Assembly (NCBI RefSeq): GCF_000315625.1
Contig: NW_005434635.1
Location: forward strand, 62,001-126,000
DNA: 64,000 nt
DNA from: Guillardia theta CCMP2712
Lineage: Eukaryota; Protista; Cryptophyta
Reading direction: 5' to 3'
How positions within the stretch are numbered: position 1 is the first letter of the stretch; every line of letters starts with the position of its first letter. The notes beneath the pieces are model-generated. The model did no database searches, was not told the origin of the DNA, and worked only from the letters and a program-made list of their open reading frames with translations. A program made the position numbers and the translations under genes. Below, piece after piece: positions 1 through 64,000 of the stretch.

Positions 1-1200
1 GCCTGAGGTCCTCCGACCCGTCCAGACCCTCAACAATCCTCCTCGCCATCATCAGCGCTACTGCTGCCAGACCCCGACACACGACCCTCTCTGCAGCGGA
101 TGGCACTGCTGCTGGGGAGGAACAGGCTGAAAGCTCAGGTCCGCTCCAGTTCCCACCTGGAAGCAACCACTGCGTCCAAGGGCACTGTCAACAAACCCGA
201 ACACACGCGAGCATGTGTACGTGCCTGGAGCAGGGGAGGAGGAAGAGGAGCTGCTTCTTCTACTTGCCTTGCGACCTCATCCCCATGGATGTCCTTGTAG
301 GCCTGCATCACTTGCCCTGCCGCCGTGACCTGAAAGTGGAAACAACCGACGGCATCATGGAAAGAGGACGATGTCAAGGAGGGAGGAGGGAGGGAGGTGG
401 GAGGGAAGGGGAAGGAAAAGGAAAGAAACTGGGGAGGGAGGAGGAGGAGGGAGGAGGGAGGAGGGAGGAAGCGGAGAGGGAGCGGAGAGGGAGGAGCGAG
501 CGAGCGAGCGAAAGAGGAGGAAGAGGTTCGTTGACTTGGTTTACCAGGAGAGATGTTGGAGTCTTGACTCGTCGTGGATTTATAGTCTGAAAAGTCTTCC
601 CCGTCACCTTCATATGAGCAAGTGCTTGTCACGATACCAGTACCGGCGCTTTCATAGCAACGTCTTCCTGTGAGGGAGTCATGGGAAGGTGCTTGGAGAG
701 AAGAACATGACTCACCGCATGGCGAGGAGCAGGAGATAGCGTGCTGGTCAACAGCTGCTGCTTCTGACATTTTCAACCAGTCCGTCAAGTCCGTCAGGCC
801 CTTACCGGAGGAGAGTTCCGCATGTTCCTGTCGTCGACCGACTCGCTCAATCTTGTCCACAGCCAAAGGTTGATCGTCAACACCAAAACGCTCCCTTGGT
901 TGTTACAGGAAGTCACTAGTGATAGTTTTGAAAACTCGGCACTGGTGCCCTTCACAGCAAAAGCGATCATTACCTGCTATCAGTAGTGGGAGAATCTTCT
1001 TTGCAAGAGAATTGGATGAAGCATTGGATCTTCTCCTAGAGCTCCCTTGGACAGAGAGCATTCTTATTCCGATGGCTTCGGGCTCGGGGAGAAGACCAGT
1101 TCTCCGGTCTCACAGCGAAGCTAGAGATGGGGGGAAAGCCTTCCTCTGACGCCATGCATTCTCGCTCTTTGAAGACATGTGGATGGTATTATCACGTGAT
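1..1200 (-). CDS. Hypothetical spliced protein, Ser-rich, possibly truncated by the window start
   Basis: Minus-strand open segments (135-866) interrupted by an intron-like CT/GA tract at ~378-525; no recognisable domain; boundaries approximate. Confidence 0.3.
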
Positions 1201-2145
1201 CGACAATATCATTCCCTTCTGCTTCCTCTCAGGCCTCATCTCCTTCTCATCGCAGCATCTTGAGCATGTTCTCTCTGCAGGCGAAAACATACAAGGGACT
1301 GGATAAGCGTGTTATTGCAGCCGGAGGCCCCGCCGGGCGGCGGCCCTCCGCCCGCCCGGCCGGGTTGGCGCTGGCAACTTGATTTGACTGATCGCTGAGT
1401 AAATGATCGCCGGCCGGGCGGCCCGACGCTCCGGTCCCGGCGAGGCCGATTGTTCGTCGGCCCTGAGTAAGGGCCTGACTCATTTTCACGGCCGTCGGAC
1501 CGTGCCCCTGCAACACTGATGGCATGATTGCATGATGTGGCACAGTCGGATGATCGCATCATAAGTGGAGCCGCTGGAATAGCACTGCGATCACTCTAAC
1601 TTAGGCGCATGCTCTTCGGAAGTTCCATGCCCAATTTTGCCGTTCGAGAAATTCTCGCTATGAAGTGATGATCAGGGGATCATCATGAAGTTACCACCGT
1701 ACGGTACTGTTGCTCACCGGGTGTGTGGATCGCACTCTACTACTTCTGTTCCGCCGCTGCCACTGCTGCCACGGTTTAGAGTATTGTCGATGATTAACAG
1801 TGTTGTAAATATGATATCCATATGAGAACCCCAGGTGATGTTCTTGTCCCTGGACTCAGCGGCTATCGCTTAATTCTACTGCCCAGTTGAAGCGAAAGGT
1901 TGTTCGACACCTTCCGATGCTCAGATATGTTCGTGCTGGAATACAGCCAGCGACATAAGGAACCAAAAACATGAAAACCAAGTCATTACACTGATATGCT
2001 GCAACTATCACAGTTTATTGCACTTTAAACATTGTAACAAGCAGCAAGTTAACCTTGCGCGTCCATGATCCACCATACACTACACGGTACTGTCCAAGAA
2101 ACAACTGCGAACAGACTGCTATCTTTCCAGGAAAGACGCTCACGT

Positions 2146-3015
2146 TCACTTCTTGATGGCCTCCTCGAGAACCTTGCGGTTCTGAGCAACCTCAGCGTTG
2201 CTGGACTCGTCGTACCTCATTCCGAAGGGATCCTCCATGCCCTCAGGGAACCAGTTGATCTTCTTCAACTCACCAGTGCCGGTCTCGTACACGCAGGCGT
2301 GGATGCGAGGAGTGCTGTAGGGCTGAGTGGGCTTGGTCATCTTGAGGCGGTTCTGCACAATGGCGAGCTGGTAGACGTTCATGCAGGACTCCATGACGTT
2401 GAGCTCGACGAGCTTCCTCTTGCGCTGCTCCTCGTCCGGAATGGCATCCAAGACGTCAGCGTGCGCACGGTAAACGTTGCGGACGTGGGAGATCCAGTTC
2501 TCGAGAGGGCTGGCATAGTTCTCCTTGTTGAGAGCGATGTTGATGCCCTCGCAGGAGTAGTGTCCGCAGACGATGATGTGCTGGACCTCCAAGTAGTCAA
2601 CAGCGTACTGGAGGGCACTCATCAAGTTCACATCGAAGGGAAGCACGATGTTGGCCATGTTGCGGCAGACGAAGACTTCACCGGGCTCAGCACCGATGAT
2701 CTCGTTAGCGGCAACACGGGAGTCAGCAGAGCCGATCCAGAAGACCTCGGGCTTGTGGACGCTTCCGAGCCTGTCGAAGAACTTGGGGTCCTTGGCCTTC
2801 TTTGCCTGAATCCACTTCTTGTTGGCTTCGAAGAGAGGAGCAACGATGTCTGCCTTGGACTGCATGCGAAGGCCACCAGCAACACTGGAGGTGCTGGAGC
2901 GGAGGCGGGGAGCAACCATGGCCTTGCCCATTGAGGCTCCGGGAGCAACAAAGGCGGAGACAGCATCGAAGCTGCAGGAAAGAGCAAGAGCTCCAGCAAG
3001 AATGATCTTGTGCAT
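2146..3015 (-). CDS. Beta-class carbonic anhydrase-like protein with bipartite plastid-targeting leader (first Zn-ligand Cys replaced by Ser)
   Basis: Intronless ORF from ATG 3015 (MHKIILAGALALSCSFDAVSA|FVAP...RMQ); beta-CA motifs FWIGSADSRV, PGEVFVCRNMAN, SALQYAVDYLEVQHIIVCGHYSC, LVELNV; strong C/G-ending codon bias. Confidence 0.9.
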   Translation of the reverse strand: MHKIILAGALALSCSFDAVSAFVAPGASMGKAMVAPRLRSSTSSVAGGLRMQSKADIVAPLFEANKKWIQAKKAKDPKFFDRLGSVHKPEVFWIGSADSRVAANEIIGAEPGEVFVCRNMANIVLPFDVNLMSALQYAVDYLEVQHIIVCGHYSCEGINIALNKENYASPLENWISHVRNVYRAHADVLDAIPDEEQRKRKLVELNVMESCMNVYQLAIVQNRLKMTKPTQPYSTPRIHACVYETGTGELKKINWFPEGMEDPFGMRYDESSNAEVAQNRKVLEEAIKK

Positions 3016-6000
3016 GGTCAGGTAAGAACTCGTGAAAGAGAGCAAGGAGCCGAGGATGCTTCGCGAGAAGGGAAGTACCGCAGAATGTTAATCACCGCAT
3101 GGACCCTGGTTTAAGAAGGGGGCGGAGTGAGGGGGGCGATGCGTCGCGAACAATCGGTGGGAGGGGTAGGGGTACTGCTAGGGGGTGGTTTGGAGATCCC
3201 GCTGGGGTAAGGTCGTTGAGATAAGAAGGACATGGGGGGTGGAGGTGGGGGTAAAGGACAACATAGATTCTACAAAAGTACTTTGCAGCTACTGCAATTT
3301 AGAATTATTTTCAATTTAAGTAATTGTTTTGGTATATGTTTACTATGATATAATTAGTAAGTGAAAATATTCTGATTCATTCGCTGTTGTCGAACATCAT
3401 CTTCAGGAACAATCAAGCGCTGTAAAGCAAGCCTACGGATCCTAGAAGTTTATATTATTTTTAAATGTATAATATTATATCTTTGTAACGTATTTTCGAT
3501 TATCAAACTGGTAGTGCTGATACAATTCTTTCTTCAGAGTACAATGATTGTAACAATGTTCACAAATAGCCTAAAGTAATGGTACAAATAAAATAGATTT
3601 AGATTTACTTAATCGATCAAGGTCGATAATCTTCGACGACCAAAACCAGGTAGTTTTCATCGATTCTCTCACAAAAACTATGTACAACTATTATAAGTAT
3701 AACAGTTGTTTAAGTTTTTTTAGAAGAACCCCACCCCACCGATCGATGACCTGTAAAACAACCCCACGATCGCATGGGTACTATAAGTATGCACTACCCA
3801 CCCTTCTTATAACACCCACCCACCTCCAGGCAGCTATCTTTCTACAGCAGACCTTATTACCCTGTAAATTTGATCTTGAAGTACCCCCACCCCCTGTGGA
3901 TCCAATCCAACACTCATAAAGGGGAAGACCCTTTGCTGGGTCAGTGAGCGGGTACGGGAAGGGTACTGAGCCAGCAAGTCCTGGTGAGGTACCGAAGGGG
4001 GTAGGTCGTGTAAACCAATTTGCTGAGTTCTTTCAACAGCCACATCCCCGCTCTGACACTACTCATTCAGCGCCTCTCAGTCTCTGCCTTCAACTCGAGT
4101 CCGCCCGGTAGAATCGGCGGCCTTGTTTCCGTTTCCCTTCCGTTTCCTATCAAAGTTTTAGTTAAGAATCAGTACCAGGACAAACTGTCAGTAGTCCAGG
4201 CCCCGGACCTTTGACGGCGGCGTTTTCTCCGGATGGCGGGCCCGATGACGGGACCTGCCATGTCGGATGCAGGGTGGCTTTTGTAATGACCAGCCAAGCA
4301 GAGAGAGCGGAGAGGGAGCAAGAAGCAGAGACTGCAGGAGACGAGTTGTGTGCCTCCTGCATGGAATTGGAGAACGGAGAGATGAATGGTCGAAAGAGCT
4401 GAGGGTGGTTTCGAAAGGATGGGTACATACACTTGGGAACCTCATCGCAGATGCTATTAGAATCAAGGGGAAGTGATGCGAGGCGCTCACTTAGAAACAA
4501 GAAGTTGAAAATGATTCTGGCAAGACAACTGGAAAGGGGTCGAGCTACTACAAGATGAGGCGACGAACAATACCCATGAGCGCGATGACTTGGTTCTTGT
4601 TGGAAAAGGACCACTTCCTGGAGTTTCTACCTTGAACTTCTTACGTTGAAGACCGTGAACGTCTGAATAGACCAGTGTCTAATCGTGCCAATGATCCACT
4701 GGCTCAATTTGAAAATGTCGCTCGGACGAATTGGTGTTTTACACAAAAAGGTCGACTCGACGACGACTTCACGTTGCTCCGAGAAGGGAGGGAAGTCAGA
4801 GACCTCACTAAAAAGTTGAAGAACAATCAAACTCTGGAGGCCAACGAAATTCTGATGTCAAGAACTGATGGGATCATATTGTAGTTCTTGCGACGTTCGT
4901 AACATTTTGACAAAACCAGTTATATTTGGACCTGGTCACAGAGTTCTTAATTATGGTGAGAATGGATGCAATGGCTGTCCAGCAGGTACAAGCTACTGAC
5001 CATATTTTTGCACAAGTCCCCTGTCCATTCCGCATCATCTAGTAGTACGAGGCCCGCACGGCGAGCCCGGTTGAATGAGGGTAGGATCGATGAAAGTTGA
5101 TAGCAAGCAATCAAGCGGCCTTACCGCTACCTGTCTTGCTTGCCGGGTTTTGACGGAACTAACACATAACTATATTTTGTGGTCGCCTAGCCGGCGGCTG
5201 GAGTCTTGAGAACCCTGAGCCGGGCTATCCGTGTTTGGCGGCTATAGCCTGTATGCTCTTTGAGTTTCAGAGCTGTCGGGCTCAGTCGGGGCGGAGGCTT
5301 CGAGTAGCAAACTTTCCGAGTCAGGGAGTCTGTAAGACAACGGCACTGCCTGACTCCTGAAGGTGGCTGGGCAACTGCCCGGGAGGCCGCGGCCGGGACT
5401 CCGGCCGACATGATCCCGTCACCAGCCTTTACTCAAAGATCAGCAAGTTAAAAATCACTGTACGAAGACAATCAGGACCGTAGAAGAGGCTTGACCCTGA
5501 CACCGCAAGTTGTCGCGCAGGCCATACGGCGAGAAGAGAAGAGACAGCGAGATCGCCACAGGAGTCCAGCTGAGCCGAGCCTAGCCGCCCGGGCACCGTG
5601 TACGGGACTGAGTGACTAACGTTCCGCTGGGCCCGGGCGCGCCCGGTCTCTCAGCCTGGCAGTGACTGGCTACCGTACGGTACTAGTAGGCTGACCCGCC
5701 TTACCCGGCCGACTTGAACAGTCCGATCGGCCAACTGGCAACCCGGTGCCGCGGCCGCCGGAGCCCCCGCTCAGCTGGCGGACGGTGGGGGCGCCGGGCG
5801 GCGCCGGGGCCGGGCCTGGCCGCCGCTGAGCGGCCGCGCGCCGCGGCGAGTCCGACACGTCACTGCGTGACACTGGCCGCCGCTTGAGTACTAACTAGGC
5901 CGCTGTCACTGAGTCACGGTGGCCGGGCCGAGCCCGGGGGGCATGTTTTGAAAGACCTAGTCACAGGGTGAATGCGGCGGTTGTTGACGCTATGTATACG

Positions 6001-6377
6001 TGTACCGGATGCTCACGGCTGGTTGACTGTGCCAAACTCAAGGTGACGAGAGAAGGGGAGAAGAGAGCGGAAGAAACTAGCCTGACTGGGAGATGATCGC
6101 TTGAAGCTCGGATAGCAAGTCCGCCCTGGGAGGGAAGCAGACCGGTAACTGTTGACAGAGGGAAGTTAAGTAGCCGCAGCTGCATCGCGGTAGGGAATGG
6201 AATTTGGTTGCACTTGATTCCAGTCTGATCAAAGTCTGCACTGCTCCCAACCCACGGCTGACTCGCAATGTTTGATTTTCTCTCTGAAGTCTCCGAGGGC
6301 AGATAGCTTTCAATTCGTTCCAGCCGTCTATCATCTACTCTGTTAGGTGCTGAGACGGATTTCCACGTTCAAGGACG

Positions 6378-8420
6378 ATGAGCAAGCTGTTGACGTACCT
6401 GCTGCTGATACACTTTCATCTCTCGTGCGGACTAGCACAAAGCGAGATCGTCGACGAGGTTCCTACCAGCGGATCTGTGAGACCGAACGAAACAATATGT
6501 TATGTGTTCGTCCTGGACGAAGCAAGGACCAGGGAGGTAGTGTTCTGGCAGGAACCGAAGCTTTACATCAGACTGGAACCGTGCCAGGGAGTTCCCCACA
6601 CGAGGGTTTCGGTGAGTGGATGTCCGAATCAAGGGTCTGCTGTCAACTGGGACTTCCAGAGCAGCCTGATGAGGAATGACTTGATGGTGCAAGGGTCTCC
6701 CGTCCCTCCTGCCTGGGAGTGGCCCGGGGATACGGAGGCTCTAGACATCGAGCTGTCATACCGTCGAGTCTTTGTGGAGATATCTCAATACTACAAACCC
6801 CTCAAGGTCGTTGCAGACTTGTTCGACTTGCAACAGGAGCTGCTTGCTAGAAATTTCACGGCGGATGCAGATGTTGTTGCGTCAATAGCCGAGGAGAAGA
6901 TTTCGTCACAAGGAGGGATGATGTTTCTGGACCCCAATTTGACAGAAATCCTGAAGAAGATCCAGGCAAAGCTCATGCCACCTGCAAACTACTTCCTTAC
7001 AGTCACTGTGCATGATGCTGCAAAGTTGACATCGCAAGATATTCATCCCATGTATAATTCCAAGAATTTCGACAAGAACATCACGTCCGATCTCTGGAAG
7101 ACTCCTCTTGTGCGTTTCACTGATGCCGTACAGGCAAGATTGTATTACATCGTGTTTTGGCCCCCGACTGGATCCACTGTAAAGAATCTCACATCCTCGA
7201 ATGTGACATCCAATATATCACAAGATCTCAGTAGTTTACGTAGAGACAACTCGCGGGTTGATGTTTCGAGCACTCCAAGTGTATCAAGTCATCAGGTGGA
7301 GGCAACAGATGCTGCTGTTACTGGCAGGCAAACATTGACGAGGGGAGCAGCGGTACATCCAGGCAGACTCGAAGAGGTCAGGAGTTTCAATGAGAAGATC
7401 ACGGAGAGATTGCGAGAGACTGACGAGCAAATCAGAAGACTTCGAAACAAGAACATCCCTGCTGTGAACAAGAAACTCGATGAAACCACAAGTCCTCAGG
7501 ATTCCATTCGATCGAGTCGACGTTCATTGAATATGACAGCGTTAGAGCGGGCAGCCATTCCCATCGTTCCAGAAGACATTGTTTACATGATCTTCTTCCT
7601 GGACATCACCACTGAATTCAAAGCAAGATGGGGCACAACGATGGATGCTGAGGGTCAAGTCAGGACTCGACTGATAGACAACCCTTGCGGTAGCTCTCAG
7701 AATGATTTTCAGAGGTCAGGAGAGCTGACATGTGGAGTGCTGCAGTGGATCACGAGGTTGGAATTTGACAAGCTTGACATCAATCGGAACGGATACCTCT
7801 CAAAGGACGAGTATGAGTTGCGCTACCCGAGCTATCTGCCACTCAAGGACAACGGGCTGAAGGGGGACTACACTTTCGAGAGTGCTGCAGAAAACTCGTC
7901 AGAGTGGGGGATATCTAAGGCAACCTGGGATGAACTTTACAGCGACGCCAACTCCGTAATGCTGGCCTCGATTAAAGATCCCCTCGTCCGCAATATGTGG
8001 ACAGTCTGCGGGGTGAGAAAGTTTGGGATCCCTTTGGACCCCTTGGGGATCGCAGTGGCAAACAATAGCGCAGGGACTTGGCTGAGTACTCGTGATCTTT
8101 CGCAGTTCGAAGATGGAAGGCTGAGATACCCTGTTGGAGGCCTCAACGACTCGGACAACAACGTGTACATCCTGAATGTCCTCGCAAGGAATCTCAAGAC
8201 GATGGAGGAGTTTGTTTACAACCCTCATGTGGTTCAGCGCAAAACTCCAGTCTACGTCGCTCCGCAGGTCAACGGGCCTCAAGTTGGGCTCATAGTAGGC
8301 GTTGCGCTGACGTCAGCCGCCATCGCGATCTTTGTCGTCGCAGCCATAGCAATGCAGACCAGTAAGAAAATGCGGCCGAGGCTTCGGATCAGGACAGAGA
8401 AAGCCGGCGCAAGGATCTGA
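6378..8420 (+). CDS. Type I membrane protein, 680 aa: signal peptide, luminal EF-hand, C-terminal TM helix and basic tail
   Basis: Single long ORF; N-terminal MSKLLTYLLLIHFHLSCGLA; EF-loop DINRNGYLSKDE; TM VGLIVGVALTSAAIAIFVVAAIAM followed by KKMRPRLR. Confidence 0.8.
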   Translation: MSKLLTYLLLIHFHLSCGLAQSEIVDEVPTSGSVRPNETICYVFVLDEARTREVVFWQEPKLYIRLEPCQGVPHTRVSVSGCPNQGSAVNWDFQSSLMRNDLMVQGSPVPPAWEWPGDTEALDIELSYRRVFVEISQYYKPLKVVADLFDLQQELLARNFTADADVVASIAEEKISSQGGMMFLDPNLTEILKKIQAKLMPPANYFLTVTVHDAAKLTSQDIHPMYNSKNFDKNITSDLWKTPLVRFTDAVQARLYYIVFWPPTGSTVKNLTSSNVTSNISQDLSSLRRDNSRVDVSSTPSVSSHQVEATDAAVTGRQTLTRGAAVHPGRLEEVRSFNEKITERLRETDEQIRRLRNKNIPAVNKKLDETTSPQDSIRSSRRSLNMTALERAAIPIVPEDIVYMIFFLDITTEFKARWGTTMDAEGQVRTRLIDNPCGSSQNDFQRSGELTCGVLQWITRLEFDKLDINRNGYLSKDEYELRYPSYLPLKDNGLKGDYTFESAAENSSEWGISKATWDELYSDANSVMLASIKDPLVRNMWTVCGVRKFGIPLDPLGIAVANNSAGTWLSTRDLSQFEDGRLRYPVGGLNDSDNNVYILNVLARNLKTMEEFVYNPHVVQRKTPVYVAPQVNGPQVGLIVGVALTSAAIAIFVVAAIAMQTSKKMRPRLRIRTEKAGARI

Positions 8421-8809
8421 AAGGAAGGATGAGGTGTCGAGTCAGAGCAGGCTGAGAGGGTGAAGAGCCAGGCGATGAAATGTGTCAGTGGGTATGACTC
8501 TCACTTTCAGAACCTGAATTTCTTATTCATTCTCCCCAATCCTGATTTGCGATAGAAGTGGAGGATGAAAAACGCAGGTCGCGCTGGGTTCATTTTGAAT
8601 CATCTGTCTTGTTTCGGTCCGACGGAATCTCGTCTTTCTCAGTCATGCAAATGAATTTTTGATTATGTTTTGATTTCATTCTTTAATGTCACACGTACAA
8701 ACAAAGTTTGCAGTAAAATATTTATGAGTCTCAAGTTGCTGAACTCATTTTGTAGTCTGTTACATCCAAGGCCACTGCCTGGCTCCTCCTGCCTGTCCTT
8801 TTATCTTCT

Positions 8810-9389
8810 CACCTCCCCTCGGTCCATTCTAGCACTCCCAAGTTCCTCCAGCGCAACCCTCTACGTCACATCTCCTCCCCACGCCCATCCTTCTCATCGC
8901 CTCCTATCTGCTCACGTGCATCATCGCCTCCTCCAGTAGCGATTCCGCGTCCAACCCCAACCGCCGTCCCAGCCACCCTGATCCCCTCGGCTCCTCTCCG
9001 ACGCTGTCCTCTAGCTCCGCTGGCGTCTCGTCGAGGCTGGAGCTCTCCGGCGAGGCAGCGCCACGACATCCCTCCTTGTCCGCCTGCTGGTCTCCAGGCT
9101 GCAGCCTCTTGTACGGCCACTTGCCTACGCGCAGCCTCTTGCACGCGTTCTTGAGCGCCGTCAGAGAGATGCCCTGCAAGACCGCGCCGCCATGGTCAGA
9201 GAGCGCTCGTGAGAGGGAGAGAGGAGGGCGAGGGCGGCTTACCAGGGCGCGAGCAGCGTCGGGCTGTCGGAGGTGAAAAAGCGCACGGAGGGAGTGGACG
9301 GTGAGGACGACCTTGGGCTTTCGGTGCTGGAGGTGTTGGGAGGGGGTCCTGCGGGGAGAGACGAAGTGAGGGACGATGTGCTCGTCCAT
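8810..9389. repeat. Left arm of ~580-bp inverted repeat (partner 11989-12570)
   Basis: Reverse complement matches 11989-12570 with about 11 substitutions and one 2-nt indel (counted by eye); homology starts exactly at the ATG and runs ~95 nt past the stop. Confidence 0.95.
8904..9389 (-). CDS. Small RWP-RK domain transcription factor, copy A (~138 aa, one 69-nt intron 9174-9242)
   Basis: After removing the GTAAGC...TTGCAG intron: LTVHSLRALFHLRQPDAARAL|GISLTALKNACKRLRVGKWPYKR, matching the RWP-RK consensus (F.LP..EAA..LGV..T.LK..CR..GI.RWP.RK). Confidence 0.9.
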   Translation of the reverse strand: MDEHIVPHFVSPRRTPSQHLQHRKPKVVLTVHSLRALFHLRQPDAARALVSRPRPPLSLSRALSDHGGAVLQGISLTALKNACKRLRVGKWPYKRLQPGDQQADKEGCRGAASPESSSLDETPAELEDSVGEEPRGSGWLGRRLGLDAESLLEEAMMHVSR

Positions 9390-9932
9390 ACTTGCGAACT
9401 GCATGATGTAGGCTAGTGTTGGGAGGTAGCAGGTAGAGTTAGGGAGCAAGGAACGCTGAAGGGGAGGGAGGTTTATTAGTAGGAACGGAACAGGCGCCCG
9501 ATTTTGGCTACAACATATTTTAAAAGTGGTCACGGAGCCAGCTCTGTGCCAGGCTAGCCTTGTAGGGTCGTTCATGCAAGGGAGAGGGTCACAGATTCTA
9601 TAAGTACCTCCTATAGGAATCATGACAAGGTTTATTTCAGGGCTCTCTGCCAACAATCAGTCACGTGGTTGACTGTTAGCATGTCATCGTTGATACGTGT
9701 AAGAATTTGCCTGTGTAACCAAGAGGTTTTTACTCCCACAGTCACGTCAGCAGTCACGTTTTCCTTTCCCAGATCCCTCGGGATTACCCGAACTTGAACA
9801 CAGTGACAGGCCCAAGTCCTCGTGTTACTGATTTTTAACTCAACTTTGAGTAAACGATCTACGGCCCGGTGTCGCTCACAGTCTTAACTGAATCCCGATC
9901 GAACGGCCGGCACTGAGAGTTTCCTTGTTCAG

Positions 9933-11649
9933 TCACTCCTGCAAGATCTGGACGGCAGGTCTCCATATCCTCACTCGCGCGTTGCTCATCCAGTTGTTGA
10001 TCTGCTTCAGCGAAACCCCCGTGAGTCGAACTAGATTCGCTTTCTCCGCTTCGCTGGGGTATGGGTTGTTGAAGTTGCGGACCTGCACGAGGCGGTCAGG
10101 TGAGAAGGAGAGGTATGCCAAGTGAAGACGCAGGAATGGCGGGTGGATAATGAAAAGAGGGGTTCAAGGGAGCTGGAGGTAGGAGTGGTAAAAGGTACCA
10201 GCCAGTCTTCGAGGATGCAAACAGCTTCTGGGTTGAGATGCCCTCTCTTGGTTGTCTTGGATGAATCTTCATTCCGTGAAAGCTTGACTTCTTGCTGCGC
10301 ACACCTACAGCGACACTGTGAAACACCAACAACCTGTTAACGCTTCTCCCTGACCTTCCTTGCTCATTCTCGCACGCTTTTCCTTTGCTTTCAATGGCCC
10401 TGAAGACCGTCGGGAGGTCAGAGTTGCCAGGACAGCCGAGGACAACGGGGTAGAGCAGGGGTTTGAACGCACTTGTCAATGGCGGCGGACAGAGCTTGTT
10501 TCGCCGGGTTGTAAGCAGCCATCGCCACGTTCGCTGCAGCCTTGAACTCTTCCTCGCACACAGGAGTGTCAGCAGACAGGGCTGATACCATCATCCTCAG
10601 TGTCTTCACTGATTGGTGCTCGAGCGCCCTCAGCTGCCGCAGCTCGACCTCTGCCTGCGCGCCACTGATGAGGAGGAGAGAAGAGAAGGAGATCAGAAAA
10701 GAGTCGAGAAGATGAGAGGAAAGGAGAGAAGTTGTATGCATTTCTACATCTTTGTTGAGATTTCTGGCTTTGCCAGAAAGATTCAGATTCTCTTTCTTGT
10801 CGTTGCCACACCTTACCAACAATTTACAATCGTGTGAGTCAAAATCACTGCAGACCTCTCATAAAGTAGGGACTGATTCTCCATCAACCATTGTCTATGA
10901 CGTTGCTTGATCTGCATGTGCTGGGGTTAGAGGGGAAACTGCGTTATCTTCATCGGTGTCATTACCTTTGCTTGAATGATCTTGAAATACGCATTGGACC
11001 TGTGTTTTGCTATCACCGAGCGAAAGATTGAAATGCTTGAAAGTTCTCACCTCAGCTTGTCTGACAGCAGATTGCTTGTCTGCGTTTGAATCCATGACTT
11101 CTCGGTCAACTTCTCCAAGACTTTCCAACGAAGGCGTCAGAGTGCTTCTTCAGCCGATCAAGTCTTACTCTCATTAAGACGATCAAGACGTCGGATCCTC
11201 GCCTCACATCGCTTCAAAGCACTCTGTTCGTCCGCACCAGTTTCTTCCTGTTTCGACGACTCGGAAGACAGGAGTACGCTTTGCGCTTGAACTTGAAGTG
11301 TCTTGAAATGATCGTCACTGGCTTCAGCTGTCTCTACATTGACGTCTTCCTGCTTCCTCTCCTGCTTCGAATTCTCGGAACACAATGTCTGACAATGGAC
11401 TGTCTTGATTGGAACAGACTTGCTCTTTGATAGGAAACTGAGCCTCCTCTCCTCGTCCGTAGTCGTGACTCGGTCGATCTTGCCCGCCACATCTTCGCTC
11501 TTCTCGACAACTTTCAGCATCTCTCGTTTGCCGTGCAGCTCCTGGTTCTTCTCTCTTCGTTCCATCACTCTCAGGCTCGTCCTCTTCTCCTGCTGCATCT
11601 CCCTCATCCCCGCCACTTCCACATCCATGCTCTCGCCAGCCTCAGCCAT
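9933..11649 (-). CDS. TALE-class homeobox transcription factor (non-KNOX, BELL/PBX-like) with upstream PBC-B-like helical domain; multi-exon
   Basis: Splicing intron 10083-10198 gives [17 protein letters not shown]|[42 protein letters not shown] (PYP loop, NARVRxWxP helix 3); PBC-like exon 10466-10654; ATG 11649 and internal exons approximate. Confidence 0.85.
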
Positions 11650-11728
11650 GCGGTGCAATCGGGTGGGCAGGAGGGACACGGTAACGGGTTACCGTATCGG
11701 TCCGTTTGACCACTCAGAGCTAATCGTA

Positions 11729-11875
11729 ATCCATGATGAGTAAAATCCATGATGAGTAAAATCCATGATGAGTAAAATCCATGATGAGTAAAATCCATGA
11801 TGAGTAAAATCCATGATGAGTAAAATCCATGATGAGTAAAATCCATGATGAGTAAAATCCATGATGAGTAAAATC
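11729..11875. repeat. Minisatellite, 9 perfect copies of ATCCATGATGAGTAAA (16 bp)
   Basis: Units start at 11729, 11745 ... 11857; lies in the ~340-bp region between the divergent TALE and RWP-RK copy B starts. Confidence 0.97.
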
Positions 11876-11988
11876 GTAGCCAGTGGATATGAATTGAGAC
11901 CTCATCAGTCATCAGCAACCCCTTCCTGCACCGACCGACGGGATTGTCTGCTAGCTGCTTCCAGATTCAGCCTTCTATCAGCATCTGC

Positions 11989-12474
11989 ATGGACGAGCAC
12001 ATCGTCCCTCACTTCGTCTCTCCCCGCAGGACCCCCTCCCAACACCTCCAGCACCGTAAGCCCAAGGTCGTCCTCACCGTCCACTCCCTCCGTGCCCTTT
12101 TCCACCTCCGACAGCCCGACGCTGCTCGCGCCCTGGTAAGCCGCCCTCGCCCTTCTCTCTCCCTCTCACGAGCGCTCTCTGACCATGGCGGCGCGGTCTT
12201 GCAGGGCATCTCTCTGACGGCGCTCAAGAACGCGTGCAAGAGGCTGCGCGTAGGCAAGTGGCCGTACAAGAGGCTGCAGCCTGGAGACCAGCAGGCAGAC
12301 AAGGAGGGATGTCGTGGCGCTGCCTCGCCGGAGAGCTCCAGCCTCGACGAGATGCCAGCGAAGCTAGAGGATAGCGTCGGAGAGGAGCCGAGGGGATCAG
12401 GGTGGCTGGGACGGCGGATGGGGTTGGACGCGGAATCGCTACTGGAGGAGGCGATGATGCACGTGAGCAGATAG
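11989..12474 (+). CDS. Small RWP-RK domain transcription factor, copy B (~138 aa, one 69-nt intron 12136-12204)
   Basis: Same RWP-RK domain sequence as copy A; differs at 3 residues, all C-terminal to the domain. Confidence 0.9.
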   Translation: MDEHIVPHFVSPRRTPSQHLQHRKPKVVLTVHSLRALFHLRQPDAARALVSRPRPSLSLSRALSDHGGAVLQGISLTALKNACKRLRVGKWPYKRLQPGDQQADKEGCRGAASPESSSLDEMPAKLEDSVGEEPRGSGWLGRRMGLDAESLLEEAMMHVSR

Positions 12475-12570
12475 GAGGCGATGAGAAGGATGGGCGTGGG
12501 GAGGAGATGTGACATAGAGATGGTTGCGCTGGAGGAACTTGGGAGTGCTAGAACGGACCGAGGGGAGGTG
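11989..12570. repeat. Right arm of ~580-bp inverted repeat (partner 8810-9389)
   Basis: Direct sequence comparison with the reverse complement of 8810-9389. Confidence 0.95.
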
Positions 12571-12879
12571 TTGTGTCCGCATGTCACGGACCGCACGTTT
12601 GTTGAGGGACGCGTTATCAGCACTCGGCCTCCTTTCTTAGATCCCCTTGCATGCGCAGCAAGTGTGGTGTTTGTATGCAATTTACTTCAAGTAACCTTAA
12701 AGACTTCTATCTTCCCGCTCTCTTTCTCCTCTCGTCCTTTTTTCACTCTTAGCGTCGCCAATCTCTTGGTGGTATATACAATTGAAGGTGAGAAGGTGAA
12801 AGAGGACGGGGAAGGAAAGGAAGAGGGCGGAGGAATCCGACTGTGGCCTCGTGATGTCGTCAACTAGATCTGTCCTTGA

Positions 12880-13875
12880 TTGACCTGCATCGTTTTCAGT
12901 CGAGAGCCTCCTGCCATTGAGGCAGCGTTGCCGCAAATCTTTGAGAGCCCTAGCCCTTCACTGTCCATGCTGAGGAGGAGGTCAGCTCAGGTCCTGCCTC
13001 CACGTCCTTGTACTTCTCTGTCGGGCAGTCTCCATCCCCGCACGCTGAAGACCTTGGAGGATATGGAGAACTGAGACATGCATGACATGGGCGGCTTGCT
13101 GCTGGACCCTCCCGATCGATGTGGAACGAGCTCTATCGAGACTGAGCTGGAGAGAGGGCTGAGAGAGGACAACAGCAACTCGAGTCTTTATACGATGCTG
13201 AAGGGAGACCCATCAAGATAAAGTCAATTGGCCAGGCGCGCAGCAACTTCGCATGTTTTTCAGACCAAAGCTGAAGTTTTGGAGGCTAAAGTCCGGCAAG
13301 TCATGAAGTCTGGTAGGATTGAGTTGCAGCTTTGATATGAGAGTGAATGGACGCATTTTTTTTGCAGCGTGAAACAAGAACAAGAAGAACAAACGAGCAA
13401 CAGACAAATAGAGCACAGATTGAATTCGTTGCAAAAGGAATCTTTCCGGACTAAAAAACGTTTCAACCAAGATATCTTGATAACCAAGAATGAATCTCGA
13501 AACACTCTTAGACAGAAGGTGGGATCATTGCTGGTGCATTTGCCTTCAGAGTGATGGTGGTCGTGACAGGTGAAGCAAGTGAAGCAAGCTCTCCAGGAGC
13601 CAAGGTTTGACAAAGGAAAGTGCGTCACCCAAATTACGTTGAACCCTAGCAGCGATCTCATTGCTCTGCCCACAGCATTCTCAGAAGCCGACGCGCAGTC
13701 TTGGCTACAACCTGTTCTCACCGCAAAGTCTTACCTTAGCATCATCAAGTTGCTCGGCTTCAAGCATCACATTGGTAAGGGCGCTGCACTGTTTGCCTTC
13801 ACCGTGGGGGCTCGGTCGAACGCTACGGAAGGAGGTCAAGTCAGAATCGCACCTGCCATTCCTGCAGTTTTGTGA
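12880..13875 (+). CDS. Hypothetical spliced protein with coiled-coil segment
   Basis: Exon-like ORFs 13369-13520 (KQEQEEQ...RQK) and 13570-13875 joined by a plausible GT...CAG intron; no domain recognised; start uncertain. Confidence 0.35.
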
Positions 13876-14042
13876 GGGATATCAGTTGCAGTTGAGCTCT
13901 GTGAGGGATATCAGTTGCAGTTGAGCTCTGTGAGGGATATCAGTTGCAGTTGAGCTCTGTGAGGGATATCAGTTGCAGTTGAGCTCTGTGAGGGATATCA
14001 GTTGCAGTTGAGCTCTGTGAGGTATATCAGTTGCAGATGAGC
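13871..14042. repeat. Minisatellite, ~6 copies of TGTGAGGGATATCAGTTGCAGTTGAGCTC (29 bp)
   Basis: Units at 13871, 13900, 13929, 13958, 13987 and a degenerate unit at 14016. Confidence 0.95.
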
Positions 14043-14207
14043 GATGTTGTTTGCGAGTTTAACGTGAAGCAATCTTGTAATGCGGCTTGGCATGTCTGGG
14101 CTCTCTGACGAGCAGCAGACTCTTCGACACTGACATGGAGGAAGCAAGTGGGAGGCGGAGGAATCCATCGGATCAGCTTGCTAGGATCAGATGCCAGTAG
14201 GAGAGGT

Positions 14208-15891
14208 TTAGGAAGCTTTTCTGCCAGAGGTCATTGAAAGATCGAGGTGTCGAAAAATGCTCTTCAGCTGGACCCTGCATGTTGGAGACATGGTGCATGG
14301 TGCAGCACAAGGATGCGACTTGGATCCGATGAAGTCTGCAGTGACAGGCTCCTTTAGCATCCGCCGAAAGGGAAGCGCACTACTGTGACGGAGGGCCCCT
14401 TCTAGGCCTTCCGTGGCTGCCATCATTGTGAGAGCTGGGTGAGAATTGGGAGGAAGAAGAGAAACAAAAGGGGGAACTATTTGCCAGACACCCATGTTTT
14501 ACCCGCCAGATGCTGAGGGTAGGCAGGAAATCAACGACAATGTCCAACTCTCTGTTTCCAAATGCTTCCACGCGTCACAAGTGTGCAGTTTGAAAGTGGG
14601 GTTGGCATCAGCGGTGATCCCATGAACGATTTGTTCGAGATTTTATGCCAGGCAACCATCCATTGTTCGGCCAGTACCAAACTTTTCTTGCAAACTGGAC
14701 GAGTTGAAGAAGCAGTCACAACTGAAAGCTTTGGAAGACCTCCAATAGAAGTCCGGCCATATAATCTCAAAAAGATCAACGTGAGTATATTAGAAATATT
14801 CTTGACAACACTTTACAAAGTTTGGGTTCGAGACGCTCTCTTTGTTTCAGCTTAAACACAAAAGGCTCGAATGAGGACGATCGGCTGATTTTCATTTTTG
14901 TGATTTGGTCATGCTTTCTACGAAGCAATGAGGTGGAAGAGGTACCAGAGGCTGCTCTTGGCATGATCGCATCCGTTCACACCAAGACAGGTACACTACA
15001 ATGATCAGGTAGGTACCGGGGTTGCTGCTTCTCGCCACGAGGACGGCGCTTTGCATTCAGCGCCTTCTTGCCTGATGCTACTTTCTTTCGGTCGAACGTG
15101 TCCAAGGTCCTTCCAAACTTGTCGCAAACCGCCTGCCAAAACTTCATCTCAACCTCGCTTGCTTCATCGCTCAAATACACAACCGATCCCTTCGGTCTAA
15201 AAACAAACTCGGAGAGGTTTCTGTAAAAATGGTAGCCTTCGGTCAGGTTAGGGATCTCAAGGTCTTTTGGTAGCCCGATCCTTTCGCACATCATCTCTTG
15301 GATTTCTAGTTGCTGCAACATCCTATTGATGTTGCTCATAGACGACTTGCTGCTCATCAGTTCTTGATGGTCGGCTTTAGAGAGACTCTGTTCCAGCAAG
15401 GAACAGAGTTTAGAGAGACTCTGTTCCATCTTTTGTTCTTTCCAATCCACGTTATAAATCACTCTCTGGAACAGCAACTCAGGCAAACAACTGTTGGCAC
15501 ATGTACGGCTGATCATTCTTCAGCGCAACAAGAACTGAAACGTACCACACACCTCTGAGATGAGAACGATAGATGGGAATTGAGGTAGTCCTCTATTTTC
15601 TCCATCCCCAGGGTCTTTTGGCCCTCGAGCTCGAACTTCTCATAGTGATTTGCGGCTGCAAACAGGTGAATTTGCAAGAAGATACCGTCTCTCTCGTTGG
15701 GAGCCTTGTACCCCATGACGACTCGGGCCCAGGAACTCCCGGAGCTCTCGTACCAGCGCCATCGGCCTCACAGAGTCAAGGTTTTCGACCAGCCTGTGTG
15801 TCATCTCTGGCAGTGCGGCCTGGCCGATGATCCGAGGCATGCGGCCCGCCATCAGTGCTGCCGCGGCGACTCCGCCATCGTCGGACTCCAC
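14208..15891 (-). CDS. Hypothetical multi-exon protein
   Basis: Chain of minus-strand open segments (15640-15891, 15513-15716, 14977-15516, 14531-14779) with protein-like composition; no family recognised; ends approximate. Confidence 0.4.
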
Positions 15892-16294
15892 TGCCAGCTG
15901 GACAATGGTTGAGTCTTGTAGAGCCCAGTAAGCACTAGCCTGGTAGGCTTGAAGATTGGCATGCCGATCATCGGATCATTGAACATCGCCGCAAGTTAAG
16001 TTCCCTCCGAAAATCGGTCACCTTCACTTGACTGAACTTCGGAACTGGCCGGCCCCGGGCCACTGGTGGATCACTTTGAGATCTTTTGTTATAATTTCAA
16101 AGAGACAGCAACAATTTCAAAATTAATTCCAAATTTCCTCTTGACCCCAACAGTCATGGGCGAGAGGCACGCCTGGTATGGCTCAGGAGGGAATGGCAGG
16201 AAGAGGAGAGGAGAGGAGCGAGAAGCGTCTTCATGCTAGAAGTTCCAAGGTTGCGATTTTCTTACTGACAGAAACTTCCTGAGAGATCGGACAT

Positions 16295-19200
16295 ATGGCT
16301 CCATCTCATTGTCGCGCTATTCTCTGTCTCATAAACATGCTGCTGAGCTGTCAGCTCGTAAGATCAATGGACAGGTGAGCAACACACGCGTATCTAGCAC
16401 CATCTCATCCCATGCAGGTTCACTCCCGACACGAAACTTCTGGTCGTGCAAGATGATGGTGGAGGCCTGGTAGTATCGGAGCTGAACACAACCACAGGTT
16501 TCCAATCTTGTATCCCACACCCGAATTTTCTTGATCTGCTTTCGCAGGGTTGCAAGTGCCAGTGGGATGTGAATTCCCACAATCTCTGACCTCATCTCTC
16601 TTCTCTTCTGATTCATACCGCAAGCGCCTTCTCGTTTCCAAGTCAGCCAACGGGGACGAGGAGTCATTGCTGTATGCGGTTTCACTCACGGACTGTGTGA
16701 CTGTCGAGATGAACATTACGCTCAGTTCTCAGAGGGTGAACCTCTTCTGGAATCCCCTCTACTTCGACTCCCTCGGTGTTCTTGTGGCGCTGATCCCTCC
16801 AACCTCCTCGAAGACCGCTCGAGTTCGCGAGTCGTCAGTGTTGTTCATAGATGTAAATAGCGGGCATGCGAGCGTCAAGGCGACGTTGAATGGTACAGTC
16901 GCCAACGGCGTGTATGCGCAAGACAGCAAGAATGGATTGTTTTTCTTCTTGCTGACATCTCAGGGCGATCGATACATTGTGTGTTTCTCGATACACGACG
17001 AACAGCCTCTCAAGTCATGGCAGAACGACAACTTGTTCGATATTGTCTCAATGCATTTCAACCCTTACACAGGGCACCTGCATGGCATCTTGTCAAATCC
17101 GAACCAGTATTACACTCGTTTCATCGAGTTTGATTGGAACAGGACTGGTGTAATCACGGACTTCGATATTCAACCCTATATCCGACTGGTGGATCTTCAA
17201 ATTTTCTCTTCTAAGAAATCATTTTTTGACAAACAGACGATGATGTTCGGTGATTCGGGGAGTATTGCATACTTTTTCGATGCTGAAAGCTCACAACTCG
17301 TCAAATTCGATCTATCCTCACTGCAGTATCAGATTTTTCCGCAATCTGGCCTGACCAACTTTTTGCAACTTTACAGCAATATTCCTGTGATTCAGAATGT
17401 GCAGCCAATTCATTTGCAAACCATGACGTACAACAATGTCACGCTGTTTGGAAAGAACTTTGGCGTATCCAGACCCGAGCTTGCTGCCTCCACGTGCGGC
17501 GTGCTCACTGTAAATAATAATCTCAACGCTGATTTATCAGTGTCCTGGACCTCCGACACGTCCCTTATGATGCAAGTCCTGCCTCAGAGCGTTCCTGGAA
17601 TTGTCATTGCGGACCTTTTGATCGAGAGCTATCCGTTCACCGTCCAATATTCTTTCTCCCCTCTTTTTCAATCCTTCTTCCCCAAGCTCGGAAGCCGCCT
17701 CTCCCCCGTGAACGTCACCATCACTGGCTCAGGGTTCTGCGGGGACACCCCCTACAGATGCAAATGGAACTTCTCGGAATCTATATTCTTTACAAACTCT
17801 TGGTATGTCAACGACACAAGCATTCAGTGCCTCACTCCCTTGGTTGGGGACCTCAGAGCCTCATGTACCGGTACACATTGCGAGACGGTAGGCGTGCTTT
17901 CTCTGATCTATAACGCATATTCCATCTACTCGGAGACAAACAGCCTTGCTCATCAATTCCGGGTCATACCTGGCCAACCGTTTACTCTTCGTGAATTTTT
18001 CCTGTCCTCTCTGCCAGCTCTCGTGGTAGAAATGCAGATCTCTCCGATAGTAGCGATCCAGGATGAATATGGCAACAACTGCCAAGGAAATTTCGTCATG
18101 AACTGTACCGTGTCTTACCTTGAATGTAATCCTACTTGTCGAAATAGAACACAGCAGTACTTCGGAACTCTCCAGGCACCGAGTGTCTTTCAATTCCTCG
18201 GCATTGTTGTTCCATACGACGTGTTTGACTTAAAGTTTTACCTCGAGGATGTGAACCTTCAGGTGGCTCCTTTGATGATTGGTCTCAACGCAACGTTCGT
18301 GAATGGTCCAGCGACCCTGACGGTCAAACAGCAGCCGATCGATATAGTAAGCTCCTACACTTTCAATCGCGCTGTTGCCGTGGAGGTCCGGGACAAGTGG
18401 AATCGATTGATTTCTGACGTGAATGTCAATGTTTCGTTGCACTTGGCAGGACAATCCTCATCATACTCAACTTTATCTGCCTTGCTGAATCAGACTGTCC
18501 AAGGCGAGTTCATGGGTGAAACGAAAGCGCAAGCTGTCAATGGAGTTGCTGTCTTCTACAACCTGACAGTGCTGCATGCTGGGTTTGGGTATGTGTTGAA
18601 GTTTCAGAGCGGGTCAGTGGAGGCGTCTTCTGCTCCTTTCAATGTTCTTGCAGGGCAGCCAGAGAGGTTGATGTGTCTTCCTCCCTGCATCTCCTTGTAT
18701 CATTACAAGAGCATGGAAGCGCTGCCCGAGCTCAAAATCGTAGTGCTCGACCCGCTGAACAACGTCGCCAACGTCACGCTCGCCACTCACGTTCAGCTCG
18801 TGCAGACATCCTCTGAGTCCATTCAAGGCTCTCTGATCGGGATGAACGAGGAGCAAGCTTCCTTGGGTATCGCCGTCTTCAACGGCTTGGCGGTTGACAA
18901 GGTCGGGTCAACCTACTCTCTGCTCTTCACCGCCCCTCAGCTCATGCCGTATGAGACTTCTTCCTTCTCGATCATTGCAGGGGAACCAACGAGGCTGCAA
19001 GCCTTCAGTCTCCCCTCTCACGCTGTTTCTCTCCGAGTCTTGGACCCTCAGCCCAAAGTCAAATTCCTGGACGCAGGCAACAATTCGGTCCCCTCCTGCG
19101 GGCAAGTCACAGTCTCGGTCACATGCGACTGTGTCAGCGGCAACTCCGTGGAAGGAAATGTCACAGTCGAGCCCTTCGAGCTGGTGGCTCGTTTCACTGA

Positions 19201-22200
19201 CCTCAGGATCCGGGCGGCAGCATCCAACACTCGACTTGTCTTCGAGAGTCCAGGGCTCAACGGCTTCATATCCGACGCCTTTGTTGTCAATTACAGCCTG
19301 CCCCATGCCCTGTCTGTCACCAACCTCAGCCAGAGCTTCGTTGCCGGCAGCCCTCAGGACAAAGACGTTGTTGTCGTCGTGCTCGACGAGGGCGGGAATC
19401 GAGTCTTCGATCCTTGCTCAATCATGGAGCTGCAGATCGTCAACTTCACCTTTTACGAGCTGGCTCTTGGTCAGTCTCAGGTTCAGTGCGCACAGGGAGA
19501 GGGCAGGTTCCCATTGCTGGGCTTCAAGAAGACTGGAAGCTTCTCCCTCCGCTTCCTTTCCGGTCCCTTACAGTCCCAGCTCTTGACCATCCACGTTTCT
19601 TCCAGCGTCCCCACGAGCCTCGCCAATACCTCCTCCTTCCCGCGGGTCGCGCAGAGTGGACTGCAACTCTCGCCGATCCCGACTTTCTGCCTGAAAGACA
19701 GCGAGGGGAACTTGGTGATCCAGGACGCTCCTGCCGTTGACGTGGATGTGGGCGGCTCGAATTCCCAGTTTCCTCTCTTCGAAGGATGCGCGAAGCTGCA
19801 TCCCTTCGCCTTGACCTCCGCCGGTCAGACGCTCTTGACAGTCTCGGCTGGGCAGCTTCCCCCCCTCCAGTTCTTCGTCCTTGTCTCGCCGGGCCCTCCG
19901 GCTCGCCTCCATGTCGCCACGTCACCGGTGGAGGCAGTTTCAGGCCAGCTCGTGTCCCCAGCTCCGCAGGTGGAGATACTGGATGACTACTCCAACAGGA
20001 TTCTTGATCACGTTGGAAACGTCAGCGTGGTCACGGACCCTCTCGTCCTGCTGAAGGGGACGAGGATCCATGAATTCGTCCAAGGGGTCGCAACGTTCCC
20101 TGACCTCAGCGTCATCGACGCCATCGACGGCCTGAGGCTGAATTTTCAACACGCCAGTTTGAACCTCTCGGCCACGAGCGCAGCCTTCAACGTGACTGCC
20201 GACAGCATCTGCTGCCTCTTCGTGAACTCCTCGTCCTCTCCTGTCATTGCGGGAGAGAAGCTGGAGGTGGTCATCAGGCTTGAAGACAGCTTCGGCAACT
20301 TGGTTCCCCTCCCTATCGCCGTCGACGTCTCACTCGAAGGTGCTCTGCTCCAAGGGACTCTGTTCGCCACCGCTGTCGGGGGTTTCGCTGTGTTCTCGGA
20401 TCTTGTGATTACCAAGAAGGGATCGCAGTACCGCCTTGTCTTCAACGCCGTCGGTTTCAAGAACGTCAAGGTCACAGGAGAGCCTTTCAGCGTCCTCCCC
20501 AACGACATGTACACCACAGAGGTCTCCGGCTCGGTGTTGAACGGCAACATTTCCAGCATCGACTTCTCTATCAACGCTGGGCTCTACTTGGACAACCTGA
20601 CGATGAGCCTGGTGGACAGGTTTCACAACAAGCTTGATGGGGAGGAAAGGAACGTGACCTTATCACTCTACAACTCCACGAGGGTGGAGAAGCATCTGAG
20701 CTGCCAAGGCCTCTCCTCCTGCCTCGTCTCCCTCAACATGTCCCAGCCAGCCAACAGCACACTGCTGCGAGCGCGACTTGACCTCGAGATTGTCTGCACG
20801 GACTTCGACAACGAGAGAGAGCGGCTGACAGTCATCATCGGGTACCAACAGGACCAACATGTCGCCCAACGGAGTTTCATCGACCTTGGGCCCTGGCAAG
20901 GCTGCACGGCCAACTGCTCGAAGTATCAGACTGTGCTGCAGAACCTCGACATCATCGACGTGTTCAACGCTGAGAGGACCTCCATCCAGCTCGTCGCCAG
21001 CGAGCATGTCAACTTCGCCCCTTGCAACGATATCTTCCTCATCGCCCGCATCCGAGTCGTCATGATCTACGGCTTCGAGCTCTCCTCCAGCTCGCTTGTC
21101 GGCACGACTGTTGCGATCAAGTCAGAAGGAACCGCGCTCTCGCACTCCAAGATCAACCTCCCCGGCCTCTATGCCATCGCAAGCTCATCGCCGAACCTGC
21201 AGGAGAAGATCACTTGCTGCGTGTCCGTTAGCCTCGGGGTTCCTTACCAGCTCGCCATGCAGACACAGCCTCAGACCTCCGTCTCCACCTTGTCCTTGTC
21301 CGTGCAGCCTGTCGTCTCCATCCTGGACATCGGCGGGAACTTGATCAGCGTGAGCGGCATCAGCGTCCGAGTCGAGCTTGCTGACGCGATCTCGACTGAG
21401 AGCAAGTACCCGAACCTCCACGGAAACAACACCCTCACCTCCGTTGATGGGCTTGTGAGCTTCACTGACCTCAAGATCGACGTGGCTGGTCAGTTCGTCT
21501 TGATTTTCTCCCACATCCAGCACGTCCTCAGCTCAGTGCTGAGCAGCCCCTTCGAGATTCAAGTTGGGGCAGCGAAGCGTCTGCAGCTGAAGGTTCAACC
21601 TTCCCTGGTCAACACTGCCGGGGAGATCTTCCCGTCGCAGCCGAAGCTGCGAGCGGTCGATGAGGGCGGCAACGACGTGGAGTGGAGCGAGGGGGAGGTC
21701 AGCGTTGAGATCTTTCTCAACGGAGGGATCATCGGAACGCTGAGCGGGAACTCGAAGGCGAGCTTTCAGAACGGGACCCACGAGGCTGACTTCACCGACT
21801 TGTCGATCGATAAGAAGGGCGACGGTTACATCCTCATCTTCTCCTCCCCTCCCCTCCTCCCGACCGAGTGCCTCCCGTTTAGCGTCCGCACCGGCAGGCC
21901 GCACTCAATGAGGCTCCTGAGAGACACGGGGGACGTGGTAGTCAACCAGGTCTTCCAGGTCATCCTGGAGCTCCTCGACCTCGGCCTCAACCGCGCGGTT
22001 GACGACGTCAACGTATCGGTCACCCTCGTCCGCCAGTCCGGGTTCAACTGCTCGGGGTGCCTGCAAGGAAGGGCGACCGCCCAGTCCGTGCAAGGGATCG
22101 TCACGTTCCCTGACCTCTACATCAACCAGCAAGTCGTCTCCACCCGCCTCGCCCTCAAGGCAGACAACCTCTCTGCCGTCTACACTCACTCCTTCTCGGT

Positions 22201-25200
22201 CTGGCTTCCAGAGCAAGTGATCCAAGGGTACATCAGCCTCATCGTCAGCTCCCAGACCTCCAGCAGCGCTGAGCTGAAGGCCCAGCTCGGGTCCGCGCTA
22301 TCCTCCCTTCTCCTAGTCCAGACCTCTCAGGTGATCGTGCAAGAACTCAACGAGGTGCTTCAAAGGGCCTCCAAGACGTCTTGGACAGCTTCCTTCCTCG
22401 TCTTGTCTTCTGTCGTCTCGCCGCACGTATCGTTCAAGGAGCTCGAACGTCTTCTGGGCAGTCGGGGAGTGGAGGCTGTCGTGCTCGAGCTTCGGTTCCA
22501 GGCCGCTGCCAACGTGACGGTTGACTCAGACGTCTGGAGTGGATACTGGATGTCGCAGGACGAGCAGCTGGAGGCCAACATCAGGTACCAGCAGGCCTCA
22601 AGCTCTCTGGACCTCTACACGAACTTGGAGGCTGATGACGTGGTCTGTACGGGCGAGGTGAGCAGCGGGCGATGGACGCCCGTGGGCAGCTGTTCGTATG
22701 ACGCATTTACGGTGAGCAGGTGGAGAGAAGGGAGGCCTCCTTGGTCTGCTTCAGGTCCGACGGATCCTCCATGGCAGGGATGTCGCTGTCGATCTCTTCA
22801 GCTGGGACTCTGCAGGGGATCTACACAGACTCGTTCTCAACGAACTTCACGAGTTGCAGGTGAAGTTGATCTGACCCCCTCTGGTCGAACTGACCTGTCG
22901 CACAGCAAGCCGCAGACTGTCTCCTCCTTCCAGATCTCCCGCCCGTTTGGGGTGATTGGGGCCACGACCTACGACTTCGTATACATCTCCTGCTCAGACA
23001 ACGCTGGGCAGCCGACGTCAGCTCTGATGGAGGTAGATCACACCTCGCAGAGCTTTATACCCAGGATTGTAAGTTGCTCCTCCTCAGCCCTGAAGCTGCT
23101 GCGTCGCTGACTGTCTCATGCCCAGGTGCACCAGAGGAGCGCGATCTCGATCTGGAGCGAGCATATCCAGCTGTGCAGGAGGGACTACATGCTCCTCGCC
23201 TACCACTACAACGTGGAGACGCGGAGCTACCAGACCTACTCGGTGCTCTACGACCTCGAGTCCGTGCTGCAGCCCTCCCCACTGATCTCGGAGGTGGCGA
23301 GTGTGGAGACGTTTGGAGCTGCGCACATGGAGACCTTCGAGCTCGAGGGGGAAATTTACGTAGCGGTCTCCAACTACTACGACGGTTTCTCGCACAACAT
23401 CAGCTCCGCCGTCTACCTCATCGAGCAGAACAACTGCATCGACCAGGTCAGCCCGACCACCTACAACTTCAAGCTCGTCCAGAAGATCCCGACGATCGGG
23501 GGCATCTGCATGCGGTCTTGGACCCTGGGGACGGTGAGGATGCTCTGCTCCTTGCTCTCGTGACGATGAAGCAGGATCGGTTTCTAGTAGCTCTCAGTCA
23601 GGTCTCAGGCTCTCTCCTCTTCATGAAGTGGTCCTCCTCTTCCCAGCAGTTCGAGAGGTTGTACGAGCTCAGCCTCCCGTCCCCCTCGCACGCTGTCGTC
23701 TGGACCTCGCAGGACAAGGCGTTTCTCGCCGTCTCCTCCTCCTCTGCCGACACGATTATCCTGCAGCTCAATGCCGCGGGCAACGTGGTGCAGAATAGCT
23801 CGCTCTCGACCGGGCCCTCCTTCTCTGTCCGGCGCTTCTCCTGGGACGGCGACAACTGCCTGTCCCTGGCGATCAGGAGCGAGCAGCTGGTGAACTTCAA
23901 TGGCCTAGCAGAGGTTCACTGTCAGAGCCTGTGGGGCGGAGGAGGATGGAGGCGGCGCCTGGCCTTCCCAGCCGAGTCTTCGTCTCCACCGCTCTACGTC
24001 TCGTTGGGAGGGATGAGTCTCTTCATCTCCATCCTGAGGTAAGCTCTCTTTCATAAGCTCCCTCCCTCCTCTGACTGCTGGGCTGCAGCTGGGGAGAGGG
24101 GATCACTTTGCTCCCAATCGCTCCCTTCGAGCTCCTCCTGACGGTCGACTCGGTCGTCTTCGACGGCTTCCTGCCCTCCTCCTTGAACTTCACACAGAAC
24201 CTGACGAGCATCCGTCTTGTGTCGGGGGACAGCGTCTCTTCTGCTCTCTGCATGAGAAACTTGCGCTACCCAGCGACACAGCTTCCCGCCCTGAACCGCA
24301 CTCTCTGCCTCTCCGTCGTCGGCGAGCTCTCTCACCAGAGCCAATGCGTGTGCAAGCCGGTCGACGAGACGAACTGCGCAATCTTCTACGATGTCGCACT
24401 TGACGTTCCCTGTGAGCGCGAGGTGTTCTCCTCAAGTTCAAGGTTCCTTAGGTGAAGCTGCATGCTTGTTCGTTACTCATAGGCCTTTGTGCTCGCCCCC
24501 CTCCCAATCCTTCTCTCTCCTCCTCCTCTTCCTCCTCCTCCTCTTCCACTTCCTCCTCCTCTTCCTCCTCCTCTCGGGCTCATGGACCTTGAGCTCATGA
24601 GACTTCTATGTAGGAATCCCAAGATCGCAGTCGATGTCTCTGAGAGCTACCCCAACCGGGATGGCCCGGGGGCGAAACTGCCGGCGAATCTCAAGCTCAA
24701 GGTCCTTCGTGTGGAGTCGCAGGTGGCCGGCGGCACCTCCGCTCTCGTCGTCGGTCTTCCTTTCCTAGTTGAGCTCTGGATCGCTGACTGTATCGGACAA
24801 CCCGTCGACTTTCACAGCTTCTTCAGCAGCAACTCGAGCTTGATCGTGCAGCTCGACGGCACAACTGTCACCTCTCGGAGGCACGAGAGGAGGAACGAGT
24901 CGTACGTGTTCTACTTCGAGGGCAACAGAGTCTTGCAGGCCAGCCAGGCAGCCCAGGTGCTCGTTCAGTACCAGGATGATGTCAACAATATCTCCTCCGA
25001 TGTCTTCCACCTCCCGGTAGCGCAGGGGATGTGGATGATGAGCAGGAACGCGTCCGTCAGGTTCCTCCCGGGGGCCTCCATCACGGTAGTCCACAAGGCT
25101 CTCATCTCCTTCGGTGGCCTCCAAGGCCCCGACCCATCCAACGTCCTCGTCGCCTACCAGCCCGAGCTTGACCTTGTCATCCTCCTGCCGCCAGCGGCAG

Positions 25201-28200
25201 GCAGCGCCCCGAGCCCGCGCGCGTATCATGCAGCGTGCGAGGACCAGGGGAGGTTGTGGATCCAGGGAGGAGAGGCGAGGGGGCAGATGTTGGGCGGGCT
25301 GTTCATGTACGACGGGACCTCTTGGTCAGACTTCTCCGGCATGCCGGGAGAGCCGATGCTGGCACACCATGAGATGATAAGCGACGGAAGCAGCCTGACC
25401 CTGTTCCCAAGGAGGAGCCTAGCAAACGCCCTCGCCGTCTATGTGTGGAAGTGAGTGATGAGAGGAGGAGGAGGAGGAGGAGGAAGAAGAGGAGGAGGAG
25501 GAGGAGGAGAGATAGAAAAGATAGTGAGAGGAAAGTGAGGAGGAGGATATCGTCTTGCTGCCTGACCTCATTCCGACAGCTTTGCATGGAGCAACTGGAA
25601 TGCCTTCGAGCTGTTCGGGGTGACCGACACGGAGGAAGTGACGTCTCTGTACGTCAGCGAGCTACATCAGGTCGTCTTCTTCTCAGGCAAGGGGTCAAGC
25701 TGGATCTTCGACCTCAACGAGAGGGCCTGGAGGCCTGGGACTCGAACCCCCGACCTCGAGCTCCTTGTATCGCTGCAGCCTCAGCGTCTGGTGTGGGTCC
25801 AATCGAGGTCCGTCAAGTTTTCACCTGTCGCTGTTCCCAGCTCCTCACAGCTCCTTGCCAGGCTCGTGGTCTTCTCCAGCAGCGAGTCCAAGTGTGTCTC
25901 CCTCTCCATCCTCAACTCGTCCGTCGCTCCTTCCGGTGCCCCCCCCCTCCCTCTTCCCCCTTCCCCTTCCTCTCTCGTGCTCCAAGCGCCGACTGCCCCA
26001 GCTGACAACTCTCGTCAGGTGAACTACAGCTCTCTCTGCTCCCCTCCGTGCAGTTCCTCGGGTCGGGCTTCTGCTACAGGGACAGCAACATCTCGACCAT
26101 CGTCGCGCTCTCAGACAGGCAGCTCTACGGCTTCACTACCTCCACGGGCAACGAGTCCCATAGTTCTGCCGTCGTCGTATCCCTAGAGCCTGCCTTGGCC
26201 CTCACGGCCTCCATGTGGGACCGCTGTTCCTTCCTGTCCTTTGCCGGAGAAGCCATCGCTCCTCCTCCTCAGGTTCCCCCCTGCCCCTTCCCCAGTCTCG
26301 TCAGCTCATCCCGCCTTTCAGATCCAATTGCTCGACATGCTCGGCACGGGAGTCCGGGGCTACGTGGGCGCGAGGGAGGTGAAGCTTTTGGTCGACGGGG
26401 CCATGGAGCCTCTGGCATCCATGACGGTAAGATCCTCGTCCTTATCCTCCCCCAGCTGACCGCCAGCTATCAGATGAGCTCGGTCAGCTCACCGTTCTTG
26501 CACCTCATCCTCACTCAGAGCGCGAACTACACCCTCAGGTTCCTCTCCCCGGGCCTCTTCTCTCCCCAGATCTGCACCCTCCGGGTCCTTCCCGGGGTGC
26601 TGGCGTCGGCAGACTTCGAACCCCCCTCCCTCGTCTACAGGAACACGACCTTCGGGGTCCAGCCCAGGATAGTGCTGAGGGACAGCTACGGGAACCTCCT
26701 GGCGGACGACAGCTGGACTAACATCACCATCTGCCTCGAGCTTCAGCCCTCGGACTCGATGGCTCTAGAGGGAACGAGGACACTGACATCCTACCACGGG
26801 CAAGTGCAGTGGACCGACCTGAGAGTCATGGCGGCCTCCGGGTCCTCCTTCCAGCTTGTCATCCAGTCGCCGACCCGAACTGTCTATCGTTCCGCTCCCC
26901 TTGCCTTCACCCCCATCAGTCAGTCTCAGCTGCAAGCTCAGCTGGACGCCCAGCAGACGTCGGAGAAGGCATTCGGTGCCAATGTCAGCCTCGTCATGCT
27001 TGACTTTCCCTTCCACGTCATCGAGGGATACGAGCTCGAGGTGCAGCTCAACGTCCTCAACGCCTCCTCCTCGGCTCCCGCCCCCTTCTCCGGCGCGTCG
27101 GCGGCGACGCTTTCCAACGGAGTCGCTGTATTCACCGACTTGCAGATCCCGCGAGCAGGAGGCTACCTGCTGGTGTTCAGCTGTGCCAGTGGCAGCACAG
27201 TCAACAGCCTCATCCAAGTGGTCCATGGCTTGCCGCACAGGATTCAGATCGAGGCTTTCCCTCCCTCTGCTACTGTCGGCTCCTCCCTGCTCCTCCCTCC
27301 CGTCCTGGTCCTGTTGGACGCTGCTGACAACCTGGTCAACACCGACTACTCGGAGGCGATGACGGTCACTTCGCAGCCCTCCAGCGCCCCTTTGCAAGGG
27401 ATCACGTCGGAGTTGTCACGGCAGGGAGTTTTCACCTTCACGGACCTTCGGGTGTACGAGACGGGCAACTTCACCTTGACCTTCCACTTCGCCGTCAACG
27501 ACTTGAACGCTTCCGCCAGGGTCTTCATCGAGGTCGGCAGCCCTGTCAGGCTCTTCATCACTCAGCAGCCGGAAGGAAACGTCTCCAACTTGACGCTCTA
27601 CGTGCAGCCGAGGCTGGGGCTGAAGGACGTGGGTGGAAACCTTGTGTCTCCCTCCTCCTCCCTTCCCAACTTCACAGTCTTCGCTCAGGCGTACCCGGCA
27701 GCACCTGATGCTTCCAGCATGCTTCGTGTCTTATCGCAAGTCCCTCTCTCCTCCCCTCGGGCGATGTTGCCCTTCATCGTCAACGGCAGGAGTTTCGTCG
27801 CCGTCGCAACTGACCAGCTCAACAATGACGCCTCCACCAGTCAAAACCTCCCGCTGCTCTCCGTCATCTTCGAGTTCGACGTCAGCGGAGGCCTCACGAG
27901 GAGGCTGGCGGTGCCGAGCATGAAGGCGTCGGACTTTAGCTTCTTCCAGGAGCAGCAGAGCTCGTTCCTCGTCCTCGCCAACTACTTCGACCCCCTCCGA
28001 CAGTCCTACTCGTGCAAGACCCTCGTCTTCTCCTTCGATTCTTCGCAGCCCCCGACCCTGCACGTTGTGCAGGAGCTGCCGACCTACGGAGCTTCCAGGC
28101 TGAGATCCTTCCAGATGGGAGGCAGAACTTTCCTTGCGGTTGCCAACCAAGGCGATCGGACGTCCCCCGCTGTCTCGTCGGTTTACGCGTTTGACAAATC

Positions 28201-31200
28201 GACCAGTCAGTTCTCGGTGGTCGATGAGTTTGAGACGCACCTGGCGACTGACTTCGAGCACGTAGAGGTGAGAGGGGGAAGAGAAGGAAGGGAATGGGAA
28301 TGAGGGGAGGCGAAGGGGAATGGGGGAGGTAGGGAGAGCAAGAGGGGAAGAAGGGAAGGAGGCGGAGGAGGAGGGAGCAAGAGGGGAAGGGGGTGGGGAA
28401 GGAGTTGGATTTAACAATTTCCATGGCGGCAGGTGCAGAGTGAGAACCTGCTAATTGTCACGAATCAGGTGAGGAGAGAGGAGGAAGGGAAGGGAAAAGA
28501 GGAGGAGAGGAGGAGAGGAGGAGAGGAGGAAGAGTTCCCTGTCCTGAGACGAGGTCCAGTACAACTTCACTCAGAGGAGCTTCACGGCCACGTGCCATGT
28601 CTACCGGTGGAGGAGCGAGAAATTTGACCTGCAACAAGAGATTTCCTTTGGTAGATCCTCCCGCGGCTGACGGCACGTTTGCTGACATGGCTATTAGATG
28701 GCGCCTTGAGCGCGAACAGCTTCTCCATGGGCGACCGCGTCTTCCTCCTCCTGTCTGGGAGGACAGACACGTATCAGGCCACGAGCAAGCTCTTCCGCTA
28801 CGACGTCCCTTCCAACCTGTTTGAGTTGGTGCAGACTGTGGAGGTAAAAGTTTATCTAACTCTAGTTTCTCCTCCTCACTGTGACTTCAGGACCTCTTCT
28901 TCCCCCGCAAGAGCGTCTCTTTCGATCTCCTCCCTCTCTCCACGGGCTTGTTTGCCTTTCAAGTCTCGCCGGCTGCTCGAGCGTACGACTTGAGGGCGTA
29001 CAACCTGACGGAGGAGGGGATCATTCCAGCTCTGACCGACCTGCTGCACTTTGAGGGTCTGCCGGAGGAGGAAGTAGTCTTCCATCACCCGCAGGGAGAA
29101 ACTCTCCTCCTCCTCTCCTCATCGCAGGCGGTCCAAGTCAGGCAGGTCTATCCTCACCCCGTCCTGCGCGGGCGGCGACACGTCACCGGCTCCCACGAAT
29201 TCACCTTCACTGACCTGGCGGTCGAGCAGGTGGGGACTTTTGTCCTTACCTTCTCCTCCTGGCCGGAACTCCTGCCAGCCGTCTCGACCTCCTTCACCAT
29301 CCTCGTGGGACCCCCGGCAAGGTTGTCCTTCGCCTCCTCCATTGGAAGCGTGACTGGTGCGAGAGGTTCGAGTACCTCCGGGCTCGCTGACTTGCTTTCA
29401 GTCGGTCAAAACTTCTCCTCTCCTCTACGAGTTCTGCTCCTTGACGCCGGCGGCAACGTGGCGGCGCAGGATCAGAACGTTTCCATTCAGTTGGTGTCCT
29501 CGACGTCAACATCGGCAAACTTCATGCTCCTGCCCGCTGCTTCAGATCTTTCGTTCACCTTGACAGACACGGTGAGATCAGGGAGGAGGAGGAGGAGGAG
29601 CAGGAGGAGGAGCAGGAGCAGGAGCAGGAGCAGGGGGACAGGAGAGCAGAGGAAAGGAGAGAGAAGGGGGAGGGAAGGGGAGGAGAGAGGAGAGGGAGAC
29701 AGAGCACGAGGGTCGAGGCAGAGCGAGGAGGGAGTGAATTTACGATCGTGATGCAGGTCACAAGCATGTCAGTGAATGGTGTCGCCACCTTTGCCTCCAT
29801 CAGCGTCCCCACCGTTACCGACAGCATCCTCCTCATCGCCTCCTCCCCCTCCCTCCCTCCCGCTCGCAGCAACTCGTTCGCTGTGCTCCCCGGGCGGCCT
29901 GCGAGCCTCGAGATCCTGCAGGAGCCGCAGGGGGGGTATGGAGGGAGAGAGCTGCTGGTGCAGCCAAAGCTGAAGCTGCTGGATGTGGGAGGAAACCTTG
30001 CTGACGTGGCGGGGGGAGCGACGGTAAGGATCAGCATCGCGCAGGAAGCTTGCGGCATCAGCGCCATAGCTGGAGGAGCGTCGCAAGTCGCTCGCTCCTC
30101 CATCGTCACCTTCACCGACCTCAGCGTCGTCCCCCGTGCTGTCAGCTGTCAGGTGCGAGAGGAGAGGGGATGTAAACTCGCCTGCTCTGACTTTCACCTT
30201 GTGCCAGCTCAAGTTTGTGGTGGAGGAGCTTGCTAGCGCCGGGGGAACTTGTCGGGGGCCGGCCAACCCTTGTCACGCCCTCTCCTCCCCCTTCGCCTCC
30301 CTGTCCTCGCTGCCCACTCAAGTCCTCATGCTCCCCGTTACTCTCCAAGTCGGAGCTGCCAACCTGACTTCGGGTAGCTTCACCGTCAAGACGAGCTGCG
30401 TGCCGGAGCAGCTGGGGGATCTGGTGGGCCTGTACGTGTCATACGGAGAAACTTTCCTGTCTGAGGTAGCGACTCGCCTTAGTTCCTCCCCGCAGAGCCC
30501 AGGGCCCATGCTCTCCTTCAACGTCACTCAGTTTACCTCCCAGCCCCTCCCTGCCAACGTGACGGCCGTCAACTTCTGCATCACCAGCCCAGCAGCCGCC
30601 ACCAACTTCCTCCTGCTCGGCTCCAACGCTCACTACGAGGCTCACGGGCTCTACAGGCTCGTCAGGGTGGAGGGCAGCAGCCCGGTCTTCAGTCAGTCGC
30701 AGCCGGACTATGTTGTTATCAACGTGAGCAACGAGAGCTTGAGCGGCGTGTACGGCAGCACTCAGACATGGAGGAACTCGAAGCCGATCTACAAGAGAGG
30801 AGGAGGCAATCAGTTCCTCTCTTGGTCTGCAGACCAGACGTGGCAGATCGCTCCTGACTGGCTCGCTCCTCCTGTCCTCACAGTCATGCCGGAGGACATC
30901 TCTACGGAAGTAGAGGCGCACGAGCTGCTGTACGACCTGAGCGATGGGTATTGGAAGGTGAGGAGGGGCAGCGGGGAAGTCAGCGTGCGAGGGATGGGAA
31001 CGGCGGACGATCCCTCCTCGGTGATGTCGTGGGAGGAGGCGGAGGTGGGAAACTTCACGGAGAACTGGAGGATCGGGATGATGAAGCAGCCGACGGTGAA
31101 CATGGCAGATGAGCTCAACAACCCGGTGACGAGCAACCTGACGGTCTCAGCGGCTGTGGTCTCCTACAGCAACTTCTCCTACTACAAGGTCGGCAGCAGG

Positions 31201-33445
31201 AGGATGGAAGCGTTCGCCCTCAAGAGTCTCTTCCTCCCCGACGGAGGCTTCTTCATCGCGGGAGCGAGGGTAGCTGCTCCCTCCTGCGCCAACTGTTCCT
31301 CTCCCCCTCCCACTCGCTCCTCCCTCCTCAGGTACTCCGATAGCAGAGGCCACAGCATGGCAGCCGTCACCAACGGGAACCTCGAGAGCGAGGGAGCTTG
31401 TCCGCGAGCTTGGAGCTGCGCAGGGAAAGTCGAGACAAGCTTCCTCCGCCCCGACGGCGTTCTGACCCTCGACGAGCTTGAATTCTCCGTCCCCTTCAAC
31501 CGCTCCAGGAAGAGCCCTGGGGCTCTGCTGGGCCCTGAATACGGGAGGATTTCTCAGCTCTTCCTCAAGGGAGCGCGAGCTGGGGACCGGGTCAGCCTCT
31601 CCTTCCTCGCGGGCCTCTTCACCGACGTGACGTATACGCACGAGGTCGGGGGGCTGACGGTGAAGGTCAACGAGCAGGTGGTGTTTGGACCGGTGTTCCC
31701 TCCTCCTCTGTCGGTGGCGGGGCTCACCAGGTACAACTTCACCCTAGTGGTGCAGGAGGGGATGGTGGGAGGGAGCGAGCTACACCTGGAGATGCGCTCC
31801 TCCTCCTCCTCGTTCGCTCCCGTCGCCCAGGTCATGGTGGCGGCGGTTCAGGTGGACGAGCACGTGTCCTCGTCCTCCTTCCAAGGGAAAGAGCTCACAG
31901 GCACGCGCTCTCATGCAGGGCTGGAGGGAAGGTACAACCTGACGGACCTCGTGCTGTTGAACCAGTCGGTGTGGAGGGGAGGAGGAGCAGGCGGAAACGT
32001 CTCCTTCCTCTTCTTCTTCCCTCCCGCTGGCGTGTGGATTGTGATCAGCCAGCAGTCCCTTGCCTCCGACGGCATCCCGGAGCTGCTGGCGCTGGGCTCC
32101 TCCTCTGCCTTGTTCGAGCCATGGCGGGAAGTGTTGTCGGAGTCGAACAGGAGCAGGAGCGCAGAGGAGGTCTGGAGCCTGGTCTTCTCCTTCAGCGAGG
32201 ACGAGCACCGCTACAACCTCGATATCTCGCTTGCCGACGCGCTCGAGGCCCTGAGGCCGCAGGCCCTGCTGCTCTCGGGCATGGCCGTGGCCGTTGAGAG
32301 CCTCTCGGCCTCCTGCGCGGGCCCAGATCGCCTCCACCTGCTCGCGTTCGCCTCCTACTACGACGAGGAGCGGCGGAGCTACCAGACGCACTCTCCGGTC
32401 TACCGGCTGCTCCCCTCCCCGCCGACTCGGCGACGCTGCTGCAGGCGCTGCCGACGACCGGAGCCAAGGACTTGAAGCATTTCAGCATGGCAGGTAGGGA
32501 GTGGCTGGCAGTGGCAAACAACTTCGACGGGGTCAGTAGGAAGATCTTCTCCTCCCTCTTCCTGTGGCGGGCGTGCCAGTTCCAGGAGCAGCAGCGGCTG
32601 CTCACCGACGGGGCCCTGCAGTTTGAATTCGCCAGCACCAGCAACCTGAGCCTCCTCCTCCTCTCGCAGAGCGACCCTGCCGCTGACCGTCACTCCCTCC
32701 GCGTTTTCCTCTTCGACCCGAGCACACAGCTCTTCGAGGACAGCTCGAGCATCGCTCTGCCTTCAGAGACGCGCATTGCGGCAGCTGTGGAGCAGGACGA
32801 GTGCTACGTAGCCGCTGCCGGCTCCTGCTCTTCGTGCTCGGCTCTCTACAGGATCCGAGGAGGAATGGTGGAGAAGGTGCAGGAGTTGAGCATAGCGGCA
32901 ACGCGCGTCTCCTCCTTCGCTATCGGCTCGCGGAGCTTCTTCGCGTTCGCGGGCTCGAGCATGGGGGTGGTGGAGGTGTCGCTGATGTACCTGGCGGGAG
33001 GGGTGCTGCATGCTCACGTACCGAGGAAGCAGAGCAGCATGGTGGCGGAGGGAGAGACTTGCTCTAGCATTGAGCTGTTGCGCATGCGAGGAAGAAATTT
33101 GCTGCTCGTCCTCGTCGACGATCGTCTGCACACGTGGGAGGTACGGATCTACCCCCTCGCTTCCCTCCCTCTTCCTTCCCCTCTTCTCTCCTAACTCTGT
33201 CGCCTGTCCCCCTGACTCTTCTCCAGCTCCTTACCGGACAGCTCGAGGGCGGAATCTCGAGCGTGGAGGCGGAGGCGGTGGAGGGAGTGGCGGAGTTCAG
33301 GGGCGTCGTGCAGGCGAGGCCGAGGGAGGAGAAACTTTCAACCTCCTGGGAGCTCTGGACGGAGAGGACGCGGGAGAATTCCCTTCCTGCAAACGACCTG
33401 AAGGTGGTGGGGGGCATGGAGGAGTGTAGAAAATGGTCACAGTGA
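16295..33445 (+). CDS. Giant secreted/surface protein (~5000 aa): IPT/TIG-like domains, ~20 Ig-like repeats, EAR/EPTP repeats, kelch-like repeat; multi-exon (could be more than one gene)
   Basis: ATG 16295 gives a signal peptide (MAPSHCRAILCLINMLLSCQLVRS) spliced via two short introns into a ~6.1-kb exon; repeat QP...v.l.D..GN...l.G....GvA.F.DL recurs through 33300; EAR-like VQELPTYGASRLRSFQMGGRTFLAVAN and HFSMAGREWLAVANNFDG; kelch-like PSPRAYHAACEDQGRLWIQGG. Confidence 0.75.
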
Positions 33446-33620
33446 AGCGATTTAATCAACAGAAGCGTGAGGGTGATGAGAGGAGGAGGAGGAGGAGGAG
33501 GAGGAGGAGGAGGCTGCAGTTGACACCTACCCTGTCCCTCTCCCCTTGCTAACTCTCCTCTTCCCTCCTCCTCTGCTTCTCCTCGGGCCATCCTATTCTC
33601 TTCTCCTCTCCTCTTCTGCG

Positions 33621-36600
33621 TTACGATGTGTCGGTCAGCGACAGCAGCAGCTCCCTCCTCTTCTCCTGCGGGAGGTTCTACACACTCTGTCAGTCGCCTC
33701 CTCCTGCCCAGCACCATCTCCACCTGCAGCGCCGACTTGAGGCCCTCGAGCACGGCAGACGCGTCCTGACCCGCGAGCTTCGAAACCGTCTGCAAAGAGT
33801 CAGGGAGGAGGAGAGGCAGGGAGGAGGAGAGGCAGGGAGGAGGAGAGGCAGGGAGGAGATGAACAGGAGAAGGGGGGGCGGGCAGTAGCAGTAGAGGAGG
33901 GCGAGTGAGACGAGGGGAGGAGAGGGTGGGAGATGAGGTGGAAGAAGTCGTGGTGGTAAGGGTGGTGGTGGTGGTGTCGCGAGGAGGAGGAGGAGGAGGA
34001 GGAGGAGGAGGAGGGCGCAGACCTCTGCGATGTTTTTGTGCGCCGTTTGTGCGAGAAGTGATTGAAGCTCCGACGAGTTGCTGGGAGGCACATGAGAACT
34101 CAAGGAGAAATATGAGGAGACAAAGAGGAAGAAAGGAGAGGAGCAGAAGAGCAGGAGAGCAGAAGGCAGCCTACCTCTCGAGGAAGTCAGCGATGCGATG
34201 ATCTCGTTCGATCTGTAAACAGAGTTAGGCTGGGGAGGAGGACGAGGAGGAGTGAGAGGGAGCAGGAGGAGTGAGTGGAAGGAAAGAGAGAGCAGTAAGG
34301 GGGAAGCAGTCCGAATGCTCCACCGTGTTCGGCATCTTCTTATCCGCGTCCTCGTTCGTTTCTTGTCCTGCCGTTCTCTCAGCATGAAGAACTGACTCCC
34401 TCCTCCTCCTCCTCCTCCTCCTCCTGCCCCTCCTCCTTCCCTTGTCCCTCCTTCTCTCTCCCCTTCCTTACCCTGAGGAATTTCATTGGCTTCATCCTCG
34501 TCCAGCATTCGCGGTCTTTTGTCCTTCACCTGGTTTGCTTAAGCCCCAATCTGTCCCGTCCTCCTGCTCCTCTTCCATCCTTCTCTTCCTCTTCCCTCTC
34601 CTCCTCCCTCTCCTGCTCCTTCACTCTTTCTGCTCTCCTTCTTCCCTTGCCTCCCCCCCCCCCCCTTCTTCTTCTCTCCTTCTTCCCTCGCCTCCTTCTC
34701 TCCCCCCCTCCTCTTCTTCTCGACCTGCGCGCGGTACAGCTGTCGCATCTTCTCGCTGTGGCTCTTTCTGCTTCCCTCGGGGTCCGCCAGCTTCAGTTCA
34801 CGCAAGCAATTGTTCTCCGCTGAGAGACAGTCAGCAAAGAGANNNNNNNNNNNNNNNNNNNNNNNNNNNNNNNNNNNNNNNNNNNNNNNNNNNNNNNNNN
34901 NNNNNNNNNNNNNNNNNNNNNNNNNNNNNNNNNNNNNNNNNNAGGGAGGACCTAGGCGACGGCGAGGCGAGCATAGAAGAACTGCCTGCTCCACGTCCAG
35001 TCGACGATGCCGTGAACGCATCGCTTGGCGAGCATGCGAGCAGGAACATCGTGGAGGTCGGCGAAGTGCTCGGCGACCTTGAGGTAAAGGGGGAGGAGGA
35101 GCTCCTGCCTGGCTTTGAGCTGCATCGCGATCCCCCTCCTCTCGTGCTCCGGGGCAGTCGTCAGCTGCATGCTGAGCGAGGCGACCTCCGGGTCGAGCCG
35201 GCTCATCGTCTCCAGCAGTTGGTTCCTCCTGTACTTGATCTCGACGATGCCCGAGGGCTCGAGGATGCCTCCTCGCGCTGAAGGGTCGACGTACATCTCC
35301 ATCTGCTCCGGGTTGATGGTCGGGTCGATCACCACCCAGGCACCCCCCCTCAGCTCGCCCCCAGGAGGGACGAGGACGAAGATGGGGTGGGAGTAGTCGA
35401 CGAGGTTCTCCACGATCATGGACCCGAACTTGAGGATCTCCTCGTACATGTCACGCATCCCCCCGCTGAAACCGCGCCAGTTGGCAAGGATGAACAGCGG
35501 CAGCTCCTCTAGGTTCATGTCCCGGATCGCAGTCGCCGTCTTGTAGGCTGAGTCCGGGAACCACACACCCCCCGCCTGCACCACGTTCTGCTCCTTGGAG
35601 TCGGGGTCCGCGGGGTCCGCGGGGTGGGTGCAGTTGACGCTCCTCATCTCCGGCAGGACGACGCCGACTGGGATGCCCCCCAGCCTCGCCCTCCCGCAGA
35701 TGGTCGTCATGCCCCACCCGTCGAGCGACTCGTGGAATGAGTCCCTGTCGAAGAGCCCTCCCCGCCACTTGCCGATGGCGTCCACCGCTCCCGTCAGGAG
35801 GATGCGCGGGTCGTAGACGGTCTGCGGGTCGGGGCCCCTCCTGGGATCGTAAACTTTTCTCTCTATGGGGTCCAGGAGCTTCCTCGAGGGAGACAGCAGC
35901 ACACAAGGTCCTCCTCCTCTCCGCGCGGGCACGTACGACAGCCAGCGCATGATGGCTTGCACTCCCATGAGATCGTTGGACACCACTTCGTGCGCTACTC
36001 CGTTGCTCCACATGATCTGCGTCCCCCCCAGCTGGTAGTTCGACGTGTAGACCTTCTTTCCCAGCACCTTGTTCAGCGCCGCCTCCCCAGTCAGCAGGAT
36101 CGGCGGCCCCTTTTGGATCGCCCGCTGCCCGAGCCGCACCAGGTACGCCCCGATCCCAACGCTCGTCCCGGACACGAACGTCAGTGTGAAGATGTCCCGG
36201 TACGCCCGGCAGGTGCCCCCGGCGATCTTTCCCGACCCCCTCAGGTTCTCCACTCCGATCCCGTCGGGCCCGATGACAGCGGCCAACTTGCTCCTCCTCG
36301 TCCCGTCCGACGCCGTCACCTCCTCCACCTGCGCCATCCCCCTCTTGACCAGCACGTCCACCGTATCTTCGTCGAGGTAGAGGAACTCCATGCCCGAGCT
36401 CGGGTTCAGAGGGTCCTTCCACTGCACGCGGAACTTGTTCCTGACCTCGTCCACCAGCCCGATGCGCGCGCCTGTGTTGGCGGCGACGAAGATGCGAGGA
36501 ATGCCTTCCTCCTGAGCGAGAGAGGTGGCAAGGTGGAAGACCTGCTTGTCGTCAGCTGGGGCAGGAAGCAGCCTCAGCAGGAAGTAGGGGGAGAAGAGGG

Positions 36601-38034
36601 ATCAGGATCAGGATCATGATCATGATCATGATCATGATAAGGATCAGGAGATAAGGAGGGAGAGGGAGAGGGAAAAATGAAAGGGGAGAACGGGAGGACG
36701 GCGTAGTGGAAGGAGTAGGGGAAGGGGAGGAAGGAGGAGAGGCAGGAGGGACCTGGTCTTCTCTGACTCCGAAGCTGCCGTTCTGAAGGGTGACGTCATT
36801 GACTATGAGGATGAACTCCCTGCCCTTGGGACACTCGGGCGTCGTGACCGACACCCTCCAGACCACCATGGCGACGTCGTTGAGGCCGGGGGGGCGGATG
36901 ACCTGCGGAGATTATTAAGGAGGAGGAGGAAGAGGGTGAGGTGGAGGAGGAGGAGGAGGAGGAGGANNNNNNNNNNNNNNNNNNNNNNNNNNNNNNNNNN
37001 NNNNNNNNNNNNNNNNNNNNNNNNNNNNNNNNNNNNNNNNNNNNNNNNNNNNNNNNNNNNNNNNNNAGGAGGAGGAGGAGGAGGTTTATACAGGCACAAG
37101 TTGCTTGGCACTCGCGTCTAGCACGAGCTCGGTGACTTCGAACTTGTGGTCAGGAGTTGAACTCTTGCTGCCGCTCCAGACCTGCGCGGGCTCGTTAACT
37201 TGCTACCTCAACATCCATGACAGGCGCCGGTCAAGGGCAGAAGGACAATGAGAGGAAGGAGAAGACGGAGAAGAAGAGAGGAGGGAGGAGAAGAGAGGAG
37301 GGAGGAGAAGAGAGGAGGGAGGAGAAGAGAGGAGGGAGGAGAAGAGAGGAGGAGGAGTGAGTGAGTGAGTGAGTGAGTAAGTGAGTGAGTGAGAGAGGTC
37401 ACGGAGGAGAGGAGGCAAAAGGAAGCAGGAGGAAGAAGAGGTAGTGGTGGTGGTGCTGGTGGTGGTGGAGGACCAGGAGGAGGAGGAGGAGGAGGAGGTG
37501 GAGGAGGAGGAGAACGAGGGGCAGCAGATACAGATCTCTTTCTTTCCCTCCCTCACCTTCCTTGCGATCCATGACGATACTGCCTGCATCTTCTCATGGT
37601 GCGCCGCTCGCGCGTAGTCCTCCCACATGCTGGCAACGGCCTTCTCGAAGACGGTGATGAAGTCGTAGCAGTAGGTAGTCTCCTTCCCCTTCGCCATCAG
37701 CCGCCGAAGCTCGAGCTGCGGGAAGAAGGTGAGAGGAGGAGCAATCGAGGAGGAGAGGTGCACAGCCGATGCAGTGGAGGATAGGGGGAGGGATGGGACA
37801 AGAGGAGAGGAGAGGAAAAGAGAGGAGGGTAATTAGTGATCAAGATATAGAACCAGTGATTGTGATAGCGAGACGACGACGAGGAGGAGGATCAGGAGGA
37901 GGAGCAGGAGCAGGAGCAGGAAGAGGAGGAGGAGGAGGAGGAGCAGGAAGAGGAGGAGGAGGAGGAGGAGGAGGAGGAGGAGGAGGAGGAGGAGGAGGAG
38001 GAGGAGGAGGAGGAGGAGGAGGAGGAGGAGGAGG

Positions 38035-38088
<54 letters not shown>

Positions 38089-41000
38089 TCTCACCTGGTC
38101 TATAGGAGGGTAGGGAGTAGACAGCTGCTTTCCATCCAGAGGTCCCCCGGCCGGTCGCCCGTCCACCGGCACAGACTTGAAGATGTAGTTGCTGATCCCG
38201 ATCTCCTGGGAGGACGAGAACACTTCCAGGTACGCGTTCGTCTGCACCTTGTGCCCCGAGGGGTTCACAAGGACGACCCGCAGCCTCGTCGGTTGCATGC
38301 CCGGCCCCTCCTGCCCTCCTGCCCCTCCTCCTCCTGCCCCTCCTCCTCTCATGTGCCCCTGTGCGCTGTGCTCCTGTTCCATCAAGGTCAAGGTCACCTC
38401 AACCTCGATGACCCCAACTTGTCGCAGGCGGCGGAAGTGACGGTCGGCAACCTCCTGGAGGACCGCGATGGCCTCGTGGCGGGAGAGGAGGAGGTGAGGG
38501 AGGACGGCGAGGAACATGTGGTTGCACATTTGCAGCGTGCCGAAACGGTTGTACGCTACCTCCTTCCCTGTGCTCCTTTCGATGTAGCCCTTGGACAGCG
38601 CGAGGCTCTCGCAGCTCTCCTGGATCATCTGCTCCAGGTCGTGACGGAGGAACGCGATGCTGTCCTCCGCGTCCGCCATCACCCGGCCCAGCACCATGGA
38701 GCGGACGAAGAAGCGCTTCATGTCGGTCCTTGAGCTCTCCCCGTTCTTCTTCTGAGTGGCGATGTAGATCCGGATGTGCCGGTTCGAGACGGGCCCGTCA
38801 AGGACGTGGTCCACGTCATAGTTGACGCTCAGCCTGCCGATCTCGATGATGAAGGCCCGGGGGGGGTTCAGGTGCCGGTAGATCAGATCCTCCTGGTAGT
38901 CGAGCCGGTCCCTGAACGTGTGGAAGGCGGGGTACCCCCCGTCCGGCCGGAGGATGATAAGGGTGACGCGGGAGATCTTGAGGGAGAGGAGGAGGATCTT
39001 GTGGTTCTGGATAAGCAGGGCCACCCGCTCCTGGATCTGCTCATCCTTGCAGGACCTGGTGGACGTGCACAGGATCAGGTTGAGCACGTGGACGGGGTCG
39101 TTGAAGTCGATCCCGTTGTCGCTCTGCGTCGAGTCCGGCCCGTCGTCGGAGAGGAACGTCTTGGAGGGGGAGGGGGAGCAGCGCAGGGTGTCGAGACCCT
39201 CCTGGCTGCACTCCTCGGGCCTGAACTTGGCCTTGAGGACCTCGAAGAACCGGGCCTCGAGCTCAGTCAGGGAGTAGAAGATCGTGTAGAGGGTGTAGCG
39301 GCGGGGATAGTCGGGCTCCGGCAGGGCGTCCGCGTTCCCTCCCCGCTGCCACTTGTTCTTGAACTCTTGCATATCCATGATTGAGTCGCTGAAGCTTCCT
39401 CCTGCGAACTTCTGGTCGTGGCCATACTTGGCCCTCCTCCTCGAGCTCTGCGCGGGCTCCTGCGAGCTGGGGCTCTTCTCTCCCCTCCTCGACATGTCCT
39501 CGTCCGAGTGGCTGTTGGCCAGCACGCAGCGGTTGCTCGAGCTCGACAGCCATGACTGCCGTTGGAACCACATCTCAGCGCACATCACCTCCTTGCCCGC
39601 CGTCGCCGCCTCCTCGAAGATGCAGAGGGACGCGATGGTGTACTGCCTGTGGGAGCGGCGGATGAAGAGCTCCAGCGCCGCCATGCGGATCTCCCGCGGG
39701 TACTGAGTGCCAATGAAGGCCGACAGCTCCTCGAAGAGTGACGTCACCGACTCGACCATGGGGGAGAGGTAGTGCCCGAAGCTCTTGTAGCCCTTGACCA
39801 GGTCCGTGTCGTTGCTCTTGCCCCACTCCTGCACTATCTGCACCAGCTGCTGCTCCATCACCTCGTGCCTGATCTCGATCGAGGGCGTCACGATCTGCAC
39901 CAGCAGCTGCCGGGCCTCGAGCGCAACCTTTGAGTACGGCTGACCCCTCAGCTCCTCGAGGTCCCTCAGCACGCGCATGCACTGAGCGTTGGAGGTAGAG
40001 AAGCTCGTCCTCACCAGGCTCTCGTCCTTGCGCAGGCTCGACGGCTCTTCCACTCTACCCTCCAGGCTGCACGGGAACGTCGACAAGAAGCTGCGGTCCT
40101 CTTTGAGCCAGAACAGCAGCTCCGAGATGAAGGCGCTCTTTGCCTTCACCCCCTCGTTCGACAGGAGCGCCTCGTACACGCGCTCGCACGCAAGCTGCCG
40201 CTGCTGCCGGGCCTCGAGTCCCTGCTCCGACTTCGCCTCGATCGTCGCCGCCTTGAGCATCTTCATGATCACCTCCTCTCTTGCATCCAGCATCCCGCTG
40301 AAGTTCCCCTCCACCGCCAGGTACTTATGGAGAAAGGGGCTCAGCGTCTGCCACACAAAGAACCCGTGCCCCGAGGCATGGCTCTGGAGGACCTGGATCA
40401 GCATCTGGAGCCGCGTGTCGGACTCGTAGGGGGCAAGCTTGTCCAGCAGGAGCCGGGAGCAAGACGCCACGTCAGATTGCAGCGTCATGCTCCCCAGCTT
40501 CTGCTGCAGGCCTGCGTCTGCTGAGGAGGAGCCTGCTCCAAAGCCCGACAAGTCCTGTTCGCTGTTGTGGTAGAGGGGAGGAGCGGAGTGGTCGGAGGCG
40601 ACCGGAAGCATGTCGGGGGACTGGATCTTGGGGTTGACCTCGGAGCTGATGATGTCCTCCATCTCATCGATCACGTGCTTCGGCAGCGCTGCCTTGACCG
40701 TGTTGAACGCCTCCTGGATCTGATAGTAAGGGAGATTCGGGTCGTGGAGGGCGCTGGAGATCTGAGCCATGACAGCGGCATGAAGGTCACCCTCCTTCAT
40801 CGCAGGGTCAGTGTAGCCTGCCATGATCGCCTCTGCCCGCTGCAGCGCTTCCCGCAGCTTCTTGTGGCAGCGGCGCCCGGGAAGGTGAGGAGGGAGGAAG
40901 GGAGGGAACGAGCCCTTGAACAGCTCTGCTGTGGTGACCCCTTCCTTGTCGTCAAGGTCTAGCACGGCGATCACGTCTCCAGCCTTCACGTACGACTCTG

Positions 41001-43179
41001 CATTGGCCACATGCTTCAGAACTCCTGCATGCGTCGCTGAGAGCTGCATGTACATCTTCATGACCTCCATCTCCGCAAACGCCATCCCGGGCTCCACCCT
41101 GCGGCCGTCCTCTACCAGGAAGCGGACCAGTTTCCCGGTCGTGCTGGCTCGGAGCTTCGACGGGTCGTTCTCCTTTTCGAAGACGACGGTCTTGTTATCG
41201 ATCTCCAAACGCAGACCCGTGTTGTCCTCGTCCGTGAAGACCGTGCTCGTCTTGCCGTTGGCGAAAATGAGCAGCCGACCGTCGCTCAGGGGACGTGCGT
41301 CGGCGTACACGATGCTGTCGTTGAGCTTCACGGCGAACATGTTGGGGCCAGTGCAAGTCACGACCAGGCAGAACTTGGTGGAGTCCAGGATGAGCTCGAT
41401 CGGGAAGGTCGTGCAGAGCAGGGAGGGTGGGGGGATCCTGCCGTAGTCGAGCGCTGTGATGGCCTCAGTCCTCAGCTGCTTCAGAGCTGCCAGCGCTTTC
41501 ACAACAGCTCCGAAGACGATGGCGAGGAACCGCTCGGGCCCGTCCGGCTCCTTGGTGTTGATCATCTTGGTGGCGATCAGGCCGTCGAGCCACTGGGTGT
41601 CGATCCTGTTCTCCTTGTAGTCCTCCAGCTCCAGCATCTTGATCAGGTACTGCACTGTAGTGCGGATGGCTCCGTAGATCGTCAGGTCCTGCAGCGCAAT
41701 GACGAGGTGCTTGCGCGCAGACTCCCTGGTGCTCCCGGAGGAGAAAATGTGCCCGAACTGCGAGTCGGCGAACTCGTGCACGGCCCCTCTACCGAACACT
41801 GAGAAGTAGCCCCACACCTGCGGGCTGACCCGGAAGTTCAGCTCCTGTATGGAGCCACTAGTGGGCCTGAAGCCAGCATCCGGATTCTCCGCCGTGATCC
41901 TAGCGGCGATCACGTGCCTCTTTGGGGGGTTCCTGTGACTGATATCAAGGTCGATGCAAGAGGTTCCGTGCCTGTCCGGCGCGTTGTAGAGCGTGCGGAC
42001 GTCAGGGATGCGGTGCAGAGGGATGCCCATCCCAACCAGCAGCATGGCTAGCGGCAGGTTGATGTCGTTGATCATCTCAGTGACTGTGTGCTCGACCTGG
42101 AGGCGAGGGTTCATCTCCAGGAAGAAGAACTGGCCGTCTCTGTACAGGTACTCCACGGTCCCCACCCCGACATACCCCACAGCCTTGGCCAGCGACGCTG
42201 CCGCTCTCTCCATCTCCATGAAGGCGTTGGGGTCTGCTGCTACGGGAGGGCCCTCCTCGATAATCTTCTGGTGCCGCCGCTGGATAGAGCAGTCTCTTCC
42301 GTGCAGTGTAATGACTTCACCATGCTGATCCGCCAGGACCTGAACTTCGATGTGCCTCCCACCGGAGAAGAGACGCATGAGAAAGATCGGAGAGCCGACG
42401 ACCTCTGCTTGCACCTGTAAGAACGCGTCCTTGATCTCCTCCCTCGACGTGACTTTCCGAATCCCCTTCCCTCCTCCGCCCTCCGAAGCTTTCACCATCA
42501 GCGGGTAGCCGACCTTCTCTCCCATTTCCAGCGCTTCCTCCACATTGTGAACGCAGGCTCGATCGTAGATCTCAGCAGGCACATCCGATTCTCCCATGGC
42601 CAGAAGCGAAGCCATGTTGAGGCCAGTCCCGCTCCACTCTATACAAGGTACGCCAGCCGACTGAGCGACAATGGTGGAGCCTATCTTGTCTCCGAGCGCG
42701 TACATGGCCTTGGCACCGGGCCCGAGGAACACAACGCCTCTCTTGTCCTTTGCCAGGCTGCCAGGAAGGCGAGGGTTCTCCGAGGCATGCCCCCAGCCCG
42801 CCCACACTGCGTCGACCTCCTTTCGTTGTGCAATGTCGACGATGAGGTCAACGTTGGCATAGTTGTTGTTGTTCGAACCCTTGGGCACCTCAACAATTTC
42901 ATCTGCCATCCGTATGAATTCAGCATTCGCTGCGAGATCTTCCGGCGTTGCCATGCACACAAAGCACAAGGCGTCCCCGATACCGAGCTCGGCATACTGC
43001 CATTTTCTCAAGGACTGCATGCATTTGACTGCAGCAATGCCATTGTTTGCTATGAGAATTCTAGATATAATCTTGTTCCCTCCATGCCACTCCACATACT
43101 CTTGCAAAGAGGACCAGTCCTTGGTGCTACTATCCAGCACCTCAAGCGTCGATGCAGATACGTTCCTTGGCAAGACCAT
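33621..43179 (-). CDS. ACC1: Homomeric multidomain acetyl-CoA carboxylase (BC-BT-BCCP-central-CT), probably cytosolic
   Basis: RILIANNGIAAVK, WAGWGHASENP, KASEGGGGKGIR, RDCSIQRRHQKIIEE, biotinylation EVMKM, CT motifs GIGVENLRGSG, GIGAYLVRLGQR, ANWRGFSGGMRDM, GELRGGAWVV; terminal exons read ...IERDHRIADFLE...TVSKLAGQDASAVLEGLKSALQ|NLPQEKRRELLLSLTDTS* (stop 33621); no signal peptide; spans two gaps. Confidence 0.97.
34843..34942. other. Assembly gap (100 N) within ACC
   Basis: Run of N. Confidence 1.
36967..37066. other. Assembly gap (100 N) within a GGA tract in an ACC intron
   Basis: Run of N flanked by (GGA)n. Confidence 1.
37880..38087. repeat. Compound microsatellite (GGA)n(GCA)n in an ACC intron
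   Basis: Long GGA run followed by a GCA run; explains the false poly-A/poly-P tail of ORF 37840-43179. Confidence 0.95.
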
Positions 43180-44222
43180 TATGAAGTGGAGCCAAGGCGA
43201 TCAGGAAGCAAAGGGAGTGCGAGCAGTGGATATGACTGAGAGGCACCAGGGGCTTCAGAGAGGATGAGCGAGGACGCACATCACGCCGGCCCACACATGC
43301 TCACCCTGCCCCGCATGCTGCATGCTCCCTGCACCGTCAGTGAAATGGATGAAAACCATGGGGTAGGGGCTGTAAAGCAGGGGGTGGGGGTGTACAAATG
43401 ATTGTAAAAAGACTCTGAGATGGGGTTATTCCCGACTATGATAAAACGTGGAATACAGGGTGGGTATTGAGATGGGGGGGTGAAGGGTCCAATGATGGGG
43501 GTGCTGAGACGAAAGCTGCACAATGAGATAGACGGTCATTGGTAGAGAAGAGTGGGGGTGGTGTAGGTAAAACTAGGGGTGGGGTACAATTTCCTTTTGA
43601 TGGAGGGGTACTGAATGTTACACGTAGGGGTAGGGTAGTGGAGGAGGGATCGGAGATATAAAGCAAAAGTGTAAAAGATAAAAAGAAACAATAGGCAGTG
43701 AATACTGACCAGCAAATACAAGGGAACTTCCCCATTAGTATCTACTGCCTCGCAAAAAAGAAAAAAACTACTAAGTTTGGTTTTCGGAAAAAATCGGAAC
43801 GAACTCCTTTCAGGGCCGCGGCCCGCGAACGCATTCAAGTGAGTGATGATTCCACTGCTACTCCGAGCGGCAAGTGGCGGCCAGTGAGTGATCCGCTGGC
43901 AAACCTCTTACTACTACTGAGCCCAGGCTACCATCACGGTTTCAAAGTTTGGCCTGTCGGCCGTGCCGTGCTACCGTACGGTAGCCTAGTACTGCCGACG
44001 GCGCGGCCCGGCCGCGGCGGCCGCAGTGAGCCGCAATGCGCGGCGGCGGCGGCGGCACCTTTGACTTCAGTTCGGAACGGCTGAATGTAACATATTATTT
44101 CTCAGTTTGTCAATCGTTTGCCGCCAGGCGGCACTGACACTTGACTTGAACTTTCTTGCCACGGTTCCTTCATACTATTTTCCCTCCTGATCGTCTTGGC
44201 AGAAAATGATCTTTACTGGCTC

Positions 44223-44895
44223 TTAATCCTCGCTGATGGCAGCCGCCATGCAGTTCACGTGCTCTTCCATTAGATCTTGGACGCCACCGTATCCGTAGCT
44301 GGCAGTAGTTCTGCCATATACTTGATAGTGCTTCAATTGACATAGGCTGACCTTTTTACCAGTCCGAGGAGTGTGAGTAAAGGATGTTTATGTGAATTTC
44401 AATGAATAAGATTATCGGAAAGATTGTTTGGGAAAACTCTATTGATTTAACTACCACCTCCACATATCCTCCGCCCTACAATCTCTCACTGATATTAAAG
44501 GTAGTATTGTATAGCCAAACATGTACCTTGGGCTTCCGTTCCATGTTTATACCACACTTGCTCCAATCTTGGAATGAATTTCAATCATTTTCACCCCTTG
44601 CAACCATCGTCTGTTCCAATCTTTCAACCTCAAACTTATCTTGTTGATGGTCCGTCAGGCACACGTTGAGTTCGACGAAAAAGTTGCCCCACGCGTCAAT
44701 GGACCGGCAGCTATCAATTCTCCCAGTCGCGTAGAGGGCGTAAGAGTAGAGGCCGCCAGGCTGGACGCAGCCATCGCCAGAGATTGCTGGGGAGTAAGGA
44801 GAGCGTTCGATGAAACTAGAACGGCCCCTTGCTGGCTCGTGTGAGGGGCGTCTGTGCGGGGGAGGAGGCGTTTGACAGTCAGCGGTGCATGTCAT
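44223..44895 (-). CDS. Hypothetical small spliced protein
   Basis: ORF 44581-44895 plus downstream exon-like segments ending ...MAAAISED*; no domain recognised. Confidence 0.3.
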
Positions 44896-45866
44896 AGCTA
44901 GAGGCGAGGAGAGAAGATGTCGGGGTAGGAGTGCACGGGCTTTGGGACCGATGGAGAGCAGCCAACAACACAGAGGTGAGCGAGTGAAGAGCGGGGGTGC
45001 ATAAGAAGGCTCGAAGGTTGGGGACGGGGAACCCTCAACGATTCCTCGGACTTCGTCAGCAGGTCACGAGGGCACTCCCTTCGAAACGTTGCTTTCTGAG
45101 GCCAAAATTGATGCACCTCCCTCCTTTGGATACGCCACGTACCAAAGATACAAAAATCACGTTACCCTGGTTGACCCTCTTGCATGGCTGGCATCAGGAG
45201 AGTACCGTACGGTAGAGAGACCGGCCGCGGGCGTGGCAGGGTCAGCTTTGACCCTGACCGTGGCTGTACCCGGCGGCGGCGGTGGCCGCCGCCGAAGGAG
45301 TGAGACGCATATGGGCACTGTAGGTGTCGGTCGGAAGGCTTCGGAATCCAAACAATCATGATACTACTTCGGAGTACCGTGGCTATCATCCGTACTGGCC
45401 GTAGCACGGTACCACCCCCCGCTCAGCCTCCGGCTAGTACGGTATGAGCTCGGAGGACAATCAGGAGAGCCGAGGTGGCATTGTCCGACCGTACCGTACT
45501 TCGAGTCATTGAGTAAACTGTCCGATACGGCCCGACGGTCGCACCGTACGGTCCCAGGCTTACCGTACTAGCCGCCGGGCTTCCCGGCGGCGAACGGTTC
45601 CGTCGGACTCTGGACGTACTACACGGTGACGCCCTTCAGTGGTAGCCTAGTATTCCGACGGCCCGGGCCGTCGCGAGTCGGATGTCCCGGCCGGGCCCGG
45701 CCCGGGGACAGCAGACCCGTACGGTCCCGGGTCCGAGACAGACAGTGCACCCGAGTCTGCACTTCTTTACTCAAAGTTAAGTTAAAAAGCATAAGTTGAT
45801 CCACGGGGCGCAATGGGATTGAGAGGTAGTACCCGAACCAAACGCGTAGAGGAGGAGGAGGAGGAG

Positions 45867-45899
<33 letters not shown>

Positions 45900-46129
45900 C
45901 GACGACGACGACGACGATGATGATGATTATGATGATGAGGAGGAGGATGAGGAGCAGGAGCAGGAGCAGGAGAGGGAGAAGAAGCAGGAGCAGGAGCAGG
46001 AGCAGGAGAGGGAGAAGAAGCAGGAGCAGGAGCAGGAGCAGGAGAGGGAGAAGAAGCAGGAGCAGGAGCAGGAGCAGGAGAGGGAGGTGGGAGCGGGGGG
46101 GAGCGGGGGAGGAGGAGGAGGAGGAGGAG

Positions 46130-46229
46130 NNNNNNNNNNNNNNNNNNNNNNNNNNNNNNNNNNNNNNNNNNNNNNNNNNNNNNNNNNNNNNNNNNNNNNN
46201 NNNNNNNNNNNNNNNNNNNNNNNNNNNNN
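46130..46229. other. Assembly gap (100 N)
   Basis: Run of N after a GGA/GCAGGA tract. Confidence 1.
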
Positions 46230-46374
46230 GCTGGGGATCAGCTGACCTCGCGCTCTAGGAGGTGGAGGATGTCTCGCAGCTCGATCCTCCTCACCGCGTT
46301 GGACACGCTCGTGCCTCCTCCCGCTGACCCTCCAGCCCTTTCCGACTGGCAAACACACTCAACAATGAGCCGGC

Positions 46375-46566
46375 ATGCTCGTCCAGCTACCGGCCAGGAG
46401 AGCTGTCTGGTTGGCCCAGGCTGTGAAAGTTCTGATCCTTCTTGCTCTGCTCGTGGTCAGCCGCGCGCCTTGCATGCAACAAGTTCACCTGCTCCTGCTT
46501 CTTCGACTCCTGGAGGAGGAGAAGGCGGAGGCGGAGAAGGAGGAGCAGCAGCGGGGGGGGGGGAGG

Positions 46567-46602
<36 letters not shown>

Positions 46603-49201
46603 GGGAGGACGAAGCAGGGGGAGGACGAAGAGCTGAACATGATATGTTGTAGGCGGCCATGCAGGCATTGCGCTCAAACTTCGGCACATCTGCGGGCTCA
46701 GCATAGCATTGCAGGCCCTCGGTGTGTGTGAGGGGTTCGCTGTTGGGTTTCTTCGTCCCGTTAGGCGCCTACCTGAGCTAACGCGTCCTCCCGGGCACCA
46801 CAGCAGGTGTTGTCTGTTGATAAGGCCATGATCTAGACTTGATTCCCCAAACAGGGCGTCGCCTGTCGCTTGTAAGATTCATCCGCCACGAGAGATCGAT
46901 GGTCGGCCGTTGTTTACTGACACAAGCTCGGGTTTCAACCCAGTGGTAAGGCCCCTGACCTGCATCATTTGTTTGCCGTCATGCATCCCGCAGAAAGCAA
47001 GTGATTTCATCAAGACCTACTGGCAGAAACATCCCGTGCTGCTGCGAAATGCCTTCCGATTCGAGTCCCCCGTTTCCCCAGACGAGCTCGCCGGCCTGGC
47101 TTGTGAGAAGGAGATTTTCTCCAGGATCGTCATCGAGTGGGGGGCGCTGAAAGGTAAAGGAGCTCCGCCAGACAAGCCTTCGTGGGAGATGCTGATGGGT
47201 GAGAAGACACGGAGACACATTTCGCATTTCGTTATGATGATGTGCAGGCCCTTTCGAGGAGGAGACCTTTGCGAGCCTTCCCGAGAGCCACTACACGTTG
47301 CTGGTCCAGGAAGTGAGCAAGCATGTCCCCGAGGTAGCAGAGTTGGGGAGCAAGTTTCAGGTGCCGCCCAGTCTTCTCCAAGCTGCAAGAGACTGACAAC
47401 CAACCGCCCAGTTCATCCCTAGCTGGAGGATGGACGATGTCATGATCTCCTACGCAGCGGAGGGAGGTGGGGTTGGCCCGCATGTCGACAACTACGATGT
47501 TTTCCTGCTCCAAGGGAAAGGTAGCTCACGCCATCCATCCCAGGGATGATATGACGAAAACCCTTGCGACGGCAGGGAAGAGAAGATGGAGCATATCGGC
47601 AAAGACTCTTGCTCCCAAGGACGAGGTCCTGAAGGCTGGGCTGAACCTTCGGATCCTCGAAGGTTGTCTCCGAGATTATTTTCACATCCCCTCTCACCGC
47701 CAGATGTTTCAGGCACTTTTGTCAAGGATGAAGAATGGATCCTCGAGCCTGGTGGGCATGGACTGCGACTTGATCCGTCGATTGACCCTGTTCCGAACCA
47801 TCAGGCGACATCCTCTACCTGCCTCCAAGGGTTCCGTGAGTTCTTCCCCACGCTTCCCTTCGGTGCCATGACGTTGGTAAAAGACATTGGGGAGTGTCCA
47901 TGGATGATGAGTGCATGACGTACTCCATCGGCTTCCGAGCACCGAACATCCAGGTGCCACATCTTGTTGTCATGCTGGCATGACGCGGTCGGCAAGGACT
48001 TGGTCACGGAGTACTCTGCTCATGTCTCAGATCTCTTGGACCCTGATGAGTTCTATCAAGATCCTCACCTCAAACCGCCAGTGAGACCCAGCCGTTTCTA
48101 ACAAACCCATCGTTTTCCTTCTTCTCCATCCTCCAGCTCCGATTTCACTCCAGCTGTTTAACTCGTCTTTGTTTGCAGGGAGCAGACGCTGCGCGCATCG
48201 ATGAAGAATCTGTCTCGGATCTGTAAGTCTTCCAGGCATCGCCTGGATTCTGACCCCTCGTGAAACTCAGGTGGAGGCAAGTCGTTGGAGCGTTCTTTGG
48301 AGAGGATGCGGACAAATTCCCTCGTTCTTCTTCTGGCGAAGAGAAGTTCAAGAGGTAGTCAGGCAGCAGCTGTGTGCTGGAATGATGTCGAGCAGGTGGC
48401 TCGGGGGATACCTAACTCAACCAATGAGGATGCACGACGGAGGGGAGCCGGAGCAGATCGATAGGGAGGAAGCGGTGGCCATTGTCGACGATCTTCTCAG
48501 CGGCAACGAGGCCTGCCTGTTTCAAACTGAAGGTACTGTGGATTTTGGGAAGCCTCAACTCAACCGCAGCAGGGATGAAGTTTGTCTGGCTCGCCCTTAG
48601 TGACGGAGTCAGCATCTCCGCCAACGGGAAGGTTCAGTTGAACTGAAGGGTGTGCAGCAGAGGTTGACGAGCGTGACCAGAGCTGGGAGCTCCAGGTGGA
48701 TGGGCAGTTGTCGCAAAAGGATTTGGGTGAGCTGTCTAAGAACATTGCCTTTGCCTTCCCCTCTTCGTTCCCTCCTCCTACTCCTCCTCTTCCTCTTGTT
48801 CCTCATGCTGCCTCCTCCGACCTTGCCCTGGCGATGTTGTTGAGTGAACTGCAGAGGAAGGGGCCAGGACAATATGCAACGAACGCAAATTGGATGCTGC
48901 AGTCCTTCGACGCTACCTCTCTGCTGATTCACCTTTCCGTGAGATCTCATTCCCAGCCATTGGCTTCACTTTGCCCCCCCCCCTTCTCCTTGCTCCCTCC
49001 CTCAATGCAGTCGCTCTAAACCTCTCCTCTCCTTACATCTCCCCTCCCCTCGACTCATCCTCTGTACTCCCCTGTTCTGAATGCTTCTGCTGCCTGCCCA
49101 CCCCCCAACTTCTCCAACAAGCTTCTCCTGGGTAACGTTTCACAGGGAATGTCATCGAGGACCTCATCGAAGAAGGGTTGCTGTATTGCCCTGAGATGTA
49201 A
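46375..49201 (+). CDS. JmjC/Cupin_4 2-oxoglutarate/Fe(II) oxygenase, YcfD/RoxA (ribosomal L16 arginine hydroxylase)-like; multi-exon, 5' end uncertain
   Basis: Spliced motifs FIKTYWQKHPVLLR, SPDELAGLACE, FIPSWRMDDVMISYAAEGGGVGPHVDNYDVFLLQG, KRRW, LEPGDILYLPPRVPHWG, MTYSIGFRAP; HxD...H triad intact; stop 49199-49201. Confidence 0.88.
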
Positions 49202-49295
49202 CACGACACACTTGTAACACAACAAATCCGTGAGACACCAAATCTGTGAGCATACTTGCGATCGAAACTTTACAAGAGGAGATGGGATCAATTCT

Positions 49296-49883
49296 CTATC
49301 CCATTCCAAGGTTGTTCATCGCAGACTGCTCGATCTTATTGCGCAGGTCACCTTCAAACATGTGTCAGCAGGAGCAACCTGCACTTTGATCCTCTACCTG
49401 GCATCGGGCGAAGCTCGTAGGCCGCAACCACGGGCTCCGTCTTGAGTTCGGTGAAGATCCCTTTGAACGCCAGGTAGGTTATCTTGGTCGTGTCGTCGCC
49501 ATGGTTGGAGTCGATAAGCAGAGTGAGGATACGAACGCGGTTGAACTTGGACACTTTGAACATGTGTTCCGCGTCGGGGGGGTTGTCCCTCGCCAGCTCC
49601 CACGTCTGAAGCGCCGGCAGGTTGGACACGTTGTCAAAGTCGATGTCGTCTCTGTTGATGTATGCTTTGATCCTGCATGGCCCGCTGTCTCCTGCCCCTG
49701 ATCCCAGGCTGAAGGCCTGCAGCAACCTGAGTCGCCATGTGCAAGGCAGGGGAGGGTCAGTAAGAAACCTTGAGCTTCACGCTGCCTGTGAAGGGGATAT
49801 TGATTAGGATCTGCTCGTCAGCGTCGCTCTCCAGCCATCTGAGGATAGAGAAGCAGCTCGTTCAGTCACAGGGATCATTTGCA

Positions 49884-49953
<70 letters not shown>

Positions 49954-50309
49954 CCTTTCGGTCACCTGGTGGTGTCGAACCTCTGATCGAAGGGTTTGAT
50001 CGCATGAAGGATGCCGTGATCTGAGAGTGAGGTTTCAGAGCCCTTAAGGCTCCTCCCACCTCCCTCCTCCCTCCTCCCTCCTCGGATCTCACCAGGGGAC
50101 GCGTTCAGTGCCCGCACGTTCACCGTATCGATGCTGTCGTACAACCACCTTCCACGTGCATCAGTTACCAGGGCTTCTCACAGGCTCGCTTCCTCCTCTT
50201 GCCTCTCATCAACTGATTCCAGCATATCCTTGTGCTCTTGTTCGCAATCATGGCCGTGCCCATGACCGTGCGAGTGGCCGTGGCCGTGCCCATCGCCATC
50301 GCCATGCAT
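49296..50309 (-). CDS. PITHD1: PITH domain-containing protein 1
   Basis: His/Gly-rich N-terminus MHGDGDGHGHGHSHGHGHGHDC; LYDSID, LESDADEQILINIPFTGSVKLK, YINRDDIDFDNV, SNHGDDTTKITYLAFKG, YELRP. Confidence 0.9.
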
Positions 50310-51104
50310 CTGGTAGTTCAAACCGCATCAAAAACAAATGCCTCTCAGTCTCGTCCCGATGGCGCTCGCACAACATGAGACATGATCGTCTGACATAATG
50401 CTTTCTCATCTTGAGGAACAGGAGGTGCGAGCTCATCGCTCCTCATCTTCTCCAGCTCCTCCCTCTCACACATCGTACACGTCGAGTGCTGTCAAGCTTT
50501 GTCCTGCTCGCCTCCCGTCACCTCCCCTCGTCTCCTCTAACTCCCACTTCATCCTTCCCTCCCCCACTGCCCCTCTTATCCCTCATAGTCTTCCTCCTCC
50601 TCTCTCCCGGCTCCTCCTCTCTTCCTCCCATGCCCCCGCCCCCCTTTCGCGCATTGGCCTGCATGCCGCCGCAGGGAATGCCTTGCTGTCTTTTTTGTAG
50701 GCAAGTGTATGAACTAATATTTTATTGCTGTCCTTTCAATTATAATAATGGCGTACTGAGGCGGATTGTAAATTTATCCAGGGATAGTGACATGGAGCGA
50801 ACTTGGACATCGTAGGCGTGTCCTGTTGGAAGTCGAGAGGGGAGGAGGGAAGAGGGAGAGGAGGAGAGTCAGCAGAGAGGAGGAGACGGGAGGAGAAGAC
50901 AGAACAGGACATGAGAGACGGGAAGGAGGAGGAGGGGGAGGGGAGGGGGAGGGGGTTGTGATGTGAGGTAGAGTGTAGGACCAGATGCGGCGAGGTAACA
51001 AGTTCTGCTCGAGTATCAGAAGAGAGCGAGGGAGGAGGAAGGAAGAAGATAGTCAAAGGAAGCTCTCAGCATCATGGCTCCGGCCCTGAGATAGTCAGCT
51101 CAGC

Positions 51105-54100
51105 ATGCAGAGCAGGAGGAGAGGTCTGCTTCTCCCCTTGCAACTGCTCTCAAGTATCCTCCTCGTTTCCTCCATGTCGGCGACTCATCGTGCCGGCAAT
51201 GGGGAGACGACAGGGATCTCGGTGGGGATCCTGACACAAGGGGCCTTCTGGAAGGGCCTGTTCCGTGACGCCGAGATCGTAGCATGGGGTAAGAGAAGCT
51301 GCAGCTCCGAACGTGACCTGAGCGCTGCCATGGTTGCAGGACTGAGCGCAAACAGGGGGAAGGACTCCAGCATCAGCACCTCCATCTTCTACACGAGGTG
51401 GTTCAAGGACGCAGAGGCCGGTGTGAGAGATGAAGGGACGTACAAGGCTGATGCCCTCGACGAAGGGGCCAGGGGGACTCTGCTGTTTGACCTGGCGGTG
51501 CCTGAGGGGACGGACATGAAGGGCTGGCTGGGATCGTTGGACGTCTTCATCTCCTTCGAGTCTCCCCTCCTCGCCATCTTCCAGCTCGCCGAGCGGCTGC
51601 GCGTCCGCAGGTCGATCCTCGTTCTCAACATCGACTGGTCCTGTGCCAAGGAGATCCGGCGGATCTCGGAGGTCCCGAACCTTCAGTTCTGGGTCAAGGG
51701 GCCGGGTAGCGAGCGAGCCATCAGGGAGGTGTTGGGAGGGGGAGATGTGAAGGAGGAGAGGGAGAGAGAGCAGGAGAGGGAGAGAGAGCAGGAGAGGGAG
51801 AGAGAGCGGGAGAGGGAGGAGGGAGCGAGATGTAGAACAATCGAGCGGGAGAAAGTTTTCAGGGTTCCCTGGACTATTCCTGATCCCATTGTCCAAGTGA
51901 GAGAGCCCAACGCTGCAGGAGGAGGAGGAGGCGGATCGCCGGTCACTTTCCTGATGATCGTGGGGATGGGAGGCGTGCAGAGCAGGAGGGGGGTCGATGT
52001 TGCGCTGAGGGCGTTCCACCGAGCGATGGAGCTGGTAAGAGGAGAGGAGGAGGATGGCGAGGAAGGAGAGGGAGGGAGATGTTGGAATGGAGAGAGGACA
52101 GGACAGGACAGGACAGGACAGGACAGGACAGGACAGGACAGGACAGGACAGGACAGGACAGGACAGGAGGAAAGCTGGGAGGGCGGGCGGACGGGCGGGT
52201 GGGGGAGATGGTGGCTGCGCGGGAAGGATGTAGCCAGAGGAGGGCAGAATGACAAGATTGATTTCTGTGGCAGGCTGGGGATAAACTGAATGCTCATTTC
52301 CTGCTGTCCTCCACTCTCTTTCCCTTCCCGGTTGACTCTCCTTGGACCGAAGGAAGAGAAAGAAGCGGCTGAAAGCTGCTGGTGCAGGTGGAGGAGCAGC
52401 TACTGGAACATACCAACGTGTCTGTCGTGTACCAGGTAACAGGGATAGAGGAGGAGGAGGAGGAGGAGGAGGAGGAGGAGGAGGAACAGCAGCAGCAGCA
52501 GCAGCAGGAAAGGGGGGGGGGGGAAGAGGTTTTGAAGGCCGAAAATCATGCTCTGCCAAGGTCCATGCAAGAGAAGAATTGTCGGAGCTCCTGGCTGAAG
52601 CAGATGCTGTGCTCTACCCCAGCAGGTCCTCTCTCCCCTCTCCTCTCTCCTCCCTCCTCTCTCCTCTCTCCTCCTCCCTCCTCCTCCTTTGCCTCCTCTC
52701 GTTCTCCCCCGTCTGTCTCATCCTTCATCGGAGTGTTTCAAGGTGGGAAGGGTTCGGCTTATCTATGATGGAGGCCCTCCATGCAGGTGTGTAGGAGGAG
52801 AGAAGGTGCGATGAGGGCAGGTCGGCAGCGTCGCCGTTGGTGGAGCCGAGCAAGCAAGCAGACTGTGACAGTTTGTACCAGGGGTTCCGGTTTTGGCCAC
52901 GGACGGCTGGCCGATGAACGAAGTCGTGACGGACAACGTGAACGGATTGCTGCTGAAGGCAGCCTACATGGTCGCCTTGACTGCAACCTCCTCCTCCATC
53001 CTGCTTGTTCATTTTCGCTCCTCCTCCCTCCTCCCTCCCTCCCTCCCTCCCTCCCTCCCTCCTTCCTTCGCTTCCGTTCTTCTCGCCGTCCTCCCTCTTG
53101 CTGCTCCAATCCTTGTATCCGCTTCTCCTCCCCTTTCCCTGTCCTTGCTCGATCTCTGACGAACTGTTGTCCCAGGGAAACTTCTTTGCTGATGATCACA
53201 AGTGCACCATACAAGAGTTTGCTGAGGATTCATGCAAAGAGATGATGGTAGACGCGGCGACATGTCCTCGTTCAACTCATTCGCTCTTCACTCTTCTCCT
53301 CTCCTCTCCTCTCCTCTCCTCTCCTCTCCTCTCCTCTCCTCTCTTCCCTTCTGCTCCTCACACTCCCTCCTCCAGGGTCCACACTGGGAAGTAGACGTGG
53401 AGGACATGGCGCGTGCGATCGTGAGGTAGAGGAGGAGAAGCGAAGTCGAGGACGCGATCATGCCGCAGGTTCTCGACCGATGAGGAGCTGAGGAGGAGGC
53501 TGAGTGCTCCCCACCCGCACGTGCTGCTGTCTCGTCAGTTTGCGTTCATGAACACCATGTGAGGAGTGGCGAGGAGGGGAGGGGAGGGGAGGAGAGGGGG
53601 GGATAGGAAAGAGGAGGGAGAGGAGCTACTGGGAGGGTAGGGTTGGGCGGCGGCGGCGGCGGAGGAGGAGGAGGAGGAGGAGGAAGGGGAGGGAGAGCGG
53701 GAGGAGGTGCGTAAATTTGAGACAAGTGGTAGACAATCGCTGGTGAGGGAGGATCGTCGTCCTAGGAGCATCGTCCTCCACCTTCACACGGAGGCGAAAT
53801 CGAATACAGTAGAGGCAGAGACGAAGCTTGTTGACAGGCTGCACGAGGGTCTGCAAGCTTTCGGGTTCGCAACAAGGAGGAGGAGTGAAGGTAAGTGGAG
53901 GTCTGCGAGGAGCGCGAGCCATGACGGAAGCTGTGAAGTTGGGGAGGAGGACGGCGCGTGCTCGGACCTCCTGCTTATCGTCGCGGCGCCTCCCTCCAAC
54001 AAGGAGGACTGTGGTGCCCTGCTACGGAGCTTGACGACATGGACGAGGAGAGCAGAGGAGCAGCAGCGGGGAAGGAGAGGACCAGTAATCATGGTACAGT

Positions 54101-55198
54101 CGGGGGGAGGGGAGCGGGAGGGGTCGTGGGCCGACTGTGGTGGTCTTCACAACCATCTTGATGCCCTGTTCGTGGAGGAAAAGGCAAGAGCACAGGACGT
54201 CTGCTCCTTCTCTCTCCCCAACGTATCTGCTCCCCCTTCCCACCAAGTCGCGGAGCTTCTCGCACTCTCCTCGCTGCAGGTTTCAGCATGTGCAGGAGCA
54301 GGCAGGAGTGGTCAAAAGCATGACAGCAGCGAGATGGAAGACGAGGACGAGGACGATGAGCAGGAGCAGGAGCAGGAGCAGGAAAGAGTTTCAAGATTGC
54401 TCAGAGGCGTGGACGGGAGGGAACGGAGAGTCCAGAAAGCAGCCATTCTCAAGCTCCTTTCATGGAGGCTGTTCGATCAGGTGGTGGGCAAGTTGGATGA
54501 ATTCTTCCTCAAGGAGGTTGGAAACGGAACAAGCTGGCATGTGTCGAGAAGAGAGTTGAAAATGCTGAGAGCGACAACCTCGTCGCTTCTCAGGTGATCT
54601 CACCTCAACTACCTCCTCCACTCCTCTCCTGTTCCCTCTTCTCCTGTCCCCCGCTCTCCCTTCCTCTCCTCGCTTCTCCTCCTCTTGCTCTCTTCTGTCC
54701 CCCACCCCCTCGTATCTCCCCCAACTCTTGACTCAGCTTCGATCAGGTCATGCAAGATGGAAGAAGCATCACGGCTCGAGGCTCTCACCTCTCGCATCGT
54801 GCCCCGTCAGCTCTCCCCCTGCGCTCTGTCTCTGCTGCAAGACCACGCGATGGTCCAGACATTCTTTTTCCGGCTCCAGGTGAGGATAATCTTCCTTCTC
54901 CTTCTCCTTCTCCTCCTCCTCCTCCTCCTCCTCCTCCTCCTCCTCCTCCTCCTCCTCCTCCTCCTTTCCTCCCTCCTCCTCCTCCTTCATGTCGTCCTCG
55001 CCCTCCTCGTCCTCGTCCCCGTGATTCTCTCCCCTTCGCCCTCCTCCCCCACCACCTCCTCCTCTGCCTGCAGTAACTAGGAACGAGCAGCGGACCTTGG
55101 GCCCGACGTGTATCAGAAGACTCCAGCAGGTCTGGAGCAGGAAGCGTCTTTCCCGTCCCAGCATCGCAGAGATTCTCTGTCGCGAGTACACTGAGTGA
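51105..55198 (+). CDS. Glycosyltransferase family 4 (GT-B fold) with N-terminal signal/anchor; multi-exon, 3' extent uncertain
   Basis: GMGGVQSRRGVDVALRAF; LLAEADAVLYPSR|WEGFGLSMMEALHAG|VPVLATDGWPMNEVVTDNVNGLLL (EX7E motif). Confidence 0.8.
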
Positions 55199-55467
55199 GG
55201 CCCGGCGGATGGCACGGCGGTGCACGGCAAATCAACTTAAAAGTTAACTAGTAACTTAGTAATAGCGCTGCCGCGCTGGCGGCTTTCTGAGGCGGAGTGA
55301 ACACTGACAGTATTGAGCCCTTTTTCAGCAGCAATCTCTCATCTCTTTTACTCAAGCGACAGCCCTGACTCAGGCTTGAATCGAGCCTGCCAGCCTGTGA
55401 GTCACGCTTGGCCCGGCCCCCGGGGCCTCGGCGGAGGCCGCGAGTCTCAGCCGAATTCTTACTAGTG

Positions 55468-55603
55468 CTAGCAGCCCTCTGAAATCTTACTAGCAGCCCT
55501 CTGAAATCTTACTAGAAGCCCTCTGAAATCTTACTAGCAGCTCTCTGAAATTGTACTGGCAGCTCTCTGAAATTGTACTAGCAGCCCTCTGAAATTTTAC
55601 TAG
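55468..55603. repeat. Minisatellite, ~6 copies of CTAGCAGCCCTCTGAAATCTTA (22 bp, slightly degenerate)
   Basis: Units at 55468, 55490, 55512, 55534, 55556, 55578. Confidence 0.92.
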
Positions 55604-56060
55604 TAGGACCTCGAATTGAGTTCCGGGGCGGATCTTCGACAAAGAGGTGCCAGTTTATAAGTACCACCCCACCTACTCCCGGTGTACCGTTTTCCTTGCC
55701 AAGTTGGTAGTCCTGGATGCTGAGTCAAATCGAGGGGTACAAGAGAGTCAGTAACGGGGTAGGGGTCGTACTTTTGGTCTAGTGTAGGGTGCTGCACTTT
55801 GTTTCATGGGGTGCTTCTCGAACTACCCTACCCCCACTCTTTCCCAGAAAATTCACCGGTACTACAATTGCTCCTGCAACTTCTGGTCCCCTTCTACCGG
55901 TAGTACTGAGTACCCCATATTTTATCACAAAATACCCCACCAAGTTCCCTTTCAAGGGGCGGTCGCATCTGAAGTTTTGGAAAGGAAGGGTAGGTCATGT
56001 ACCCCTACCCCCTGTTTCTAGCACCCGATACCCAGCAGGTTCCATCTTGTCGTCCGATCC

Positions 56061-57160
56061 ATGCAGCGACACGCAGCGGTGATGGGCGCGGCGGGCGCGT
56101 TGGGAACGACGATGATGAAAACCCTGCGAGCCAGAGGATGGCGGGTCGTAGGTATCGACAGCAAGCAGGTCGTTGATGGCTTGAGAAGGCCGCCTGTGGG
56201 CATGGAGGCTGGAGTCATGTGGAATGTAGTGGTACCAACCAACGGGTCGAATCCGTCGGAGCAAAAGAAGCATGTTCTCGGAGAAATGAAGTTGATGGGG
56301 TTCGGAAACGAAGAAGGGCAGAAAAAGCTCGATGCCGTGTTGTGCTTCAATGGCGGGTTTGCGATGGGTAACGCCTCGGTGAGCCTGACGTAGCAGTAGC
56401 AAGTTGCAACCTCCGATCGCATGCCCCCTCTTGCATGCAGGAGGCAGGATTCCTCCCTCCAGCATCCCGTATCAAGGACTTGTCTTGTTGCTGAACACTT
56501 TCCTTTCTTCAGTGCGACGATCTCCTGGTGTCCGTGGAGAAGATGTACGGATCCATCCTTGTGCCGTCCTTCCTCGGAGCCAGTCTCGCGGCCACCTTCA
56601 TGCGCCCCGGTGCCCTCTCCCCTACTCCCCTTCCGCCCCACCCATCCAACAACCCATTCCCTCCCCTTTCTTCCCATTTCACCTAACGTTGAGGCCACGT
56701 GTGATGAATCCTCTTGCTCAGGCTCTCTCTTCCTCCTGTCCGGAGCCCTTGCTGGAGGAAACGTCCCGACCCCTCGGATCCTCGCTTACGGCAGCGCCAA
56801 GGCTGCTGTCCATCACCTGGTGAGGAGCCTCAGCCACGAGACCTCGGGCCTGCCCGACGGAACTAAGGTGAGCGAGAAAGACTATCTCCTCCTCTTCCCT
56901 CCTCCGCCTTCTTGTCTGCCTATCGGGCCTGCAAGCGTCTTTGATGACGTCGCCGGCAGGTGATTGGGATCGCGCCGGACATCCTCGACACTGAGACGAA
57001 CCGAGTCTCCATGCCCAACACTCCGCGAGATAACTGGACGCCGTTGGGCGACCTGGCCAACAAGGTCTGCGACTGGGCCGAGAGTCCTCAAATGTGCACT
57101 TCCGGAACCATCTACAAGGTGATCACATCCCCCTCGGGTACGACCTACGATGCCTTGTGA
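56061..57160 (+). CDS. QDPR: Dihydropteridine reductase (SDR family); multi-exon
   Basis: VMGAAGALG, LDAVLCFNGGFAMGN, PTPRILAYGSAKAAVHHLVRSL...SGLP, IAPDILDTETNRVSMP...WTPL. Confidence 0.88.
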
Positions 57161-57244
57161 ACAGCAACAGACATTCATGGACAGGGCAAGTGGGGGGAAG
57201 GAGGAAGGAGGATGAGGTTTGAGGACAAGGTAGAATCGTCGGAG

Positions 57245-59435
57245 CTATTGCACAGGGCCGTTGCGGATCCAGTAGTTGGCTGCCCACTTCTCGCCCACGA
57301 TAGGGTCGCAACCGCCGTGCAGGCTGGTGTGATCGAGCTCCCCGTGTGTGTGGCCGTGAGGCTTCATGAGGTAGAAGATGACCTGCGTGAGATGGTGTGA
57401 CTATACAACAAGTAAAGGATGAAAACACTCGGCTAACCGCGCTCCCCCGCACCGGCTTGACTTTGATGCTCGACTCCACTGCGTTCTCGCAGGGTCCTGC
57501 GCACACCAGTCAGCATCTCTGCCAGCTCCCGGCACCTGCTGGCCCACCCCAACTTTGAATCTTGTGATGCTCTTCCGCAGAGGTGTTGCCGAAGGGAAAG
57601 ATAGTTTCTCCTCCCTTCTCCACAGATGTCAGGTAGAAGAAGACTGTCACCAGCCTGTTGTGGCCGCTGCTCCACCGCTTGTCACCTGGAAAACGATATC
57701 AGTGATCGCCGTGGCAAGTCCAGGGCTGCACACCTGGATACATCTTGGGGTCGAAGAAGTCGTAATGCACATGGTAGTGCTGCTTGAAGGTGTACTTGAG
57801 GACCTGCATGTCCTCCGCGTACGACATCGGGATGCGGATGAGCTCCTCCACCCTCTGACGAATCTTTGCGACGATCGGAACCTTCTTGTCCATGAGCCAG
57901 GCTGTCTCGGACGTTCGGACTTCGTCTTTCACTTTCTCTTCCCCGTTGGATTGGTCCCCTTGCTTCAGCACCGTCGATGGTGCAAGGAGCGGTGTCGCGG
58001 TCTTGATGATCTCCTCGCACTCCTCGGCGCTAAGGAAGTTTTCCACCACGAACAGACGGGGGGTGGAGGACAGGCGCTTGACCTCCACGGTCCTAGAGGA
58101 AGGAGGTAGGGGGACTACAAACTTCTCGCCTGACACCATGAGGAGGGTCAGGAACGTCTCAGCAGGTCCCTGGACTCTCAACGGAAGGGATGAGACCTGG
58201 AATGTCTGAGGGGTAGAAGAAGATCTCGTTGTCTACGAGGATGAATGCCTTGCTGGGCAGGCCCGAGAAAGACTTGACAATGCTGCCCTCTCGCGTCCGA
58301 ATGATCAATTTGTCGTGGACTTCGGCTGACTTGACGATCGCTAGCTGTTGTCGAGGGTGAGCTCACAACGATATCAGTCAGAGGGACAGCTCACCGCTTT
58401 GATGATGTCTTGCACAAACGCATTCCATGAGGCAACTTTTGGATTCACCTGCCAAACGTTTTACCAGGACATGCTACTTGAAGCTCCCCCTCCGATCACC
58501 TCCATGGTCAAGGTAGGTTTCTCCATCATGCTCTCCCAGATCCTGTAAAACCGATAGATCTTCTTGTTCTTGCTCGAGGCAGACAACGAGAAGGTGCTGT
58601 TTCCTGTAAGCAAGCTTGACAAAAGTACGGTTGGAAACAAAACTCTCACCATAGTTGCGGAAGATCTGTTCCGACGATAATCTTGGGGGATGAATCAGGT
58701 GCTCTGGAAGCTTGTCAAGTCTTGTTTCTCGTATCAGGTCTATCTCTCGCAGGACACGGCCAGCTGTCATGCGCCAAGTCATCAGCTCCACGTTCAAGGA
58801 GCTCCTCAAGAACCTTTCTCGCCGGGTATGTCCAATTTCGATGTGATAATGTCTTCTGTCAACATGAAAAGCATCTGTATTGATGTGAAACTGAAGTTTC
58901 GGCTATTCACATGAACCTTTCCGTCCACCAGATGTTTCTGCACCGCCAAGGCAAAGTCTTCAAATCCTGTCATCGGCCATGACCAGTCAACACCAGGGAT
59001 CTCCCGACGCTTCTCACCTATCCTCCTGGCCCATGCTTCGACATCTTCTACTGTCCATAGAATTGGCGACAGGTTGTGAAGGGCAAAGGAATCGCTGATA
59101 GAATGTCCAGCATGCGAATTTCCCTGCTTCCGTGCGAGTATCCAGGAACCAAAGTAAACGATTAGAAGGAGGGCAAGGATGATGAGGGGGAGGGCTAGTT
59201 TGATATCCAACAACACAACTGTTCGGTTCTTGTGCTTGCGGAAGCCGAAGATCTGGACCAGCACATGTCAGCCTCCGCAGGCCTTCACACGCTCGCCTCT
59301 GATCTATCTTCGACTCGTTCTAGGCTGACGGCATGGCAGAGACGAAAGCAGGTACATTCGCAAACCATCTCCTCTCTCCCTCATCGATGCTCTTCCTCTA
59401 CTCGCGCCGGAACGTACCGGCACAGCCGACGCCAT
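57245..59435 (-). CDS. Type II membrane prolyl 4-hydroxylase (2OG-Fe(II)) with SAM-like domain; multi-exon
   Basis: TM LALPLIILALLLIVYFGSWIL; SAM-like WTVEDVEAWA...VDGKMLFMLT; P4H PRLFVVENFLSAEECE, VRTSETAWL, MQVLKY, HYDFF, NRLVTVFFYLTSVEKGGETIFP, SLHGGCDPIVGEKWAANYWIR. Confidence 0.88.
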
Positions 59436-59804
59436 GGTTCCTACGAAGCGCCTCAACCCTACTGACCGCCACTGACCGCCTGAAAAAGCTGACGGGGACT
59501 GAGCTGGATGATTTGCCTGTGAGAAGTGACCGGGGGGTGGCCGCGGGTGCCGCCGGCCTGGCCGGCCCGCCGGCCGGGCGGGGTTGACGCCGGACGGCCG
59601 GGCCGCGGGCTCAGTCTCACGAGTCCGTTAGGCTGAGCCGCATCTGGGACGATGCCGCAGTGCCATCATAGTACTGTGACTGCCGCACTGGCGGTGACCA
59701 ACTGCCAAAGACTGTTTACATTTGAGAACCAGGCTGAAAATTTTCTACGATAGTTTACAAATCCTAGCCTGACAGTTCAGTACTAAAAAGTTCAGCTGAA
59801 AGCC

Positions 59805-61595
59805 TTAAAGATCCTTCTTTTCAGCCAGCAAGAGTCTTCGAGCCATGCGATGGAGAACTCGCCATGCTGTTTTCAGGCAGCAAAGAATCCGGATGGACCA
59901 CGTCCCGGCTCCAAGAGTCGACAACAGGATGGATTCTATCTTCGCCCTACGGATACCACTCCACCTGCCAAGTGAGTTAGCAGACATTGAAGTACTCAAG
60001 AATGAATCAAACCGTCGCGTGCTTTCTGCCGCCTTACCCTCTGGATGCTCGTACATGGATTGGTATGGTTCTGCAGGAAATCAATTGTGAGAAAAGCACT
60101 TGAAAGCGAATTCGGAGAAGACAGCGTTCGAGATCGACTTACCTTCAATTCTGTTCGTACAGACTGTCAATGCGGGAGCCTTCTGCACACCGCCAGCTGT
60201 AGGAGGGACTTCGACCGGAGATACCCTTCGATTCATAAGTGCATCGGTTTCAATCTGGAGAGTGCCCCCATATCTGGTTTCTATCTCGTTCACCTCAAAG
60301 AATCTTGGGAGCTCCTTCTCGATCTCATGGTTGCGCAGGAAAATCAATTTCGACTTGGTCTCCTCGCTCAGCAACGGCTTCCCGAATTCAAACAACTGCT
60401 TCGTCACCCAGTTCACAGGGAAAACAAAACAGCGAATCAAGTTCTCAGGATAGTTTTGTTGCAGTGTTCCCACGAATTCCAAGAAACAGAGGTTCTCAAA
60501 CGTCGAAAGGCTTGTCCCAGTGCAATCGAAGAGAAAGTTGATCCCATCAGCGTCGGGATTGACAGCCCTTGCTCTCTCGATCATACAGATGAGATATCTT
60601 GCAACCCTCTCCGGTTTCCGACCCTTAGCCTTGGCAATGTGCCAAGTACAGCTGGGTCGGTTGCACCTGTCCAGCCCGCTGACGTACAAGTCTCTGTCTG
60701 CATCAAAATCCTCCCAGTCTTCGTTTTGGATATCGTTGATACCTTCATCGTATCTCCACCGGAGGTGCTTCAACAAGCGCTCGGTTGTCTGCTGAACGTC
60801 CATCGGAGGCTTGCTGCTACGCAGCCATCGCAGGACGAAGGCTTTCCGACGAATCATCTCTTCACTTGCCCTCACATGCAGACGATGAGGCAACATGTCC
60901 ATTCCTAACAAGTTGTCCCGTACCGTCTCCCACGTTTGTGGTGCAGCGGATTCGTATTGTTCATGGCTAAGATGCATACTCGAGGAGCATTTTGATTCAC
61001 TTAGGCTAGCAGTCAGAAGCGAACCGTTCGATGCCTCAACAGGCCTTGTCGGGCTCCCTTCTTCTGGTAAACTCGTCAAGTCAAACTCCGGCTCATTCTT
61101 GAAAATATTAACTAAGTGCCCGGACAATTGTTCCGAGGATTGTCTAATGGCATCCATGGCAGTTGAGGTATTCTGTACAATAGCATCAACAATATCGTCC
61201 CGAGCCTTAGAGTTCTTCAGTTCTTCCTTTGAAGAACCATCGATGGAATGATGCTTTTCGCGCATTCCCCGAAATATATGATCTAGGAATTGATTTTGTA
61301 TTGTTGGTTGATTCAACCCACATCTGACGCAAAGAGCGTCGTCCCAATATGGAAGACATTTTGCATATCCACCGCACTGTTCGACATTGTCGCAGGGGCA
61401 GCAGGTCTTTCCACAACTGAAGCATCTGAAGGAATTCTTTCGCAGCAGCCTTCGCTCCTGAAAGAGGTGCATGGAATATCGATGGCACCAAGAGCACACC
61501 GCCTCGCTCAGAATCTCAACTTGTTCATCAGCTTGGGCGGGGTTGATCTCCATTGTTTTGTCTTCGTGAGCAAACTCCATCCCTCTCCCCTCCAT
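59805..61595 (-). CDS. CRAL-TRIO (Sec14-like) lipid-binding protein with N-terminal Cys-rich putative Zn module
   Basis: FVLRWLRS, LYVSGLDRCNRP, INFLFDCTG, LQQNYPENLIRCF, KPLLSEETKSKLIF, YGGT; start taken at MEGRGM (61595); last exon 59805-60070 tentative. Confidence 0.82.
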
Positions 61596-62074
61596 GCTCC
61601 CTATCTCTTCTCCAACGAGCATTCCCATTCCCTGACGACTGCTAGCCCACCCCTTTACCGCTACCCACCCCACCCTGCACCCCACCCTCTTCAATTCTGA
61701 CCGCCCCCTTGTCACCGTCCCATTACATATCAGAGTACCCCTACTTTTCCTTACACAACAGCAGACTACCCCTCCCATCCACGGTCCAAACTCCGAGGCT
61801 GTGAGGCATGTTCCGCATGACACCGACCTCTTCCACTACCCCTCACCCCCAGTTTCCCCTTCTACTACCCCTCTATCCCGTCCCCCCCAGAGACTCGCTA
61901 CACCTTCAACCCATTCCTCATAGACTCAAAAGTACCCCTCGAGACAGCCATATATTCGCCACCGCTGTCAATTTCGAAGCATGGGACTAAACTTTCTTGT
62001 TCAAATTTAAACATTCAGAAGTAAACTTCTGAGACTCATAAAAACAACTACACCCGGTGGTGCTCTCCCCTAGA

Positions 62075-62288
62075 CTTTACTCAAAGTTAAGTTAAAAATC
62101 CGATGATTCACCGACAGCGGCCGCGCCGGGCCCGGGCCGCGCCCGGGCCGGCCCGGGCCGCGCCCGGTGCTGAGGGCCGATCACTACGGGCGGCGGCGGA
62201 GGCGGCGGCGGGCCGCACACCGTGCCGTACCGTACGGTGGTACGGTACGGTACTCTATACTGGATCTTTAACTTAACTTTGAGTAAAG
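62075..62288. mobile_element. MITE-like element or paired inverted regulatory motif: 27-bp terminal inverted repeats around a GC-rich palindromic core
   Basis: CTTTACTCAAAGTTAAGTTAAAAATCC (62075-62101) versus reverse complement of 62262-62288, 1 mismatch; flanking GA/GA is only a weak possible TSD. Confidence 0.5.
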
Positions 62289-62715
62289 GACGGTATCAGT
62301 GGTTCGCCGTTGCACCGGGCCGCGGTTGCCAGAGTGGCGCGGCTTGGTCCGACCGGATCGGACTCAGTCGAACCGCCGGGGGGCCCGGGGAGCCTGAGTC
62401 TCGCTCCGGGATCAAAGTTCTCAGCCTGGCCCGGCTGACCCGGCCTCACTGACAAACCGACTGCCTCGTGTGACAGGCTGAGTGAGTGGTGACCGCGGCC
62501 GGGGTGGCACTGCACTAGCACTAGGGCCGCCTCTTTACTCAAAGGGCCACTCCGAGTGGCTCGGACCGTGAACCGCAGGGCCCACTGAGAGTCACTGAGG
62601 CGGCGGCACGGCGCCGGGCGCCGCGGCCGCGGGGGCGGCACGGCGTCTGGAAATTTCGTCTGGTATCACCCCCTGCTTCTCCTCAAATGGTGTAATGGTG
62701 GGTGGGGTGGGGTAA

Positions 62716-63423
62716 TCATACCTGATGGTTACAGGCTAAAACTATTCTTTTAGAGAAACCATACAGTACCCCATGTTTTCTCATTTGAATGTAGGGTAAG
62801 GCAAATGTCAGCATGGATGCGAGTAACATCATCCGTGCAGGTGCTGACATTCGATGTGACAACACGGATCTGTCACGAATCGACGCGCTCCACTCGTCGC
62901 AAGGTACTGGAAATTTTATGTCAGCAGCTATACGACATGACGGAGGCTGACTCCGGTACGCGCGGCAGGTCATGGGAAATCATCTCGTGTCGAATTGAGA
63001 GATCTCTTTAATTATTTACAATTCATCACATATTTTGAAAGCAAAGGAGAGATATGTTTGAAAATTTGGAAAGATCTGGTTGTACCAGCTTGTGGATTGC
63101 TGGTACCGTCCGCCTCCTTCCTTTTCACAGTCTAATTCTTTGATTCATATTTGAACTTTCTGATTCAATTTTCAATTATTGTACAAGAAAATTTGAACCA
63201 TGTGTTTCGTCATGCCTGGCTTTACCCTTGCACCTGCGCGGAAATAACAACGGTTCAAAGACACTTCCTGAAAGGAAGCGATGTCTATCCATAAAGCACT
63301 TTTTCGATGTGCCTGCCGACTTCGGCATGCTTTCTCGATGATTCTGTCCGCTTCAAGCAAAAAATCAAAAAGTCGAAACAATGCATTAGCGGATCGATTC
63401 AGCTTTCATTCCATTGAAACCAT
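62716..63423 (-). CDS. Possible small spliced hypothetical protein
   Basis: Short minus-strand open segments separated by an AT-rich intron-like stretch; no domain recognised. Confidence 0.2.
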
Positions 63424-64000
63424 CAAGGAACCGTCGCTATGTAGGGTGGGAGTAACGTGATGCCGGCTAAATGATTGTTGCTTGTCCACGTACCCCTCAC
63501 GGACCGCCTGGACACATGACTCCGTGCCGGCCTGTAAGGGAGTGGGCGGGCAGGGGGGCGGGTGGGGAGGGAGGGTGGAAGTTCCTCTAGGGTGCACAAA
63601 GTAGAGGGTGGGTCATGAGAATTGAAGGGGTGGGGGGTTTACAGTCGCTTGTTGAACAGCTTGATTCGCACGATGAACGGTCGATACAGGTAGGTAGGGG
63701 TACAAGGATACATATCATGGCTTATCATATGAACCATAGGTTCTGCATTTACATAGTCTTGTATCAATATATTTCACACTTCTTATAAGCTTATCCCGTA
63801 TGTTTCTGGGGGGTGCAGAGTTCAACAAAAAGAGTGGGTAGGGTAGGAACAAGTCGGACAGATATGTAGGAATCGTCGCAACGGAGAATAATGTAGGGGT
63901 GGGTACTACGGACTCAGGTAGGGTGGGTGCTATGTGGGCGGGGGTGGAGGGCATGTGCAGTTTTAATCTCCCCGTCGTTCGTATCCGTACATCCAGCTTC

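What the first reader, a model, noticed from the sequence alone, without database searches (positions are those of the whole stretch)
8810..12570. RWP-RK / TALE-homeobox / RWP-RK cassette bounded by inverted repeats: candidate sex or life-cycle locus that could invert
Seen: a TALE homeobox gene (9933-11649) lies in a 2.6-kb spacer between two outward-facing, ~98% identical RWP-RK genes that themselves form ~580-bp inverted repeats. Known: small RWP-RK factors (Chlamydomonas/Volvox MID, plant RKD) set gamete identity, and TALE heterodimers (GSP1/GSM1, KNOX/BELL, brown algal ORO/SAM) trigger the haploid-to-diploid switch. IR-flanked invertible segments drive flip/flop mating-type switching in Ogataea and Komagataella. 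Inference: the two classic algal sexual-cycle regulator families are tightly linked in a structure able to invert by homologous recombination, in a lineage whose sexual cycle is poorly understood. Caveat: RWP-RK may be a much-expanded family in this genome, so the adjacency could be chance.
Basis: partly seen in the sequence, partly recalled or inferred. Interest (0 to 1): 0.9.

Follow-up and report, generated by a model that had tools for sequence, protein, structure and literature searches.

The report
Inverted RWP-RK gene pair around TALE gene
In the alga Guillardia theta, two near-identical small RWP-RK transcription-factor genes do sit as an inverted repeat around a TALE homeobox gene. 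The genome holds hundreds of RWP-RK genes that often form such inverted pairs, so this looks like an ordinary local duplication and not a sex-determining switch.

Summary
Arms 8810-9389 and 11989-12570 are 97.8% identical inverted repeats 2,599 bp apart. Each arm carries a 138-aa RWP-RK gene (GUITHDRAFT_152911 and 152912) facing outwards. A TALE homeobox gene on the minus strand (9933-11649) lies between them.

The sex-locus or switch reading is weak:
- Family size: the genome (Guillardia theta CCMP2712, 87 Mb) gives 571 first-look RWP-RK candidates. All 150 that were scored pass Pfam's cut-off, and about 20 loci hold opposite-strand neighbours.
- Other pairs: sampled pairs form inverted repeats of 160-1,250 bp at 91-100% identity, with 360-4,100-bp spacers.
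- Linkage: none of the six other TALE loci has an RWP-RK gene within 10 kb. A 9-kb contig carrying a TALE orthologue from a distant relative has none either.
- Anatomy: the arms run from the ATG to 95 nt past the stop, and both promoters lie in the spacer. Flipping would therefore only exchange near-identical coding sequences.
- Age: arm dS is 0.05, which argues against frequent recombination.

One open lead remains. Metagenome contig L042, from a close relative, joins the right copy's promoter side to the left outer flank. That is the junction an inverted spacer would give. It also fits a single-copy ancestor or an assembly chimera.

Earlier notes of this scan describe similar RWP-RK arrays elsewhere in this genome.

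The parts
8810..9389 (.). Left arm of the inverted repeat. It runs from the A of the RWP-RK start codon (9389) to about 95 nt past the stop codon.
   Evidence: 97.8% identical to the right arm over 582 columns
11989..12570 (.). Right arm of the inverted repeat, with the same extent relative to its gene.
8904..9404 (-). Left RWP-RK gene, GUITHDRAFT_152911. The NCBI model has 143 aa and starts at an ATG 5 codons upstream of the repeat. The 138-aa core is shared with the right copy. An in-frame 69-nt intron lies at 9174-9242.
   Evidence: Pfam RWP-RK 52.9 bits against a cut-off of 29.3; protein P0154; spliced translation matches
11989..12474 (+). Right RWP-RK gene, GUITHDRAFT_152912 (138 aa), with an intron at 12136-12204. 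It differs from the left copy at 3 residues.
   Evidence: Pfam RWP-RK 53.0 bits; P0002; spliced translation identical to P0002
9933..11649 (-). TALE homeobox gene. Firm parts are exon 1 (11169-11649, 160 codons), homeodomain helix-1 exon ending at donor 10199, and last exon 9936-10082 plus the stop at 9933-9935. The middle exons are tentative: about 11051-11120 and about 10470-10663.
   Evidence: Homeobox_KN E = 3.9e-16; frame and splice reading; orthologues P0012, P0066, P0097 and P0155 share the homeodomain and N-terminal motifs
11650..11988 (.). 339-bp divergent intergenic region between the TALE start and the right RWP-RK start. It contains a perfect 16-nt x 9.2 tandem array at 11728-11875.
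   Evidence: its right part (11847-11988) is conserved upstream of the RWP-RK gene on L042, where only two units of the 16-nt repeat align
9390..9932 (.). Unique spacer between the TALE stop and the left RWP-RK start. It must hold the left copy's promoter. It shows no similarity to the right copy's upstream region or to L042.
8426..8809 (.). Left outer flank. It is homologous (82%) to the DNA that follows the RWP-RK gene on contig L042.
   Evidence: score 522 against a shuffle maximum of 22

Best explanation
This is a lineage-specific inverted duplication of one small RWP-RK transcription-factor gene. The gene belongs to a family that has expanded to hundreds of copies in Guillardia theta and habitually forms local tandem and inverted pairs. 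Here the two copies lie on either side of a conserved cryptophyte TALE homeobox gene.

The duplicated unit runs from the start codon to about 95 nt past the stop codon. The right copy keeps what appears to be the ancestral upstream region, which it shares head-to-head with the TALE gene. The left copy keeps the ancestral downstream flank. This pattern is what a single inverted-duplication event gives: L|A|X|R becomes L|A|inv(AX)|R, where A is the gene and X is the promoter plus TALE segment. A duplication followed by one inversion would give the same result.

Both copies are intact and under purifying selection, so both probably encode working DNA-binding proteins. The adjacency to the TALE gene is most likely incidental. 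At most it reflects co-regulation through the shared 339-bp divergent promoter. The locus is not a programmed invertible switch.

Shown: the anatomy, the family size, the lack of linkage at other TALE loci, and the flank pattern of L042. Inferred: the duplication mechanism, the neutrality of any inversion, and the function of both copies.
For: - Family size and habit: 571 first-look candidates, and all 150 scored hits are over the Pfam cut-off. About 20 loci have opposite-strand neighbours within 5 kb, 15 of them divergent like this one.
- Other pairs: ten of twelve sampled loci form inverted repeats of 160-1,250 bp at 91-100% identity, with spacers of 360-4,100 bp. Two have spacers of 2.6 and 3.6 kb.
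- Closest paralogues: those on C27, C313 and C1 share the same intron position inside the domain, and the C27 pair is itself a divergent inverted pair.
- TALE loci: only 7 Homeobox_KN hits in the genome. The six others have no RWP-RK within 10 kb by a custom HMM.
- Relatives: TALE orthologue contig L054 (9.1 kb) has no RWP-RK.
- Divergence: between the arms dN is 0.0096, dS 0.051 and the ratio 0.19. dS to L042 is 0.072-0.073.
- L042 flanks: its upstream matches only the right copy's upstream, and its downstream matches only the left outer flank.
- Repeat limits: the arms end at the ATG, so both promoters are in the spacer.
Against: - A TALE gene sandwiched exactly between two RWP-RK copies is not expected often by chance. 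My rough estimate is about 5-25% for any of 7 TALE genes having an RWP-RK neighbour. This is inference from the counts and a recalled gene number of about 25,000.
- The right copy and the TALE gene share a short divergent promoter with a perfect 16-nt array, which could mean real co-regulation.
- L042 can also be read as the opposite orientation of the cassette.
- No reads were examined, so inversion within a culture is not excluded.
Confidence: 0.7

Rival explanations
1. The cassette is an inversion polymorphism. Homologous recombination between the 580-bp arms occasionally flips the TALE-containing spacer, so both orientations exist among Guillardia strains or populations, with no programmed function.
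For: L042 comes from a close relative (dS 0.07). It joins the right-copy upstream region to the left outer flank, which is exactly one of the two junctions of the flipped form. The arms keep perfectly identical stretches of up to 142 bp (site list), enough for recombination.
Against: There is one 1,154-bp MEGAHIT contig and no complementary junction. The same contig is explained by a single-copy ancestor or by a chimeric path through a collapsed repeat. Arm divergence of dS 0.05 shows little recent exchange between the arms. No other contig of that organism was found.
Confidence: 0.15
2. The cassette is a functional life-cycle module. The TALE gene and the RWP-RK copies are co-regulated, for example from the shared divergent promoter, and act together in gamete or zygote differentiation. 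Inversion might act as a switch, as in the flip/flop mating-type loci of methylotrophic yeasts.
For: Both families control sexual cycles in green algae and plants (established knowledge; Joo et al. 2018, PMC6219170, for TALE heterodimers). The RWP-RK protein is small and has no other domain, like MID/RKD-type factors. The divergent promoter is 339 bp long and carries a 16-nt x 9.2 array. Part of that promoter is conserved upstream of the RWP-RK gene in L042.
Against: The RWP-RK gene is one of at least 150 paralogues and has no detectable relatives outside cryptophytes. No other TALE locus is linked to RWP-RK, and L054 lacks the linkage. Inversion would only swap near-identical coding sequences between the same two promoters. 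The arms are not homogenised. The Hanusia phi TALE orthologue appears in an ordinary culture transcriptome (P0012 and P0156). No KNOX, POX or PBC partner domain was detected in the TALE gene.
Confidence: 0.1
3. The inverted repeat is an assembly artefact, either two alleles or a collapsed repeat placed wrongly in the reference.
For: The reference is an older draft assembly of 669 contigs. Orientation across a 580-bp repeat can be mis-set.
Against: The arms differ at 12 sites in a pattern of purifying selection. They have distinct unique flanks on all four sides. Both have gene models. The same kind of pair recurs at many loci. L042 independently confirms the promoter-gene junction and the gene-left-flank junction.
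Confidence: 0.05

Closest known systems
Local tandem and inverted arrays of the expanded RWP-RK family in Guillardia theta
   Same: Small RWP-RK genes in opposite-strand pairs with near-identical segments. The divergent orientation with a unique central spacer is the commonest form.
   Different: Here the whole coding sequence plus 3' UTR is repeated, not only the domain cassette. The spacer is long (2.6 kb) and contains an unrelated, conserved regulatory gene.
Flip/flop mating-type switching by inversion in Ogataea polymorpha and Komagataella phaffii
   Same: A chromosomal segment carrying transcription-factor genes is bounded by inverted repeats that can recombine.
   Different: By my recollection, in those yeasts the arms are identical and the outcome depends on which MAT locus lands next to a silencing centromere or telomere. 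Both orientations are found in cultures and switching is induced by starvation. Here the arms are the genes themselves and are 2.2% diverged. The promoters travel with the spacer, no silencing boundary is known, and no second orientation has been shown in one strain.
Chlamydomonas/Volvox MID (RWP-RK) and GSP1/GSM1 (TALE) sexual-cycle regulators
   Same: The same two DNA-binding domain families, and a small single-domain RWP-RK protein.
   Different: Orthology to MID cannot be shown, because only cryptophyte relatives were found. The TALE gene lacks detectable KNOX, PBC or POX domains. MID is single-copy and limited to one mating type, whereas this gene is one of hundreds.
Inverted duplication with inversion of the intervening segment (DUP-INV structural variants; the product of intramolecular replicative transposition)
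   Same: The layout L|A|inv(AX)|R. One copy keeps the old 3' flank and the other keeps the old 5' flank, as the comparison with L042 shows.
   Different: No transposon ends or transposase were found. The mechanism is inferred from one outgroup contig only.

Membership tests
RWP-RK transcription factors (Pfam PF02042) | RWP-RK domain above Pfam's gathering score | tested here: met
   P0002 scores 53.0 bits and P0154 52.9 bits against a cut-off of 29.3, covering profile positions 2-47 of 49. The core motif reads KWPYKR rather than RWPxRK.
RKD/MID-type (small, single-domain) RWP-RK proteins | Short protein with no PB1 or GAF domain | tested here: met
   138 aa, and no other Pfam family at E <= 1 apart from noise.
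RKD/MID-type (small, single-domain) RWP-RK proteins | Orthology to MID or RKD shown by phylogeny | not tested
   The word-based search found only G. theta, one metagenome relative and a 37%-identical Hanusia paralogue. No MID or RKD sequence was available by reference for a tree.
TALE-superclass homeobox (Pfam PF05920 Homeobox_KN) | TALE-type homeodomain above the gathering score | tested here: met
   59.1 bits against a cut-off of 24, E = 3.9e-16. Helix 1 lies on the preceding exon, which ends at donor 10199.
KNOX/MEIS, BELL or PBC classes of TALE proteins | Class-defining N-terminal domain (KNOX1/2, Meis_PKNOX_N, POX, PBC) | tested here: not met
   No such Pfam hit at E <= 10 in the exons of the G. 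theta gene or in the orthologous ORFs of L044 and L054. Six-frame genome searches for PBC and Meis_PKNOX_N found nothing at this locus. A conserved cryptophyte-specific N-terminal region does exist.
Invertible (flip/flop) genetic switch | Segment bounded by inverted repeats | tested here: met
Invertible (flip/flop) genetic switch | Both orientations present in one clonal population | not testable with these tools
No Logan contigs carry these proteins.
Invertible (flip/flop) genetic switch | Orientation changes which gene is joined to a promoter or silencer | tested here: not met
   The arms start at the ATG and contain the coding sequences, and both upstream regions lie in the spacer. Flipping therefore rebuilds the same promoter-RWP-RK pairs with proteins that differ at 3 of 138 residues. 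Position effects from outside the cassette were not examined.
Mating-type or sex locus | Allelic or presence/absence difference between mating types | not testable with these tools
   Only one strain's assembly is available, and no mating types are defined for G. theta.

The most novel reading that the evidence does not exclude
The L042 junction is real and the cassette exists in both orientations in natural Guillardia. This would be an inversion mediated by the inverted repeat around a conserved cryptophyte TALE gene that shares a divergent promoter with an RWP-RK gene. The three genes would then form a co-regulated gamete or zygote module in a lineage whose sexual cycle is unknown.
Probability: 0.1. 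Interest if true: 0.7.

Novelty: new member of a known kind. Interest (0 to 1): 0.3.

Why it matters
Cryptophyte sex is poorly understood, so a real physical link between a TALE gene and an RWP-RK gene would give a handle on it.

The evidence here says the link is most likely a by-product of a runaway gene family. That guards against over-reading such adjacencies in this genome.

Two things are still useful. First, the cassette TALE gene has clear orthologues in marine and freshwater cryptophyte data, with a conserved N-terminal region that no Pfam model describes. Second, comparison with one relative's contig gives a concrete, testable model of how these inverted RWP-RK pairs arise.

Tried and rejected
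- Exact-protein look-ups of both unspliced ORFs and both NCBI models found no Logan or ENA contigs.
- The Hanusia protein P0012 has no contig on record.
- A JGI metagenome scan with the RWP-RK protein found nothing. A scan with the TALE alignment gave one short, uninformative high-GC contig, L055.
- A homologue search with the left-flank 680-aa ORF returned only itself. The same search with TALE exon 1 returned only a 36%-identical Hanusia transcript.
- Paper searches for the gene identifiers and for PRJEB17505 found nothing.
- The bacterial-type promoter and terminator scan means nothing for a eukaryote.
- The spacers of two other long-spacer pairs (L020, L021) showed no clear gene.
- tblastx between L054 and the window found no synteny beyond the homeodomain.
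- The PBC-B-like label for 10466-10654 was not supported by Pfam.
Full report
**What is there**

The window is contig C39:62001-126000 of an 87.1-Mb, 669-contig assembly. Protein matches identify the organism as Guillardia theta CCMP2712.

The repeat finder and a self-blastn give inverted arms at 8810-9389 and 11989-12570. They align over 582 columns at 97.8% identity with one 2-nt indel, and lie 2,599 bp apart. The arm DNA occurs only at these two places in the genome. Elsewhere only the roughly 70-170-nt segment encoding the domain finds paralogues, at 66-91% identity.

Each arm carries a small RWP-RK gene, the left on the minus strand and the right on the plus strand, so they face outwards.
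- The mechanical ORFs hit only the second half of Pfam RWP-RK, because an in-frame 69-nt GT..AG intron splits the domain.
- Removing it gives 138-aa proteins identical to the NCBI models GUITHDRAFT_152912 (right) and 152911 (left, with 5 extra N-terminal residues).
- These score 53 bits against a cut-off of 29.3.

The homology starts at the A of the start codon and ends about 95 nt after the stop.

Between the arms lies a multi-exon TALE homeobox gene on the minus strand. Its last exon (9936-10082) matches Homeobox_KN at E = 3.9e-16. Helix 1 sits on the preceding exon, which ends at donor 10199. A 160-codon first exon opens at the ATG at 11649. The middle exons are tentative because I had no RNA evidence.

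The TALE start and the right RWP-RK start are 339 bp apart, head to head. A perfect 16-nt x 9.2 tandem array lies between them.

**Is the arrangement more than chance?**

A six-frame Pfam search gave 571 first-look RWP-RK candidates. Only 150 were scored, and all 150 pass the cut-off. The two genes studied here are not even among them, because their domain is split.

In that list I count about 20 loci with opposite-strand hits within 5 kb. Fifteen are divergent, like this pair.

I fetched twelve such loci. Ten form inverted repeats of 160-1,250 bp at 91-100% identity with spacers of 360-4,100 bp. Two have spacers of 2.6 and 3.6 kb.

The closest paralogues (on C27, C313 and C1) have the domain split at the same position. 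The C27 genes are themselves a divergent inverted pair at 98.7% identity.

By contrast, Homeobox_KN gives only 7 hits in the genome. I fetched 10 kb on each side of the six other TALE loci and scanned them with an HMM built from G. theta RWP-RK domains. None has an RWP-RK domain.

If RWP-RK genes make up roughly 0.6-2.3% of about 25,000 genes (a number I recall, not tested here), the chance that at least one of 7 TALE genes has such a neighbour is roughly 8-27%. The chance of sitting inside a pair is perhaps 5%. That is unusual but not compelling for a pattern noticed after the fact.

**Relatives**

An exhaustive HMMER search with the homeodomain exon found several orthologues.
- A Hanusia phi transcript: P0012, 96% identical, from EukProt.
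- Lake-metagenome contigs at 72-80% identity (L043-L053).
- A Tara Oceans contig of 9.1 kb (L054, protein P0155).

The upstream ORFs of L044 and L054 share short N-terminal motifs with the G. theta gene, so these are orthologues of the cassette's TALE gene.

L054 has no RWP-RK domain in the 5.7 kb upstream or 2.9 kb downstream of the homeodomain gene. The short lake contigs show none either, but they cover only about 0.45-0.65 kb of flank.

No KNOX, POX, PBC or MEIS domain is detectable in any of these proteins, so the TALE class is unassigned. Joo et al. 2018 (PMC6219170) mention a G. theta TALE (ID 137502) with a PBC-B domain. I could not link that ID to this gene.

**The one unexpected result**

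The RWP-RK search returned P0001, 91% identical over the unspliced 161-aa reading. It lies on a 1,154-bp ENA metagenome contig, L042 (ERZ930064/ERR2281809).
- Its 160 nt upstream of the ATG are homologous only to the right copy's upstream region, 11847-11988. The local alignment score is 109 against a shuffle maximum of 23.
- Its 437 nt beyond the repeat's outer end are homologous only to the left outer flank, 8426-8809. The score is 522 against a shuffle maximum of 22.

So L042 joins two unique sequences that lie on opposite sides of the cassette in the reference. Three readings fit.
1. **Single-copy ancestor.** The relative has L|A|X|R, and G. theta arose from it by one inverted-duplication event, L|A|inv(AX)|R. 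This predicts exactly the observed pattern, in which the left copy keeps the old 3' flank and the right copy keeps the old 5' flank.
2. **Flipped cassette.** The relative carries the cassette in the opposite orientation.
3. **Assembly chimera.** MEGAHIT took a chimeric path through a collapsed repeat.

At the 12 sites where the arms differ, L042 agrees with the left arm at 6, the right arm at 4 and neither at 2. This shows independent changes in both arms and no phasing signal.

dS between the arms is 0.051 and dS to L042 is 0.072-0.073. The duplication, or the last homogenisation, is therefore not much younger than the split from that relative.

No further contig of that organism could be found.

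**Why a switch is unlikely**

- The arms are the coding sequences and both upstream regions lie inside the spacer. An inversion therefore puts each promoter back in front of an RWP-RK coding sequence that differs at only 3 of 138 residues, while the TALE gene keeps its own flanks. Nothing is turned on or off unless an unknown position effect acts from outside.
- The arms have accumulated 5 synonymous and 3 non-synonymous differences (dN/dS 0.19). Systems that flip often keep their arms identical through gene conversion.
- The purifying pattern does suggest that both copies are functional genes.

**Verdict**

The best explanation (about 0.7) is an ordinary inverted duplicate of a member of a hugely expanded family that happens to enclose a conserved TALE gene. 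Co-regulation through the divergent promoter is a possible but untested extra. An inversion polymorphism (about 0.15) and a functional life-cycle module (about 0.1) remain open.

The decisive experiments are long-read or PCR orientation tests and expression data.

Earlier notes of this scan on other pieces of this genome describe the same family behaviour: arrays, gene conversion and no evidence of flipping. My own counts agree with them.

Noticed in passing
window 11728-11875: A perfect 16-nt x 9.2 tandem array lies in the divergent TALE/RWP-RK intergenic region. On the relative's contig L042 only two units of the repeat align at the same place, so the array length evolves fast.
   Followed up: partly
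L044:447-1271, L054:4461-5639, window 10421-10696 and 11170-11230 (minus strand): The cassette's TALE gene has orthologues in marine and freshwater cryptophyte data. They share conserved N-terminal motifs (an 'ALK-CEA-I-RL-RL' helix and a 'PVC-EE' segment) that match no Pfam family. This may be a cryptophyte-specific dimerisation region.
   Followed up: partly
window 6378-8420 (+): An intron-less 680-aa ORF with a hydrophobic N-terminus and a C-terminal membrane anchor. It gave no significant Pfam family (weak EF-hand hits only) and no homologue other than itself in the 5.8-billion-protein search.
   Followed up: partly
P0012 (Hanusia phi transcript, EukProt EP00960): The Hanusia TALE orthologue is recorded as a 129-aa product that appears to read through the homeodomain intron (the sequence before the last exon looks like translated intron). 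This suggests an intron-retaining or mis-translated transcript. The homeodomain exon is 96% identical to G. theta, while exon 1 is only 36% identical (P0156).
   Followed up: no
window 13871-14042: A 29-nt x 5.9 tandem repeat (98% matches) about 1.3 kb to the right of the cassette.
   Followed up: no
window 37000-38100: Strong purine strand bias (GC skew 0.46, AT skew 0.36), with a 17-nt repeat at 37259-37357 and a (GAG)x53 run at 37881-38039.
   Followed up: no
L021 (G000:C1:564500-570500) and the window genes: Small RWP-RK paralogues share a short conserved C-terminal motif (acidic residues followed by '..HV..' at the very end). This hints at a second functional element besides the DNA-binding domain in this subfamily.
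   Followed up: no
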